This document shows positions 1-64,000 of a stretch of DNA of 64,000 nucleotides, in pieces (the stretch's first letter is position 1; the number at the start of each line of letters is the position of its first letter). Source of the DNA: an uncultured Acidobacteriota bacterium (lineage in GTDB: Bacteria; Acidobacteriota; Vicinamibacteria; Fen-336); contig OY970399.1 of NCBI GenBank assembly GCA_963720545.1, forward strand, positions 3,072,001 to 3,136,000. The letters are read 5' to 3'. A program made the translations under genes and the position numbers. The notes under the pieces were generated by a model, which had not been told where the DNA came from, made no database searches, and worked only from the letters and a program-made list of their open reading frames with translations.

Positions 1-1013
1 GCGTCCTGCCCGGTCTGCAGGTAGCCGTAGATCAGGTAGTCGAGCGCGTGCAGCTCGTCGAAGGAATGCACGCCCGGGTACTTCTCGGCCGCGTAGTCAC
101 GGGCCGCGCCGGCCGAAGCCATGTTGGAGGCGACGACCTCCTGCCACATGCCAAGGCGGGTGAAGATGTGCGAGGGCATGTGCAGCGCATGCGGCACGCG
201 CGGCGCGATGCGGGCGTAGGCGGTGGCTGCCGGCAGGCCCTTGGTCGCGACCGGCGGGGAGTCGTAGCCGTGGATCAGGTAATGGATGATCCCGGGATGG
301 TTGGGATGCGCCTTATAGAGCGGCTCCAGCAGCGAGGTCGCGAGCGTCTGGTTCTTCAGCGTCTTGTCGGTGGGCGGTGCCGTCGCGAGCAGGGCGAGAG
401 CGTAGAAGGCGGTGACTTCGACATCGTCGGGCAGGCTCGCGTGCAGCGCGCCCATCGCGCGCTCGTAGGCGATGGCCCGCGCCGGGTGATCGCCGCCGCC
501 GGTGGGACCATGGCACGACACGCCTTCCTCGCCGCCCGCGCCCTTGGCAGGACGCGCATAGAACGCATCGAGGGCGCCGATCATGCCGCGCTCCACCTCG
601 GTCTTGCCGCCGATCGTCTTCGCCTTCGCCATCGCCGCCGCACCCGCCTGCATCGCCTCCGCTTCCGGCGCGGCCCATAGCGGATGCCACAAGGTCATGG
701 CGATGCCCCACTGCGCCATCGCGCAGCCGGGATCTTTCGCCGCGACCGCCTCGAACGTGCGGCGCGACTCCTCGTAGAAGAAAGAGTGGAGGAGCGCCAC
801 GGCGCGCCTCCACTCGGGTTCGACTGCCTTGGCGCACGACGTGGCGAGCAGCACGTCACCCACCTGCGCGATGTCGCCGACCACGCGTGTGTCCGATTGC
901 GGAGCCGCGGCCGGCGCCTGCTGTGGCGCCTGCGCTGCTGCCACTGAGGGGAAAACTGCAGCGACGAATGCGACCGGCCAGATGCCGGCGGTCCGCCGCG
1001 GATGAACGAACAT
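1..1013 (-). CDS. Secreted TPR-like repeat protein (3' end runs off the window)
   Basis: Not in the ORF track; translated by hand. ATG 1013 with GAGG upstream, signal-like MFVHPRRTAGIWPVAFVAAVF, then ALLHSFFYEE..DPGCAMAQWG, HPGIIHYLIHGYD, PHALHMPSHIFTRLGMW, ELHALDYLIYGYLQ. Confidence 0.8.
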   Translation of the reverse strand, partial: MFVHPRRTAGIWPVAFVAAVFPSVAAAQAPQQAPAAAPQSDTRVVGDIAQVGDVLLATSCAKAVEPEWRRAVALLHSFFYEESRRTFEAVAAKDPGCAMAQWGIAMTLWHPLWAAPEAEAMQAGAAAMAKAKTIGGKTEVERGMIGALDAFYARPAKGAGGEEGVSCHGPTGGGDHPARAIAYERAMGALHASLPDDVEVTAFYALALLATAPPTDKTLKNQTLATSLLEPLYKAHPNHPGIIHYLIHGYDSPPVATKGLPAATAYARIAPRVPHALHMPSHIFTRLGMWQEVVASNMASAGAARDYAAEKYPGVHSFDELHALDYLIYGYLQTGQD

Positions 1014-1049
1014 GGGGCTACCTCTTTTCGCGCGGGGGGGGGTGCCTGA

Positions 1050-1079
1050 CTTCTACCACCCCCACGGAAAGCGTGTCAA
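1050..1079 (-). promoter_or_regulatory. Putative sigma70 promoter of the TPR-like gene
   Basis: TTGACA (1079-1074), 18 nt, TG-N-TAGAAG (1055-1050); overlaps the bglX stop codon. Confidence 0.35.
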
Positions 1080-3361
1080 TGCCCTGTTTTCGTCACCTCG
1101 AAGCTCGCCTGCAGGCCGCCGTCCGAGCTGGCGCCAGCCGTGACGCGGAACTCGCCGGGCTCCACCACCCACTTGAAGCCGCGGTCGTAGAGCCCGAGGT
1201 CGGCGGGGCCGAGCGTGAACTCGAGCGTGCGTGACTCGCCCGGGTTGAGCGTGACCCGCTCGAAGCCGCGCAGCTGCTTCACGTTGCGCGAGACGCTCGC
1301 CACCACGTCGCTCACGTAAACCTGCACCACCTCGTCGCCGGCGCGCTCGCCGGTGTTCTTCACGTTCACCGACACCCGGATCGTGCTGTCGGGGGCGATG
1401 CGTTCGGCGCTGAGCCGCAGCGCCTTCAGCTCGAACGTCGTGTAGCTGAGGCCGAAGCCGAAGGGGAACTGCGGCGTCGCCGGCAGGTCGAGATACTTGG
1501 AGGTCCACTTCTCGGCGCCGGGCGGGCGGCCGGTGTTCTTGTGCGCGTAGTAGATCGGGATCTGTCCGGCGCTGCGCGGAAACTCCATCGGCAGCTTGCC
1601 GCCGGGATTGACGTCGCCGAACAGCAGGTCGGCCGCGGCGCTGCCCGCCTCGGTGCCGCCTTGCCAGAGCTCGAGGATGGCGGGCACGTTGTCGGCGAGC
1701 CACGCAATGGTGAGCGGCCGCCCGTTGACCAGCATCACGACCGTCGGCTTGCCGACGGCGTGCACCGCCTTCACCAGGTCGAGCTGCCGTCCCGGCAGCG
1801 AGATGTCGGAGCGCGCCGCCGCCTCGCCGCTCATCGCGTCCGACTCGCCGACCACCAGCACCACCGCGTCCGCCGAGCGCGCCGCGTCCACCGCGGCCGC
1901 GAAGCCGTCGTCCGCGCCGCCCTCCACGTCGCAGCCGCGCGCATGCACCACTTTGGTGCCGGCGCCCACCGCGGCCTGGATGCCGGCGAGGATCGAGACC
2001 GCGTCTTCCTTGCGCCCGTCGCCGAGCCACGAGCCGAGGACGGATTGCGGGTCGTCGGCCAGCGGGCCGATGACCGCGAGCGTGCCGAGGTTCTTGCGCA
2101 GCGGCAACACGCCCCCGACATTGCGCAGCAGCACCGCGGAGCGCGCCGCGGCATCGCGCGCCAGCCGCCGCGACTGCACCGTCAGCCGCTCGTTGGCGCG
2201 CGACTCGTCCGCGTACGGGCTTTCGAAGAGGCCGGCGCGCATCTTGACACGCAGCACGCGGCGCACGGCTTCGTCCACCACCCGCAGCGGCAGCTTGCCG
2301 CTGCGCACCAGCGCCTGGCCGTGGCGGTTGTAGAACCGGCTCACCATTTCCATGTCGACGCCGGCGCCGAGTGCCAGCAGCGCCGCGTCGGCCTCGCCGG
2401 CGGCGACGCCATGCTTCAGCAGCTCCATCACCGACGTGTAATCGCTCACCACCAGGCCGTCGAAGCGCCATTCACCGCGCAGCACGGTGCCGAGAGTGAA
2501 GGCGTTGGCGGTGCCTGGCGTGCCATCGATGTCGTTGAAGGAGCTCATGAAGGTCGCCACTCCCGCATCGCGCGCCGCCTTGAACGGCGGGAAGTACAAC
2601 TCGCGCAACGCCCGTTCCGTGACGTCGGTGGTGTTGTAGTCGCGGCCGCCCTCGGCGGCGCCGTACGCCACCCAGTGCTTGGCGGTTGCCGCAACCCGGT
2701 CGCGCTGGGAGTAGTCGCCGCCCTGGAAGCCGCGCACACGCGCCGCGCCGAGCACGCTGCCGAGATAGGGATCGCTGCCGGCGCCTTCCGCCACCCGCCC
2801 CCAGCGCGGATCGCGGGTGACGTCGAGCATCGGCGCGAACGTCCACTTCACGCCGGCCGCGGCCGTCTCGTTGGCGGCCGCATGCGCGGTGGCTTCGGCG
2901 AGCACCGGGTCGAAGCTCGCCGCTTCGCCGAGCGGGATGGGGAAGATGGTGCGGTAGCCGTGGATCGTGTCGTAACCGAAGAGCAGCGGGATCTTGAGCC
3001 GCGAGCGCTCCACGGCGGCCTTCTGCAGCGGGTTGACATTGGCCGCGCCGCGCACGTTGAGCACCGAGCCCAGCAGGCCGCGCGCCGCGAGCGCGAGATG
3101 TTCCGGGCGGGAGCGGCCGTCGGCCTCGCCGTCGAGCTGCTGCAACTGGCCGAGCTTCTCCGCGAGCGTCATCTGCCGCAGCAGCTTCTCGATGCGCGGC
3201 GCCAGAGGATCGGCTGGCCGTGCCGCGACGGCGATGCGCTGCGGCGGCCGCCGTGCAGCCGGGCGCGCCGCGGCCTGAGCCGCCAGGGGCGCCGGTGCGG
3301 CCAGGGCCAGTGCCAGTGCCAGTGCCAATGCGGGTGCGGCCAACGAGCGCGTTGCCATCAT
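1076..3361 (-). CDS. bglX: GH3 beta-glucosidase, BglX-like, secreted
   Basis: Signal peptide MMATRSLAAPALALALALAAP; GH3 motifs RDPRWGR, KHWVAYG, VVSDY; C-terminal fibronectin-like domain (GDEVVQVY..QLRGFERV). Start trimmed from the ORF-track 3481. Confidence 0.92.
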   Translation of the reverse strand: MMATRSLAAPALALALALALAAPAPLAAQAAARPAARRPPQRIAVAARPADPLAPRIEKLLRQMTLAEKLGQLQQLDGEADGRSRPEHLALAARGLLGSVLNVRGAANVNPLQKAAVERSRLKIPLLFGYDTIHGYRTIFPIPLGEAASFDPVLAEATAHAAANETAAAGVKWTFAPMLDVTRDPRWGRVAEGAGSDPYLGSVLGAARVRGFQGGDYSQRDRVAATAKHWVAYGAAEGGRDYNTTDVTERALRELYFPPFKAARDAGVATFMSSFNDIDGTPGTANAFTLGTVLRGEWRFDGLVVSDYTSVMELLKHGVAAGEADAALLALGAGVDMEMVSRFYNRHGQALVRSGKLPLRVVDEAVRRVLRVKMRAGLFESPYADESRANERLTVQSRRLARDAAARSAVLLRNVGGVLPLRKNLGTLAVIGPLADDPQSVLGSWLGDGRKEDAVSILAGIQAAVGAGTKVVHARGCDVEGGADDGFAAAVDAARSADAVVLVVGESDAMSGEAAARSDISLPGRQLDLVKAVHAVGKPTVVMLVNGRPLTIAWLADNVPAILELWQGGTEAGSAAADLLFGDVNPGGKLPMEFPRSAGQIPIYYAHKNTGRPPGAEKWTSKYLDLPATPQFPFGFGLSYTTFELKALRLSAERIAPDSTIRVSVNVKNTGERAGDEVVQVYVSDVVASVSRNVKQLRGFERVTLNPGESRTLEFTLGPADLGLYDRGFKWVVEPGEFRVTAGASSDGGLQASFEVTKTGH

Positions 3362-3368
3362 GATTGCC

Positions 3369-4847
3369 TCATGCCGCGGGCTCCATGCGGTAGGCGTCGA
3401 GCCAGCCGCCGCGAAAGCCCGCCCGCACGAGGCCTCGCTGGATGTGGGGATTGCGGCGCATGACGCGCCAGACGAAACCACTGCGGTAGTTCTCGATCAT
3501 GCCGAGGATCGGGCCCTGGTCGATGCCGAGGTAATCGGTGTCGAACCAGCCCGCGCCGGGCACGACGCGGCCCTGCTTCACCGGCGTGCCGTCGGGCACC
3601 GACGGGTTCCAGGCGTCGACGAAGCCGTAGTCGGAATAGAGATGCGCGCCGTAGCGCGCGCGAATCGCGAGCGCCGCGGCGATCACGGCCTCCGGCGCGA
3701 ACGGCAGCGAGCCGAGCGCCGCGGTGGGCGTGAGCGTGCCGTCGTCGCGCTCCTCGTCCTGGCCGGCGCCGCGCGCGGAGTAGCCCCAGAACGTCACGCG
3801 CCGGCCGTTCACCAGCGCCTCGGCGTCGGGGCCGTCGCACGCCGACAATCCCCATATGTCCTTGCCGTAGCCGCTCCAGCCCATGGGATTGGCGGCGGCG
3901 TACTCGCGCTGCGCGAGCGTCGCGCGCCGCGAGTTCTCGAAATAGTCGAAGCCGATGCGCGCCGTGACCGCGTCGGTGATGCCGCGCAAGTCGAGCCACA
4001 GGTGCGAGTACTGGTGGCCGAACAGCGGCGCGAACGAGATATGGCGCTGGCCGCGGTAATCGCTGACACGCCGCTCCTTCGTATACGCATCCCACGCGTC
4101 GGTGCGCAGCGGGTGCGTCGGCGACGCGAGGCCCAGCACATAGAGCAGCATCGACTCGTCGTAGATCTGCCACTCGGCATCGTAGAAGCCGACGTCGGGG
4201 CGCCAGCCCATGGTGACGACAGGCGGCCGCGGTGACGCCCAGTCCCACTCGACGCGCGTGTAGATGCGCTCGGCGAGGTCGCGCACCTCGCGCTCGGCGG
4301 CATTCGCGCCGTCGAAATACGACTGCGCGAACAGCACGCCGGCGAGCAGCAGCGTGGTGTCGATCGTGGACAGCTCCACGTTCGGCGAGGAGCGCACGCC
4401 AGTGCGCATGTCGAGGAAGTGGTAGAAGAAGCCGCGGTAGCCGGTGGTACCTTCGGGCGCATCGCCCTGCGGCGCGCGCGCGAAGAAGCGCAGCGTCGCG
4501 AGGGTGCGCGCGAGGCCCTCGCCGCGCGTGATGTAACCGCGCTCGATGCCGATGGGATAGGCGGTCAGCGCGAACCCGACCGCCGCGATGCTCGACGGCG
4601 AATCGCTCGGATAGCGGTCGGGCACCAGGCCGTTCACGGGATTGCCGCGCTCCCAGAAGAAGCGGAAGGTGCGCGCCTGCAGGTCGTCGAAAAAGGGCGG
4701 GAGCTCGCCGGGACCAGGCGCCGGCGCAGGCGTGGGGCGGCTCGCCGGGGGAATGGCGGCGGACCCCGGCCTCTGCGCCGCGCAGGCGCCGAAAACCAGG
4801 GCCGCGGCGAGCGCCGCGGCCCGGCGAAGGGACGTCGCCCCGTGCAC
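3369..4847 (-). CDS. Glucoamylase-family (GH144/DUF3131-like) glycoside hydrolase, probable endo-beta-1,2-glucanase; lipoprotein-like signal
   Basis: FRFFWE..NGLVPDRY..SIAAVGFAL, GFFYHFLD, ELSTIDT, PLFGHQYSH.W.D.RG, DYFENSRRATLAQ, YGFVDAWN, YLGIDQGPI; signal LVFGAC. Confidence 0.85.
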   Translation of the reverse strand: MHGATSLRRAAALAAALVFGACAAQRPGSAAIPPASRPTPAPAPGPGELPPFFDDLQARTFRFFWERGNPVNGLVPDRYPSDSPSSIAAVGFALTAYPIGIERGYITRGEGLARTLATLRFFARAPQGDAPEGTTGYRGFFYHFLDMRTGVRSSPNVELSTIDTTLLLAGVLFAQSYFDGANAAEREVRDLAERIYTRVEWDWASPRPPVVTMGWRPDVGFYDAEWQIYDESMLLYVLGLASPTHPLRTDAWDAYTKERRVSDYRGQRHISFAPLFGHQYSHLWLDLRGITDAVTARIGFDYFENSRRATLAQREYAAANPMGWSGYGKDIWGLSACDGPDAEALVNGRRVTFWGYSARGAGQDEERDDGTLTPTAALGSLPFAPEAVIAAALAIRARYGAHLYSDYGFVDAWNPSVPDGTPVKQGRVVPGAGWFDTDYLGIDQGPILGMIENYRSGFVWRVMRRNPHIQRGLVRAGFRGGWLDAYRMEPAA

Positions 4848-4860
4848 GACCGCTATTTTG

Positions 4861-7683
4861 CTAGAAGCGGAACGATGCGCCGAACTGCAGGCGGCGCGCG
4901 GGGTCGGCGGTGTTCGGCGTGCCGAAGTTCGCGTTCACGTCCGGCAGCGTCGGGATGAAGCCGTCGTAGCCGGTGAAGTTGTCCGAGTTGAACAGGTTGA
5001 AGACCTGCGCCGACAACTCGAACGCGCGGCGTTCGCCGAGGCGGAATTCCTTGTCGAGGCGCAGGTCGATGCTCTTGTAGGCCAGGGTCGCGTCGGGCCG
5101 GCCGGCATAGAGCAGGATCCGCTTGTCGTTGATGCTGCCGCCACGGCTGAAGTCGGAGATCGTGTAGCCGACACCGGAGGCGAGCTGCACGAACGCGCTG
5201 GCGCGGAAGCCGGCGGGCAGCTGGTAGATGCCGGTGGCGACGATGCGATGGCGCTCGTCCTGCGCCGTCGGATGGCGGGGATAGTCCGCCACCGTGATGT
5301 AGTCGAGGCTGAAGTCGTCGCCACCGATTTCCTGGGCCTTGCCGAGCGTGTACGTGAGCTGGGCCCCCCACTTCGAGGCCGCCGTGAACGGCTTTTCGAG
5401 CTGCAGCGAGCCGGCGTTGTACCAGGCCTTCTTGGTGTCGCTCGACAGCAGGATGTTGGAAAAGCCGGGGACTGCCTGGCAGCACTCGCCGTCGGGCCGG
5501 CGGTTGCCGAAGATGAACGTGAAGCCGTTCTTGCTGCGCACGCCCAGGTAGGACAGCGAGGCCACCACGTTGCCGAACTGGTGGCGCACACCCACCGTGA
5601 ACTGGTCGGAGACGGGCGGCTCCGTGTCGTTGTCGATCAGGAACATCTCGGGGTTGCCGGCGGTGCCGCTCGCCACGAGCCCGTCGAGTCCGGCCTTGCT
5701 GAGGTAGCTGTCGTTCCAGACGAGCGTCGGGTTGCCGTCGCGCGGCGCGCCATCGGCCGAGAAGCGGAACTGCAGCCGCGTGAACTGCAGCCGATAGCGC
5801 TCGTCGAGCCCCTGGTTGTAGAGCACGCGGTCGTAGTAACGGCCGATGCCGCCGAACAACACGGTCTTGCCGTCGCCCCGCAGATCGTAGGAGAAGCCGA
5901 TCCGCGGCTGGAACGCCTTCTTGAAACCGGGTCGATCGCTGCCATCGGTGAAGTAGCTCTCGGGCACGCCGACGGTACGCGCCGCCGCGATCACGTTGGC
6001 GGGGGTCACATAGTCGTTGTTGAGCTGGTTCGTCTCGTAGTCCCAGCGGATACCGGCGTTGATCGTGAGCCGCTGCGTGGCCCGCCAGTCGTCCTGGAGG
6101 TACAGGCCGTACTGGGTGTTCTTTGCGTCGAGATCGGGATTGCCGAATCCGTAGAAGGCCTCGAACGGGAACGCGAAGCCTTCGTTGGAGCGGAAGTTGA
6201 AGATCGGGTTGAACACCTGGAACTTGGTGACGCCGTAGCTGAGGCGGCTGAGCACCACGCCGCCCTTCACGGAGTGTTTCTCGAAGAAGCGGGTGAAGTC
6301 GTTGCGCAGCGAAAGGCGTTTCTGCACGAACAGCTGCTGGGTGTCGGCGCCGCCGAGACGGATGACACCCTGATAGTCGCGGCCGACAAGGTCGGGGTTG
6401 GTCGGCACGGTGTTCCAGCGGAAGCGCTGCCAGGTCAGTTGTGCCTCGTTGATCCAGCTGGAGCGGGTGGTCACGTGGCGGCCGGTGACCGTGTCGACGT
6501 CGGAGCTGAAGTCCGTGGCGCCCTCGAAGGCGCGCTCGCCATCGCCGAAATCCTTGATCTCGTTCTCGCGCCGGATGCTGTAGCTGACGTCCATGGTCTG
6601 GCCGGCGCCGGGCTGGTAGGTGAGCTTGCCGAAGCCGAGGTTCGACTTGAAGGTGCTCGGGAAGACGCCGAGGAACGACTGGTACTGGACCGGCGGCTCG
6701 GTGGTCGAACCGCCGCGGCGCACCGTACGCTCACGATCCTGCTTGTTGATTTCGTAGGTGGCGAAGAACGTCATCTTGTCCTTGACGATCGGCCCGCCGA
6801 TGCTGGCGCCGCCCTGGAACCGCTCATACTCCGGCTTCTCTTCGTTGCGTTCGCGCGCGATCGGGTTGAGGCCGACGAGCGCCTTGTCCTGGTAGAGCAG
6901 GAACACATCGCCGGTGACGAGGTTGCCGCCGCTCTTGGTGACGGCCGTGATCGCAGCACTCGAGGCCTTTTCGAACTCGGCCTTGAAGTTCTGGGTGAGC
7001 ACGCGGAATTCCTGCACCGCGTTTTGCGGAAACGGGTTGCCGCGGCTGCTGTCCTGCCCGACGACCCCGCCCTTGAGGATGTCGTTCTTGTAGCTGACGC
7101 CGTCGATGTAGACGTTGGTGTTGAAGCCGGGGAGAGCGCCGGAGGTCACCTCTTTGGTGGTGTCGGAGCTGGCGTTCACTTTCACGCCGGGGGCGAGTGC
7201 CGCGAAGTTGAGGAAGTTGCGGTCGTTCTGCGGCAGGTTGCGGATCTGCTCCGAGGTGACGTTCGTGGAAATGGTCGAGGTCCTGATGTCCACCGCCTGG
7301 TCGCCGACGACCGTGATGTTCTCCGCGTAGACGAGATCCGCGGTGAGCCGGAAGTCGAGGTCGAGGTCCTGGCCGACGAGGACGGTGAGGCGGCGGGATG
7401 CCGGCTTGTACTGCGGCATCTCCACCGTGATGTCGTAGCTCGCGGGCCGCAGGCCGGCGAGCACGAACGAGCCGTCGCTGCCGGACACGGCGCTGAAGGT
7501 GAACCCGCCGGTGACCTCCTTCGCGGTGATGGTGGCGCCGGGCAGGCCGCCGGTGTCGTCGAGGACAGTGCCACGGATGATGGCGCTCGTCGACTGTGCA
7601 AAACCCGACGGAGCAGCAGACAGAAGGATGAGGCACACGACTGCCGCGAGGCGATGCGGCCGGGACCGTTCGAGAACCATCAT
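4861..7683 (-). CDS. TonB-dependent outer-membrane receptor (Oar-like, N-terminal carboxypeptidase-regulatory-like domain)
   Basis: GGAGG before ATG 7683; signal peptide; plug motif AVQEFRVLT; YLQDDW..LTINAGIRWD; FQPRIGFSYDL; ends in FRF. Confidence 0.9.
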   Translation of the reverse strand: MMVLERSRPHRLAAVVCLILLSAAPSGFAQSTSAIIRGTVLDDTGGLPGATITAKEVTGGFTFSAVSGSDGSFVLAGLRPASYDITVEMPQYKPASRRLTVLVGQDLDLDFRLTADLVYAENITVVGDQAVDIRTSTISTNVTSEQIRNLPQNDRNFLNFAALAPGVKVNASSDTTKEVTSGALPGFNTNVYIDGVSYKNDILKGGVVGQDSSRGNPFPQNAVQEFRVLTQNFKAEFEKASSAAITAVTKSGGNLVTGDVFLLYQDKALVGLNPIARERNEEKPEYERFQGGASIGGPIVKDKMTFFATYEINKQDRERTVRRGGSTTEPPVQYQSFLGVFPSTFKSNLGFGKLTYQPGAGQTMDVSYSIRRENEIKDFGDGERAFEGATDFSSDVDTVTGRHVTTRSSWINEAQLTWQRFRWNTVPTNPDLVGRDYQGVIRLGGADTQQLFVQKRLSLRNDFTRFFEKHSVKGGVVLSRLSYGVTKFQVFNPIFNFRSNEGFAFPFEAFYGFGNPDLDAKNTQYGLYLQDDWRATQRLTINAGIRWDYETNQLNNDYVTPANVIAAARTVGVPESYFTDGSDRPGFKKAFQPRIGFSYDLRGDGKTVLFGGIGRYYDRVLYNQGLDERYRLQFTRLQFRFSADGAPRDGNPTLVWNDSYLSKAGLDGLVASGTAGNPEMFLIDNDTEPPVSDQFTVGVRHQFGNVVASLSYLGVRSKNGFTFIFGNRRPDGECCQAVPGFSNILLSSDTKKAWYNAGSLQLEKPFTAASKWGAQLTYTLGKAQEIGGDDFSLDYITVADYPRHPTAQDERHRIVATGIYQLPAGFRASAFVQLASGVGYTISDFSRGGSINDKRILLYAGRPDATLAYKSIDLRLDKEFRLGERRAFELSAQVFNLFNSDNFTGYDGFIPTLPDVNANFGTPNTADPARRLQFGASFRF

Positions 7684-7717
7684 GGGAACCTCCCCGAGAG
7701 CTCGTCGGAAAAGGACG

Positions 7718-7731
7718 GTAAAACGATTGAT
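7718..7731. promoter_or_regulatory. Possible LacI-family operator
   Basis: GTAAAACGATTGAT resembles the LacI-type AAN-CG-NTT core and lies between the divergent receptor and lacI genes; palindrome is imperfect. Confidence 0.3.
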
Positions 7732-7807
7732 GCGCCGGAAAAAGCTTCGACTCAGGCAAGCGGCATTGTCAAGGGAAAGGTGCATGCCGTGGTTTACACT
7801 TGCAGCC

Positions 7808-8836
7808 GTGGCCGCCAAGCCAGTCACGCTGAAATTCCTGGCGGAGCATCTCGACCTCTCGCCGGCGACGATCTCGCTCGTCATCAACCGCGCGCCGGCC
7901 GGCCGCTCGATACCCAGGGCCACTCACGACCGGGTGCTCGCCGCCGCGCGCGAATTCAACTACCGGCCGAACACGCTGGCGCGCTCGCTGCGGCAGCAGC
8001 GCAGCTTCACCATCGGCGTCATCGTTCCCGAGATCAGCGAGGGCTACACGGCGCTCGTCGTCGGCGGCATCGAGGACCACCTGCTGAACGAGGGGTTCCT
8101 CTACTTCATCGCGAGCCACCGCCACCGCGCCGACCTCATCGCCGAGTCGCCGAGCCTGATGATGGGACGCTCGGTCGAGGGCCTGATCGTCGTCGACACG
8201 CTGGTGAGCGAAGTGCAGCCGGTGCCGGTCGTCGCAGTCTCGGGCCACGGCGGCGCCGACGGCGTCACCAACATCGTGCTCGACCATGCGCTGGCCGCGA
8301 CGCTGGCCCTCGAGCACCTTCACGGCCTCGGCCACCGGCGCATCGCGTTCATCAAGGGCCAGGAGTTCAGCTCCGACACCGAGGAACGCTGGCAGGCGAT
8401 CGCCGCCGCCGCCGCCGCCCGCGGGCTGGCGGTCGACCCGCGCCTGGTCCAGCAGCTGGTCGGCAATTCGCCCTCGCCGGAACTCGGTGAGATCGCAACC
8501 GCGCAGCTGCTCGCGGAGCGCGTCCCGTTCACGGCGCTCTTCGCCTTCAACGACATCTCCGCGATCGGCGCCATCCGCGCGCTGCGTTTGGCCGGGCTGC
8601 GCGTGCCGCAGGACGTGTCGGTGGTGGGCTTCGACGACATCGCGAGCGCCGCCTTCCAGAACCCGAGCCTCACCACCGTCCGCCAGCCGCTGCGGCACAT
8701 GGGAATGGTGGCCGCGCAGACGTTGCTGCAGCGCATCGCGGCGCCGGCCCCGGCGCCTTATCCACGGCTGCTGACGGTCGAACCCGAGCTGGTGGCGCGC
8801 GAGTCGACCGGCCCGGCCGCGAGCGCGTCACGCTGA
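7808..8836 (+). CDS. LacI family transcriptional regulator
   Basis: HTH TLKFLAEHLDLSPATISLVIN, YRPNTLARSL, VPQDVSVVGFDD, LTTVRQP. Start GTG 7808, 7 nt after TACACT; alternative ATG 7784. Confidence 0.92.
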   Translation: MAAKPVTLKFLAEHLDLSPATISLVINRAPAGRSIPRATHDRVLAAAREFNYRPNTLARSLRQQRSFTIGVIVPEISEGYTALVVGGIEDHLLNEGFLYFIASHRHRADLIAESPSLMMGRSVEGLIVVDTLVSEVQPVPVVAVSGHGGADGVTNIVLDHALAATLALEHLHGLGHRRIAFIKGQEFSSDTEERWQAIAAAAAARGLAVDPRLVQQLVGNSPSPELGEIATAQLLAERVPFTALFAFNDISAIGAIRALRLAGLRVPQDVSVVGFDDIASAAFQNPSLTTVRQPLRHMGMVAAQTLLQRIAAPAPAPYPRLLTVEPELVARESTGPAASASR

Positions 8837-8862
8837 GCGCGAGCCAGACGCCGGGAGCGTCC

Positions 8863-9999
8863 TTGCCGCTGCCGTGGTCGCTTCTCGTGCACGCCGCCTT
8901 CATCCTCTCCGGTGTGCTCACCACGTTCCTCGGCCCCGCGCTGCCGACGCTGCAGGCGCGCTTCGCCCTGGACGACGCGCAGTCGGGGTCGCTGTTCGGC
9001 GCGCAGTTCGCCGGCGCCACCCTTGCCACCAGCGCCGCCGGCGCCTTGATGGCGCGCTTCGGCGGCGGCGCCGCCATCGCCTGCGGTCTCACGCTCGTGG
9101 CCGCGGCGCTCGGCGCCTTGCAGCTTGGCACGCTCGCGGTCGCACGCCCGGCGCTGTTCCTGCTGGGGGCCGGCCTCGGCTTCGCCACGCCCACCGTCAA
9201 CCTGTGGGCGGCGGCGCAGGTGAGCGGCCGCGAGAAGGTGGCGGTGCTCAACAGCATCAATCTCGCCTGGGGACTCGGCGCCGCGCTGTGCCCGCTCGTG
9301 GTGCGCGCGAGCCAGGCGGCAGCGGGCGGCTTCAGCCTGTTCCTCATCGTTTTCGCCACGGCCAGCCTCGGCCTTGCCGCCGCCGCGCTTGTTGTCCTGC
9401 CGAAAGGCCGCATGGTCGAGCCGCAGAGCAGCGGCACCCGCGCATCGGTGCTGGCGGTGGTCGTGCCATTCGCGCTCTTCCTTTTCCTGTACGTCGGCGT
9501 AGAGACTTCGGTCGGCGGCTGGGCCGCGACCTACGCGAAGCGCGACTGGGGCGGCGCCTGGTTCCTGGCGCCGGTCGTCTTCTGGATCGGCATGCTCGGC
9601 GGCCGCGGCATGGCGGCGCGGTGGGGGCGCCGCTTCGAGGAGCGCCGCATACTCCGCAGCGGTGCGCTGCTGGCCGCAGCCGGTATCGCAGCGTGGGCGG
9701 CGCTCCCGGCCGCATGGACGCTGCCGCTCGTTCTTGTCATCGGCCTCGGCCTGGCGCCGCTCTATCCCACGGGAGTCGCGGTGTTCGCGGAACGCCTCGG
9801 CGCCGCCGGCATGGCTGCCGCCGGTCCGGTGTTCGCCCTCTCCGGACTCGGCGGCGCGGCCATCCCGTGGCTCGTCGGCATCGCCTCGGCCCACTTCGGC
9901 GCGCTGCAGGCAGGACTTTGCGTGGTCCTCGCCGCCGCCCTCGCCGTGCTGGCGCTCACCTGGGCGGCGTTCAACGTCGCCGGCGCCGCGAAGCGCTAA
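8863..9999 (+). CDS. MFS transporter, sugar-permease-like
   Basis: About 12 hydrophobic segments; LFLYVGVETSVGGW motif as in FucP/glucose-galactose-type MFS proteins. Confidence 0.8.
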   Translation: MPLPWSLLVHAAFILSGVLTTFLGPALPTLQARFALDDAQSGSLFGAQFAGATLATSAAGALMARFGGGAAIACGLTLVAAALGALQLGTLAVARPALFLLGAGLGFATPTVNLWAAAQVSGREKVAVLNSINLAWGLGAALCPLVVRASQAAAGGFSLFLIVFATASLGLAAAALVVLPKGRMVEPQSSGTRASVLAVVVPFALFLFLYVGVETSVGGWAATYAKRDWGGAWFLAPVVFWIGMLGGRGMAARWGRRFEERRILRSGALLAAAGIAAWAALPAAWTLPLVLVIGLGLAPLYPTGVAVFAERLGAAGMAAAGPVFALSGLGGAAIPWLVGIASAHFGALQAGLCVVLAAALAVLALTWAAFNVAGAAKR

Positions 10000-10003
10000 C
10001 GAT

Positions 10004-10555
10004 TCAGGACCGCGGGGTTTCGCGGTCGGTCAGGACTGGCAGGAACGGCACCCACGGACCGACTTCCTCCTTGTACTGCTTCGCCATGACGCGCGCCGCC
10101 TGGGCGAGGTGGCCGAGGTCGTGGACCACCCAGGCACTGAGCAGCTGCCGCAGGTTCACGCGGCCGAGGCTCGGATGGTCGGCGGGACGTTCGAGGTCGG
10201 CGTCGCCGAGCTGCCATGAGGCGAGCACTTCCAGGTTCGCCGTGCGCAGCTCCGCGAATTCGGCGAGCAGGGAAGCGAGCGAGCGTTCGCGGTTGCGCTG
10301 GCGGTGGCGGAAGCGGTCGTAGGGTTCGAAGCGCGGCGGCTCTCGGCCGGCGACGGCCTCACGAATGAGCCGCGCGCGCGGGAGCCAGTCGGTCTCTTCA
10401 CCGTCGATCAGGTGGCCGACGACGTCGAAGGCGCTGAAGGTGTCGGGGCCTTCGCAGCCGCGAACCCATTCCCCGCCGAGCCCGCCGAGCAGCGCCTGCA
10501 GGCTGGCGGGCGTACGCTGCAGCAGCGCAACGGCTTCGGCCACGACGAACCTCAC
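10004..10555 (-). CDS. DinB family protein
   Basis: FSAFDVVGHLIDGEETDW, HPSLGRVNLRQLLSAWVVHDLGHLAQ; GTG start overlaps the upstream stop (GTGA). Confidence 0.85.
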   Translation of the reverse strand: MRFVVAEAVALLQRTPASLQALLGGLGGEWVRGCEGPDTFSAFDVVGHLIDGEETDWLPRARLIREAVAGREPPRFEPYDRFRHRQRNRERSLASLLAEFAELRTANLEVLASWQLGDADLERPADHPSLGRVNLRQLLSAWVVHDLGHLAQAARVMAKQYKEEVGPWVPFLPVLTDRETPRS

Positions 10556-10887
10556 TGGAGCGGCTTCAGCAAGCGCTGTGGCGCGACGTTGCGCCAGGCC
10601 GCGGTCAGCGCCACGCGCACGCTCGCCGCCTTCGCGCGCTTCAGCAGCACGACAGTGAAGCCGGATGCGCCCCACTTGCCGGCGGCGGGCGAGTACACGT
10701 CCGGCTCCTCGGCCATCACCGCTTCCTGCTGATCCGGCGTCAGCTTGAGGCCGCCGTAGCCGGGCCGCGGATAGCCGAGGCTTGCGAACACCTTGCCGCC
10801 GACGCGAAAGTCGGGGTGTCCCTGGTGCGCCGCGCCGGTTGTCTCGGGCAGGCTGAGCGCCAGTCGGCGAAAGGCATCGGCGGTCAT
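10552..10887 (-). CDS. MmcQ/YjbR family protein
   Basis: MTADAFRRLALSLPE..HPDFRVGGKVFA..GKWGASGFT. Confidence 0.85.
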   Translation of the reverse strand: MTADAFRRLALSLPETTGAAHQGHPDFRVGGKVFASLGYPRPGYGGLKLTPDQQEAVMAEEPDVYSPAAGKWGASGFTVVLLKRAKAASVRVALTAAWRNVAPQRLLKPLQ

Positions 10888-10965
10888 GTCGGGTTGGTGG
10901 CAGTGTAGCCCGAGACGCCATAACATCCCGCCTGTTCCCACATGCAGCCGAAGGAGATTGTTCAC

Positions 10966-12357
10966 ATGACGATCCGCAAGCGCACCCGCGCGCTCAGTGC
11001 CCTGCTGCTCCTGGCGATGGCGCCACTGGTCTTCCCGGCGGCGCCGAAGAAGGCCGCGGCGACGGCACCGAGCGGGCCCGAGATGCTGCCGCCGCTGCGC
11101 GAGCAGACCGAGATGCGCCAGGAATGGCTGAAGCTGCGGCTCGAGCGGGTGCTGCCGGCGCTGATGCGCAAGCACGGCGTCGCCATGTGGATTGTCGTCT
11201 GCCGCGAGTACAACGAGGATCCCGCGTGGTTCTCGCTCGCCTCGCCGTGGGTGATGCACGCGCGCCGCCGCACCATCCTGTTGTTCTACGACCGCGGCGG
11301 CGACCAGGGCATCGAGCGGCTGGCGCTCGGCGGCGGCTCGAACGGCGGCCTCTACGAGATCTACCGCGATCCCGAAGCGTCGGGCCGCGAGCTCTATGGC
11401 CAGGGCCAGTGGCAGACGCTGCGCAAGGTGGTCGACGAGCGCAAGCCGAAGAACATCGCGCTCGACATCTCGCAGACGCATGCGTTCTCCGACGGTCTAT
11501 CGGTGGGCGAGTGGGAGCAGCTCGCGGCGGCGCTCGGCCCGTGGACCGCGAAGGTGGTGCGCGCCGAGGAACTGCCGCTCGAGTACATCGAAACGCGCAT
11601 CCCGGAAATGCTGCCGACCTACAAGAAGATGATGGCGATCGTGCATGCGCTGATCGCGCGCGCGTTCTCGAACGAGGTCATCACTCCGGGCAAGACAACG
11701 AACGTGGACGTCGAGTGGTGGCTGCGCCAGCACGTCAACGACCTGGGCCTCGGCGAGTGGTTCCCGCCGTCCGTCAACATCCAGCGTCCCGCGAAGGGCG
11801 CCGGCGCGTTCGGCGCGACCGCCGAGCACCAGGCGACCGTGATCGAGCGCGGCGACCACCTGCACACCGACTTCGGGATCTACCAGATGGGCCTCGCGAC
11901 CGACACGCAGCACGTGGGCTACGTGCTGAAGGCGGGCGAGACCGACGCGCCGGCGGGCCTGAAGCAGGCCTTGCTCAATTCGAACAGGATGCAGGACATG
12001 GCGGTGGCGCGGCTCAAGCCCGGCCTCTCGGGCAACGACGTGCTGCTCGCGGTGCTCGCCGACATGAAGGCTGCCGGCATCGAGGGCAGCATGTATTCGC
12101 ATCCCATCGGCGACCACGGCCACGGCGCCGGGCCGATGATCGGCTTGTGGGACCGGCAGGAACCGATTCCCGGACGCGGCGAAGTGGCGGTGCTGCCGAA
12201 CTCCTGGTACTCGATCGAACTGCAGGCGACCACCGCGGTGCCGGAGTGGAACGGCCAGCGTGTGTCGTCGCAGCAGGAAGAGGACGTCTCGATCGATGCG
12301 GACGGCAAGGTCTCGTGGGTCCTGGAGCGGCAGACCAGATACCACCTGGTCAAATAG
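10966..12357 (+). CDS. M24 family (Xaa-Pro aminopeptidase-like) metallopeptidase, secreted
   Basis: AAGGAG RBS, signal peptide, DFG..TDTQ, YSHPIGDHGHG, SIEL, QEED metal ligands. Confidence 0.85.
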   Translation: MTIRKRTRALSALLLLAMAPLVFPAAPKKAAATAPSGPEMLPPLREQTEMRQEWLKLRLERVLPALMRKHGVAMWIVVCREYNEDPAWFSLASPWVMHARRRTILLFYDRGGDQGIERLALGGGSNGGLYEIYRDPEASGRELYGQGQWQTLRKVVDERKPKNIALDISQTHAFSDGLSVGEWEQLAAALGPWTAKVVRAEELPLEYIETRIPEMLPTYKKMMAIVHALIARAFSNEVITPGKTTNVDVEWWLRQHVNDLGLGEWFPPSVNIQRPAKGAGAFGATAEHQATVIERGDHLHTDFGIYQMGLATDTQHVGYVLKAGETDAPAGLKQALLNSNRMQDMAVARLKPGLSGNDVLLAVLADMKAAGIEGSMYSHPIGDHGHGAGPMIGLWDRQEPIPGRGEVAVLPNSWYSIELQATTAVPEWNGQRVSSQQEEDVSIDADGKVSWVLERQTRYHLVK

Positions 12358-12402
12358 CGAAAGAGTCGTGAGTTGTTAAAGGCGACACGCTGCATTTTCG
12401 CC

Positions 12403-12431
12403 TTGACGCGCGGGAGGGTGCGGCCGATATT
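12403..12431 (+). promoter_or_regulatory. sigma70 promoter of the candidate ncRNA
   Basis: TTGACG (12403-12408), 17 nt, GATATT (12426-12431). Confidence 0.55.
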
Positions 12432-12437
12432 GAACTG

Positions 12438-12645
12438 ACGGCGCCGCATCGTACGGAAGTGAGGTTTGATGGAGGGTACTCCGCCGGGCCGTAACTAGCG
12501 GCGAGCGATCGCCGCACCGCACAAACCGTCGATACAGGGAAGCGAACAAAGGACGCGCGTGCAACGCGCGCCGGCCCACCGCGTCTGAGGTTCGGGCCAA
12601 AACAAGACGTGAAAAGGCCAGGTCTTTTCGACCTGGCCTTTTTTT
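12438..12645 (+). ncRNA. Candidate ~200-nt structured small RNA
   Basis: Own promoter and terminator, no downstream same-strand gene; several stems including a GCGA-tetraloop hairpin and a possible 3' pseudoknot. Confidence 0.6.
12612..12645 (+). terminator. Rho-independent terminator, probably bidirectional
   Basis: AAAAGGCCAGGTC-TTTTC-GACCTGGCCTTTTTTT. Confidence 0.9.
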
Positions 12646-12817
12646 AGCTGTCGACGGATGGGTAGCCATCGACGGATGGGCTGTCTCGTCCCCGTCCCAT
12701 CCGTCGAATTCCGTTGTCCGTTCCCCGAGCGCTTGCGACAACGTTCGGTCGTTTCGTTCTCCGAGCGCTTGCGACAAGGTTCGTTAGGTTCGTTCCCCAG
12801 GCGCTTGCGACAACGTT
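12645..12817. repeat. REP/BIME-like composite repeat, copy 1
   Basis: Hairpin TCGACGGATGGG (12669-12680)/CCCATCCGTCGA (12696-12707), an extra left arm at 12651-12662, then three units at 36-bp period (12719, 12755, 12791) with core GCGCTTGCGACAA. Confidence 0.85.
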
Positions 12818-13508
12818 ATTCGTCGTAATCGTCGGTATCGTCTTCGACGGCCGCCTTGGGACGCTTGCGATCGAAGGTGCGGCCGCCCTCGTCGCGCTTG
12901 CGCTTCTCGAAGTCGCGGCCGGTCTTGTTGCCGCCGCCGCTCGAGCGGCGCTTCTGGCTGGCAGCGGTGCGCGCGTTGAAGTCGGGCGCGTCGGACGCCG
13001 AGGGTCCGGTGCCGAAGGGCCGCGGCGAGAACGGACGCTGGCCATAACCGGCGCCGCCACCGCCGCCACCAGGACGCTGGCCGTAACCACCGCCCCCACC
13101 GCCCGGCCGCTGTCCATATCCACCGGCACCGCCACCGCCGCCAGGGCGCTGACCGTAGCCGCCGCCGCCACCGCCGCCGGGACGCGGACCGCGGTCGCGC
13201 GCACCGCCGAAGTCGCCGCGCGGTGCGAAGCTGCCAGGGGCTCCGCCCTCGGGACGCGGCGGGCGGTTCTCGGCGAGGTTGACGCGCAGCGGACGACCGC
13301 GCAGGTCGGTGCCGTTCAGCATGTCGATGCTCTTCTCGGCCGCTTCGCGCTCCTGGAATTCGACGAACGCGAATCCGCGCGGACGCCCCGTTGCGCGATC
13401 GGTGGGAATCTTCGCGTCGAGGACTGTCCCTGCGGCACCGAAAGCCGTGAGCAGCTCCTCACGGGTTACTTCGTAGCTGAGGTTTCCGACGAAAACCTTG
13501 TTCGAAAT
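12816..13508 (-). CDS. RRM RNA-binding protein with Gly-rich low-complexity tail (probable ATT start)
   Basis: RNP2 KVFVGNL, RNP1 RGFAFVEF; (GGGG)YGQRP x4; GAGAGG 6 nt before in-frame ATT 13508. Confidence 0.88.
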   Translation of the reverse strand: MSNKVFVGNLSYEVTREELLTAFGAAGTVLDAKIPTDRATGRPRGFAFVEFQEREAAEKSIDMLNGTDLRGRPLRVNLAENRPPRPEGGAPGSFAPRGDFGGARDRGPRPGGGGGGGYGQRPGGGGGAGGYGQRPGGGGGGYGQRPGGGGGGAGYGQRPFSPRPFGTGPSASDAPDFNARTAASQKRRSSGGGNKTGRDFEKRKRDEGGRTFDRKRPKAAVEDDTDDYDE

Positions 13509-13580
13509 GGCATGCCTCTCTAGGCTGGGCGCGACTCTAACAGAAACGAATGACTGTGCAAGCTTAGACTTACAGCCACA

Positions 13581-14222
13581 ATGCTCACTCGTACCATCCC
13601 CGTAGGGCTGTTGAAATGCAACTGCACGATTGTCGCCGACCCTGCGAAAAAAGAGGCCATCGTCATCGATCCCGGCGACGAGCCGGAGCGGATCCTGGAG
13701 CTGCTGCAGGCCGAAGGACTGGCGCTTCGGGCGATCGTCAACACCCATACCCACATCGACCATGTCGGCGGCAACGCGCGGGTGCGCGCCGACACCGGCG
13801 CACGGCTGCTGCTGCATGCGGCCGACGTGCCGCTTTACGACATGCTCGAGGAACAGGCGGCCTGGCTCGGCGGAATGCTGGGCGTGCCGGTGCGCGCGGA
13901 GGTGGACGCGTGCGTCGACCACGGTGACAGCATCGAGTTCGGCGGGATGCACGCCGAGATCATCCACACTCCGGGACACACGCCCGGCAGCATCTGCGTC
14001 CTGGTGCCCGGCGACGAGCCGCTGCTCCTCTCCGGCGACACCTTGTTCGCCGGCAGCATCGGGCGCACCGACCTGTGGGGCGGTGATCACGAGCAGGAGC
14101 TCGATTCGATCCATTCGCGGCTGCTGACGCTGGCCGATGCCACGCTGGTGGTGCCGGGCCACGGACCCGCGACCACCATTGGCCGCGAGAAGCGCCAGAA
14201 CCCGTTCCTGAGGGGCCTGTGA
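13581..14222 (+). CDS. MBL-fold metallo-hydrolase (glyoxalase II-like)
   Basis: THTHIDH, HTPGHTPG, GDTLFAGSIGRTDL, PGHG. Confidence 0.92.
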   Translation: MLTRTIPVGLLKCNCTIVADPAKKEAIVIDPGDEPERILELLQAEGLALRAIVNTHTHIDHVGGNARVRADTGARLLLHAADVPLYDMLEEQAAWLGGMLGVPVRAEVDACVDHGDSIEFGGMHAEIIHTPGHTPGSICVLVPGDEPLLLSGDTLFAGSIGRTDLWGGDHEQELDSIHSRLLTLADATLVVPGHGPATTIGREKRQNPFLRGL

Positions 14223-14605
14223 GCGGCGAAACGGTCCCGGCCATCAAGGTCCTGCTGTTGCCGAAGGACACGAACGCATACGGCACCATCTTCGGCGGCG
14301 TGATCCTCTCGAACATCGACCTCGCCTCGGCGGTGGCCGCGCGCAAGGTGGCGCCGCGGCGTTACGTCACCAAGGCGATGCGCGAGGTGGTGTTCCTGCA
14401 GCCGGTGTTTCTCGGCGACGTCGTCAACTTCTTCACCGAGATCGTGCGCGTCGGCCGGACCTCGGTGACGGTGCGCGTGAGTGTCGAGGTGGAGCGCTGG
14501 GGCGCCGGCCGCGGCGAGCGGGTGAAGGTGACCGAAGCCGAGGTGGTGCTGGTGGCGGTGGACCAGCACGGCAACGCGACGCCGGTGCTCGAAGGCGCGC
14601 AATGA
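14219..14605 (+). CDS. Hotdog-fold acyl-CoA thioesterase (YciA-like)
   Basis: PKDTNAYGTIFGG..D, VGRTS; 4-nt overlaps with both neighbours. Confidence 0.88.
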   Translation: MSGETVPAIKVLLLPKDTNAYGTIFGGVILSNIDLASAVAARKVAPRRYVTKAMREVVFLQPVFLGDVVNFFTEIVRVGRTSVTVRVSVEVERWGAGRGERVKVTEAEVVLVAVDQHGNATPVLEGAQ

Positions 14606-15726
14606 ACGGCGTGCCGCGCCGCATCCGTGTCGGCGTCCTGATGGGCGGCGCTTCCAGCGAGCGCGACATTTCGCTCCTCTCCGGCAAGATGATCGCCGAC
14701 AACCTGCCCAAGGACCGCTACGACGTCGTCATGCTCGACACGCTCGCGCTGATGGCGCACAACGCCCGCATCGCGCCCGCGCTGCAGCTGCGCGCCCAGG
14801 CGCTCGTCACCGGCCGCAGGTCGCTGGCCGGCGCGGCGCCCGGCGACCAGGCGCTCACCGCCGAGTTCCGCGACCAGGCGCAAAAGGCCGGCGAGGCGGT
14901 GGCGCCCGCCACCGACGCGCTCTCCATCGACAACCGCGAATCGCCGATCGACGTCGCGTTCCTTGCGCTCCACGGACCCTACGGCGAGGACGGCACGCTG
15001 CAGGGCATGCTCGACCTCATCGGCATGCCGTACGTCGGCTCGGGCTGCCTCGCCTCGGCGCTGGCGATGGACAAGGCGATGGCGAAAAAGGTGTTCGCCG
15101 CCGACGGCATCGCGACGCCGCGCGGTGTCGTCGTCGCCAGGGCGGCGTTTCTCGACGACCCCGTCGGCGCGGTCAGCGAAGCTGCGAAACTGGTGCCCGC
15201 GGTCGTCAAGCCGTCGCGCCAGGGCTCGAGCATCGGCATGACCATGGTCAACCACATGGCGGGCCTCGAGCCGGCGCTGACAACGGCGTTTGGCTTCGAC
15301 GACGTGGTGCTCGTGGAAGAGCGGCTGCGCGGCACCGAGATCACGGTCGGCGTGCTCGGCAACCGCGAGCTGCAGGCGCTGCCGGTGGTCGAGATCCTGC
15401 CGAAGCGCGACTTCTTCGACTACAAGGCCAAGTACGACCCGGCGCTCACCGACGAGATCTGCCCGGCGCACCTGCCGCCCGAGGTCGCTGCCGAGGCGCA
15501 GTCGCTGGCGCTGCGCGCGCATCGCTCGCTCGGCTGCCGCGGCTTGTCGCGCACCGACATGATCGTCACCCGCGACCGCGGCATCGTGGTGCTCGAGGTC
15601 AACACCATGCCGGGCATGACCCGGAACAGCCTGCTGCCCAAGGCGGCGGCCGCGGCTGGCATCGCCTTTCCCGAGCTGCTCGACCGCCTCGTGCATCTCG
15701 CCCTCGATCCCGACCAACAGGTCTAA
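14602..15726 (+). CDS. ddl: D-alanine--D-alanine ligase
   Basis: GGASSERDISL, LHGPYGEDG, AMDK, QGSSIG, FFDYKAKY, EVNTMPGMT. Confidence 0.92.
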   Translation: MNGVPRRIRVGVLMGGASSERDISLLSGKMIADNLPKDRYDVVMLDTLALMAHNARIAPALQLRAQALVTGRRSLAGAAPGDQALTAEFRDQAQKAGEAVAPATDALSIDNRESPIDVAFLALHGPYGEDGTLQGMLDLIGMPYVGSGCLASALAMDKAMAKKVFAADGIATPRGVVVARAAFLDDPVGAVSEAAKLVPAVVKPSRQGSSIGMTMVNHMAGLEPALTTAFGFDDVVLVEERLRGTEITVGVLGNRELQALPVVEILPKRDFFDYKAKYDPALTDEICPAHLPPEVAAEAQSLALRAHRSLGCRGLSRTDMIVTRDRGIVVLEVNTMPGMTRNSLLPKAAAAAGIAFPELLDRLVHLALDPDQQV

Positions 15727-15731
15727 ATTAG

Positions 15732-17792
15732 GTGGCGATGCAAACACTCAAGGTGGTTTGTCCGCACGACTGCCCGGACACCTGCGTCATGAACGTCGCG
15801 GTCGAGAACGGCCGCGCCGTCTCGATCGGCGGCGATCCGTCGCACCCGTTCACGCGCGGCTTCCTCTGCGCCAAGGTGAACCAGTACCTCGACCGCGTGT
15901 ACAGCCCCGAGCGGCTGCTGCACCCGCTGCGGCGGGTCGGCAAGAAGGGCGAGGGCCGCTTCGAGCGCATCTCCTGGGACCAGGCGCTCGACACCATCGC
16001 GAACCGCTTCCGCTCCGTGATCGACGAACACGGCGCCGAGGCGATTCTTCCTTATTCATACGCGGGCAACATGGGGCTGCTCGGTTACGGCAGCATCGAC
16101 CGGCGCTTCTTCGCCCTGCTCGGCGCGAGCCTGCTGGAGCGCACCATCTGCTCGAGCGCCGGCGGCGCCGGCTTGAAGCTGGCGCTCGGCCGCTCGCTCG
16201 GCTTCGATCCCGAAGCCATCGTGCACTCGCGCTTCATCGTCGCCTGGGGCGCCAACATCGTGAGCTCCAACGTGCACCTCTGGCCGTTCATCGAGGAGGC
16301 GCGCCGGCGCGGCGCGCGCCTCGTCACGGTGGACCCGTATCGCTCGCGCACCGCGGCGAAATCGGACGAGCACCTGGCGCTCCTGCCGGGCACCGACGGC
16401 GCGCTCGCGCTGGGCGTGGCGCACGTCATCTTCCGCGACGGCCACGCCGATCGCGACTATATCGACAAGTACACGCAGGGCGCCGACAAGTTCGCGGCGC
16501 GCGCCGCGGAGTGGACGCCGCAGCGCACCGCGGAGGTCACCGGGCTGAGCGTGGCGCAGGTCGAGAAGTTCGCGACCGACTACGCCACCATCGCACCCTC
16601 GGCGCTGCGCCTCAACTACGGGCTCAACCGCCATGCCGGCGGCGGCACCGCGGTGCGCACCATCGTCTGCCTGCCGGCGCTGATCGGCGCGTGGCGCCAT
16701 CCGGGCGGCGGCGCGCTGTTGTCGTGCTCGGGCACGTTCCCGCTCAACGTGCCGGCGCTCGAGCGGCCGGACCTGGTGAAGCCGGGCACGCGCACGCTCA
16801 ACATGAGCCAGCTCGGCCGCATCCTCCTCGACACGAAACTGGCACCGCCGGTGCACGCGCTGTTCGTCTACAACAGCAACCCCGGCGCCGTGGCGCCCGA
16901 GCAGGAGCGCGTCCTCGAAGGATTGCGGCGCGAAGACCTGTTCACGGTGGTGCACGAGCAGTTCCAGACCGACACCGCCGACTACGCCGACATCGTGCTG
17001 CCGGCGACCACGACGCTCGAGAACTACGACATCTATCGTGCCTACGGCCACCTCTACCTGAGCCTCAGCAAGCCGGCGATTGCGCCGGTGGGCGAGTCGA
17101 AGCCGAACACCGAAGTGTTTCGCCTGCTCGCGGCGCGCATGGGGATCGATCATCCGGCCGTGCGCGAGAGCGACGAGGAGCTGGCGCGCCAGGCGCTCGA
17201 CTGGTCGCATCCGAACCTGCGCGGCACCGACTTCGCGCGGCTGGAACGCGAGGGCAGCGTGCGCCTCAGCGTGCCGCAGGACTACGCGCCCTTCGCGAAC
17301 GGCGGCTTCCCGACGCCGTCGGGCAAGTGCGAGATGTACGCGCCGGCGCTCGAGGGCACCGGCGTCGATCCGCTCACCGGCTACGTGCCGCCGCGCGAGA
17401 ACGTCCTCGCCAACCCCGAGCTGGCGCGCCGTTATCCGCTGGCGTTCATCTCGCCGCCCGCGCACCACTTCCTCAACTCGACGTTCTCGGCGCAGCCCGT
17501 GTTCGTGCGCCGCGAGGGCGAGCCGTCGCTCACCATCCATCCCGACGATGCCAGCGCACGCGGCATCGCGGACGGCGATCGCGTGCGCACCTGGAACGAC
17601 CGCGGCTCGTTCGAGACGCGGGCGCACGTCTCCGACGCGGCGCGTCCCGGCGTCGTCGTCGGCCTGTCGATCTGGTGGGCGAAGATGTGCCCCGGCGGGC
17701 GCAACGCGAATGCGGTGACCGGCCAGGAGCTGAGCGACGTCGGCGGCGGCGCCACTTTCTACGATGCGCTCGTCGACGTGGCGCGCATTTGA
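15732..17792 (+). CDS. Molybdopterin (Mo-bisPGD) oxidoreductase with an N-terminal 4Fe-4S motif; substrate unknown
   Basis: CPHDCPDTC..FLCAKV, TDTADYADIVLPA, C-terminal IHPDDA..GIADGD; no Tat signal. Start GTG 15732 or ATG 15738. Confidence 0.9.
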   Translation: MAMQTLKVVCPHDCPDTCVMNVAVENGRAVSIGGDPSHPFTRGFLCAKVNQYLDRVYSPERLLHPLRRVGKKGEGRFERISWDQALDTIANRFRSVIDEHGAEAILPYSYAGNMGLLGYGSIDRRFFALLGASLLERTICSSAGGAGLKLALGRSLGFDPEAIVHSRFIVAWGANIVSSNVHLWPFIEEARRRGARLVTVDPYRSRTAAKSDEHLALLPGTDGALALGVAHVIFRDGHADRDYIDKYTQGADKFAARAAEWTPQRTAEVTGLSVAQVEKFATDYATIAPSALRLNYGLNRHAGGGTAVRTIVCLPALIGAWRHPGGGALLSCSGTFPLNVPALERPDLVKPGTRTLNMSQLGRILLDTKLAPPVHALFVYNSNPGAVAPEQERVLEGLRREDLFTVVHEQFQTDTADYADIVLPATTTLENYDIYRAYGHLYLSLSKPAIAPVGESKPNTEVFRLLAARMGIDHPAVRESDEELARQALDWSHPNLRGTDFARLEREGSVRLSVPQDYAPFANGGFPTPSGKCEMYAPALEGTGVDPLTGYVPPRENVLANPELARRYPLAFISPPAHHFLNSTFSAQPVFVRREGEPSLTIHPDDASARGIADGDRVRTWNDRGSFETRAHVSDAARPGVVVGLSIWWAKMCPGGRNANAVTGQELSDVGGGATFYDALVDVARI

Positions 17793-18928
17793 AGGCGGTC
17801 GCGGCGTCGCGCCCACGCCTCCTTTTCGCCGCCTCCGAACAGGACGCGGACATTCTCTATGCCACCGGCTTCTTCGCGCCTGACCCGTTCCTTTTCGTAC
17901 AGCGCGGCTCAACGCGCGTGCTGGTGATGAGCGACCTCGAGATGGACCGCGCGAAGCAGCAGGCGAGTGTTGACCGCGTCTTGTCGTGGTCGCGGATCGC
18001 GCGCGCCGCGAGCGCAACGCTCGGGCGCGAGGCGGGCGAGGCCGACGTGATCGCGGCGGCACTGCGGCAGCTGCGGGTGCGCAGCGCCGAGGTGCCGCGC
18101 TCCTTTCCGCTGGGGCTCGCCGCAGACCTGCGCGCGCGCGGCATTCGCCTGCACCTCGGCCCTGAGCCTTTCTGGCCGCAGCGTGAGGTGAAGCGGCGCG
18201 ACGAGGTGCGGGCGATCGTGACAGCACTGCGCGCCGCGGAAGCCGGACTGGCGGCCGGCATCGAGGCGCTGCGCGGCTGCAGCATCGGCAAGGACGGCTG
18301 GCTGCGCCGCGACCGCCGCCGGTTCACAGCCGAAGACCTGCGCCGCGCCGTCAACACCCGCATCATGGCGGAGGCCTGCGTGCCCGCGCACACCATCTGC
18401 GCGCCCGGCGACCAGGCGGTCGATCCGCACGAGGAAGGCCGCGGTCCGATCCGCGCGCACACGCCGGTGGTGATGGATATTTTTCCGCGTTCCGAGCGCA
18501 CCGGCTACTTCGGCGACCTGACCCGCACCGTGGTGCGCGGCCGCGCCAGCGAGCGGCTGAAGGCGATGTACGCGCTCGTCGAGGAGGGCGTGCTGCTGGG
18601 CCACCGCCGCGTCCGCCCCGGGGCCGACGGCCGCCGCATCCATCAGGAAATCCTCGACCTGTTCACCGCGCGCGGTTACCAGACGGGGATGAAGGGCGGC
18701 CGCATGCAGGGCTTCTTCCACGGCACCGGCCACGGCCTGGGCCTGCAGATCCACGAGGCGCCGTCGATCGGCAAGCGCGCCTCGGTGCTGCGCGCCGGCC
18801 ATGTCGTCACCGTCGAGCCGGGTCTCTACTACCTCGGCATCGGCGGCGTCCGCATCGAGGACGTCGCGCTGGTGACCGCGGGCGGCTCGCGCAACCTCAC
18901 CTCGGTGCCGCGCCAGCTCGAGATCTGA
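17789..18928 (+). CDS. Xaa-Pro peptidase family (M24) protein
   Basis: GYFGDLTRT, HGTGHGLGLQIHE, EPGLY..GGVRIED; TTG start overlaps the upstream TGA. Confidence 0.88.
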   Translation: MKAVAASRPRLLFAASEQDADILYATGFFAPDPFLFVQRGSTRVLVMSDLEMDRAKQQASVDRVLSWSRIARAASATLGREAGEADVIAAALRQLRVRSAEVPRSFPLGLAADLRARGIRLHLGPEPFWPQREVKRRDEVRAIVTALRAAEAGLAAGIEALRGCSIGKDGWLRRDRRRFTAEDLRRAVNTRIMAEACVPAHTICAPGDQAVDPHEEGRGPIRAHTPVVMDIFPRSERTGYFGDLTRTVVRGRASERLKAMYALVEEGVLLGHRRVRPGADGRRIHQEILDLFTARGYQTGMKGGRMQGFFHGTGHGLGLQIHEAPSIGKRASVLRAGHVVTVEPGLYYLGIGGVRIEDVALVTAGGSRNLTSVPRQLEI

Positions 18929-19023
18929 CAGGGTCCCACAAATCTGGCGGGCCGCGCCTGGCACGGGCCCGCTGTCCTGCTGCGTCGGTTGCCGCGACAC
19001 CGCAAATCTTCGGCGAAACCGCC

Positions 19024-19039
19024 TGGCACGCGGCGTGCG
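19024..19039 (+). promoter_or_regulatory. sigma54 (-24/-12) promoter upstream of gntR
   Basis: TGGCACG-CGGC-GTGCG with exact GG-N10-GC spacing. Confidence 0.5.
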
Positions 19040-19054
19040 AAACCAACCGTCGCA

Positions 19055-20002
19055 ATGGAGTTCGCTCTCAATCGCAGCGGCGGCGTGCCGGTGCGCGTGC
19101 AGTTGGCACGGCAGGTGGAGATGCAGATCCTCGGCGGCCGGCTCCGCTCCGGTGCGCGCCTGCCGAGCGTGCGCGCCCTCGCGCGGCGCCTCGGCATTCA
19201 CCCGAACACCGTGTCGCAGGCATACCAGGAGCTGCAAGCGACCGGCCACGTCCTGCTGCAGCCCGGCGCCGGCGTCTACGTGCGCGGCGCCGGCCCCACC
19301 GACCCGGCGCAGGCGCGCGGCGTGGACGAGATGATCCGGCTCAGCCTCGATGCTGCCGGGCGCAAGGGCTTTTCCGGTGCGCAGGTGCGGACGGCGGTGG
19401 CGCGCTGGCTCGCCGCCGCCCCGGCGCAACGCATCGAGGTAGTGGACCCGTGCCGCGAACTGGCCGAGCTGCTGGTGCACGAGCTGCGGCCGCTGGTGCC
19501 GGTCGCCGTCAACGCCTCCTCGTTGGCGGCGCTCGCAGCGGAACCCGCTGCAGCGAGCGATGCGCTCATCGTCTGCGTGCCCTATCACGTCGAACGCGTG
19601 CGCACGCTGGTGCCCGGCGCCCTGGTGGCGCCGGTGACGCTCGAAATTGCCAGCAGTGAACACGCGGCGATCGCGCGCCTGCCCTCCGGGTCGCTGGTGC
19701 TGGTCGTCTCGCACGCGGCCATCGTCCTGCCGTTCGCCGAAGTCCTGCTGAAGAGCCTGCGCGGCGACGAACTGCTTGTCGAGGTGCATGCGCTGGCCGC
19801 ACGCGCCGCCTGGACGCGCCTCGCGACGGCCGCGGACGTCGTGTTTGCCGACGGCCTGGCTGCCACCTCGGTGCGCGCCTTTGGCCCGCGCCGCCTGCAC
19901 GAGTTCCGCATGGTGGGGGCGACGGCCGTCGCGCGCATCTGCAGGCGCCTGGCGGCCCCGGTTCCGGCGTATGCTCAGGCGCCCCAATTCCCGCGTACAT
20001 GA
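19055..20002 (+). CDS. GntR family regulator (YtrA-like HTH plus long C-terminal domain)
   Basis: GARLPSVRALARRLGIHPNTVSQAYQEL..GAGVYV. Confidence 0.85.
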   Translation: MEFALNRSGGVPVRVQLARQVEMQILGGRLRSGARLPSVRALARRLGIHPNTVSQAYQELQATGHVLLQPGAGVYVRGAGPTDPAQARGVDEMIRLSLDAAGRKGFSGAQVRTAVARWLAAAPAQRIEVVDPCRELAELLVHELRPLVPVAVNASSLAALAAEPAAASDALIVCVPYHVERVRTLVPGALVAPVTLEIASSEHAAIARLPSGSLVLVVSHAAIVLPFAEVLLKSLRGDELLVEVHALAARAAWTRLATAADVVFADGLAATSVRAFGPRRLHEFRMVGATAVARICRRLAAPVPAYAQAPQFPRT

Positions 20003-20014
20003 AGGAGATGACCC

Positions 20015-20461
20015 ATGCGAAACATCCTGGTCTGCGCCACGCTCTTGTTCCTCGCCACCGGCTTTGCGTCTGCCGCCGACTCGAAGGGCACGCCCGCCGA
20101 AGCGCAGGCGATGCTGGCGAGGGCCGTGAAACTGGTCGAGACCGACGGCGAGCAGAAGGCGCTCGCCGCGTTCAACGATCCCAAGGGCGCCTTCCGCGAC
20201 CGCGACCTCTACGTGTTCTGCTCCGGTCCCGACCGCAAGATCACCGCGCACTACAGCGCCGAGATGATTGGCGTCGACATGACGACCCTCAAGGATACGG
20301 ACGGCAAGCCGCTCGGACCGCGGATCGCTGAGGTGGCGCAGAACGGCGGCGGCAGCCTCGAATACACCTACAAGAATCCAGTGACCGGCAAGACGCAAAC
20401 CAAGCAGAGCTTCGTGCAGAAGGCCGGCACCCAGGTCTGCGGAGTCGGCGCCTACAAGTAA
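20015..20461 (+). CDS. Secreted stand-alone Cache-domain protein
   Basis: AAGGAG RBS, signal peptide, FRDRDLYVF, DTDGK, YKNPVTGK..K.SFV, CGVGAY. Confidence 0.85.
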   Translation: MRNILVCATLLFLATGFASAADSKGTPAEAQAMLARAVKLVETDGEQKALAAFNDPKGAFRDRDLYVFCSGPDRKITAHYSAEMIGVDMTTLKDTDGKPLGPRIAEVAQNGGGSLEYTYKNPVTGKTQTKQSFVQKAGTQVCGVGAYK

Positions 20462-20482
20462 GCCGCTACAATCGCCGCGCCC

Positions 20483-21784
20483 ATGCTGCTTCCCGGCCAG
20501 CCGCGACGCCCGGCCTTGCTGGCGCTCGCGCTGCTGATGGGCGTGAACTTCCTCAACTACATCGACCGCTACATCATTGCGGCGGTGGCGCCGCTCATCC
20601 AGGCCGACTTCCGGCTGACCGACAACCAGCTGGGCGTGGCGATGTCGATGTTCATGGTCGCCTACGTCGTGGTTTCGCCGTTCTCCGGCGTGCTCGGCGA
20701 CGCCTGGCCGCGCCGGTATCTCGTGGGTGTCGGCGTGTTGCTGTGGAGCCTGGCCACGGCAGCCTCCGGGATGGCAACTGGTTACGCGTCGCTGCTGGTG
20801 GCGCGCTCCTTCATCGGCGTGGGGGAGGCCGGCTTCGGCGTGGTGGCGCCGACCTACATCAGCGACCTGTTCACGCGCGCCACCCGCGGCCGCATGCTGG
20901 CGTTCTTCTACGTCGCGATCCCGGTGGGCAGCGCGCTCGGCTACCTGCTCGGCGGCACACTCGGCACGCACTTCGGCTGGCGCTCCGCGTTCCTGTTCGC
21001 GGGCGCGCCCGGCCTGCTGCTCGGCCTGCTGGCGTTCTGGATGTACGAACCGGCGCGCGGCGCCGGCGACGGTGTCAGCCACGCGGTCCGCGGGTTCGAT
21101 GCCCGCACCGCGCTGGGCCTGGCGCGCAACCGCACGTTCCTGTTCACCTGCCTCGGGTTCACCGCAATGACGTTCGGCCTCGGCGCGCTGGCCTCGTGGA
21201 TGCCCACGCTCTTCTACCGGCTGCGCGGCGTGCCGCTCGCGCGCGCCACGTTCCTGTTCGGCGCTATCACCGCGGCCGCCGGCCTCATCGGCACGTTCCT
21301 CGGCGGCTTCCTGGGAGACGCGCTCGCGAAGCGCACCGACAAGGCGTACCTGCTGGTGTCCGGGGTCGGCATGATCGCGGCGGCACCGTTCGCGTGGCTC
21401 GGGCTGACGCAGCACGACGTCAGCACCGCGCTCGCCTGCATATTCGTCGCCGAGGTCCTGGTCTTCCTCAACACCGGTCCGGCAAACGCAGTGCTCGTGA
21501 ACGTGGCGCTGCCCGAGGTGCGCGCTACTGCGATCGCGGCTTCGATCTTCGTTTATCACGTCCTCGGCGACGTGCCTTCGCCGATCCTCGTCGGACGGCT
21601 CTCGGATGCCTCGGGCAACCTCGAGAAGGCGCTGCTCATCACGGTCGCGGCGATGGTGGTATCGGGCATCTTGTATCTCATCGGCTCGCTGACGCTCGGC
21701 GCGGACACGCGGCGCGTTATTGCCACGGTGGCGGCGCGCGAAGGTGGGTTCCAGGACGATGGCGGTGCGCTTGCGCCTCGTTAA
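20483..21784 (+). CDS. MFS transporter, Spinster-like
   Basis: NFLNYIDRY, ARSFIGVGEA..APTYISDLF..RG, AIPVGSALGY. Confidence 0.85.
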   Translation: MLLPGQPRRPALLALALLMGVNFLNYIDRYIIAAVAPLIQADFRLTDNQLGVAMSMFMVAYVVVSPFSGVLGDAWPRRYLVGVGVLLWSLATAASGMATGYASLLVARSFIGVGEAGFGVVAPTYISDLFTRATRGRMLAFFYVAIPVGSALGYLLGGTLGTHFGWRSAFLFAGAPGLLLGLLAFWMYEPARGAGDGVSHAVRGFDARTALGLARNRTFLFTCLGFTAMTFGLGALASWMPTLFYRLRGVPLARATFLFGAITAAAGLIGTFLGGFLGDALAKRTDKAYLLVSGVGMIAAAPFAWLGLTQHDVSTALACIFVAEVLVFLNTGPANAVLVNVALPEVRATAIAASIFVYHVLGDVPSPILVGRLSDASGNLEKALLITVAAMVVSGILYLIGSLTLGADTRRVIATVAAREGGFQDDGGALAPR

Positions 21785-23015
21785 AACGTTCATCGAGGCG
21801 CTCTTCCGGCTGCTGTTCACCTACGACGCCGCGGGTGAGGAGAACGTGCCGCTGCGCGGCGGCGCGGTGCTCGCCGCCAACCATCCTTCCTACCTCGACC
21901 CGGTGCTGCTGTCGCTGCAACTCGACCGGCCGATCCGCTTCATGGCCTGGGAGCGCCTCTTCTCGGTGCCGTTCCTCGGCACGGCGCTGCATGCCTTCGG
22001 AGCTTTTCCGGTGGACATCCGCCCCGGGCAGGGCCGGCTCGCTTACGACAAGGCGAAGGAGCTGGTCGCCACGGGCGAGCTCGTCGGGATCTTTCCTGAA
22101 GGCCGCCGCTCGCAGGCCGGGACCATGGAGGAGGGTCTGCGCGAGGGGGCCGCCCGGCTGGCGTGGGAGCTGGGCGTGCCGCTCGTCCCGGCAACCATCA
22201 CCGGCGCCTTTCGGGCGTGGCCGGCTTTCCGCATGCTGCCGCGCGCGGCGCGCATCCGCGTTCGCTTCCACGAACCCATCGAGCCGCGGGCGCTGGTCTT
22301 GTCCGGGGCAGGCGAAGACGCGGCGCTCGCCGCGCTCACCGCCGAGTTTCGCCGCCGGGTCGATCGTTCCCTGGTGCCGGGAGTCAAGGCCGACGAAAAG
22401 ATCGAGAACCTGTACCGGGACTCGGCGCCGCCGCCCAGGCTCATCGAGATCCTGCCGTCCACCGCCGTCACGCTGGTCGCCTTGTGGAGCAAGGCGTTCG
22501 TGACGTTCGCGCCGATCGTCTACTTCGGCTACATCGTCCTCGACTGGCTCGCGATCCCGCAGGTGCGCTTCACCAAGCGGCTGCGCAACATCTCGCCCGT
22601 GCTGTTCGCGCTCGCGGTGGCGCCGGTGATACTCGCGGGCATCGGGCGCAAGCCGCCGGTGGCGCCCGAGGCACTGCTGGCACTGATGGCCGGGGCCACC
22701 TTCGCGTACCTCTACGAACGCGGCGCGCTGGTGCGCGCCTACGTTGCGGGCTTGGTCGGCGCCATCGGCTTCGCCATCGCGGCGCAGCATTTCTTTCCTT
22801 CGGACGTCGGCGCGCACGTGACGCTGCCGGTGTTCGCCGCGGCGTTCGCCTTCGACCGCGGGTCGGTCTTCTGGCGCTGGGCGTCGCCCATCCTCCTCCT
22901 CTATGCGGTGCTCGCCTGGGTGCTGCTCGCGGGCGGGCTGCAGCCGTGGCCGCACGCCGCCGCCGGCCTTGCCGGCTGGCTGCTTTCCAGGCTTCCGTGG
23001 GGGCGAATCAGCTAA
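21759..23015 (+). CDS. PlsC-type lysophospholipid acyltransferase fused to a C-terminal multi-TM domain
   Basis: NHPSYLD and IFPEG motifs; hydrophobic C-terminal half. Confidence 0.85.
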   Translation: MAVRLRLVKTFIEALFRLLFTYDAAGEENVPLRGGAVLAANHPSYLDPVLLSLQLDRPIRFMAWERLFSVPFLGTALHAFGAFPVDIRPGQGRLAYDKAKELVATGELVGIFPEGRRSQAGTMEEGLREGAARLAWELGVPLVPATITGAFRAWPAFRMLPRAARIRVRFHEPIEPRALVLSGAGEDAALAALTAEFRRRVDRSLVPGVKADEKIENLYRDSAPPPRLIEILPSTAVTLVALWSKAFVTFAPIVYFGYIVLDWLAIPQVRFTKRLRNISPVLFALAVAPVILAGIGRKPPVAPEALLALMAGATFAYLYERGALVRAYVAGLVGAIGFAIAAQHFFPSDVGAHVTLPVFAAAFAFDRGSVFWRWASPILLLYAVLAWVLLAGGLQPWPHAAAGLAGWLLSRLPWGRIS

Positions 23016-23101
23016 GTAACACTCACAAAAGACCTTAACAGGCCTGACCGGACCACGGTCGAGCAGGCCTCGGAGCCAGGATGTAGCATTGCGCCCTTCT
23101 A

Positions 23102-25027
23102 ATGAGTGACGCACCCGCACCCTCGCCGGCCGTTCGCCGGCCGTCTTCTTTCGGCAAGTGGCTCACCTCGAGCACGCACACCGGCGGGGTCACGATCCAC
23201 CACCGGGAACCCTGGTGGAAGGTCATGTGCCTGACGGGGGTCGATTACTTCTCGACCCTCGGGTATCAGCCCGGCATCGCGTTCCTCGCCGCCGGCGCGC
23301 TGTCGCCGATCGCCACGTTCGTGCTGATCCTGGTCACGCTGTTCGTCGCGTTGCCGGTCTATGCGCAGGTGGCGGCCCGCAGCCCGCACGGCCAGGGCAG
23401 CATCCTGATGATCGAGGAGCTGCTGCCGCGCTGGCGGGGCAAGGCGTTCGTGCTGGTGCTGCTCGGCTTCGCGTTCACCGACTTCATCATCACCATCACG
23501 CTGTCGGCGGCCGACGCCACGGCGCACATAATCGACAACCCGTTCGTGCCCGACAGCCTCGACCGCCATCCGGTGCTGCTGACGCTGCTGCTCGTCACCT
23601 TGCTGGCGGCGGTCTTCATCAAGGGTTTCCGCGAGGCGATCGGCCTCGCGGTCGGCATCGTCGCGATCTATCTGCTGCTGAACGTCGTGGTGCTCGGCGT
23701 CGGGTTCTATGAAGTCGCGACCCATCCGGAGCTGCTGCCCAACTGGAAGGCGTCGCTCTTCCATGCGCACGGCAGCCCGCTTGCCATGCTGGGCTTGTCG
23801 CTGTTCCTGTTCCCGAAACTGGCGCTCGGCCTGTCGGGGTTCGAGACCGGCGTCGCCGTCATGCCGCTCGTCAAGGGCGACCACAGCGACACGCACGACG
23901 CGCCGCTGGGCCAGATCCGCAACACCACCAAGCTGCTGGTGACCGCCGCGCTCATCATGAGCGTCGGCCTGATGGGCAGCAGCATCGTGACGACACTGCT
24001 GATTCCGCCCGAGGCGTTCGCCGCCGGTGGCGCCGCCAACGGCCGCGCGCTTGCCTGGGTCGCGCACAAATACCTGGGCGAGGTGTTCGGCAGCGTCTAC
24101 GACGTCTCCACCATCGCGATCCTGTGGTTCGCCGGCGCTTCCGCCATGGCGGGGCTGCTCAACCTGGTGCCGCGCTACCTGCCGCCTTACGGCATGGCAC
24201 CCGACTGGGCGCGCGCCACCCGGCCGCTGGTGCTGGTGTTCACCGCGATCGCGTTCTTCGTCACCTGGTACTTCGACGCCAATGTGGACGCGCAGGGCGG
24301 CGCCTACGCCACCGGCGTCTTGTTCCTCATGACCACGGCCGCCGTGGCGGTGACGATCGCCAGCTGGGAGTCGCCGCGGCGCTGGATGTATGGGGTGATG
24401 AGCGCGATCTTCCTGTACACCACCGTCACCAACATCTACGAGCGGCCGGAAGGCATCAAGATCGCGTCCTTCTTCATCGCCACGATCGTGATCGTGTCGC
24501 TGTCGTCGCGCGCAGTCCGCTCGACCGAGCTGGCGCGCATTCGCAACGTGGCGCTGAGCGAAAAGGCTCGCGACTTCCTCGCGAGCATCGCGCCGCGCGG
24601 CGTGCGCATCATCGCGCACCGCCCCGACAAGCGCACGGTGGCGGAGTACGACCGCAAGGAAAACCAGGCGCGCGAGGACCACAGCCTCGACGACGGCGAG
24701 CCGCTGGTGTTCCTCGAGGTGGTGCAAGGCGACGCTTCGGGCTTCAGCGAGGACCTCAACGTGCGCGGCTTCCAGGTGGGCCGGCACAACATCCTGCGCT
24801 GCGCGAGCCCGGCGGTGCCCAACGCCATCGCGGCGCTGCTGATCCACATCCGCGACCGCTTCAACACCATGCCCGAGGCCTATTTCGGCTGGACCGAAGG
24901 CAATCCGTTCGCGTACATGCTGCGCTACCTGATCCTCGGCGAGGGCGACACCGCGCCGGTGACGCGCGAGATCCTGCGCCGCGCCATCAAGGATCCGCGG
25001 CAGCGGCCGAAGATCCACGTCGGCTAG
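23102..25027 (+). CDS. APC-superfamily amino acid transporter
   Basis: [33 protein letters not shown]; about 12 TM plus soluble C-terminal domain. Confidence 0.85.
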
Positions 25028-25030
25028 CGG

Positions 25031-26320
25031 CTACTTCGCGCGCAGCTTCGGCCGGTACGCCTCGACGATGCCGAACCCGAGCTTGCCGAGTTCCTGTTTG
25101 GCGCGCGGCGACAGCCGGCCGGTGACGCGCACCTCGCGCGAGCGCGCGGCCATCTCCTTGCCGGCACGCGCCGCGATTTCCGGCGCGCTCATCGCGAGCT
25201 GCTCGTTCCAGGTGAGGTAGTCGGCCGGCAGCAGCACCACCGCGCGGCCGTCACGGGCGCGCGCCACCAGCAGGTCGGAATCGTCGAGCAGCCCCGCCAC
25301 CGGGGTTTCGGCCGCGAGCCGCTGCAGCTGCTGCGCGCTCGTCGCATAGAACCACGCGGCGGCCTCGTCCTTCGCGTTGGCGGCCGACTCGACGAAGTCG
25401 GCGCGGCCCGCGACACCGGGGGACGCGTACAGCGCTTCGACGATGATGGTGCAGGTGGTGAGCGTGAGGGCGTCGTTGCGATAGAGGAAGTCCTTGACGC
25501 CTTCGTCGCCGACGCCCAGCTCGCGCAGCCGCGTTTCGTTCTGCTTCAGCAGCTCTTCGGGGTCCTTGCTCCACACCAGGCCGCTGATGGTGGCGGTGGC
25601 GCCGACCGCGACCGGAATGGGGATTGCGATGCGCGCGACGATCGAGCCCGCCGCATCCACCCTGGCGATCTCCTCGAGCGTGCGCTGCATGAGGTCGTTG
25701 GTGGTGTAAGGATCCACGCCCACCTTGGCCGCCCAGCGGCGGCGCGCGGCGTTGACGCCGAGGATGGCCTTGGCGGCGCCGCCCGCGGCACCGCCGACCT
25801 TGGAGCCGGTGGAGCGCTCGTCCTTGTCCTTGGGAGCGTCGGGATCGTCGTCATCATCATGCGTGACCTTGTCGGCGCCGCGCTTCGCCTTGCGGCCGAG
25901 GTTGACGCCGAAACGCTTGATGCCGCCGCCGATGCCCTTCACGGTTTCCACGGGGCTGGTGACGAACCGGACGACGCCGCGGCCGGTGTCTACCACCGAA
26001 CGGCCGAGCGCCTTGGCGAGGACTCCTGTCTTGCTGACCTTTTCGAGCTCGGACAGCGCCACGGCCTCCTGCAGCCGCATGTCGAGGAGCACGTTGCCGT
26101 GCGCTTCGAAGGCGCCAAACGGCGTCTGGATCGTATAGATGTTGAGGAAGCCGTCGTTGCGCACCACGCTGCCGATCGTGTACGCCGGGTTCTTGAGGCG
26201 CGACGCGGCTACCGCCTCTTTCGGCGTGAATTGCCGCGCCGGCTCGTAGTCGCCCGGGCTCGCGGCCGCCAGCAGCAGAGGCGCCATCAGCAGCGCGGCG
26301 CGCGTGGTGCGAGATCTCAA
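25031..26320 (-). CDS. Hypothetical secreted protein
   Basis: GGGAGG RBS, TTG start overlapping the upstream stop, signal peptide, typical codon usage. Confidence 0.7.
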   Translation of the reverse strand: MRSRTTRAALLMAPLLLAAASPGDYEPARQFTPKEAVAASRLKNPAYTIGSVVRNDGFLNIYTIQTPFGAFEAHGNVLLDMRLQEAVALSELEKVSKTGVLAKALGRSVVDTGRGVVRFVTSPVETVKGIGGGIKRFGVNLGRKAKRGADKVTHDDDDDPDAPKDKDERSTGSKVGGAAGGAAKAILGVNAARRRWAAKVGVDPYTTNDLMQRTLEEIARVDAAGSIVARIAIPIPVAVGATATISGLVWSKDPEELLKQNETRLRELGVGDEGVKDFLYRNDALTLTTCTIIVEALYASPGVAGRADFVESAANAKDEAAAWFYATSAQQLQRLAAETPVAGLLDDSDLLVARARDGRAVVLLPADYLTWNEQLAMSAPEIAARAGKEMAARSREVRVTGRLSPRAKQELGKLGFGIVEAYRPKLRAK

Positions 26321-26970
26321 TTGCCCTCCCACGGCCGCTGCGCGGCCCAGTCATACACCGCCGATTGCAGCGCGTCGAGCTTGTCGGTGAAGAAGTGATC
26401 GGCGCCGTCGACCACCACCAGCTGCGTCGGCGGGGGAAACGAGGCCACGGCGTGTTCAAGGTCGGCGCGGCCGCCGAAACGGTCGGAGTCGCCCTGGACG
26501 AAGAGACGCGGCACCGCGCGCGCCGCCAACGCGGGTAACCGCGCGGTCATCGAGTCGATGCGCGCCGGGAAGCCGAGCGCGAACAACGCCGCGGCCCGCG
26601 CGTCGCTGGCGCCGACGGCCATCGCCATCACCGAGCCGAACGAAAAGCCGCCGAGCACCTGCTTCCGGCCGGGGAAGCGCCGCCCCATCTCGTCGAGTGC
26701 CGCCTTCACGTCGTCCTGTTCGCCACGGCCCTGGTCATGGGCCCCCTGAGACGAACCCACGCCGCGAAAGTTGAAGCGCAGCACGGCGGCACCCGCGGCC
26801 TGCAGCGCCTTGGCCGCGCGGAACACCACCTTGAAGTGCATCATCCCGCCTTCCTCGGGGTTCGCGTGGCAGACGATTGCCGCGGCCAGCGGCTCGGCGG
26901 CCGGCATCATCAGCAGCGCCTCCAGGCTCCCCGCGGGACCCGGGAACAAGAACGACTCGTTGTGCGCCAT
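26317..26970 (-). CDS. Alpha/beta hydrolase
   Basis: GPAGSLE, LRFNFRGVG.S.G, GFSFG nucleophile elbow, GADHFF. Confidence 0.9.
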   Translation of the reverse strand: MAHNESFLFPGPAGSLEALLMMPAAEPLAAAIVCHANPEEGGMMHFKVVFRAAKALQAAGAAVLRFNFRGVGSSQGAHDQGRGEQDDVKAALDEMGRRFPGRKQVLGGFSFGSVMAMAVGASDARAAALFALGFPARIDSMTARLPALAARAVPRLFVQGDSDRFGGRADLEHAVASFPPPTQLVVVDGADHFFTDKLDALQSAVYDWAAQRPWEGN

Positions 26971-27009
26971 CCCCCGAATTATAGGAGTTAGGATGGAAGC
27001 AAGGAGGCG

Positions 27010-27426
27010 TTGCGCGTGAGGCTTGCGAAGACACTGGCGACGATTGCGTTGTGCGCCGCGGCCGTCGCCTGCGGCCGCGACTACGGAACCGGCCCGGGCA
27101 AGGCGCCGCTTGGCCAGTTTGCCGGCGGCAATGCTGCGAACGACATCGACTTCATCATCTTCAGTGTCGAGGCCGATGGCGCAAGCTTCCGCGACAACGC
27201 CGCCTGCATCTTCGGCGAGATCGAGCAACCGCTCACCATCGACGCTGCGGGCAAGTTCAGCGCCAGCGCGGCGCTGCGCCGCATGACCGGCGACGTTGCG
27301 CCCGCGAAAGTCGACGGCACCTTCCGCGGCGATCAGCTCTTGCTACGCCTCGACATCGGCGGCACCGTCCGCCAATTCGACCTCCGCCTCAACGCCCCGA
27401 TCCCCCAGCCCCGCATCCAGTGTTAG
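27010..27426 (+). CDS. Hypothetical lipoprotein
   Basis: AAGGAGG RBS; lipobox-like AAVAC. Confidence 0.65.
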   Translation: MRVRLAKTLATIALCAAAVACGRDYGTGPGKAPLGQFAGGNAANDIDFIIFSVEADGASFRDNAACIFGEIEQPLTIDAAGKFSASAALRRMTGDVAPAKVDGTFRGDQLLLRLDIGGTVRQFDLRLNAPIPQPRIQC

Positions 27427-27460
27427 CGAATCTCTCGCGCCGCAGGCGCGAGAGATTCGC
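27426..27460. terminator. Perfect 16-bp hairpin between convergent genes
   Basis: GCGAATCTCTCGCGCC-GCA-GGCGCGAGAGATTCGC; no U tract. Confidence 0.6.
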
Positions 27461-27519
27461 GTGTCCCGAGCGCTACTGATCGTTTCCGGGCGCGAGGGAT
27501 CCCCTCGCCCAAGAGTGAC

Positions 27520-27936
27520 CTACGCCGCCGACACCTGTAACGCCTGCATGGCCCGCAGCTGCGCCGCGCGCGGCGGCGGCGTGCCCTCGTTGACGCGCTG
27601 CACCACGCGGCGCGCGCCGAGCGAACGCGCGCGGCCCACCGTGGCCTGTTTCAGCAGCTTCTCTGCGCGCACGGCGTGCGCTCCGGGAGCGATCGCGAGC
27701 TCGTCGAGGCAGGCGACCAGCCCGCCGATGCCGAGCTGGAAACGCAGCGACAACGACGCCACCCCCACGACCTTGCCGTCGAGCTCGGCAACGCGCACCA
27801 GGAAGTGCGGGTTGCACAGGGTCTGGCGGTAGGTCTTGGCGAAGGACAGCGGCTCGGGGTAGTACCCGACCCGTTCGAGAAGCTCGAGGACCAGCACGCC
27901 GTCCTGGAGCGACGCCGGACGAACTTGAACGCCCAT
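27520..27936 (-). CDS. GNAT-fold N-acetyltransferase-like protein
   Basis: VRPAS..D, VAELDGKVVG..SL, LDELAI; ATG 27936 with GGAG, alternative GTG 27951. Confidence 0.7.
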   Translation of the reverse strand: MGVQVRPASLQDGVLVLELLERVGYYPEPLSFAKTYRQTLCNPHFLVRVAELDGKVVGVASLSLRFQLGIGGLVACLDELAIAPGAHAVRAEKLLKQATVGRARSLGARRVVQRVNEGTPPPRAAQLRAMQALQVSAA

Positions 27937-28080
27937 CTTCTTGATCTCCACTAGGTGCGTGGCGAGAGCGCCACGCTCCGTGTCGGAATCGCCACGGCCG
28001 CCCGAAGGAGTCCCAGTGTGAGAAACCCTTTGTTGTCAGCGGTTTGCGGGGAAGGCGCCACGGTCATGCCGCCCAGTAGG

Positions 28081-28096
28081 TGCAAGCCGAAGGCCA
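28081..28096 (-). promoter_or_regulatory. sigma54 promoter upstream of the GNAT gene
   Basis: TGGCCTT-CGGC-TTGCA, exact GG-N10-GC with consensus TTGCA. Confidence 0.6.
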
Positions 28097-28108
28097 GCCT
28101 GCGATGTC

Positions 28109-28456
28109 TCAGAAGCGATAGGTGCTGAGCCCCACACGATGGCCGTCGGGATCGTTCACGTAGAGCGTGTAGGAGGTGCGATCGGCGACCTTCACGCCGG
28201 CTTCGTTGAGGCGGCGTTCGGCCTCGGCAAGATCGTCTACGGCGAATGCGAGCAGGTGGCCCGAACCGACGGCGGCACCCGTGCCGCGCACGTCCTTTTC
28301 GAGCATCAGCACAGCGTCGCCTGCGCGCAGCCAGATGGAGCGCAGCACGCCGCCCGGTTCGTCGCGCTTCAGCACCTCGAGGCGGAGGACCCCGGCGTAG
28401 AACGCCGCCGAGCTTTCGACGTCGCGAACGCGCAATGCAATGTGGTGCAGCTGCAT
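28109..28456 (-). CDS. VOC/glyoxalase family protein
   Basis: LHHIALRVRDVE.S..FY, HLLAFAVDD, YVNDPDGH. Confidence 0.85.
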   Translation of the reverse strand: MQLHHIALRVRDVESSAAFYAGVLRLEVLKRDEPGGVLRSIWLRAGDAVLMLEKDVRGTGAAVGSGHLLAFAVDDLAEAERRLNEAGVKVADRTSYTLYVNDPDGHRVGLSTYRF

Positions 28457-28467
28457 GGCCGCGGCCG

Positions 28468-29022
28468 CTAAGCCTGCAACTCGCCGCGCAGCAGGCCCAT
28501 GACCAGCGTGTCCGAGTGCTTGCCGTCGTGGAACCGGTCCTGCCGCAGCCGGCCCTCGACCACGAAGCCGAGCTTCTCGTACGAGCGGATGGCGCGCGCG
28601 TTGTCGTCGAACACCCGCAGCCAGACGCGGTTCAGGTTCAGTTCGAGGAAGCCCCAGCTGATGAGCGTGCGCGCGGCGTCGGTGCCGAGCCCCTGGTCCC
28701 AGAGCGTGCGCACGCCGATGAGGATGCCGAACTCGGCGCAACGCGTGCGCCAGGACAGCTCGTGAAAGCCGAGGACGCCGATGGGCCGCCACTCCTTCCT
28801 GCCGACCGGCGCTTCGGCCTCGGCCTGCATTTCGATGATGAAGGGCTGGCAGGCGGGATCGCGCCGCAGCTGCGCCTGGAACCATTCGTTCTCGTGCTCG
28901 AGGCTCAGCGGATAGACGATGAGAAGGCCGTCGCGCACTTCGGGATCGTTGGCCCACGCCGCGGCCATCGGCAGGTCGTCGCGCTCCAGCCGCCGCAGCC
29001 GCGTCCTTTTCCCAAACAGCAT
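28468..29022 (-). CDS. GNAT acetyltransferase, RimJ/RimL-like
   Basis: AEFGILIG..WDQGLG, FLELNLNRVWL..NARAIRSYEKLGF..EG. Confidence 0.9.
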   Translation of the reverse strand: MLFGKRTRLRRLERDDLPMAAAWANDPEVRDGLLIVYPLSLEHENEWFQAQLRRDPACQPFIIEMQAEAEAPVGRKEWRPIGVLGFHELSWRTRCAEFGILIGVRTLWDQGLGTDAARTLISWGFLELNLNRVWLRVFDDNARAIRSYEKLGFVVEGRLRQDRFHDGKHSDTLVMGLLRGELQA

Positions 29023-29054
29023 GGCGTTCCGGCCAGAGCCTACAATGGTGAACC

Positions 29055-29924
29055 ATGTGGGCGCGACAGCGAACCGGCTCCGTCCTTTGCCCGTCGTGCC
29101 GTCAGCTCGTCGGTGTGAACGACGCCGCCTGCCTCAACTGCGGCCGGCGCAACCCCGGCATGATGGGCCTGACGGCCATGCTGCGCGGCGTTGCGGGCCT
29201 GGAGGACAGCCTCGGCCCGATGGTGATGATCGCCTGCGGCATCCTCTACGTAGCGTCGGCCGCCCTCACCAGCACGATTGCCGGAGAGGGCGGCACGTTC
29301 GCCGGTATCGCCGCTCCCAGCAGCCAGGCGCTTGTGATCCTGGGTGCGAGCGGCGCCATCCCGGTCTTCGGCCTCGATCGCTGGTGGACGGTGTTGTCCG
29401 CCGGCTGGCTGCACGGCAGCCTGATCCACATCCTCTTCAACATGATGTCCGCCCGCGTGCTCGTCCCCCTGACCGCGGAGCTCTACGGAGGCGCTCGCAC
29501 CGTCATCATCTATGTGATTGCCTCGGCCTGTGGCTTTGCGGCGAGTTCCCTGGCCGGCGCATACCTCACGTTCCTGCCGCGCATGCTGAGCGGATCGCAC
29601 CTGACGATCGGCGCCTCGGCGGCGCTCTTTGGCCTGATCGGCGCGGCACTCCACTACGGCCGCCGCGGCGGCAGCTCCATGCTGCTTGCGCAGGCGAAGC
29701 AGTGGGCGGTCGGCGGCCTGTTGTTCGGCTTCCTCATGCCCGGCATCGACAACTGGGCCCACCTGGGCGGCCTGGCTGGCGGCTACCTCATGTCGCGCTG
29801 GCTCGATCCACTGATGCCTGAGCAGGGCAACCATGTGCTCGTCGCTTTGGTGCTGCTGGCAGCGAGCGCCGCCGCGATTGCTGCCTCGTTCGTCACGCCC
29901 CTGCCTCGGGGACTGTTTCGCTAG
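29055..29924 (+). CDS. Rhomboid intramembrane serine protease with N-terminal zinc-ribbon
   Basis: CPSC..CLNC; LHGSLIHILFN; GASA; IDNWAHLGG. Confidence 0.9.
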   Translation: MWARQRTGSVLCPSCRQLVGVNDAACLNCGRRNPGMMGLTAMLRGVAGLEDSLGPMVMIACGILYVASAALTSTIAGEGGTFAGIAAPSSQALVILGASGAIPVFGLDRWWTVLSAGWLHGSLIHILFNMMSARVLVPLTAELYGGARTVIIYVIASACGFAASSLAGAYLTFLPRMLSGSHLTIGASAALFGLIGAALHYGRRGGSSMLLAQAKQWAVGGLLFGFLMPGIDNWAHLGGLAGGYLMSRWLDPLMPEQGNHVLVALVLLAASAAAIAASFVTPLPRGLFR

Positions 29925-29933
29925 GCCTGCGCC

Positions 29934-31120
29934 GTGGACGCCCGATACCAGAGCGACCTCAACCGCGACGTGCCGCCCGCCAGCCCCGGCGAGTTCGCGC
30001 CGCTGCGCATCGGGCCGCTTGCCGTCTCGCCGCCGGTGGTGCTGGCGCCGATGGCCGGCGTCACCAACCCGCCGTTCCGCACGCTGTGCCGGCGCTTCGG
30101 CGCGGGACTCTACGTCAGCGAGATGATCACGGCGCGCGCGCTCGTGGAGGGCAACCGCAAGACCATCCTGCTCGCCAGCTTCGACGCGGCCGAGACCACC
30201 CGCAGCCTGCAGCTCTACGGCGTCGATCCGCACTATGTCGGCGAGGCGGTGCGCATCCTGGTGGGCGAGGGCCGCATCGACCACCTCGACATGAACTTCG
30301 GCTGCCCGGTGCGCAAGGTGACGAGCAAGGGCGGCGGCGCCGCCATCCCGGTGAAGCCGCGGCTGCTGCGCAACATCGTGCGCGCCGCGGTGCGCGAATG
30401 CCGGCGCGCGTGCCGGTGACGATCAAGTTCCGCATCGGCATCGACGACGACATCGAGACGTACCTGGATGCCGGCCGCATCGCCGAGGAGGAGGGCTGCA
30501 CGGCGGTGGCGCTGCACGCGCGCACCGCGGCGCAGCTCTACGACGGGGAGGCGCGCTGGGAAGCCATCGCCTTGCTGAAGCAGGCCGTCACGCTCGATCC
30601 CGGTGCTCGGCAACGGCGACATCTGGGAGGCTCAGGACGCGCTGCGCATGATGCGCATCACCGGCTGCGACGGCGTCGTCGTCGGCCGCGGCTGCCTGGG
30701 CCGGCCGTGGCTCTTTCGCGACCTCGCCGACGTGTTCGCCGGCCGCGAGCCGGAGGATCCGCCTGCACTTCGGTGGCGTCGCCGACGGTGATGCTCGAGC
30801 ACGCGCAGCTGCTTGCCGCCTGGCTCGGTGAGGCGCCCGCCATGCGCTCCTTCCGCAAGCACGCCGCCTGGTACACGAAGGGCTTTGCCGGCGGCGCAGC
30901 ACTGCGCGAGCGCCTGATGCGCGTCACCGGCCTGGCCGAACTGCCGGCAATCCTCGCGAGCGTCGATGCCACGCTGCCGTTCCCGCCCGAGGCCATGCGC
31001 GTGAACCGCGGCAAGCGCGGCGGAACGCAGAAGGTCGCGCTGCCCGAGGGCTACCTCGACGAGCGCGACAGCGACGTCCCGCCCGGCGTCGAAGCCGAGC
31101 TCGCCGAATCGGGCGGCTAG
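29934..31120 (+). pseudogene. dusB: tRNA-dihydrouridine synthase B; frameshifted as sequenced, probably read errors
   Basis: LAPMAGVT, DMNFGCPVRKV..GGG, TIKFR, LHART, GNGDIW, GRGCLGRPW spread over alternating frames; five apparent 1-nt insertions. Confidence 0.85.
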
Positions 31121-31125
31121 CTTCG

Positions 31126-31971
31126 TTAGGGTTCCGGCTCGCGGTGCGCCGCGAGCCAGGCGACGCCGACGATCACGAACGTCTCGAAGTAGACGAGCAG
31201 CACGAAGCTCGCCGAGACGTAGAACGGCCCGTGCTCGGCCTGCAGCTGGGCGAACGGCAGCGCACGCTGGTAGCCGGTGCGGACCAGCTCGGCGAGCGGG
31301 CCGGCCATGAGCGCCGCCAGCAAGGCGCGCTTCGTTGGCACTTTGGTGTTGGGCAGGAACTTGTAGAAGAGGAACACGACCACCGCGAGGAAGGCGACAG
31401 CGAGCAGGCGCAACGCGATGGTGTTGCCGCCGCGCAGCAGGAACGACCCCGACATTTGCGGCCCCAGGCGCTGCACTCCGGCAGTCGCCAGCACGAACAG
31501 GATCGCGAGCAACCCGCACACGGCGGTGAGCATGAAGCCGACGGCCTGGTTGCGCCAGTACGGGCGGTGCTCTTTGGCGCCCCAGATTTCGTTGAACGCG
31601 GTCTCGAGCGGGATGAAGACGCCGGCGGCGCCGAGCAGCACCCAGAAGAACGACCAGGGCGGCCACGCCGAACCGTGCGCGTCCACGGTGAGCGACAGGT
31701 TGCGCAGCAGGAAGTCGGGCGCTTCGGGGTAGTAGGTCCAGAGCGTCTGCTCGATGACGCGCTCGACTTCGGAGGAGTGCAGCAAGTAGCGGGCGGTCCA
31801 GAGGAGCAGGGAACAGAAAGGATAGAAGCCGAGCAGCGCGAAGAACGCCAGCGCACCGCAATAGGCGTGGGTTTCGGTGCGGGCGACGAGATACCGCAAG
31901 AGACGCGCAGCGCGCAAAAAGAAGGCGCGCATGCGGCTCACGGGCTTTGGCCGGGTCGCGAGGAGGGTCAT
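31126..31971 (-). CDS. YihY/virulence factor BrkB family membrane protein
   Basis: GALAFFALLGFYP, LETAFNEIW, YKFLPN, GPFY; start uncertain (alternative ATG 31932). Confidence 0.8.
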   Translation of the reverse strand: MTLLATRPKPVSRMRAFFLRAARLLRYLVARTETHAYCGALAFFALLGFYPFCSLLLWTARYLLHSSEVERVIEQTLWTYYPEAPDFLLRNLSLTVDAHGSAWPPWSFFWVLLGAAGVFIPLETAFNEIWGAKEHRPYWRNQAVGFMLTAVCGLLAILFVLATAGVQRLGPQMSGSFLLRGGNTIALRLLAVAFLAVVVFLFYKFLPNTKVPTKRALLAALMAGPLAELVRTGYQRALPFAQLQAEHGPFYVSASFVLLVYFETFVIVGVAWLAAHREPEP

Positions 31972-32072
31972 AAAGGACGAGGCAAAAGCCTCTCACGAAG
32001 CCTTCCGCTTCTCCCGTTCCGGGCGGTCTCCTCAAACTGGACCAAAAAGTACAGATTCGATACAATGGAGCC

Positions 32073-33517
<1,445 letters not shown>

Positions 33518-33525
33518 CAGGCGCC

Positions 33526-34286
<761 letters not shown>

Positions 34287-34290
<4 letters not shown>

Positions 34291-35513
34291 ACCTGCAGGA
34301 GCGCCGCGAGCGGGCCGCGGAACGGTTCCGCGCCAGGGGCTATCCGACGGTGCGCGACGAGGAGTGGCGCTACACCAACCCGGCGCCGCTCACGGGCGAC
34401 TGGGCGCGCGCCAGCACCGAGGCGCCGCGGGTTCCAGAAGATGCGCTCTGCGACGGCTTCGAGTCGAGCCTGCTGGTGTTCGTCAACGGCCGCTTCGACG
34501 CGGAACGCAGTTCCGTGGGCGCGGCCGACGGCGTGCGCATCTCCGGGCTGGCTGAGGCGGTCGATGCCGGGCGCGCCGATGAGTTGGGCACGCTCAGCCA
34601 TCCCGGCCACGCGTTCGCGTCGCTCAACCTCGCGAACGGCGAGGACGGGGCCGTCATCGAGGTGGCGCCGCGTGCGGTGCTGGCCCGGCCGATCCACATC
34701 GCCATGCTCGCGAGCGGCGACGAGGAGCGCAGCGCCAGCCACCCGCGCGTGTTCGTTTCGCTTGGCGCCGGCAGCCGCGCGGCCATCGTCGAATCGTATG
34801 GTGGCGCCGCGCGCAAGCTCTACTGGACGAACGCGGTGACCGAGATCGTGATCGGCGAGGGCGCCGCGATCGACTACACCAAGGTGCAGAACGAGTCGAC
34901 CCGCGCCTACCACACAGCCTCCATCACGGTGCGCCAGGGACGCGACTCGCGCTTCGCCGGCCGCATCATCCACGCGGGCGGCGCCCTCAGCCGCGACGAC
35001 ATCGCGATCAGCCTCGAGGGCGCGGGCGCCGCGTGCGACCTCGCCGGCATGTTCGCGCCGGCCGGCGACCAGCACCACGACACGCACAGCCGCATCGACC
35101 ACGTGGCCGCGCACTGCACGAGCGCCGAGTACTACAAGGGAGTGCTCGCCGACCAGGCGCGCGGCGTGTTCCACGGCCGCATCGTGGTGGGCGCGGGCGC
35201 GCAGAAGACCGACGCGCGGCAGTCGAACAAGAACCTGCTGCTGTCGCGCGGCGCGCTCGTCAACAGCACGCCGCAGCTCGAGATCCTGGCCGACGACGTG
35301 AAGTGCAAGCACGGTTCGACCACCGGGCAGATCGACCCCGCGGCGCTTTTCTACCTGCGCTCGCGCGGCATCGGCGAGGAGGCGGCGAAGCGGCTGCTGG
35401 TGCAGGCGTTCGCGGCGGAGATCGTCGGCCTGGTCCGCCCCGACGTGCGCCGCGCGGTCGCGTCGGTGCTGGCCTCGCGCACCGGCGCGCTGGTGGAGGA
35501 GGTGGTCGCGTGA
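34287..35513 (+). CDS. sufD: Fe-S assembly protein SufD
   Basis: [44 protein letters not shown]. Confidence 0.93.
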
Positions 35514-36781
35514 GCGCCGCCCCCGTCAAGCCGGCGCCGAAGCCGGTGTCGCAGCCCGCCGCCTACGATGTCGCGCGCGTGCGCGCCGACTTTCCGATCC
35601 TCGGCGTGCAGGTCCACGGCAAGCCGCTCGTCTATCTCGACAACGCCGCCTCGGCGCAGAAGCCGTCGGCCGTGATCGAGGCGGAGAAGCGCGTCTACGA
35701 GCAGTATTACGCGAACGTGCACCGCGGCGTGCACACGCTTTCGCAGCGCGCCACCGACGCCTACGAAGCGACCCGCGGCAAGCTGCAGCGCTTCATCAAC
35801 GCCCGCGACAGCCGCGAGATCGTGCTGCTGCGCGGCACCACCGAAGCGATCAACCTGGTGGCGCAGACCTTCGGGCGCAGGAAGGTGAAGCACGGCGACG
35901 AGGTGCTGATCAGCGGGCTCGAGCACCATTCGAACATCGTGCCGTGGCAGATGCTTTGCGAAGAGAGCGGCGCGCGCCTGCGGGTCGCGCCGATCAACGA
36001 CCGCGGCGAGATCGTGCTGGAGGAGCTGGAGCGCCTGCTGCGCTTCCGCACCCGCATCGTCGCCGTCAACCACGTGTCGAACGCGCTCGGCACCGTCAAC
36101 CCGGTGAAGCGCATCGTCGAGATGGCGCACGCGCACGGCGCGGTGGTGCTGGTGGACGGCGCGCAGGCGGTGCCGCACATGCGCGTCGACGTGCGCGCGC
36201 TCGACTGCGACTTCTACGCCTTCTCCGCCCACAAGATGTACGGGCCGTCGGGAATGGGCGCGCTCTACGGCAAGGCGGAGCTGCTGAACGCGATGCCGCC
36301 GTGGCAGGGCGGCGGCGAGATGATCCTGTCGGTCACCTTCGGCAAGACCATCTACAACGAGATCCCGCACAAGTTCGAGGCCGGCACGCCGAACATCGCG
36401 TCCGGCATCGCCTGGGGCGCCGCTGTCGACTACCTCGATAACCTCGGCCTCGATGCGGTCGCCGCGCACGAACACGACCTGCTCGTCTACGGCACCGAAG
36501 CGCTGCAGGCCATCCCCGGCCTGACGCTGGTCGGCACCGCGCGCGACAAGGCCGGCGTGCTGTCCTTCGTCCTCGACGGCATCCATCCGCACGACATCGG
36601 CACCATCCTCGACTACGAGGGCATCGCGGTGCGCACCGGCCATCACTGCGCGCAGCCGGTGATGGACCGCTTCGGCGTGCCGGCGACGGCGCGCGCTTCC
36701 TTCGGCCTCTACAACACCCGCGAGGAAGTGGACGCGCTGGTGCGCGGCATCCACAAGGTCAAGGAAACCTTCGGGCGATGA
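35510..36781 (+). CDS. sufS: Cysteine desulfurase SufS
   Basis: YLDNAASAQKP, NVHRGVH, EHHSN, SAHKMYGP, RTGHHCAQP. Confidence 0.95.
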   Translation: MSAAPVKPAPKPVSQPAAYDVARVRADFPILGVQVHGKPLVYLDNAASAQKPSAVIEAEKRVYEQYYANVHRGVHTLSQRATDAYEATRGKLQRFINARDSREIVLLRGTTEAINLVAQTFGRRKVKHGDEVLISGLEHHSNIVPWQMLCEESGARLRVAPINDRGEIVLEELERLLRFRTRIVAVNHVSNALGTVNPVKRIVEMAHAHGAVVLVDGAQAVPHMRVDVRALDCDFYAFSAHKMYGPSGMGALYGKAELLNAMPPWQGGGEMILSVTFGKTIYNEIPHKFEAGTPNIASGIAWGAAVDYLDNLGLDAVAAHEHDLLVYGTEALQAIPGLTLVGTARDKAGVLSFVLDGIHPHDIGTILDYEGIAVRTGHHCAQPVMDRFGVPATARASFGLYNTREEVDALVRGIHKVKETFGR

Positions 36782-37227
36782 GCGACCTGCGCGAGCTGTA
36801 CCAGGAAGTGATCCTCGACCACACGCGCAAGCCGCGCAACCTGCGCGCGATCGCCGACGCCGACCGCATTGCCGAGGGCTACAACCCGCTGTGCGGCGAC
36901 CGTGCGACGGTCTACCTGCGGATGGACGGCGACCTCATCAAGGACGCGAGCTTCGTGGGCCGCGGCTGCTCCATCTCCACCGCGTCGGCGTCGATGATGA
37001 CCGAGGTGCTCAAGGGCAGGACAACCGCGGAGGCCGAGCGCCTGTTCGGCAAGTTCCACACGCTCGTCACCGAAGGGCCGGGCGCCGCCGATGACCCGGA
37101 GCTCGGCAAGCTCGCGGTGTTCGCCGGCGTCAGCGAGTTTCCGGCGCGGGTGAAGTGCGCTTCGCTCGCGTGGCACACGATGAAGAACGCGCTGCACGGC
37201 GCAGCCGAGACGGTTTCGACGGAGTAA
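36778..37227 (+). CDS. sufU: SUF system NifU-family protein SufU
   Basis: LYQEVILDH, NPLCGD, GCSISTASAS, PARVKCA. Confidence 0.93.
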   Translation: MSDLRELYQEVILDHTRKPRNLRAIADADRIAEGYNPLCGDRATVYLRMDGDLIKDASFVGRGCSISTASASMMTEVLKGRTTAEAERLFGKFHTLVTEGPGAADDPELGKLAVFAGVSEFPARVKCASLAWHTMKNALHGAAETVSTE

Positions 37228-37235
37228 CGAAGATC

Positions 37236-37775
37236 ATGAGAGAAGCCAGGACGCTCGCGCGCGCGATCGAGGTGACCGCCATTCCCTACGGCGAGCGCAT
37301 CCCGATGCAGGCGGGCACCACGCTCTACATCACCCAGTCGCTCGGCGGTTCGTTCACCGCCGTCACCGACATGGGCTACATGGTGCGCATCGACGGCAAG
37401 GACGCGGACGCCATCGGCGAGCAACTGGCCGCCGGCCCGTCGGCCGCCGACCTCGAGAGCAAGCCGCTCGACGAGCTCGTCTGGGACCAGCTGAAGAGCT
37501 GCTACGACCCGGAGATCCCGGTCAACATCGTCGAGCTGGGCCTCGTCTATTCCTCGACCGTCACCCCGCTCGACGGCGGCGGCAACAAGGTCGCGGTCAC
37601 GTTTTCGCTGACGGCGCCCGGCTGCGGCATGGGCGACGTGCTGCGCACCGAGATCCAGTCGAAGATCCAGGCCCTGCCCGGCGTCGAGGAGACGGACGTG
37701 CAGATCGCGTTCGATCCGCCGTGGGACCAGAGCCGCATGTCCGACGCGGCGCGCCTGCAGCTGGGGCTCATGTGA
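37236..37775 (+). CDS. sufT: Fe-S assembly protein SufT
   Basis: ITQSLGGSFT..RIDGKDADAIG, CYDPEIPVNIVELGL, TAPGCGMG, FDPPW. Confidence 0.9.
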   Translation: MREARTLARAIEVTAIPYGERIPMQAGTTLYITQSLGGSFTAVTDMGYMVRIDGKDADAIGEQLAAGPSAADLESKPLDELVWDQLKSCYDPEIPVNIVELGLVYSSTVTPLDGGGNKVAVTFSLTAPGCGMGDVLRTEIQSKIQALPGVEETDVQIAFDPPWDQSRMSDAARLQLGLM

Positions 37776-38257
37776 AGCTCAGCAGCCAGGAGGAGTACGG
37801 TCTGCGCTGCCTGCTGCAGGTGGCGCGCCGTCCGGCGGGGCAGAGCATTGCGCTCAACGAGCTGAGCCAGCTCGAGGGCCTGAGTCTCGCCAACACCGCC
37901 AAGATCCTGCGCCTGCTGCGCCGCAAGGGCTTCGTGCAGAGCACCCGCGGCCAGGCCGGCGGTTACGCGCTCACCCGCCCGGCCGCGGAGATCGGCGTGG
38001 GCGCGGTGATGACTGCGCTCGGCGGCCGCATCTACGACGAACGTTTCTGCGACCAGCATTCCGGCGTCGCGGCGCAGTGCGCCCACAAGAGCGACTGCTC
38101 GATCCGTCCGGTGCTGCGCCGCCTGCAGGGCGCCCTCGACTCGGTCCTCGGCGCCATGACTCTGGCCGATCTCCTGTGCCCGGAGAGCAGCGTCCGCCTG
38201 CCGCACGAGGGTATGCGCGCGCTGCGCATCGCCCCGGCGGCGCCCGTCTCCGGCTAG
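37772..38257 (+). CDS. Rrf2 family transcriptional regulator with three Cys
   Basis: EYGLRCLL, STRGQAGGY.L, C-x8-C-x5-C. Confidence 0.9.
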   Translation: MKLSSQEEYGLRCLLQVARRPAGQSIALNELSQLEGLSLANTAKILRLLRRKGFVQSTRGQAGGYALTRPAAEIGVGAVMTALGGRIYDERFCDQHSGVAAQCAHKSDCSIRPVLRRLQGALDSVLGAMTLADLLCPESSVRLPHEGMRALRIAPAAPVSG

Positions 38258-39165
38258 GCCTTCTTCTTCCGTTTGTAGGTGCCGTTGAAGGCCACCGTCC
38301 AGGTCTTGCCGCCGTCCGTCGATTGCTCGACGTACTGGCGCACCTGGTCTGGGCCTTCGCTCCAGAACGTCATGCGGCCGATGGCCGGCGGGCCACCCGG
38401 AGTGCCGGCGTTGTCGTTCAGATAGACCATCTTGCCGTCCTTGAACTCGCCTTCGTAGTGCGACACGCCGCCCTTGTTGTCCACCCAGAACTGCCGCCAC
38501 TTCTTCGCGGCAGTGTCGTAGACGTTCAGGCTTCGGCCAGCGTACGGGCCGTTCTCGTAGTACTCCGCGATGATGCAGCGGTCCTCGACGAGTTCGATGC
38601 GGCTGGTCGCCGGCACGGTCATCCCCGGCACCTGCACGTCCCACTCGCCGATCCAGAAGTCGAACTGCCGCGATTCCGGCTGGTACGCACACGGATGCAC
38701 GTTGCGGGCGATCCCTTCGGTCAGGGCCTGCCACTTCGCATCCTTGCGCAGGTTCGCGAATGCGGTTTCGGCGTCGAGGGTCGCCTGCAGCTGGAAGCCG
38801 CCGGCCACCGCCTGGTCGAGTGCCTTGAAGGCATCGTCCGTCCGGCCATTGGTGGCGTAGGCGCGCGCGCGATGGAAGGCCACCTGCACCGGCGGCGCAC
38901 CCTGAGTCTCGGCGACCTTCAGTTCCGCGAGGCCGGCGTCGACCTGGCCCGCACCGATCAGCGACGCGCCGTAGCGGACACGGAGCATCGTGTCGGCCGG
39001 CTCCGCCTTGGCCAGCGGCGCGAACGCCGCCGCTGCCGCCTGCCACTCGCGCGCCTGGTAGAGGGCCTCGGCGCGCTCGCGCGGTGTTGCCGTCGCAACC
39101 GCGTGCCCGGTCCCGGCGGCGAGGGCCAGCATGGCGAACACGGGCAGGGCGGTGCGAAAAACCAT
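38254..39165 (-). CDS. Secreted TPR-like protein with a C-terminal QFDFWIGEW (DUF1579-like) domain
   Basis: GGAGG RBS, signal peptide, helical N-terminal half, WRQFWVDN, STDGGKTW. Confidence 0.7.
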   Translation of the reverse strand: MVFRTALPVFAMLALAAGTGHAVATATPRERAEALYQAREWQAAAAAFAPLAKAEPADTMLRVRYGASLIGAGQVDAGLAELKVAETQGAPPVQVAFHRARAYATNGRTDDAFKALDQAVAGGFQLQATLDAETAFANLRKDAKWQALTEGIARNVHPCAYQPESRQFDFWIGEWDVQVPGMTVPATSRIELVEDRCIIAEYYENGPYAGRSLNVYDTAAKKWRQFWVDNKGGVSHYEGEFKDGKMVYLNDNAGTPGGPPAIGRMTFWSEGPDQVRQYVEQSTDGGKTWTVAFNGTYKRKKKA

Positions 39166-39301
39166 GGTCTTCCTCCATCGGCCCGCGGCTGCGGACCAGC
39201 TACTGACGATGGCGAGAGTCTCGCGCACGATTGGACCATCGAGAAGATCCAATGTAGCGCAGTTCGAGGGTGCCATTTTTGGCGGTACCATTTGCTTGAA
39301 C

Positions 39302-40786
39302 ATGGCACGGCCTTCGCCGCCGCTTTTTTCCGCGCTGACGCTCGACCGCGGCCGCCCGCAGGCGTTGCACCGCCAGCTCTATGACGAACTGCGCGCCGCC
39401 ATCCTCGGCAAGCGCCTGCCGGCGGGCACGCGGCTGCCGGCGACGCGCACGCTGGCGCGCGAGCTGTCGGTCTCGCGCAACACCGTGCTGGAAGCGTACG
39501 AGCAGCTGCTCGCCGAGGGCTACCTGCGCGGCCGCGTCGGCGCGGGCACCTTCGTCGACCCGGCGATAGCGCCAGCGCGGCCTGTGGATGCGCTTGCGCA
39601 GCCCAAAGACGAAGACACGCCGGCACGCGTCTCGCGCCGATCACGCGACGCCGCGGCGGCGGTGAGCGGGCTCGACCCACGCCTGCCGCTGGCACCCGGC
39701 GTACCGTACTTCGACGGCTTTCCGCTCGCCGCCTGGGCGCGGCTGGCAGCGCGCCGCATGCGCGATGCCTCGCTGCGCCAGCTCAACTACGGGGAACCCG
39801 CGGGCGAGCCGCGGCTGCGCGCCGCCATCGCCGCGCACCTGGCTGCCGCGCGCGGCGTGCGCTGTGCCGCGGACCAGGTGGTGCTGGTCGCGGGTGCGCA
39901 GCAGGGGATCGACCTGGTGGCACGCCTGCTGCTCGATGCCGGCGAATCGGCGTGGCTCGAGGATCCCGGCTATCTCGGCGCGCGCGCCGTGTTTGCCGCG
40001 ACCGGCGTGCGGGTGGCGCCGGTGCCGGTTGACGACAACGGCCTGGTGGTCGCGGCCGGGGTGCGGCGCGCACCGCGCGCGCGCCTCGCGTACGTGACGC
40101 CGTCTCACCAGTTCCCGACCGGCACCACCATGTCGCTGCCGCGCCGCCTCGAGCTTCTCGCCTGGGCGAGAGGGGCGTCGGCCTACGTGATCGAGGACGA
40201 CTACGACAGCGAGTTTCGCTTCGGCGGCCGCTCGCTGCCCGCGCTGCAGGGCCTCGACACCGCCGGGCGCGTGATCTACCTCGGCACCTTCAGCAAGGTG
40301 CTGTTCCCGTCGCTGCGCTGCGCGTACCTCGTGATGCCGCGCAGCCTGCTCGGCGCCATGATCGGCCTGAAGGGCGCCCTCGACTCCGCGGCGCCGCTCA
40401 TCGACCATGCCGTGCTCGCCGACTTCATCGCGGCCGGCCACTTCAGCCGCCACATCCGGCGGGCGCGCGCGCACTATGCCCGGCGGCGCGAGGCGTTTCA
40501 TCGCGCCGTCGCCGAGCGGTTCGGCGATACCGTGCGGCTCGGTGCCGTGTCCGGCCTGCACACCGTGCTGTGGCTGCCGCGCGGGCTCGACGACCGCGAT
40601 GTCGCCGCGCGGCTGCGCGCCAGGGGAGTCGGCACGGCACCGCTCTCGGCATTCGCGCTCCGCCGCCGGCTGCCGCCCGGACTCGTGGTCGGCCAGGCGA
40701 ACGCGTCTCCCGCGCAGATGACGGTGGCGCTCGCGGCACTGGAATCGGTGCTGCAATCGGCGGCGCGCAAGGCGCGGCGCGCCTAG
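39302..40786 (+). CDS. MocR/GabR-type GntR regulator with PLP-dependent aminotransferase domain
   Basis: LPATRTLARELSVSRNTV, EDPGY, TPSHQFPTG, IEDDYDSEF, GTFSK. Confidence 0.93.
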   Translation: MARPSPPLFSALTLDRGRPQALHRQLYDELRAAILGKRLPAGTRLPATRTLARELSVSRNTVLEAYEQLLAEGYLRGRVGAGTFVDPAIAPARPVDALAQPKDEDTPARVSRRSRDAAAAVSGLDPRLPLAPGVPYFDGFPLAAWARLAARRMRDASLRQLNYGEPAGEPRLRAAIAAHLAAARGVRCAADQVVLVAGAQQGIDLVARLLLDAGESAWLEDPGYLGARAVFAATGVRVAPVPVDDNGLVVAAGVRRAPRARLAYVTPSHQFPTGTTMSLPRRLELLAWARGASAYVIEDDYDSEFRFGGRSLPALQGLDTAGRVIYLGTFSKVLFPSLRCAYLVMPRSLLGAMIGLKGALDSAAPLIDHAVLADFIAAGHFSRHIRRARAHYARRREAFHRAVAERFGDTVRLGAVSGLHTVLWLPRGLDDRDVAARLRARGVGTAPLSAFALRRRLPPGLVVGQANASPAQMTVALAALESVLQSAARKARRA

Positions 40787-40957
40787 AAAAAATGGCGACC
40801 GGCCCAGTGCTCAGGATCACCGAACCGGCCGCCGCACGATCAAGATGTTGTGTCGTAGTGTATGGGATGGACCGAGTCTCGTCAACGTTTGTTGCGCACC
40901 CCAGGTAATTCGCACAACGTCGGCGAAGGCCCGGGCATGATCAGGAGATTCCCTTAA

Positions 40958-42610
40958 ATGAATCGCCACGCCTGGTTGTTGAGACTGCCATTGGCCGTGT
41001 TCACGGCCCATGCACTGTTTGGTGTTGCCGCGGTGGCGCGCGCCCAAAGCCAGGCGCCGCCGGCAGTGATCGTCGACGGCCGCATCGGCGCCGATACGTG
41101 CCAGGACTACGATCCGGCGAGCCGCGCGTGCGGCAGCGGCACGGCGCGCGCCGTGCGGCGCCTTGCTGCACTTGGCGCGCTGCGCCCGGGCGATGTCGTC
41201 GCGCTGCGCGAAGGCGACTACGACGAGACGCTGCACGCGGCCTCGGGCGCCGCCGGCGCTCCGATCACGTACATGCGCTACGGCGACGAGCACCCACGCA
41301 TCCGCGGTGCCGAGCTCGACCCCGCGATCGACCTGTCGAACGTGCGATACGCGGTCATCGACGGCCTGGCGGTTGCCGACGTGGTCGGCTGGGTGCGAGC
41401 CGAGAACGCGCAGCATGTGGTGATTCGCAACAGCACCTTCCGCGGCGCCACCGCCTCGGGCAGCCGCGCCGGGCTCAAGTTCATCCACGCCAACGACAAC
41501 CGCATCCTCGACAACGTCATCGACGACGGCAACGACAACGTCCTGCTGATCGACTCGAACCGTAACCTGGTTGCGGGCAACCGCATCACCGGCGCCGGCC
41601 ACGCGCTGTGGACGATCCTCTGCGGGAGCAACAACGTCATCCGCGGCAACACGCTCGAAAACGAGTGGCAGAAGCTCGCGCAGGTGACCGACTGCGAAGG
41701 CGAGCCCTCCGACACCCCGACGAAGAACAAGAGCACGCGGCGCAACCTGGTCGAAGACAACGATTTCGGCGCGGTGCCCGACGCCGGCGGCCAGGCGCCC
41801 TATTCGCACATCCAGTACTCGGCGCAGCAGGGCATCGTGCGCCGCAACCGCTTCTTCGATTCGAAGGGCAGCGGGCTGCAGATGACGATCTACGACTACG
41901 AGGCGCGCTACAACACCGGCAACCGCGTCTACAACAACGTGTTCTACGCGATCGATACCGGCGCGATCGCGATCGACGCCGGCTCCGACTTCAAGGACAA
42001 CGTCTTCAAGAACAACATCCTTGCCGGCAGCCACTTCGTCGCCCATGACGGGCGCTTCGCCTGGTACCGCGACCTCGCCGGCAAGCCGGTGCAGGTGATG
42101 ACCGCGCGCCGTGACGGCTACCTGTTCGACAACAACGACATCTTTGGCGGCAAGCCCGGCGCGCCGTACGTCGTCGCCTACGGCGAGCGCGAGGGCGGCG
42201 ACGCCGGTGCCCGCACCATCGAAGCGTGGCAGCGCCGCGACGCGAAGCTCTTTGCCCGCAACCTCGAAGTCGATCCCGGCTTTGCCGCGGCGGAGCGCCG
42301 CGACTTTCATCTCCTCGCGGACAGCCCGCTGATCGACCGCGGTGCCTTCCTCACCAGCGCTGTCGCTGCCGGCAGCGGCACCACCCTGCAGGTCGCGGAT
42401 GCTTCCTGGTTCTACGACGGCTTCGCGATCGAGGGCGAGGAAGGCGACCGCATCCAGCTGGACGGCCAGGCGCAGACGGCGCGCATCGTGCGCATCGACC
42501 TGGCCGCGAACACCCTGGTGCTCGACAAGCCGCTCACGTGGACGGCGGGCCAGGGCGTGACGCTCGCGTACAACGGACGCGCGCCCGACATCGGAGCATA
42601 CGAGCACTAG
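40958..42610 (+). CDS. Secreted right-handed beta-helix (pectate-lyase-like fold) protein
   Basis: AGGAG RBS, signal peptide, PGDVV.LREG.Y, Asn-rich repeats, DFHL..DSP.ID.G, APDIGAYE. Confidence 0.8.
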   Translation: MNRHAWLLRLPLAVFTAHALFGVAAVARAQSQAPPAVIVDGRIGADTCQDYDPASRACGSGTARAVRRLAALGALRPGDVVALREGDYDETLHAASGAAGAPITYMRYGDEHPRIRGAELDPAIDLSNVRYAVIDGLAVADVVGWVRAENAQHVVIRNSTFRGATASGSRAGLKFIHANDNRILDNVIDDGNDNVLLIDSNRNLVAGNRITGAGHALWTILCGSNNVIRGNTLENEWQKLAQVTDCEGEPSDTPTKNKSTRRNLVEDNDFGAVPDAGGQAPYSHIQYSAQQGIVRRNRFFDSKGSGLQMTIYDYEARYNTGNRVYNNVFYAIDTGAIAIDAGSDFKDNVFKNNILAGSHFVAHDGRFAWYRDLAGKPVQVMTARRDGYLFDNNDIFGGKPGAPYVVAYGEREGGDAGARTIEAWQRRDAKLFARNLEVDPGFAAAERRDFHLLADSPLIDRGAFLTSAVAAGSGTTLQVADASWFYDGFAIEGEEGDRIQLDGQAQTARIVRIDLAANTLVLDKPLTWTAGQGVTLAYNGRAPDIGAYEH

Positions 42611-42621
42611 AATCCCGCCCC

Positions 42622-43653
42622 ATGCGCGACCTGCGGCTGGCGTTCGTCGGCTTCGGCAACGCCGGCCGGCACTTCGGCGAGCGGCTGGCGGGAGACTACG
42701 GCCGCATCCTGCGCAGCCGCGGCGTGCGCCCGCGCATCGTCGGCATTGCCACCGGCCGCAACGGCATCGCCGTCGATCCGCGCGGCCTCGATCCGCGCCG
42801 CGTGCTGCGCGCGCTGGCTGAGCGCCGCGGCCTGCAGGCGCTGCACCGCGGCAAGCCGGTCGGCAACACCCTCGATTTCATCGCCCGCGTGCGCGCCGAC
42901 GTGCTGTTCGAAATATCGCCGCTCGATCCCACGGCCGGCCAACCGGCGATCGCGCACGTCCGCGCCGCCCTGCGCCGGCGCATGCATGTGGTGACGGCCA
43001 ACAAGGGTCCGGTGGCGTTCGCGCTGCGGCCGCTGCGGGCGCTGGCGCGGCGTGAAGGGCGCAGCTTCCGCTTCGAGGGCGCTGTGCTCGACGGCACGCC
43101 GCTCTTCAACATGGTCGAACGCACCCTCGCCGGCTGTCGCATCCTCGGCTTTCGCGGCGTGCTCAACAGCACCACCACGCGCATCCTCACCGCGATGGAA
43201 AAGGGGATCAGCGGCCTGGAAGCGCTGCGCCAGGCGCAGGCGGCCGGTGTCGTCGAGGCGAACCCGGCCTTCGACCTCGACGGCTGGGACGCCGCGGTCA
43301 AGGGCTGTGCCATCGCCAACGCGCTGATGGGCGCGCAGGTGACGCCGCGCGACGTACGCCGCACCGGGATCGGCGCGGTCACGGTGCAGGACGTCGGTGA
43401 AGCCACCGCCGCCGGTGCGCGCCTGCGCCTGGTGGTGCGTGGCCATCGCGAGGGCAAGCAGGTGCTGGTGAGCGTCGCGCCGGAACGCATCGTGGTGGGC
43501 GACCTGCTGGTCTCGCCCGGCTGCGACGGTGTCGTGGTGCTGCAGACCGACCTGATGCGCGAGGTCGGCATCTGGGAAGGCGCCGGCGGCGTCGACCAGA
43601 CCGCCTACGCACTCCTCTCCGACCTGCTGGCGATCGTGGACGGCGTCCGGTGA
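42622..43653 (+). CDS. hom: Homoserine dehydrogenase (no ACT domain)
   Basis: GFGNAG, HVVTANKGP, FEGAVLDG.P, GVLNSTT, EANP..DLDGWDAAVK. Confidence 0.88.
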   Translation: MRDLRLAFVGFGNAGRHFGERLAGDYGRILRSRGVRPRIVGIATGRNGIAVDPRGLDPRRVLRALAERRGLQALHRGKPVGNTLDFIARVRADVLFEISPLDPTAGQPAIAHVRAALRRRMHVVTANKGPVAFALRPLRALARREGRSFRFEGAVLDGTPLFNMVERTLAGCRILGFRGVLNSTTTRILTAMEKGISGLEALRQAQAAGVVEANPAFDLDGWDAAVKGCAIANALMGAQVTPRDVRRTGIGAVTVQDVGEATAAGARLRLVVRGHREGKQVLVSVAPERIVVGDLLVSPGCDGVVVLQTDLMREVGIWEGAGGVDQTAYALLSDLLAIVDGVR

Positions 43654-44576
43654 GCGAAAGCCAGTCGGCGGTTTCCGCGGTCTTCGACGCGCTGCAGGAC
43701 GCGGTGTCGCACACCCGCGCGCAGCTCTTCCCGTTCCGGCTCAACCGCTGGCTGCCGCTCGGCGTTGTCGCGTTCCTCGACCAGTGCGGCCGGCAAGGCG
43801 GTCCGGCTTTCCCGAACTTAGGCAACAGCTACCGTCACAACACAGGCGCCGGGAGCCCCGTCGGCGTCGATATGGTCCGCGCCGGCGGATGGCTGGGCCA
43901 GCACGTCGTGCTGATCATGCTCATTGCCGCGGGCGTCTTCGCCGTGGCCGTGGCGGTCATCGCGCTTGCAACGTGGCTGCGCAGCCGCGGCACGTTCATG
44001 TACATCGACAACGCCGCCGGCGGCACCTGCGACATCGAGCGGCCGTGGCGCCAGCACCGCGAGATCGCCGGTTCGTGGTTCGCGTGGCAGCTCACCATCG
44101 GCCTCGCCAGTTTTGTCGGCGTGGTCGGCATGCTGATCCCGATCGGCATACTCGTCTACCGGTTCTTTCTCGTCCGCCAGCCGGCGATCCTGCTTGGCCT
44201 GATCGTGCCGTTCCTCGCGCTGCTGGCGATGAGCCTCGTCTACGGCGCGTTCGCCGTCGCCTCGCGCGATTTCGTGGCGCCGCTGCAGTTCCAGGCGGGT
44301 CGGTCCTTCGGCGCGGCTCTGCAGATCTTCTGGGGCCTGCTGTGCCGCGAGCCGCTGGCGTTCTTCATCTACCTGATCCTGAAAATGGTCTATGCGGTCG
44401 CCGCCGGGGTGCTGGCTTTCATCGCCTGCTGCCTCACCTGCTGCATCGCCGCACTCCCCGTGGTGAACCAGGCAGCGCTCCAGCCCGTCTACTACTGCGA
44501 ACGGTCCTGGTCGCTGTTCCTGCTGCGGCGCCTGGGCTACGACGTCTTTCCCCCTTCCGGAGGTTTGCGCACATGA
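43650..44576 (+). CDS. Hypothetical multi-TM membrane protein
   Basis: About 5 hydrophobic segments, Cys-rich CCLTCC; overlaps both neighbours. Confidence 0.7.
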   Translation: MSESQSAVSAVFDALQDAVSHTRAQLFPFRLNRWLPLGVVAFLDQCGRQGGPAFPNLGNSYRHNTGAGSPVGVDMVRAGGWLGQHVVLIMLIAAGVFAVAVAVIALATWLRSRGTFMYIDNAAGGTCDIERPWRQHREIAGSWFAWQLTIGLASFVGVVGMLIPIGILVYRFFLVRQPAILLGLIVPFLALLAMSLVYGAFAVASRDFVAPLQFQAGRSFGAALQIFWGLLCREPLAFFIYLILKMVYAVAAGVLAFIACCLTCCIAALPVVNQAALQPVYYCERSWSLFLLRRLGYDVFPPSGGLRT

Positions 44577-45082
44577 CCACGAAGCCCGCCTTCTCCCGCG
44601 AGGAGCGCGAGAAGCTCATCGAAACCTACGCCGCCGGACCCGAGCGGCTGCGGCGTGCGTGGCAGGCCGTGCCGGAGGCCGCGCAAAAGCTGGCGCCCGC
44701 GGCGGGGAAGTGGTCGCCGCACCAGGTCGTCATCCACTGCGGCGATTCCGAGACCTACGGCGCGGTGCGCATCCGCATGCTGGTCGCCGAGAAGTCGGCG
44801 ACGATCGTGGGCTATGACGAAGCCGAGTGGGCGCGGGTCCTCGACTATCACTCGCTGCCGATCGAGCCGGCGCTGGCGGCGGTCGCGGCCGCGCGCGGCA
44901 ACACCCTCGCGCTGCTGCGCCAGATGGACGAGAGGGCCTGGGGCAAGTCCGGCACGCACACGCAGTCGGGCCACTTCAGCGCCCAGGACTGGCTGCGGGT
45001 CTATTCGGTCCACGTCGAGAACCACGCAGCCCAGATCGACCGCGCGGTTGCGGTGTTCAAAGAGAAAGGCGCGGGCGCCTAG
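44573..45082 (+). CDS. DinB family protein
   Basis: GKWSPHQVVIHCGDSE, GYDEAEWA, HVENHAAQI. Confidence 0.85.
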   Translation: MTTKPAFSREEREKLIETYAAGPERLRRAWQAVPEAAQKLAPAAGKWSPHQVVIHCGDSETYGAVRIRMLVAEKSATIVGYDEAEWARVLDYHSLPIEPALAAVAAARGNTLALLRQMDERAWGKSGTHTQSGHFSAQDWLRVYSVHVENHAAQIDRAVAVFKEKGAGA

Positions 45083-45765
45083 GCGGGTGCGGCGGCGGCC
45101 GCCGGCTTGCCCTTCTTGGCGGCGTCGGCCGCGACCCAGCGCACCGAAGGCGAGGCCGAGAGCTTCATCTCTTCGATCAGCTTGGCGGCCGCCACCTTCA
45201 GCTTCGGGTTGCGCGCGCCGATCTGGCGCAGCGCCGAGGCCACGGCCTTCTTCACGTGCACGCGCTCGTCGGTTGCGTGCTGCTTGACGACGCCGAGCAG
45301 GGTGAGGAAGCGCGAGTCTTCCGCCTTCTTGTCGTGGACCGCCATCTCCGCGATGAGCGCGAAGCCGGCGCGCTTCACGAACTCCTGCGGGCGCTGCGTC
45401 CAGGCGAGTGCGCGGCGGTACGCGTAGGGCGTGTTCCAGAAGAGGTCGGTGCAGCAGGTGTCGCCGATGACGTAGTTGTCGAAGTCGCGCGCCCAACGGT
45501 CCATCTGGCGCTCCGAGACCTTGTCGGGCTCGTCGATGAGGGCCGCCAGGATGCGCGCGTCGTGGACGCCGGTGGCCCACAGCTCCTGCGCCAGGCGATG
45601 GTCGCGGCCCAGCTCCTTCGCAAGCTTGCGCAGCTGCGCCGACGACAAGCCATAGGCCTTGCGCGTCTGGATGCCGGCCTTCATCATGTCGGCCACGGCC
45701 TTTGCGTTCTCCATGGCGCGAATGCGCTGCAGCACCACCCCGACCTCGGGCAGATCGGTCCTCAT
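45079..45765 (-). CDS. DNA alkylation repair protein (AlkD-like HEAT repeat)
   Basis: LAQELWATG.HDARILA, W.RDFDN..I.DT.C, EFVKRAGF, DER.HVKKAV..ALRQIG. Confidence 0.85.
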   Translation of the reverse strand: MRTDLPEVGVVLQRIRAMENAKAVADMMKAGIQTRKAYGLSSAQLRKLAKELGRDHRLAQELWATGVHDARILAALIDEPDKVSERQMDRWARDFDNYVIGDTCCTDLFWNTPYAYRRALAWTQRPQEFVKRAGFALIAEMAVHDKKAEDSRFLTLLGVVKQHATDERVHVKKAVASALRQIGARNPKLKVAAAKLIEEMKLSASPSVRWVAADAAKKGKPAAAAAPA

Positions 45766-46541
45766 TGGGCCACCGCTGCGGTGCCGACGGCGGGGCTGCC
45801 GCTTTCCCTGCGGACCAGCGCCTCTATCGTCTGCACCACTTCGTCAACGCTCTTGCGGGATGTGTCCACGATGTGGGCCGCGCCGCGATACAGCGGCTCG
45901 CGAGCCTGCAGCAGGCGTCGAAGTTCGGCCATGGCGTGCGGGTTGTCGGCCATCGGTCGTCTGTCTCCTTGTTGAATCACTCGGTTCCAGTGCTGTTCGG
46001 GGTCGGCACGGAGCCACACCGTCATCGAGTCGCGGCGCAGCAAGGCGAAGGTGGCAGGCGATGTGACGATCCCTCCGCCCGCAGCAAGGACGAGGGGGCG
46101 CCGCTCGGCCAGGATCCCCTCCAGAACCTCGCGCTCAAGACGCCTATAGTACTCCTCGCCGTGGAAATCGAATATCTCGCGGAGCGCGAGGCCGGCGGCT
46201 TCCTCGATGCGCGCGTCCAGTTCGACGAACGGAATATGCAGCCGGCGGGCTAGTTTCCGGCCGATCGTCGTCTTGCCGGCGCCGCGCAATCCCATGAGCG
46301 AAACGACCGGCAGCGGAGCCGCCGCGGCGTCCACGTCAGAGACGAGGGCCGAGAGCGTGGTGTCGAGCGCACGGGCCAGCGCCGCCAGCCGCTTGACGGA
46401 GATGTTGCCTTCGCCGGCCTCGACCTGGACGAGAAACCGCGACGACAGCCCGGAGCGTTCGGCGACGTCGCGCAGCGTGAGGCCGCGATGCGCGCGCAGC
46501 TCCCGGGCGCGCCGCGCGAGGCCGTCGAGGATCGGGTCCAT
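45762..46541 (-). CDS. boxR: XRE-HTH/shikimate-kinase-like regulator (BoxR/BzdR type)
   Basis: HTH (SGLSSRFLVQVEAGEGNIS) fused to GLRGAGKTT kinase-like domain; divergent from boxC. Confidence 0.88.
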   Translation of the reverse strand: MDPILDGLARRARELRAHRGLTLRDVAERSGLSSRFLVQVEAGEGNISVKRLAALARALDTTLSALVSDVDAAAAPLPVVSLMGLRGAGKTTIGRKLARRLHIPFVELDARIEEAAGLALREIFDFHGEEYYRRLEREVLEGILAERRPLVLAAGGGIVTSPATFALLRRDSMTVWLRADPEQHWNRVIQQGDRRPMADNPHAMAELRRLLQAREPLYRGAAHIVDTSRKSVDEVVQTIEALVRRESGSPAVGTAAVAQ

Positions 46542-46547
46542 AAAGAC

Positions 46548-46620
46548 GCACTATACTACACAACTGCCATATGTCGGAAGCACTATAATGCTTGACAGGG
46601 GAGAAATCGCCGGGTAACTT
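46548..46620. promoter_or_regulatory. Divergent boxR/boxC promoters with two GCACTATA boxes
   Basis: boxC: TTGACA (46592), 17 nt, TAACTT (46615); boxR: TATAGT (46555-46550); GCACTATACTAC (46548) and near-palindrome GCACTATAATGC (46580). Confidence 0.7.
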
Positions 46621-46627
46621 CCGGCGT

Positions 46628-48277
<1,650 letters not shown>

Positions 48278-48297
48278 GACGAAAAGGACGAAAAGCC

Positions 48298-49707
<1,410 letters not shown>

Positions 49708-49710
<3 letters not shown>

Positions 49711-49901
49711 CTATCGACGGATGGGCCGTCTCGCCCCCGTCCCATCCGTCGATCTTCTTTTGTCCGTTGCCAGGCGCTTGCCCGCTATCGACGGATTGGC
49801 CGGCCGTCCCTGCCCAATCCGTCGATTTCCTTTTTCCGTTCCCAGGCGCTTGCGACAGGGTTCGTTTCGTTTCGTTTATTCCCTGGGCGCTTGCGTCAAC
49901 G
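49708..49901. repeat. REP/BIME-like composite repeat, copy 2
   Basis: Two ATCGACGGAT hairpins (49713-49753, 49787-49826), each followed by a CCGTT.CCAGGCGCTTGC unit, plus a third unit; homologous to 12645-12817. Confidence 0.85.
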
Positions 49902-49910
49902 ACCTGTTGC

Positions 49911-49930
49911 CACTGTGTCCGGACACAGTG
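49911..49930. repeat. Perfect 20-bp palindrome
   Basis: CACTGTGTCCGGACACAGTG equals its own reverse complement. Confidence 0.8.
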
Positions 49931-50006
49931 AATTCCTCCTGGAACGCGGCTCGCTCTGAGTTCCCTCGCGGCTGGAAAGAACTGGACCGCTCGGGAAAGC
50001 GCAGTT

Positions 50007-50348
50007 CTATTCAATGACCAGCGAGGTCACCTTGATCTGGTCGCCGCTGCGGTCGCCGACGACAGTGGCGCGCAGGTGGTCGGTCTTCTTGGTGGCGAGC
50101 AGGGCGGCGTGCGTCTTTTCGTTGCCGGCGGCGTCGAACTTCAGGTACGAACCGTCGGCGGTGACGAGGCCGTAGCCGCCCTTTACGCACTGCAACGCGC
50201 ACTTGGTCTCGTGCTTGTCGGGGTCGGCCTTGACCCGGTCGAAGCACTGCGTGTCCACGACCGACACGTTGCTCCAGGTTTCGGCGCTGGCGACCATCGG
50301 CGCGGCCAGCAGCGCCGCCATCATCACCATCGTCTGCGTCGTCTTCAT
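50007..50348 (-). CDS. Small secreted Cys/His protein
   Basis: GAGGAGG RBS, signal peptide ending ASA, DTQC..H..CALQC..GGYG. Confidence 0.8.
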   Translation of the reverse strand: MKTTQTMVMMAALLAAPMVASAETWSNVSVVDTQCFDRVKADPDKHETKCALQCVKGGYGLVTADGSYLKFDAAGNEKTHAALLATKKTDHLRATVVGDRSGDQIKVTSLVIE

Positions 50349-50375
50349 GCTTGCCTCCTCAATCTGCCTGCTGGG

Positions 50376-50759
50376 TTAAGCGACCGAACGCACTTCGCTG
50401 AGGCGCGCCAGCGTGTACGCGCCAATCGCGATCTCGACGTCGCGCACGGCGAGGTCGTAGAACATTCCGGTTGTCACCAGCTGCGCCGCGATCGCGAGCA
50501 GCCATGCCATCGCGACATAGCCGCCGAGCCGCGTGACGCCGGCGAGGATGGCAAGGCCAACCACCATCTCGATCACGCCAACCATGTGCATGAACGCGGT
50601 GGCGCTCATGGGCAGGCGGCTGGCGATGGCCGGGCTCAGATACATCCCCCAGTCGGCGAGGATGTTGAAGAACTTGTCGAGCCCCGCCAGGAACGGTCCC
50701 AGGCCAAGCCCGATGCGCAGCGCCCACCACGCCGAATCCACACCCTTCGAGAGCGGCAT
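50376..50759 (-). CDS. DoxX-like membrane protein
   Basis: AGGAGG RBS; AGLDKFFNIL..W..Y, VGVIEMVVG, YDLAVRD. Confidence 0.8.
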   Translation of the reverse strand: MPLSKGVDSAWWALRIGLGLGPFLAGLDKFFNILADWGMYLSPAIASRLPMSATAFMHMVGVIEMVVGLAILAGVTRLGGYVAMAWLLAIAAQLVTTGMFYDLAVRDVEIAIGAYTLARLSEVRSVA

Positions 50760-50779
50760 TGCCACCTCCTGCCTCCATT

Positions 50780-50850
50780 GAGTGAGCGGACCGCGAAAGG
50801 TTACGCCCACGCCGGGGGAGGCTTGTAACCTTTTATGCCCGGTGCGACTC
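50780..50850. promoter_or_regulatory. Back-to-back ECF-type promoters
   Basis: Plus strand TGTAAC (50824)..GACTC (50846); minus strand CGTAAC (50805)..CACTC (50784). Confidence 0.6.
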
Positions 50851-50875
50851 TGTTGGATCAGGTGGCCGTCAAAGG

Positions 50876-51583
50876 ATGCCGGCGATGCAAATAGCGACGG
50901 TGAACGAGCGCCCGGAGTGGCGTGAGCTTTCGGACGATGCCGTGGTCGCGCGCGTCAAGGCCGGCGAGGCGGCGCTCTTCGAGGTGCTGATGCGCCGCTA
51001 CAACCAGCGCCTCTACCGGGTCGCTCGCGCCATCCTGCGGGACGATTCCGAGGCCGAGGACGTCATGCAGCACGCCTACGTCCAGGGCTACCTGCACCTC
51101 GGCCAGTTCGCGGGACGCGCCTCTTTCGCCACCTGGCTCACCAGGATCGCGGTGCACGAGGCGCTCGGCAGGGTGCGCAAGCGCGGCCGTGAGCAGGGCG
51201 CCATGCCGCACGAGGAAGGCGAGGACAGGATGAGCAGGGTGGAGTCGCCGCGGGCCGACCCCGAGCAACAGGCTGCGCATGGGGAAGCGCGACAGCTGCT
51301 CGAAGCCGCGATCGCGGCGCTGCCGCAGAACTACCGCTCGGTGTTCGTGCTGCGCGACGTCGAGGGCATGAACACCACCGAGACCGCATCGTGCCTCGAC
51401 CTCACGGACGAATCGGTGAAGACGCGGCTGCATCGGGCGCGGGCGATGCTGCGCAAGGACCTGTTCCAGCGCGCCGGCGTCGCCGCGCCGACCGCGTTCT
51501 CCTTCCACCTGTCGCGCTGCGACCGGGTGGTCGCGGCGGTCTTCGGCCGCCTGCAGGTGACGCCGGTTCGCACCGGCAACTGA
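50876..51583 (+). CDS. ECF sigma factor with a C-terminal RCD extension
   Basis: Region 2 AEDVMQ..FATWLTRIA; region 4 LPQNYRSVFVLRDVEG..ETA..VKTRLHRAR; tail FSFHLSRCDRVV. Confidence 0.92.
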   Translation: MPAMQIATVNERPEWRELSDDAVVARVKAGEAALFEVLMRRYNQRLYRVARAILRDDSEAEDVMQHAYVQGYLHLGQFAGRASFATWLTRIAVHEALGRVRKRGREQGAMPHEEGEDRMSRVESPRADPEQQAAHGEARQLLEAAIAALPQNYRSVFVLRDVEGMNTTETASCLDLTDESVKTRLHRARAMLRKDLFQRAGVAAPTAFSFHLSRCDRVVAAVFGRLQVTPVRTGN

Positions 51584-51591
51584 AAAAAATC

Positions 51592-51617
51592 TGCAACGTC
51601 CGGCCGCGCCCGGACTC
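51592..51617 (+). promoter_or_regulatory. Third ECF-type promoter, upstream of the di-heme gene
   Basis: TGCAAC (51592-51597)..GACTC (51613-51617), 8 nt before ATG 51626. Confidence 0.55.
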
Positions 51618-51625
51618 ACTTGGGC

Positions 51626-52966
51626 ATGAGGATCCATTGGCTCGCCGCAGGAGTTCTCGCCGCAACGGTCGCAGCCGTTGCCATCGGCTTCGACGTTTCG
51701 CGCACCAGCGCGGCGGAAGACGCCGCGGCCCGCTCGAGTGCGGACGCTGCCACGCTGCGCCACGCCGCCCAACAGCTGACCAGGGGCCGGAAGGTGTTTC
51801 GCCACGACACCTTCGGCGACGAAGCGTTCTGGGGCGGCGAGCTGCGGCTGCACGAGGCGATCGCCGGCGACGCCAACGGCGGTGTCGGCCCCGGCGTGAG
51901 CCCGGCGACTGCGCTCGCCGTGGGCCTGAAGGTCGATCTCGACGCGCTGCCGGCGTCCCTCATCCGCCAGCTCCGGCGCGGCGAGGTCGACCTGCAGGAT
52001 CCGGCCACGACCCTGGCCCTGCTGCGGCTCGATGCCGTGGTGGGTGTGCACGGCACGTTCGGTTCCAGCGGCCGGATCGCCACGATCGGGATCCAGTGCG
52101 CGCTATGCCATTCGGTGGTCGACGATTCGTTCGCTCCCGGCATCGGGCATCGGCTCGACGGCTGGGCCAACCGCGACCTCGACGTCGGCGCCGTCGTCGC
52201 GCTGGCGCCCGACCTCTCCTACTTCAGCGACCTGCTGCACGTCGATCAGGAGACCGTGCGCGCGGTGCTGCGCAGCTGGGGCCCGGGCAAGTTCGACGCC
52301 GAGCTGGCGCTCGACGGCCAGCCGTTCCGCCCCGACGGACGCTCCGCCGCCACGCTCATTCCGCCGGCGTTCGGCCTCGCCGGCGTAAACCTGCACACTT
52401 ACACGGGCTGGGGTTCCGTGACCCACTGGAACGCAATGGTCGCGAACCTCGAGATGCACGGCCAGGGCACCTTCTACGATCCGCGGCTCGACGACCCCGT
52501 CAAGTTCCCGATCGCCGCCGCCAACGGGTTCGGCAACGTGCGCAACGACGACGACCTCATCACCGGCAAACTGGGCGCGCTGCACTTCTACCAGCTCGCG
52601 ATCCCGGCTCCGGAGCCGCCGCCAAACAGCTTCGACGCAGCGCTCGCGCAGCGCGGGCGGACGCTCTTCGCGGGCCGGGCCGACTGCGCGCGCTGCCACG
52701 TGCCACCGCTCTTCACCGAGCCCGGCTGGAACATGCACACCGCCGCCGAGATCGGCATCGACGATTTCCAGGCGAAGCGTTCGCCCGACGAGCGCTACCG
52801 GACGACGCCGCTCAAGGGACTGTGGACGCACCAGAAGGGCGGCTTCTACCACGATGGCCGCTTCCGGACGCTGCGCGCGGTGATCGACCACTACGACGCG
52901 TTCCTGCACCTCGGCCTGTCTGCAGCGGACAAGGCCGCCCTCGCGGAGTACCTCAAGAGCATCTAG
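51626..52966 (+). CDS. Secreted di-heme c-type cytochrome (peroxidase-like C-terminus), function unknown
   Basis: Signal peptide; CALCH and CARCH; RG..LF..CxxCH..PLFT and YRTTPLKGL..FYHDG..TL..VIDHY. Confidence 0.8.
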   Translation: MRIHWLAAGVLAATVAAVAIGFDVSRTSAAEDAAARSSADAATLRHAAQQLTRGRKVFRHDTFGDEAFWGGELRLHEAIAGDANGGVGPGVSPATALAVGLKVDLDALPASLIRQLRRGEVDLQDPATTLALLRLDAVVGVHGTFGSSGRIATIGIQCALCHSVVDDSFAPGIGHRLDGWANRDLDVGAVVALAPDLSYFSDLLHVDQETVRAVLRSWGPGKFDAELALDGQPFRPDGRSAATLIPPAFGLAGVNLHTYTGWGSVTHWNAMVANLEMHGQGTFYDPRLDDPVKFPIAAANGFGNVRNDDDLITGKLGALHFYQLAIPAPEPPPNSFDAALAQRGRTLFAGRADCARCHVPPLFTEPGWNMHTAAEIGIDDFQAKRSPDERYRTTPLKGLWTHQKGGFYHDGRFRTLRAVIDHYDAFLHLGLSAADKAALAEYLKSI

Positions 52967-52981
52967 CGAATCGAGCCGCTA

Positions 52982-53926
52982 TCAACGCGCGAGCGTTTCC
53001 TTGGTGACGAGGCCGATCTGGGTCCGCTGGTCGGTCGGCACCGCCTGGCCGCGTAGCAGTGCCACCGCGGTTTCTACCGCGACCCGGCCCATTTCGGCGG
53101 GAAACTGGGCGACCGAAGAATCCATCGCGCCGCTCCGGATGGCGGCGCGGGCGTCATCGACGGCGTCGAAGCCGATGACGCGGATCCTGCCGGTGCGCCC
53201 GGCGGCGGCGATGGCCTCGACAGCGCCGAGCGCCATCATGTCGTTGCACGCGAACACGGCGTCGATCTCGGGATGAGCCTGCAGCATGTTCTGGAAGACG
53301 TTGAAGCCCTGGTCGCGTTCCCAGTTCGCGGTCTGCGAAGCGACGATGACGACGCCGCTGGCCGCGGCCAGCGCCTCGTGGAAGCCCTTGAGTCGGGAGT
53401 CGCCGGTCTCGTGGCCGGGAATGCCTTCGAGCACCGCCACCTTCGCCTGGCCGCCGCTCGCTTCGATGATGCGCCTGCCGGCGAGGCGGCCGCCTTCCAC
53501 GTTGTCCGAACCGACATAGCTTTCCGTGTGCACCGAAGCGTCCTGCGCCGCTTTCGGGTCGACGCGGTCGTCGACCACTACGATCGGCACCGCGGCGGCG
53601 TTGGCGTGCGCCAGCGCCGGCACGATGCCGGTGGAGTTCGATGGCGCGATGCAGAGGGCCTTCACCCCAGATTGCACCAGGTTCTCGACGATCTGCATCT
53701 GCCGCTCGACGTCGATCTCGCGCTCGGGCGCCTGCACCACCAGCTCGACGCCGAGGCGCTTCGCGGCCGCTTCCGCGCCGCGCTGCATCTCGATGAAGAA
53801 CGGATTGTTCGCAGTCTTCATCACCAGCGCCACTCTCGGCAGCGCGGAACCGTCGTGCGCCGGGCGCCCGCACCCGGCCGCAAGCAGTGCGAACGCGCCG
53901 GCGGCGAACCGCACGCGGCCGGTCAT
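52982..53926 (-). CDS. Sugar ABC transporter substrate-binding lipoprotein (RbsB-like)
   Basis: Lipobox LAAGC, NNPFF, VGSDN..GG, QTANWER, ACNDMMALGA, IGFDA. Confidence 0.88.
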   Translation of the reverse strand: MTGRVRFAAGAFALLAAGCGRPAHDGSALPRVALVMKTANNPFFIEMQRGAEAAAKRLGVELVVQAPEREIDVERQMQIVENLVQSGVKALCIAPSNSTGIVPALAHANAAAVPIVVVDDRVDPKAAQDASVHTESYVGSDNVEGGRLAGRRIIEASGGQAKVAVLEGIPGHETGDSRLKGFHEALAAASGVVIVASQTANWERDQGFNVFQNMLQAHPEIDAVFACNDMMALGAVEAIAAAGRTGRIRVIGFDAVDDARAAIRSGAMDSSVAQFPAEMGRVAVETAVALLRGQAVPTDQRTQIGLVTKETLAR

Positions 53927-54603
53927 CGCGCTGCCGTGAACACCAGGAAGTACTGATAGGGAAGGAACGTGTGTTCGCCGGCGAGGCGGAAGCCGTTCTC
54001 CTGCATCTGCTTCACCACGTCCTCACGCGCGATCTTCGTGTCCATGCCCGGCCCAACCGGCAGCGGGCGCTTCTGGTAGTCGATCATGACGATGCGCCCG
54101 CCCGGCGCGAGCGAATTCCGCAGGGCCGCGATATAGGCCGCCTGCTTCTCGACGTGGTGCCAGACGTCGCAGAAGAAGACGAGGTCGACCTTGTGCTCCG
54201 GCAGTCGCGGGTCGTCGGGCGGAGCCAGCGTCGCGGTGACGTTCGTGAGCCCGGCTGCGGCGGCGCGCTGCCTGATGTGCTCGACCATGCCCGGCTCGAC
54301 GTCGACTGCGTACACTTGCCCGGCGGCGCCCACCGCGCGCGCGAATCGCAGCGTGAAATAGCCTGAGCCAGCGCCGATGTCGGCGACCGCGTCGCCCGGC
54401 TTCAGCGCCAGCGCCGCCACCACCTCGTCCGGCTTCTGGTAGCCGTCGCGCGCGGCGCTGTCGAGCATCCTTATGTATGCGTCCACATCGGTATGCGCGC
54501 CGTGTTCGCGGCGGGTGGCGGGATCCTGCGCCTGCGCGGACGCCGCAGAGCTCGCGGCCAGCGCGGCTGCAATTGCCCAGGCCGAGCAACGCCGCATCGT
54601 CAT
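53923..54603 (-). CDS. Class I SAM-dependent methyltransferase with a signal-like N-terminus
   Basis: RDGYQKPDEV, VADIGAGSGYF, YAVDV, LPYQYF; ATGA overlaps. Confidence 0.85.
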   Translation of the reverse strand: MTMRRCSAWAIAAALAASSAASAQAQDPATRREHGAHTDVDAYIRMLDSAARDGYQKPDEVVAALALKPGDAVADIGAGSGYFTLRFARAVGAAGQVYAVDVEPGMVEHIRQRAAAAGLTNVTATLAPPDDPRLPEHKVDLVFFCDVWHHVEKQAAYIAALRNSLAPGGRIVMIDYQKRPLPVGPGMDTKIAREDVVKQMQENGFRLAGEHTFLPYQYFLVFTAAR

Positions 54604-55172
54604 GACGACACCCCGCGCAGCGCCGGATCGACCAGCGCACGCGCCTTCGTCAGCAGCCGGCGCAGGCCGCTGTCGATGTCGAGCGCCAGCGCGTCGTCCC
54701 AGGCGAACCAGCGCATGTCGTCGGTCTCGTCGCGCGAGCGTTCGAAGGCGGCCCCGGCGGGCGCAACCACCAGGTAGCGCAGGTCGAGATGGTCGTGCGC
54801 AGGCTCGGCGCCGCGCGCCGGGATGCGGTGCACGTCGACGTCGAGCGGTCGCGGCGCCTCCGGGTGCAGGGCCAGGTCGCTCATGCCCGACTCCTCCGCG
54901 GCTTCGCGCATGGCCACCGCCGCGCCCGAGGTTTCGCCGGCTTCGCCGTGGCCCCCGCATTGCAGCCAGCGCTGCAGCTTCTTGTGGCGCAGGAGCAGCA
55001 CGCGCATGCCGTCGGCGGAGACGACCAGCGCGCTGCCGACCAGGTGGCCGTGCAGGTGGGCGCGATCGAAGGGCCGCTCGTGGCCGGCCGCGAATGCGCG
55101 GATGCGCGCGAGCCCCGCGGCCTCTTCGGCATCCTGCGCCACGTACGTGTCGAGCCGCTCGTCGAGACCCAT
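54600..55172 (-). CDS. NUDIX hydrolase
   Basis: GHLVGSALV, HKKLQRWLQCGGH..AMREAAEESG, H.DLRY. Confidence 0.88.
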   Translation of the reverse strand: MGLDERLDTYVAQDAEEAAGLARIRAFAAGHERPFDRAHLHGHLVGSALVVSADGMRVLLLRHKKLQRWLQCGGHGEAGETSGAAVAMREAAEESGMSDLALHPEAPRPLDVDVHRIPARGAEPAHDHLDLRYLVVAPAGAAFERSRDETDDMRWFAWDDALALDIDSGLRRLLTKARALVDPALRGVSS

Positions 55173-55230
55173 GGTGTTATGGTGCGATCGGCTCGATTGT
55201 GGCACACTGCGCGCCGCACGGGAGGCCGCC

Positions 55231-56496
55231 CTGAGCGAACGCTACGAACGCATGAAGGACGCGGTTCGCGCCCTCTTCGACCGCAACCGGCAGCAGGGCA
55301 TCGCGTCGTGGTGCGGGCTCGGCTACGACTTCGTTTGCCCGTCGCCCGGCACCTATCCGTTCCAGTGGTTCTGGGACTCGTGCTTCCATGCCGTGGTGCT
55401 CAGCCACTTCGACGTCGAGCGCGCGCGCTCCGAGGTGCGCAGCCTGCTCGCGAACGCGCAGGACGATGGCTTCGTCGCGCACGTCACCTTCTGGCAGCGC
55501 GAGCACTACGAGGACCTTCTCTCGACCTACTCCATCGCATATCGCACGCCGTATCTCTCCGACTGCATGCAGCCGCCGTGCCTCGCCGAGGCGGTGGCGG
55601 CGGCCGCGGAAGGGCCGGGCGGCGAACAGTTCCTGGCGGAGGTCATGCCGCGGGTGCTGGCCTACTACGAATGGCTGGCGCGCGTGCGCGATCCCGACCG
55701 CGATGGCCTGATCGCAACGCTGCAGCCGGACGAATCGGGCCTCGACCATGCGCCGAAGTACGACGAGTACCTCGGCGTCACCGGCACCTCGCAGGGCGAC
55801 CTCGACGACGCCTGGCAGCGGGTGGCCGGACCCTACGCGGAAGTGGGCCGCGATCCGCAGCGCATGTTCGCGCTCGACCGCTTCATCTGCGAGGACGTGT
55901 TCGTCAACACGATCTACGCCGAGAACCTGCGGGTGCTGGGCGGCCTGCTCGAGAAGAGCGGCAAGCCGAATGAGGCGGCGCGTCGCTATCGGCGCGCCGA
56001 TCACACCGTCTCGTCGCTCGCCGCGAAGTGCTGGGATGCCGAGACCGGCCTCTTCTACGATCTTGCCGGGCGCGGCGAAAGGCGGCTGAGGATGAATACC
56101 ATCAGCTCGCTGGTGCCGATCCTGCTCGACATCCCGCGCCGCGCCGTGGACGGCATCGTCCGCCAGCTCGGCGACGAGCGCACCTACGCGGCGCCGTTTC
56201 CGGTGCCGTCGGTGGCGCTCAACGAACCGTCGTACCTGCCCGGCGCGAACGATCGCAAGCTCGTGTGGCGCGGACCCACCTGGATCAACAGCAACTGGTA
56301 CATCGCGCGGGGGCTGCGCCGTCACGGTTATCACGACCTCGCGCGCGGCATCGAGGACCGCTCCGCCGCGCTGGTCGAGAACAACGGCTTTCGCGAGTAC
56401 TACGATCCCTGGACCGGCGCGGGCTACGGTGCCGAAAACTTTGCCTGGAGCGGCCTCGCTCTCGACATGCTCGCGCGGCACGAGGGCCTGCGTTGA
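55231..56496 (+). CDS. GH63/MGH1-like (alpha/alpha)6 glycoside hydrolase (glucosyl-/mannosylglycerate hydrolase-like)
   Basis: YPFQWFWDSCF, MQPP, ESGLD..P.YD, WRGPTWIN, GFREYYDP. Start CTG 55231 (after GGGAGG) or ATG 55252. Confidence 0.82.
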   Translation: MSERYERMKDAVRALFDRNRQQGIASWCGLGYDFVCPSPGTYPFQWFWDSCFHAVVLSHFDVERARSEVRSLLANAQDDGFVAHVTFWQREHYEDLLSTYSIAYRTPYLSDCMQPPCLAEAVAAAAEGPGGEQFLAEVMPRVLAYYEWLARVRDPDRDGLIATLQPDESGLDHAPKYDEYLGVTGTSQGDLDDAWQRVAGPYAEVGRDPQRMFALDRFICEDVFVNTIYAENLRVLGGLLEKSGKPNEAARRYRRADHTVSSLAAKCWDAETGLFYDLAGRGERRLRMNTISSLVPILLDIPRRAVDGIVRQLGDERTYAAPFPVPSVALNEPSYLPGANDRKLVWRGPTWINSNWYIARGLRRHGYHDLARGIEDRSAALVENNGFREYYDPWTGAGYGAENFAWSGLALDMLARHEGLR

Positions 56497-57917
56497 TCCT
56501 GGCGGCGGCGCTCTTCGCCGCCGCGGCCACCGCGGCTGTGGAGCGCCAGCTGGTGGTGCCGCTGCGTGCCGCCGACGTCGCCGTATCGCGCTACCGCCAT
56601 GTGCCGTTCGCAGTGCCGGCAGGCACCACGCGTGTCGAGGTCGCGCTTGCGTTCGACAAGGCGGGCGGCGCCAATGTCATCGACCTCGGGCTGATGGAAC
56701 CCGGCAGCATTTCGCTGCCGAGCGGCGCCTTTCGCGGCTGGAGCGGCGGCGAGCGCGCGGCCGTCTTCGTCGCCGCGGACGATGCGACTCCCGGCTACTG
56801 GCCCGGCGCGACACCGGCCGGCACCTGGCACGTCGTGCTCGGGCTTTACAAGATCGCGCCGCAGGGCGTGTCCGTGACGCTCACGGTGAAAACAGCCAGT
56901 GTGCCTCCTGGCATCGGCATCACCAGGGCGCCACAGGCGTTGCGCTCGCCGGCCGCGGCACCGCTGCGCAGCGACGCGCGCTGGTACGCTGGCGCGCTGC
57001 ACACGCACACCGTTCACAGCGACGGCAGGCTGACGCCGGCGGAGCTGGCACGCGCGGCACGCGCGGCGGGCCTCGACTTCCTGGCGATCACCGATCACAA
57101 CAACACCGCACAGCAGCGCGAGCCGATCGCCGTGCCGGGCCTGCTGGTGATCACCGGCGAAGAGGTGACGACGCCGGGCGGCCATGCCGGCGTGTGGGGC
57201 CTGCACGGTCCGCGTGCCTTCGTCGATTTCCGTGTGGCGCCGGGCGATCCGCGCGTCGCCGAACTGGTCGCGGCAGCCCATGCCAAAGGTGCACTCTTTG
57301 CGATCAACCATCCGTTCGACAACTGCACGGCCTGCTCGTGGACGCACGCAGTGCCGGACGGCATCGACGCGCTCGAGATCACGAACCCCGGCGGCTCGAA
57401 CACGGCGCAGGCCATCGCGCTCTGGGACACGCTGCTGCGCGCGGGCCGCAGGGTCGCGGGGATCGGCGTCAGCGACTGGCATCGGCCGGGGGAGGCTGCG
57501 CGCACCATCGACGTCGCCAACTCGCGCATCTACGCGAGCGAGCTGTCGGAGCCGGCGATCCTGGCGGCGATCAAGGCCGGTCGTGTCATCGTCACCGCCT
57601 CGGCGAAACTGCCCGTGCCGTCGTTCACCGTGTCGACGCCGCGCAACGAACGTGCCGCGGCGGGCGGGCACCTCGAGCTTGTCGCGGGCGAGCCGCTGCG
57701 CCTCGAAGCCGCGGGCGACGCGCCTTATGCGGGCGGCCGCGTGCAGTTCGTGTGGCGCGGCGAGACGCTCGGATCGTTCGACGTGCCGGCGGGTGCGCCC
57801 GCCTCGTTCGCGCACTATCCTGCAGCGGATGGCTACGTGCGCGCCCACTTCTTCGCGCCCGACGGCGCACCGCTCGCCATCACCAACCCCGTGTGGGTCA
57901 CGGTGAAGGCGCCGTGA
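56493..57917 (+). CDS. PHP-domain metallohydrolase (CehA/McbA-like), secreted
   Basis: LHTHTVHSDG, AITDHN, GEEVT..GH, INHP, SDWH; TTG start overlaps the upstream TGA. Confidence 0.82.
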   Translation: MILAAALFAAAATAAVERQLVVPLRAADVAVSRYRHVPFAVPAGTTRVEVALAFDKAGGANVIDLGLMEPGSISLPSGAFRGWSGGERAAVFVAADDATPGYWPGATPAGTWHVVLGLYKIAPQGVSVTLTVKTASVPPGIGITRAPQALRSPAAAPLRSDARWYAGALHTHTVHSDGRLTPAELARAARAAGLDFLAITDHNNTAQQREPIAVPGLLVITGEEVTTPGGHAGVWGLHGPRAFVDFRVAPGDPRVAELVAAAHAKGALFAINHPFDNCTACSWTHAVPDGIDALEITNPGGSNTAQAIALWDTLLRAGRRVAGIGVSDWHRPGEAARTIDVANSRIYASELSEPAILAAIKAGRVIVTASAKLPVPSFTVSTPRNERAAAGGHLELVAGEPLRLEAAGDAPYAGGRVQFVWRGETLGSFDVPAGAPASFAHYPAADGYVRAHFFAPDGAPLAITNPVWVTVKAP

Positions 57918-60217
57918 CGAGAGGCAGCACGCCGCGGCTGCTGCCCGGCGCCTTGCTGGTTCTTGGTTCGCTTCTCGCCGTGCCGCGCGCCGGGCAGGCC
58001 GACGAACTGGTGACGCCGGTGCGCGTCGGCCGCAGCGATGCGCCGCTCGCGGTGAGCGTGTGGGCCCAGGCCGAGTATTCGCACGTCGCGGGCCGGCCCG
58101 AACTCGCCGCCGTGTTCACGAAGATTTTCACCGACTGGGCAGTCGCGCGGCCCGACATCCGCCTCGACATCTCGGTGATGCCAGGGCTGGAGATGCACAA
58201 GGCGAAGCTGCTGCTGGCTGCGAACGCCGACCGGCTGCCCGACGTCGCGTCGATCGACAGTTTCTGGATGCCGCTCTTTCTTGCCGGCGGACACCTGCAG
58301 CCGCTCGATCCCGAATGGCCGGTGGCAGATCGCGCCGACTACCTGCCGTTCACCATCAGCACGCTCTCGGATCGCGCCGGGCACGTCTATGGCATGTGGC
58401 ACGGCACCGACTGCCGCGCGCTCTATTACCGCAAGGACCTGGTGCCGAAACCGCCGCGCACCTGGGACGAGCTGCTCGAGCTGGCGGCGAAGATCTCGCG
58501 CGAGAAGGGCATAGCCGGCTACATGTTCAACGCCGGCCGGTGGGAGGGCACCGTCTTCGACCACCTGCCGATGCTGTGGGCGCAAGGCGGCGAGATCGTC
58601 GATGCCGACGGCCGGCCGGTGTTCGGCCTGCCGCAAAACCGCGAGAAGCTGCTCGCCATCCTGCGCTTCCTGCGCCGCGCGGTCGAAAGCGGCGCGTCGC
58701 CGCGCTCGGTGCTGGGCTCGATCGACTATCACCAGCTGTCGTCGGCGGCGATCGCCGGCGACACCGCGATGTTCCTCGGCGGCAACTGGCAGGTGCGCGA
58801 GCTGGAAGTGGGGATGACGAAGGCGCAACTCGACAACTGGGACGTGGCGCCCATCCCGCAGCGCGCGCCGGGCCAGATGGCGACCGGCACCGGCGGCTGG
58901 GTGTGGGTGGTGTTCGCCAAGGACCCGGCGCGCCGCAAGGCGGCGATCGAGTTCCTGCAGTTCCTGCAGTCGAGCGAGCACGTCGCGCAGATCGAGCCGG
59001 TCACGGGCCACCTGCCGGTGCGCATCAGCGTCTATCGCGACGCGCCCTTCTTCCGCGACGACCGCTGGAACGCCAAGTTCGCGACGCTCCTCGCAGGTGC
59101 GCGCGCCCGGCCGGCGGCGCTCATCTATCCGTACCTCTCGGAGCAGCTGCAGATCGCCATCGGCGACGTGGTCGCCGGCAGCGCCACTCCCGAGGGGGCG
59201 TTGGAGCGCGCGTGGCAGGCGACGCTGCGCCAGGACGCGCGCCTGCGCGACGTGCGGCCGCGCGCCGGTTTCGACAAGTGGCGGCTGCTGCCCATGGTCC
59301 TGGCGCTGGCCGCCGCCTTATTCGCGGCCGCGCTGTTCGCGCGCGCCTCGGTCCTCCTGTGGCTGGGCCCTGCGCTTGCGGTGATCGGCCTGGTCCTCAT
59401 CTATCCGATCTTCGACCTCGTGCGGCTCGCGTTCTCCGACGCGCACACCGCGGAAGCTGCGACCCGCTACGGCCTGCAGAGCTTCGCGGATCTGTTCCGC
59501 GACCCGGAGTTTCGCGGCATGCTCGCGGTCACCGTTGCGTTCGTGGTCGCGAGCGTTGCGTTGCAGCTGGGCCTTGGCCTGCTGCTCGCCACCGGACTCG
59601 ACGCGGCGCGCCGGGCGCGGCGGCCCGGCACCTTGTTCGCGCGCGCTGCGGTGGTCAGCGCGTGGGTGGTCCCCGGCATCCTGGTGGGCGTGCTGTGGAA
59701 GGTGCTGCTCGTCGAAAACCGTTCCGGAATCGCCAACTATTTCCTGTCCTTCTTTGGCGGCGGTCCGTACCCGTGGCTGTCGTCATCCACACTCGCGCTG
59801 GTGTCGGTGATCGCCGCCAACACCTGGCGCGGCTCGGCCTTCAGCATGATCCTCTTGTACGCGGCGCTGCAGCGGGTGCCGCGCGAACTGCACGAAGCCG
59901 CCGACCTCGAGGGACTGGGGCCGCTGGCACGCTTTCGCGTCGTGGCGTGGCCGCAGATCCGCGCCGTCGCGGCCCTCAACCTGACGCTCATCACCATCGC
60001 GACGCTCAACACCTTCGACCTCATCCTGCCGCTCACCGCCGGCGGCCCGGCCCGGGCCACCGAGGTGATGTCGCTGTTCATGTACCGCACCGCGTTCATG
60101 AACCTCGAGGCGGGCCGCGCCGCGGCGGTGGCGATGATCATGCTGCTGCTCAACCTGGTGCTCGCGTGGGCGGCGCTGCGCCTGATGCGTGAGCGCCGGA
60201 GCGTGTCTTCACCATGA
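57914..60217 (+). CDS. Fusion of an extracellular solute-binding protein and a carbohydrate ABC permease (MalF-like)
   Basis: Signal peptide, CUT1-type SBP (LPDV, LYYRKDL, PRTWDEL, GGW) in frame with a permease carrying the EAA loop (ELHEAADLEG). Confidence 0.85.
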   Translation: MTRGSTPRLLPGALLVLGSLLAVPRAGQADELVTPVRVGRSDAPLAVSVWAQAEYSHVAGRPELAAVFTKIFTDWAVARPDIRLDISVMPGLEMHKAKLLLAANADRLPDVASIDSFWMPLFLAGGHLQPLDPEWPVADRADYLPFTISTLSDRAGHVYGMWHGTDCRALYYRKDLVPKPPRTWDELLELAAKISREKGIAGYMFNAGRWEGTVFDHLPMLWAQGGEIVDADGRPVFGLPQNREKLLAILRFLRRAVESGASPRSVLGSIDYHQLSSAAIAGDTAMFLGGNWQVRELEVGMTKAQLDNWDVAPIPQRAPGQMATGTGGWVWVVFAKDPARRKAAIEFLQFLQSSEHVAQIEPVTGHLPVRISVYRDAPFFRDDRWNAKFATLLAGARARPAALIYPYLSEQLQIAIGDVVAGSATPEGALERAWQATLRQDARLRDVRPRAGFDKWRLLPMVLALAAALFAAALFARASVLLWLGPALAVIGLVLIYPIFDLVRLAFSDAHTAEAATRYGLQSFADLFRDPEFRGMLAVTVAFVVASVALQLGLGLLLATGLDAARRARRPGTLFARAAVVSAWVVPGILVGVLWKVLLVENRSGIANYFLSFFGGGPYPWLSSSTLALVSVIAANTWRGSAFSMILLYAALQRVPRELHEAADLEGLGPLARFRVVAWPQIRAVAALNLTLITIATLNTFDLILPLTAGGPARATEVMSLFMYRTAFMNLEAGRAAAVAMIMLLLNLVLAWAALRLMRERRSVSSP

Positions 60218-61029
60218 AGCGCCGCTCGCCGCCGTTGGCGCTGCTGCTGCTTGCGGGAGCGTTCCTGCTGCCGCAACTGTGGCTGCTTTCGCTGGCCCTG
60301 CACACGGGCGCCTCGGTTTACGAGTACCCGCCGCGCTTCATCCCGGCGCACCCGACGCTCGCCAACCTCACGTTCGTCTTCACCAAGACGCAGGTGCCGA
60401 CGTACCTGTGGAACAGCACCAAGCTGGCTTTCCTGGCGACCGCAGCGACGCTCGTCATCGGCGTGCCGGCCGCCTTCGTCCTGTCGCGCGAGCGCTTCCG
60501 CGGCCGCGCCGCGCTGCGCGGCTCGCTGCTGGTGGTGCAGATGGTCTCGCCGCTGGTGCTGCTGGTGCCGATCTACACCGTGATCACGGCGCTGGGCCTG
60601 CTCGACACGCACTCGGGCCTGGTCCTCGTCTATTGCGCGCTGCAGCTGCCGTTCACGATCGCGGTGCTCGCCGGCTTCTTCGACGCGCTGCCGACGGCGC
60701 TCTTCGAAGCCGCGCGCCTCGATGGCGCCTCGCGGCTGCGCACCTTGACGCGCGTGGCGCTGCCGATCGCCGGCCCCGGCCTCGCCGCCACCGCCATCTT
60801 CAACCTGGCGGCCTACTGGTCCGAGTTCGGGCTCGCGCTGGTGCTTCTCGACTCGCAGTCGCGCTACACGGTGCCGGTGGGGTTGTTCGCGCTGCAAAGC
60901 GGCTACGAAACCGAGTGGCAGCTGGTTTCGGCGGCGGCGCTCGTCGGTATCCTGCCGGTGATGGCGATGTTCGTCTTCCTGCAGCGCTATTTCGTCACCG
61001 GCCTGACGGCTGGAGCGGTGAAAGGCTGA
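60214..61029 (+). CDS. Carbohydrate ABC permease (MalG-like)
   Basis: YLWNS, LFEAARLDGAS, WSEF, QRYFVTGLTAGAVKG. Confidence 0.92.
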   Translation: MKRRSPPLALLLLAGAFLLPQLWLLSLALHTGASVYEYPPRFIPAHPTLANLTFVFTKTQVPTYLWNSTKLAFLATAATLVIGVPAAFVLSRERFRGRAALRGSLLVVQMVSPLVLLVPIYTVITALGLLDTHSGLVLVYCALQLPFTIAVLAGFFDALPTALFEAARLDGASRLRTLTRVALPIAGPGLAATAIFNLAAYWSEFGLALVLLDSQSRYTVPVGLFALQSGYETEWQLVSAAALVGILPVMAMFVFLQRYFVTGLTAGAVKG

Positions 61030-61054
61030 CGCCTGGCGCGCTGACGCGCCCGGC

Positions 61055-62557
<1,503 letters not shown>

Positions 62558-62558
62558 G

Positions 62559-63341
62559 TCAGGCGCTCGGCTGGTGGTGGCGGGTCACGAACAGATCGTA
62601 CGCCGAGGCGCCGGCGATGCCACCGACGAGCGGGCCGGCGATGGGCACCCACCACCAGCCGTGGCCGGCGCGGAACACTTCGGGCCCCCAGCCGGCGACG
62701 AGCGTGAAGAGGCGCGGGCCGAGGTCGCGCGCGGGGTTGATGGCGTAGCCGGCGTTGAAGCCGAAGCACATGCCGATGAGGACCACCGCGAGCCCGACGA
62801 GCACCGGAGCGTTGCGCGGGTCGGGCGCGTGGTTCTTGGCATCGCCGATCGCGAGGATCAGGATGACGAGCATCGCGGTGCCGACCACCTGGTCGAGAAG
62901 GCCGCCGCCGATGCTCAGGAACGGCTGCGGGTAGGTGGCGAAAATGCCCGCGGTCGCCTGCGCGCCCGCGACCTGGCGCACGCCGCCGTCGAAGTGGTCG
63001 AAGGCTTCGCGGTAGGTGAGGAGCGTCAGCGCGGATGCGGCGAAGGCGCCGGCCACCTGCGCGGCAGCATACGGCAACACCTTGCGCCACGGAAAGCCGC
63101 GCCGCACGGCGAGCGCCAGCGTCACCGCGGGGTTGAGGTGCGCGCCCGAGAGGCCCGCCGAGGCATAGACGCCCATCATGACGGCAAGGCCCCAGGCGAT
63201 GTTGATCGACAGGTAACCGCCGTGGCTGCCGCCGCTCAGCACCACCTGCGCCACCACGGCCGTGCCGAACGCGATCAGCAGGAACGTGCCGAAGAACTCG
63301 CCGCTCACTTCGCGGGCCAGGGACGACCGTGACTCATTCAT
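62559..63341 (-). CDS. glpF: Glycerol uptake facilitator (aquaglyceroporin)
   Basis: [10 protein letters not shown] and [13 protein letters not shown]. Confidence 0.94.
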
Positions 63342-64000
63342 GGATTCACCGCCTTTGCGGGTACGGGTATTTCATACGCCGGCCCCTCGCCGCGAAGCGC
63401 GGCGTCGCCGCGCCACTGCAGCAGGGTCCTGTCCGGCTCATCGTCACCGTTGAGGAAGAAGAGCGCGTTGACCGCGGCGAGGCGCGCGGCACCGCTGCCC
63501 GGCGCCAGTGGGGTCTCGCCTTTGTCGCGCGGCGGCCGGGTGTGCGCGCGGATGGCGAGCGACACGACGTCGGCGGCGGTGGCTCCGGGAGGCAGCGCGA
63601 CCGCGCCGCGAAAGCAGCCGGTGGGGAAGTGGATGGGCTCGCGCGCGATGCGGAAGTTGGCAAGCCCGCCGCTCGAGTCGTAGTCGGCCACGGTGCCGTC
63701 GCGCCGCCGCGCGCGCACCGAAAACGAAAGCACGGCATCCGTCGCCGGCGCGCACGCCTCGAGCGTCAGGTAGCGGCGCGGGTCCACGATGCGGCCCTTG
63801 CCCGGCGCGGCCTCGCCTTTCACGCGGCCCTCGCGCCGCGCTTCCTGCGCGCTCACGCGGTAGGTCCATGGCTCGCGGTCCATCGCCACCTCGCGCGACA
63901 CCGAGGCGAGCTCGATGAGCACCGGAGCCGGCGCGAAGCGCATGCCGGTGCCACCCTTGGTGTCCACCATGTTGTTCTTCGTCACCACCCACATCAGCGG
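63338..64000 (-). CDS. Hypothetical protein (5' end outside the window)
   Basis: Frame open to the window edge; stop overlaps the glpF ATG (ATGA). Confidence 0.65.
   Translation of the reverse strand, partial: PLMWVVTKNNMVDTKGGTGMRFAPAPVLIELASVSREVAMDREPWTYRVSAQEARREGRVKGEAAPGKGRIVDPRRYLTLEACAPATDAVLSFSVRARRRDGTVADYDSSGGLANFRIAREPIHFPTGCFRGAVALPPGATAADVVSLAIRAHTRPPRDKGETPLAPGSGAARLAAVNALFFLNGDDEPDRTLLQWRGDAALRGEGPAYEIPVPAKAVNP

Follow-up and report, generated by a model that had tools for sequence, protein, structure and literature searches.

A small RNA gene of at least three bacterial phyla, marked by a Pro-Pro micro-ORF

The transcript and its identity

The intergenic gap between the end (12357) of an M24 metallopeptidase gene (10942..12357, plus strand) and the end (12816) of a convergent gene for an RRM protein (12816..13523, minus strand) is the site of an RNA of about 208 nt (12437..12645, plus strand), and the question raised by this locus is what such an RNA might do. 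A first-pass annotation of the window (the whole stretch of DNA that was analysed, 64,000 nt from an uncultured Acidobacteriota bacterium) had described a stand-alone structured RNA with no same-strand gene downstream, and the gene layout around 12645 bears this out. Every motif named in that annotation was found at its place, and the predicted folding of the RNA outperformed 200 of 200 shuffled sequences (z -4.15; the terminator contributes to this value).

The RNA is preceded by a sigma-70-type promoter, TTGACG-N17-GATATT (12403..12431, plus strand), which is the sole promoter-like site returned by the promoter scan in 11500-13500 (shuffle mean 0.2); as had been proposed, it ends with a strong intrinsic terminator (12612..12645, plus strand) with seven T at its end, 12645. 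Although the terminator scan did not list it, the terminator is legible in the sequence and is also supported by covariation and by the end (12644) of a contig from the metatranscriptome run X1. Since an A-tract lies 5' of it, the terminator is probably shared with the convergent gene.

Fourteen RNA runs were listed, four of them sharing 0.22-0.28 of the words in a 701-nt query, and four runs from four studies were compared; transcript-sized contigs of the RNA were present in three of the four. The transcript expected at 12438-12645 was recovered in X1 as a 209-nt contig with 0 mismatches, which covers 12437-12644, that is, from the predicted start to the terminator, and no identical contig corresponds to the flanks of the RNA in this run. 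Near-identical contigs inside 12445-12600 were found in X6 and X13. In X5 flanking sequence was present and a contig of the RNA was not found, absence from contigs being uninformative. Neither the strand nor the level can be read from contigs, and carry-over of DNA is possible; the strand is taken from the promoter and terminator. As both ends of the X1 contig match the predicted ends, a discrete transcript is favoured over DNA carry-over.

In agreement with the earlier statement that the RNA does not look like a tRNA, tmRNA or rod-shaped 6S RNA, searches for tRNA, tmRNA and Rfam families were negative, and the genome has its own 6S RNA (C1:458564, 92.6 bits) and tmRNA (C1:660282), both away from the RNA. 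The suggested overlap with Acido-1 was not recovered: none of the Rfam 15 families, Acido-1, 6S, tmRNA, SRP and riboswitches included, matched the window at the gathering threshold, and the same collection gave 0 matches in two sets of 10 and 12 homologous loci. Nine weak matches, mostly terminator-driven, reached 22 bits at best against a threshold of 55. A published description of this RNA was not found in the literature searched, which included few subscription papers; supplementary catalogues of motifs or small ORFs could list it.

Homologs, range and genomic neighbourhood

A BLAST-level DNA search of 61 genomes gave six matches outside G000, of which two were true homologs, two were rejected because they lie inside coding DNA, and two were presumably rRNA. 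More homologs were taken from loci around peptidase and RRM genes. Since the first 26 homologs had been found partly via the ORF, model R2 was built from the 3' hairpins and the terminator only. At E<=0.01 this model matched 55 of 58 other genomes of the family, the single genome of a sister family (1/1) and, weakly, 4 of 18 genomes of a third family. Inspection of 69 matches with E<1e-3 left 64 copies that show the full design; 38 of these had not been used for training, and all 64 together represent 55 genomes, nine of which carry two copies. The design common to them by comparison consists of a promoter, a Shine-Dalgarno sequence with a start codon, 2-6 variable codons, Pro-Pro-X, hairpin A at a fixed distance, a stop codon ahead of hairpins B and C, and a terminator; under a relaxed pattern, a promoter site similar to that of the window stands 5' of 61 of the 64 copies. 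Terminator-like matches lacking the design (L183, L185, L186) were dropped, as were L180 and L181, in which the promoter match is absent; in the latter two the reading is MEGPPD with CCC-CCC, and if they are divergent members, as is possible, the CCA/CCG rule at the first proline codon (Pro1) described below would be weaker.

An any-frame pattern returned 28 loci from named GTDB genomes (18 Nitrospirota, 2 Rokubacteria, 6 Acidobacteriota/Vicinamibacteria, 1 Pseudomonadota and 1 chance match within a gene), all 28 in frame, and among metagenome loci, many of which are near-duplicates, 79 of 80 were in frame. With a relaxed pattern, 33 of 151 genomes of the Rokubacteria phylum and 24 of 201 Nitrospirota genomes were matched; 15 of 30 fetched loci and 9 of 26 tallied loci, respectively, were in frame and short, the rest lying mostly within genes. 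Model R3, whose training loci were 14 from the Rokubacteria phylum and one from Acidobacteriota outside the family, found the RNA of the window as its best match in the window's whole genome (E 8e-4), and model R1 scored all 24 outside loci given to it. Since the ORF pattern by which the loci were selected enters both tests, common descent of the RNAs of the three phyla is likely rather than proven. An additional group of ME-x-TPPG RNAs, a further lineage among the metagenome loci, has 3' hairpins and a terminator of its own (L367, L374, L384, L393, L407, L411, L425, L428).

Elsewhere the yield was low. Among 401 genomes of Acidobacteriota at large the relaxed pattern matched 10, about as many as the reversed control; two were known copies and eight were chance matches, in frame once. 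R3 matched 5 of 150 genomes, where only the RNA of the window was real. Apart from one genome of another order (G126), the Acidobacteriota searched outside the named groups yielded no copy of the element. The Alphaproteobacteria gave one candidate (L195/L226), three further matches among 301 genomes being due to chance, and 27 other Lrp loci (30 taken, 2 unparsed) lacked the element at the candidate's site. Viral contigs gave a single match, which was out of frame. Taken together, these data define a real small RNA gene of at least three bacterial phyla that matches no Rfam 15 family.

The genomic surroundings vary. Upstream genes differ from copy to copy, the M24 peptidase gene adjoining the RNA in part of the family; the usual landmark is the RRM gene, which lies no more than about 10 kb away. 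Of the 60 copies classified, 49 have a convergent gene next to them, from which it follows that the RNA is not an ordinary leader, as the first-pass annotation had also held in rejecting a cis leader. Same-strand genes within 100 nt occur in seven copies and are mutually unrelated (sigma factor, symporter, amidohydrolase and glycosidase-like genes).

Several neighbouring features may be recorded here. The usual convergent neighbour (L002:3-1346 and its equivalents in many family loci) encodes a conserved protein that reaches about 560 residues, a 447-residue part of which (L002:3-1346) has no Pfam match. Second copies in genus g5 (L167, L174, L175) are each followed closely, on the same strand, by a related gene; that of L174, which was tested, encodes a sigma-70-family factor. 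A 36-nt unit repeated 2.8 times and a long hairpin (12719-12817 and 12652-12704 of the window) are found in the RRM gene's 3' untranslated region. On the minus strand a 12-nt word of one of these units recurs in a stretch that is conserved among the Nitrospira RNAs; the repeats and hairpin are possibly RRM binding sites, or the shared word a chance match.

Predicted transcript lengths across the copies range from 178 to 423 nt, with a median of 245 nt. Long 5' extensions with 6-14 CGT[AG] repeats per RNA are present in L111, L116, L119, L125, L133, L135, L136, L140 and L171, and might resemble a protein sponge. Rokubacteria-phylum copies L279, L284, L286-L289, L297 and L301 keep ACCGG in the terminator loop, a word resembling the Pro-Pro codon stretch.

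The micro-ORF and the hairpins around it

The first-pass annotation overlooked a Shine-Dalgarno-led micro-ORF at 12469-12498. In the window it is preceded by the Shine-Dalgarno-like GAGGT (12461..12465, plus strand; GGAGGTG or GGAGCG in most homologs) and reads MEGTPPGRN-stop (12469..12498, plus strand, with an in-frame TTG at 12466); frame and stop are conserved in homologs. Its Pro-Pro-Gly codons (12481..12489, plus strand) form the predicted pause site, and Pro-Pro is found in 64/64 copies, the third positions of both Pro codons showing synonymous changes. When the Pro-Pro motif was located by sequence and starts were then counted blind to frame, a Shine-Dalgarno-led ATG was in frame with Pro-Pro in 58 copies and out of frame in 1 (35 and 1 among copies outside the training set). 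In all 64 copies the first stop in the Pro-Pro frame precedes the 3' module, as against 21/64 and 25/64 for the other frames; the copies are kin, so these counts are not independent. An early stop is absent from two outlying copies, L303 (at least 80 codons) and L212 (61 codons).

The start codon is ATG in 54 copies, GTG in 6, TTG in 2, and ATA and ATC in one each; in L170 and L173 the ATA or ATC lies at the normal distance from the Shine-Dalgarno sequence. ATA and ATC starts are sensitive to IF3. The distance from start to Pro takes six values, all whole codons, with 2-6 variable codons between, and is followed after Pro-Pro by another 1-16 codons, so that peptides of 7 to 26 residues with no conserved C-terminus result. 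Pro-Pro is the only invariant part of the peptide; an acidic N-terminus and a [TSG]PP[GD] core are conserved. The residue after Pro-Pro is G in 37 copies, A in 8, D in 7, V in 6, N in 4 and K in 2. PPG, PPD and PPN are strong EF-P-dependent stalls. According to an excerpt of bioRxiv 2024.04.15.589488, PPN serves as a stall reporter. The second proline codon (Pro2) is CCG, CCC or CCT. Pro1 is CCG or CCA only, though the motif used required a purine there, and CCA accounts for 27 of 64 copies compared with 77 of 1479 first codons of genomic Pro-Pro pairs; CCA tunes pausing (PMC8129111, in part). The third position before Pro1 is T in 49 of 64 copies, in GC-rich genomes.

The start codon is predicted to fold onto the Pro codons in a start-occluding hairpin (12463..12490, plus strand; TGGAG/CTCCG core, pairing probability 0.92-1.0), whose 4-bp core is paired in 96% of cells across 26 homologs, with one-sided changes only. 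As the UGGA of the start pairs with the UCCR of Pro1, selection at the RNA level explains part of the codon pattern and could explain the CCA/CCG preference at Pro1. Hairpin A (12498..12515, plus strand) has its 5' arm at +15 in the window, counted from the first base of Pro2, and at +13/+14 in most homologs; over 64 family, 18 Rokubacteria-phylum and 27 Nitrospira-phylum copies pairing of this arm rises at +13/+14, the spacer being fixed in length and freely variable in sequence, and 200 genomic control sites showed no such step. Eleven nucleotides fit into the mRNA channel, and a stem-loop at a spacer of 11-12 nt blocks A-site binding, an inhibition relieved by a 13-nt spacer (PMC7282821, excerpt). 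Most copies are at or near the 11-12 nt limit; the RNA of the window, at +15, fits only one codon later. This spacing, the most telling feature of the structure, suggests that a GC hairpin A would sit at the mRNA entrance of the ribosome when Pro2 is read.

The 3' module is formed by hairpin B (12553..12571, plus strand; two-sided changes at 5/8 pairs) and hairpin C (12573..12598, plus strand), the latter predicted and covarying, with a long loop in the RNA of the window only. Two-sided changes in hairpins B, C and the terminator exceeded all 500 shuffles and all slid controls, with structures derived from the same alignments, and the R3 alignment gave the same result. The sequence of the module differs between phyla.

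As for the pairings described earlier, the GNRA hairpin, the 12554-70 hairpin and GGCCC/GGGCC have pairing probabilities of 0.8-0.99, and their equivalents covary in homologs. GGTTTG/CAAACC has a probability of 0.0 in the ViennaRNA ensemble, where GGTTTG pairs with 12485-90 instead, and the alternative pairing GGGCCG/CGGCCC, likewise at 0.0, is not conserved. The 3' pseudoknot is possible in the RNA of the window, but the second loop is just 3-8 nt in the script used, and at least 5 loop-linker pairs can form in only 2 of 64 copies, this RNA and L130, with loops assigned approximately. The conserved, structured, stand-alone transcript of the first-pass annotation therefore stands, whereas its pseudoknot and alternative pairing do not characterise the family and the micro-ORF was missed. 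As far as sequence can tell, the defining feature is this micro-ORF with Pro-Pro, which bears a strong coding signature, and the RNA is not purely non-coding; that the RNA is transcribed, conserved and carries a selected micro-ORF is very probable.

Possible function and relation to known systems

A Pro-Pro micro-ORF at a fixed distance before a hairpin looks like a ribosome-pausing sensor that has no gene to control. A designed pause at Pro-Pro plus hairpin is fairly probable. Against it stand Thr before Pro-Pro in 35/64 copies, a residue listed as weakening stalls (PMC12856214, in part), Ala or Val after Pro-Pro in 14/64, and the +15 position of hairpin A in the window. The best explanation, with a probability of roughly 0.4, is that the RNA would act as a stand-alone leader-peptide-like sensor whose "downstream gene" is its own untranslated 3' module; control of this module is favoured because the stop codon always spares hairpins B and C. 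A ribosome would open the start-occluding hairpin, reach Pro-Pro and pause at this point, hairpin A then lying at the mRNA entry channel, which would amount to a double brake, and release would depend on active EF-P/EfpL and charged tRNA-Pro. The length of the pause may then determine whether RNA of full length is produced or persists, or whether a protein partner has access to hairpins B/C, which is the weakest step. The RNA would thus report elongation capacity in trans, with the peptide as a by-product. No partner or target of the 3' module was found, the scan for mRNA targets giving nothing above shuffles. G000 encodes two EF-P paralogs (L242 and L243); one has a PGNWRG loop without the usual lysine and the other an arginine-tipped, EfpL-like loop, the EfpL label resting on the arginine loop as in the excerpted bioRxiv 2024.04.15.589488. 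Loop type and presence of the RNA showed no link in the 10 genomes checked.

The strong promoter and Shine-Dalgarno sequence, the double-brake geometry, the stand-alone context and the second copies in nine genomes would also suit an abundant RNA on which paused 70S ribosomes are parked, or which titrates EF-P/EfpL or peptidyl-tRNA-Pro, with hairpins B/C just stabilising it; in X1 the RNA contig is assembled while flanking DNA of the same strain is not, contigs being unable to give the RNA level. Such a store is nevertheless unlikely, given that the conserved hairpin hiding the start codon would limit ribosome loading, that very short acidic nascent chains, as in MgtL, tend to destabilise ribosomes rather than hold them (PMC12856214, excerpt), and that EF-P loop type does not track the RNA. 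Base pairing offers another reading, in which the conserved UCCRCC is an anti-Shine-Dalgarno seed and translation is secondary or gates access to it. The T before Pro1 and the restriction of Pro1 to CCA/CCG do point to nucleotide-level selection; a seed alone, however, would not be expected to conserve frame, start and stop, its best duplexes with 2482 crudely called G000 start regions were no better than those of shuffled seeds, and G000 (94.8% complete) has no Hfq match, all of which makes a seed RNA quite improbable.

Attenuation in cis, where a Pro-Pro stall opens the terminator so that transcription continues into a gene behind it or enters the convergent operon in antisense, would account for the attenuator-like geometry, and in many copies the Pro-Pro-Gly codons and the arms of hairpin A can pair with the 5' arm of the terminator. 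Yet cognate pairing is no better than non-cognate (Pro-Pro/terminator p=0.55; hairpin A/terminator p=0.43-0.97), the X1 contig ends at the terminator, most next genes are convergent, and the same-strand genes of the seven copies, which would otherwise fit, are unrelated; this reading is distinctly improbable. It is harder still to credit the peptide itself as the effector, a signal or an enzyme substrate: its conserved acidic N-terminus and core and the adjacent M24 peptidase gene in part of the family would fit, but its length and C-terminus vary as described, the neighbours vary too, and the conserved RNA hairpins would be left unexplained.

It is about an even chance that these RNAs form a cross-phylum class of abundant transcripts built only to be read by one ribosome, which the Pro-Pro codons and the hairpin at its entry channel would hold, the RNA either reporting EF-P/proline status in trans or storing elongating ribosomes. 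Such an RNA would be a leader-type sensor without any operon, present in Vicinamibacteria, Nitrospira and Rokubacteria and probably in other lineages too. Pausing micro-ORFs are known as switches before genes; here one stands alone, is near-universal in a bacterial family, and recurs with the same geometry in three phyla in otherwise different RNAs. This suggests a way to sense or buffer translation, in soil and nitrifying bacteria, of which the literature searched gave no description. Cultured strains of Nitrospira exist.

Among known systems, the closest in their coding part are MgtL (mgtA) and SecM, short ORFs with prolines and acidic residues that are read for speed and not for the product (PMC12856214, in part), and the RAPP-type arrest peptides, likewise proline-bearing short ORFs read for their speed. 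In contrast to these, the RNA described here has no regulated gene, and has its own terminator, a conserved untranslated 3' module and no antiterminator covariation. With leader-peptide attenuators it shares a short ORF with conserved slow codons, but neither a same-strand regulated gene nor a conserved terminator/antiterminator alternative. SgrS, SR1, Spot 42, AzuCR and VcdRP are similar as stand-alone RNAs of 200-400 nt with a promoter, a Shine-Dalgarno-led small ORF and a terminator (PMC12310071, in part); such dual-function sRNAs combine functional peptides with mRNA pairing, whereas the present RNA keeps only Pro-Pro, and no pairing target was found in a crude duplex scan. In dnaX and the HIV frameshift element, too, a GC hairpin lies at the mRNA entry channel when a slow codon is read (PMC7282821, excerpt); the RNA differs from them in that neither a conserved slippery site nor a conserved second frame was seen, the other frames lacking conserved stops. 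Finally, rnTrpL of Sinorhizobium meliloti is released from a genuine trpE(G) leader and base-pairs with trpD, unlike the RNA of the window, which has no operon; the likeness lies in a small RNA that combines a ribosome-read ORF with a trans role (PMC6614838, in part).
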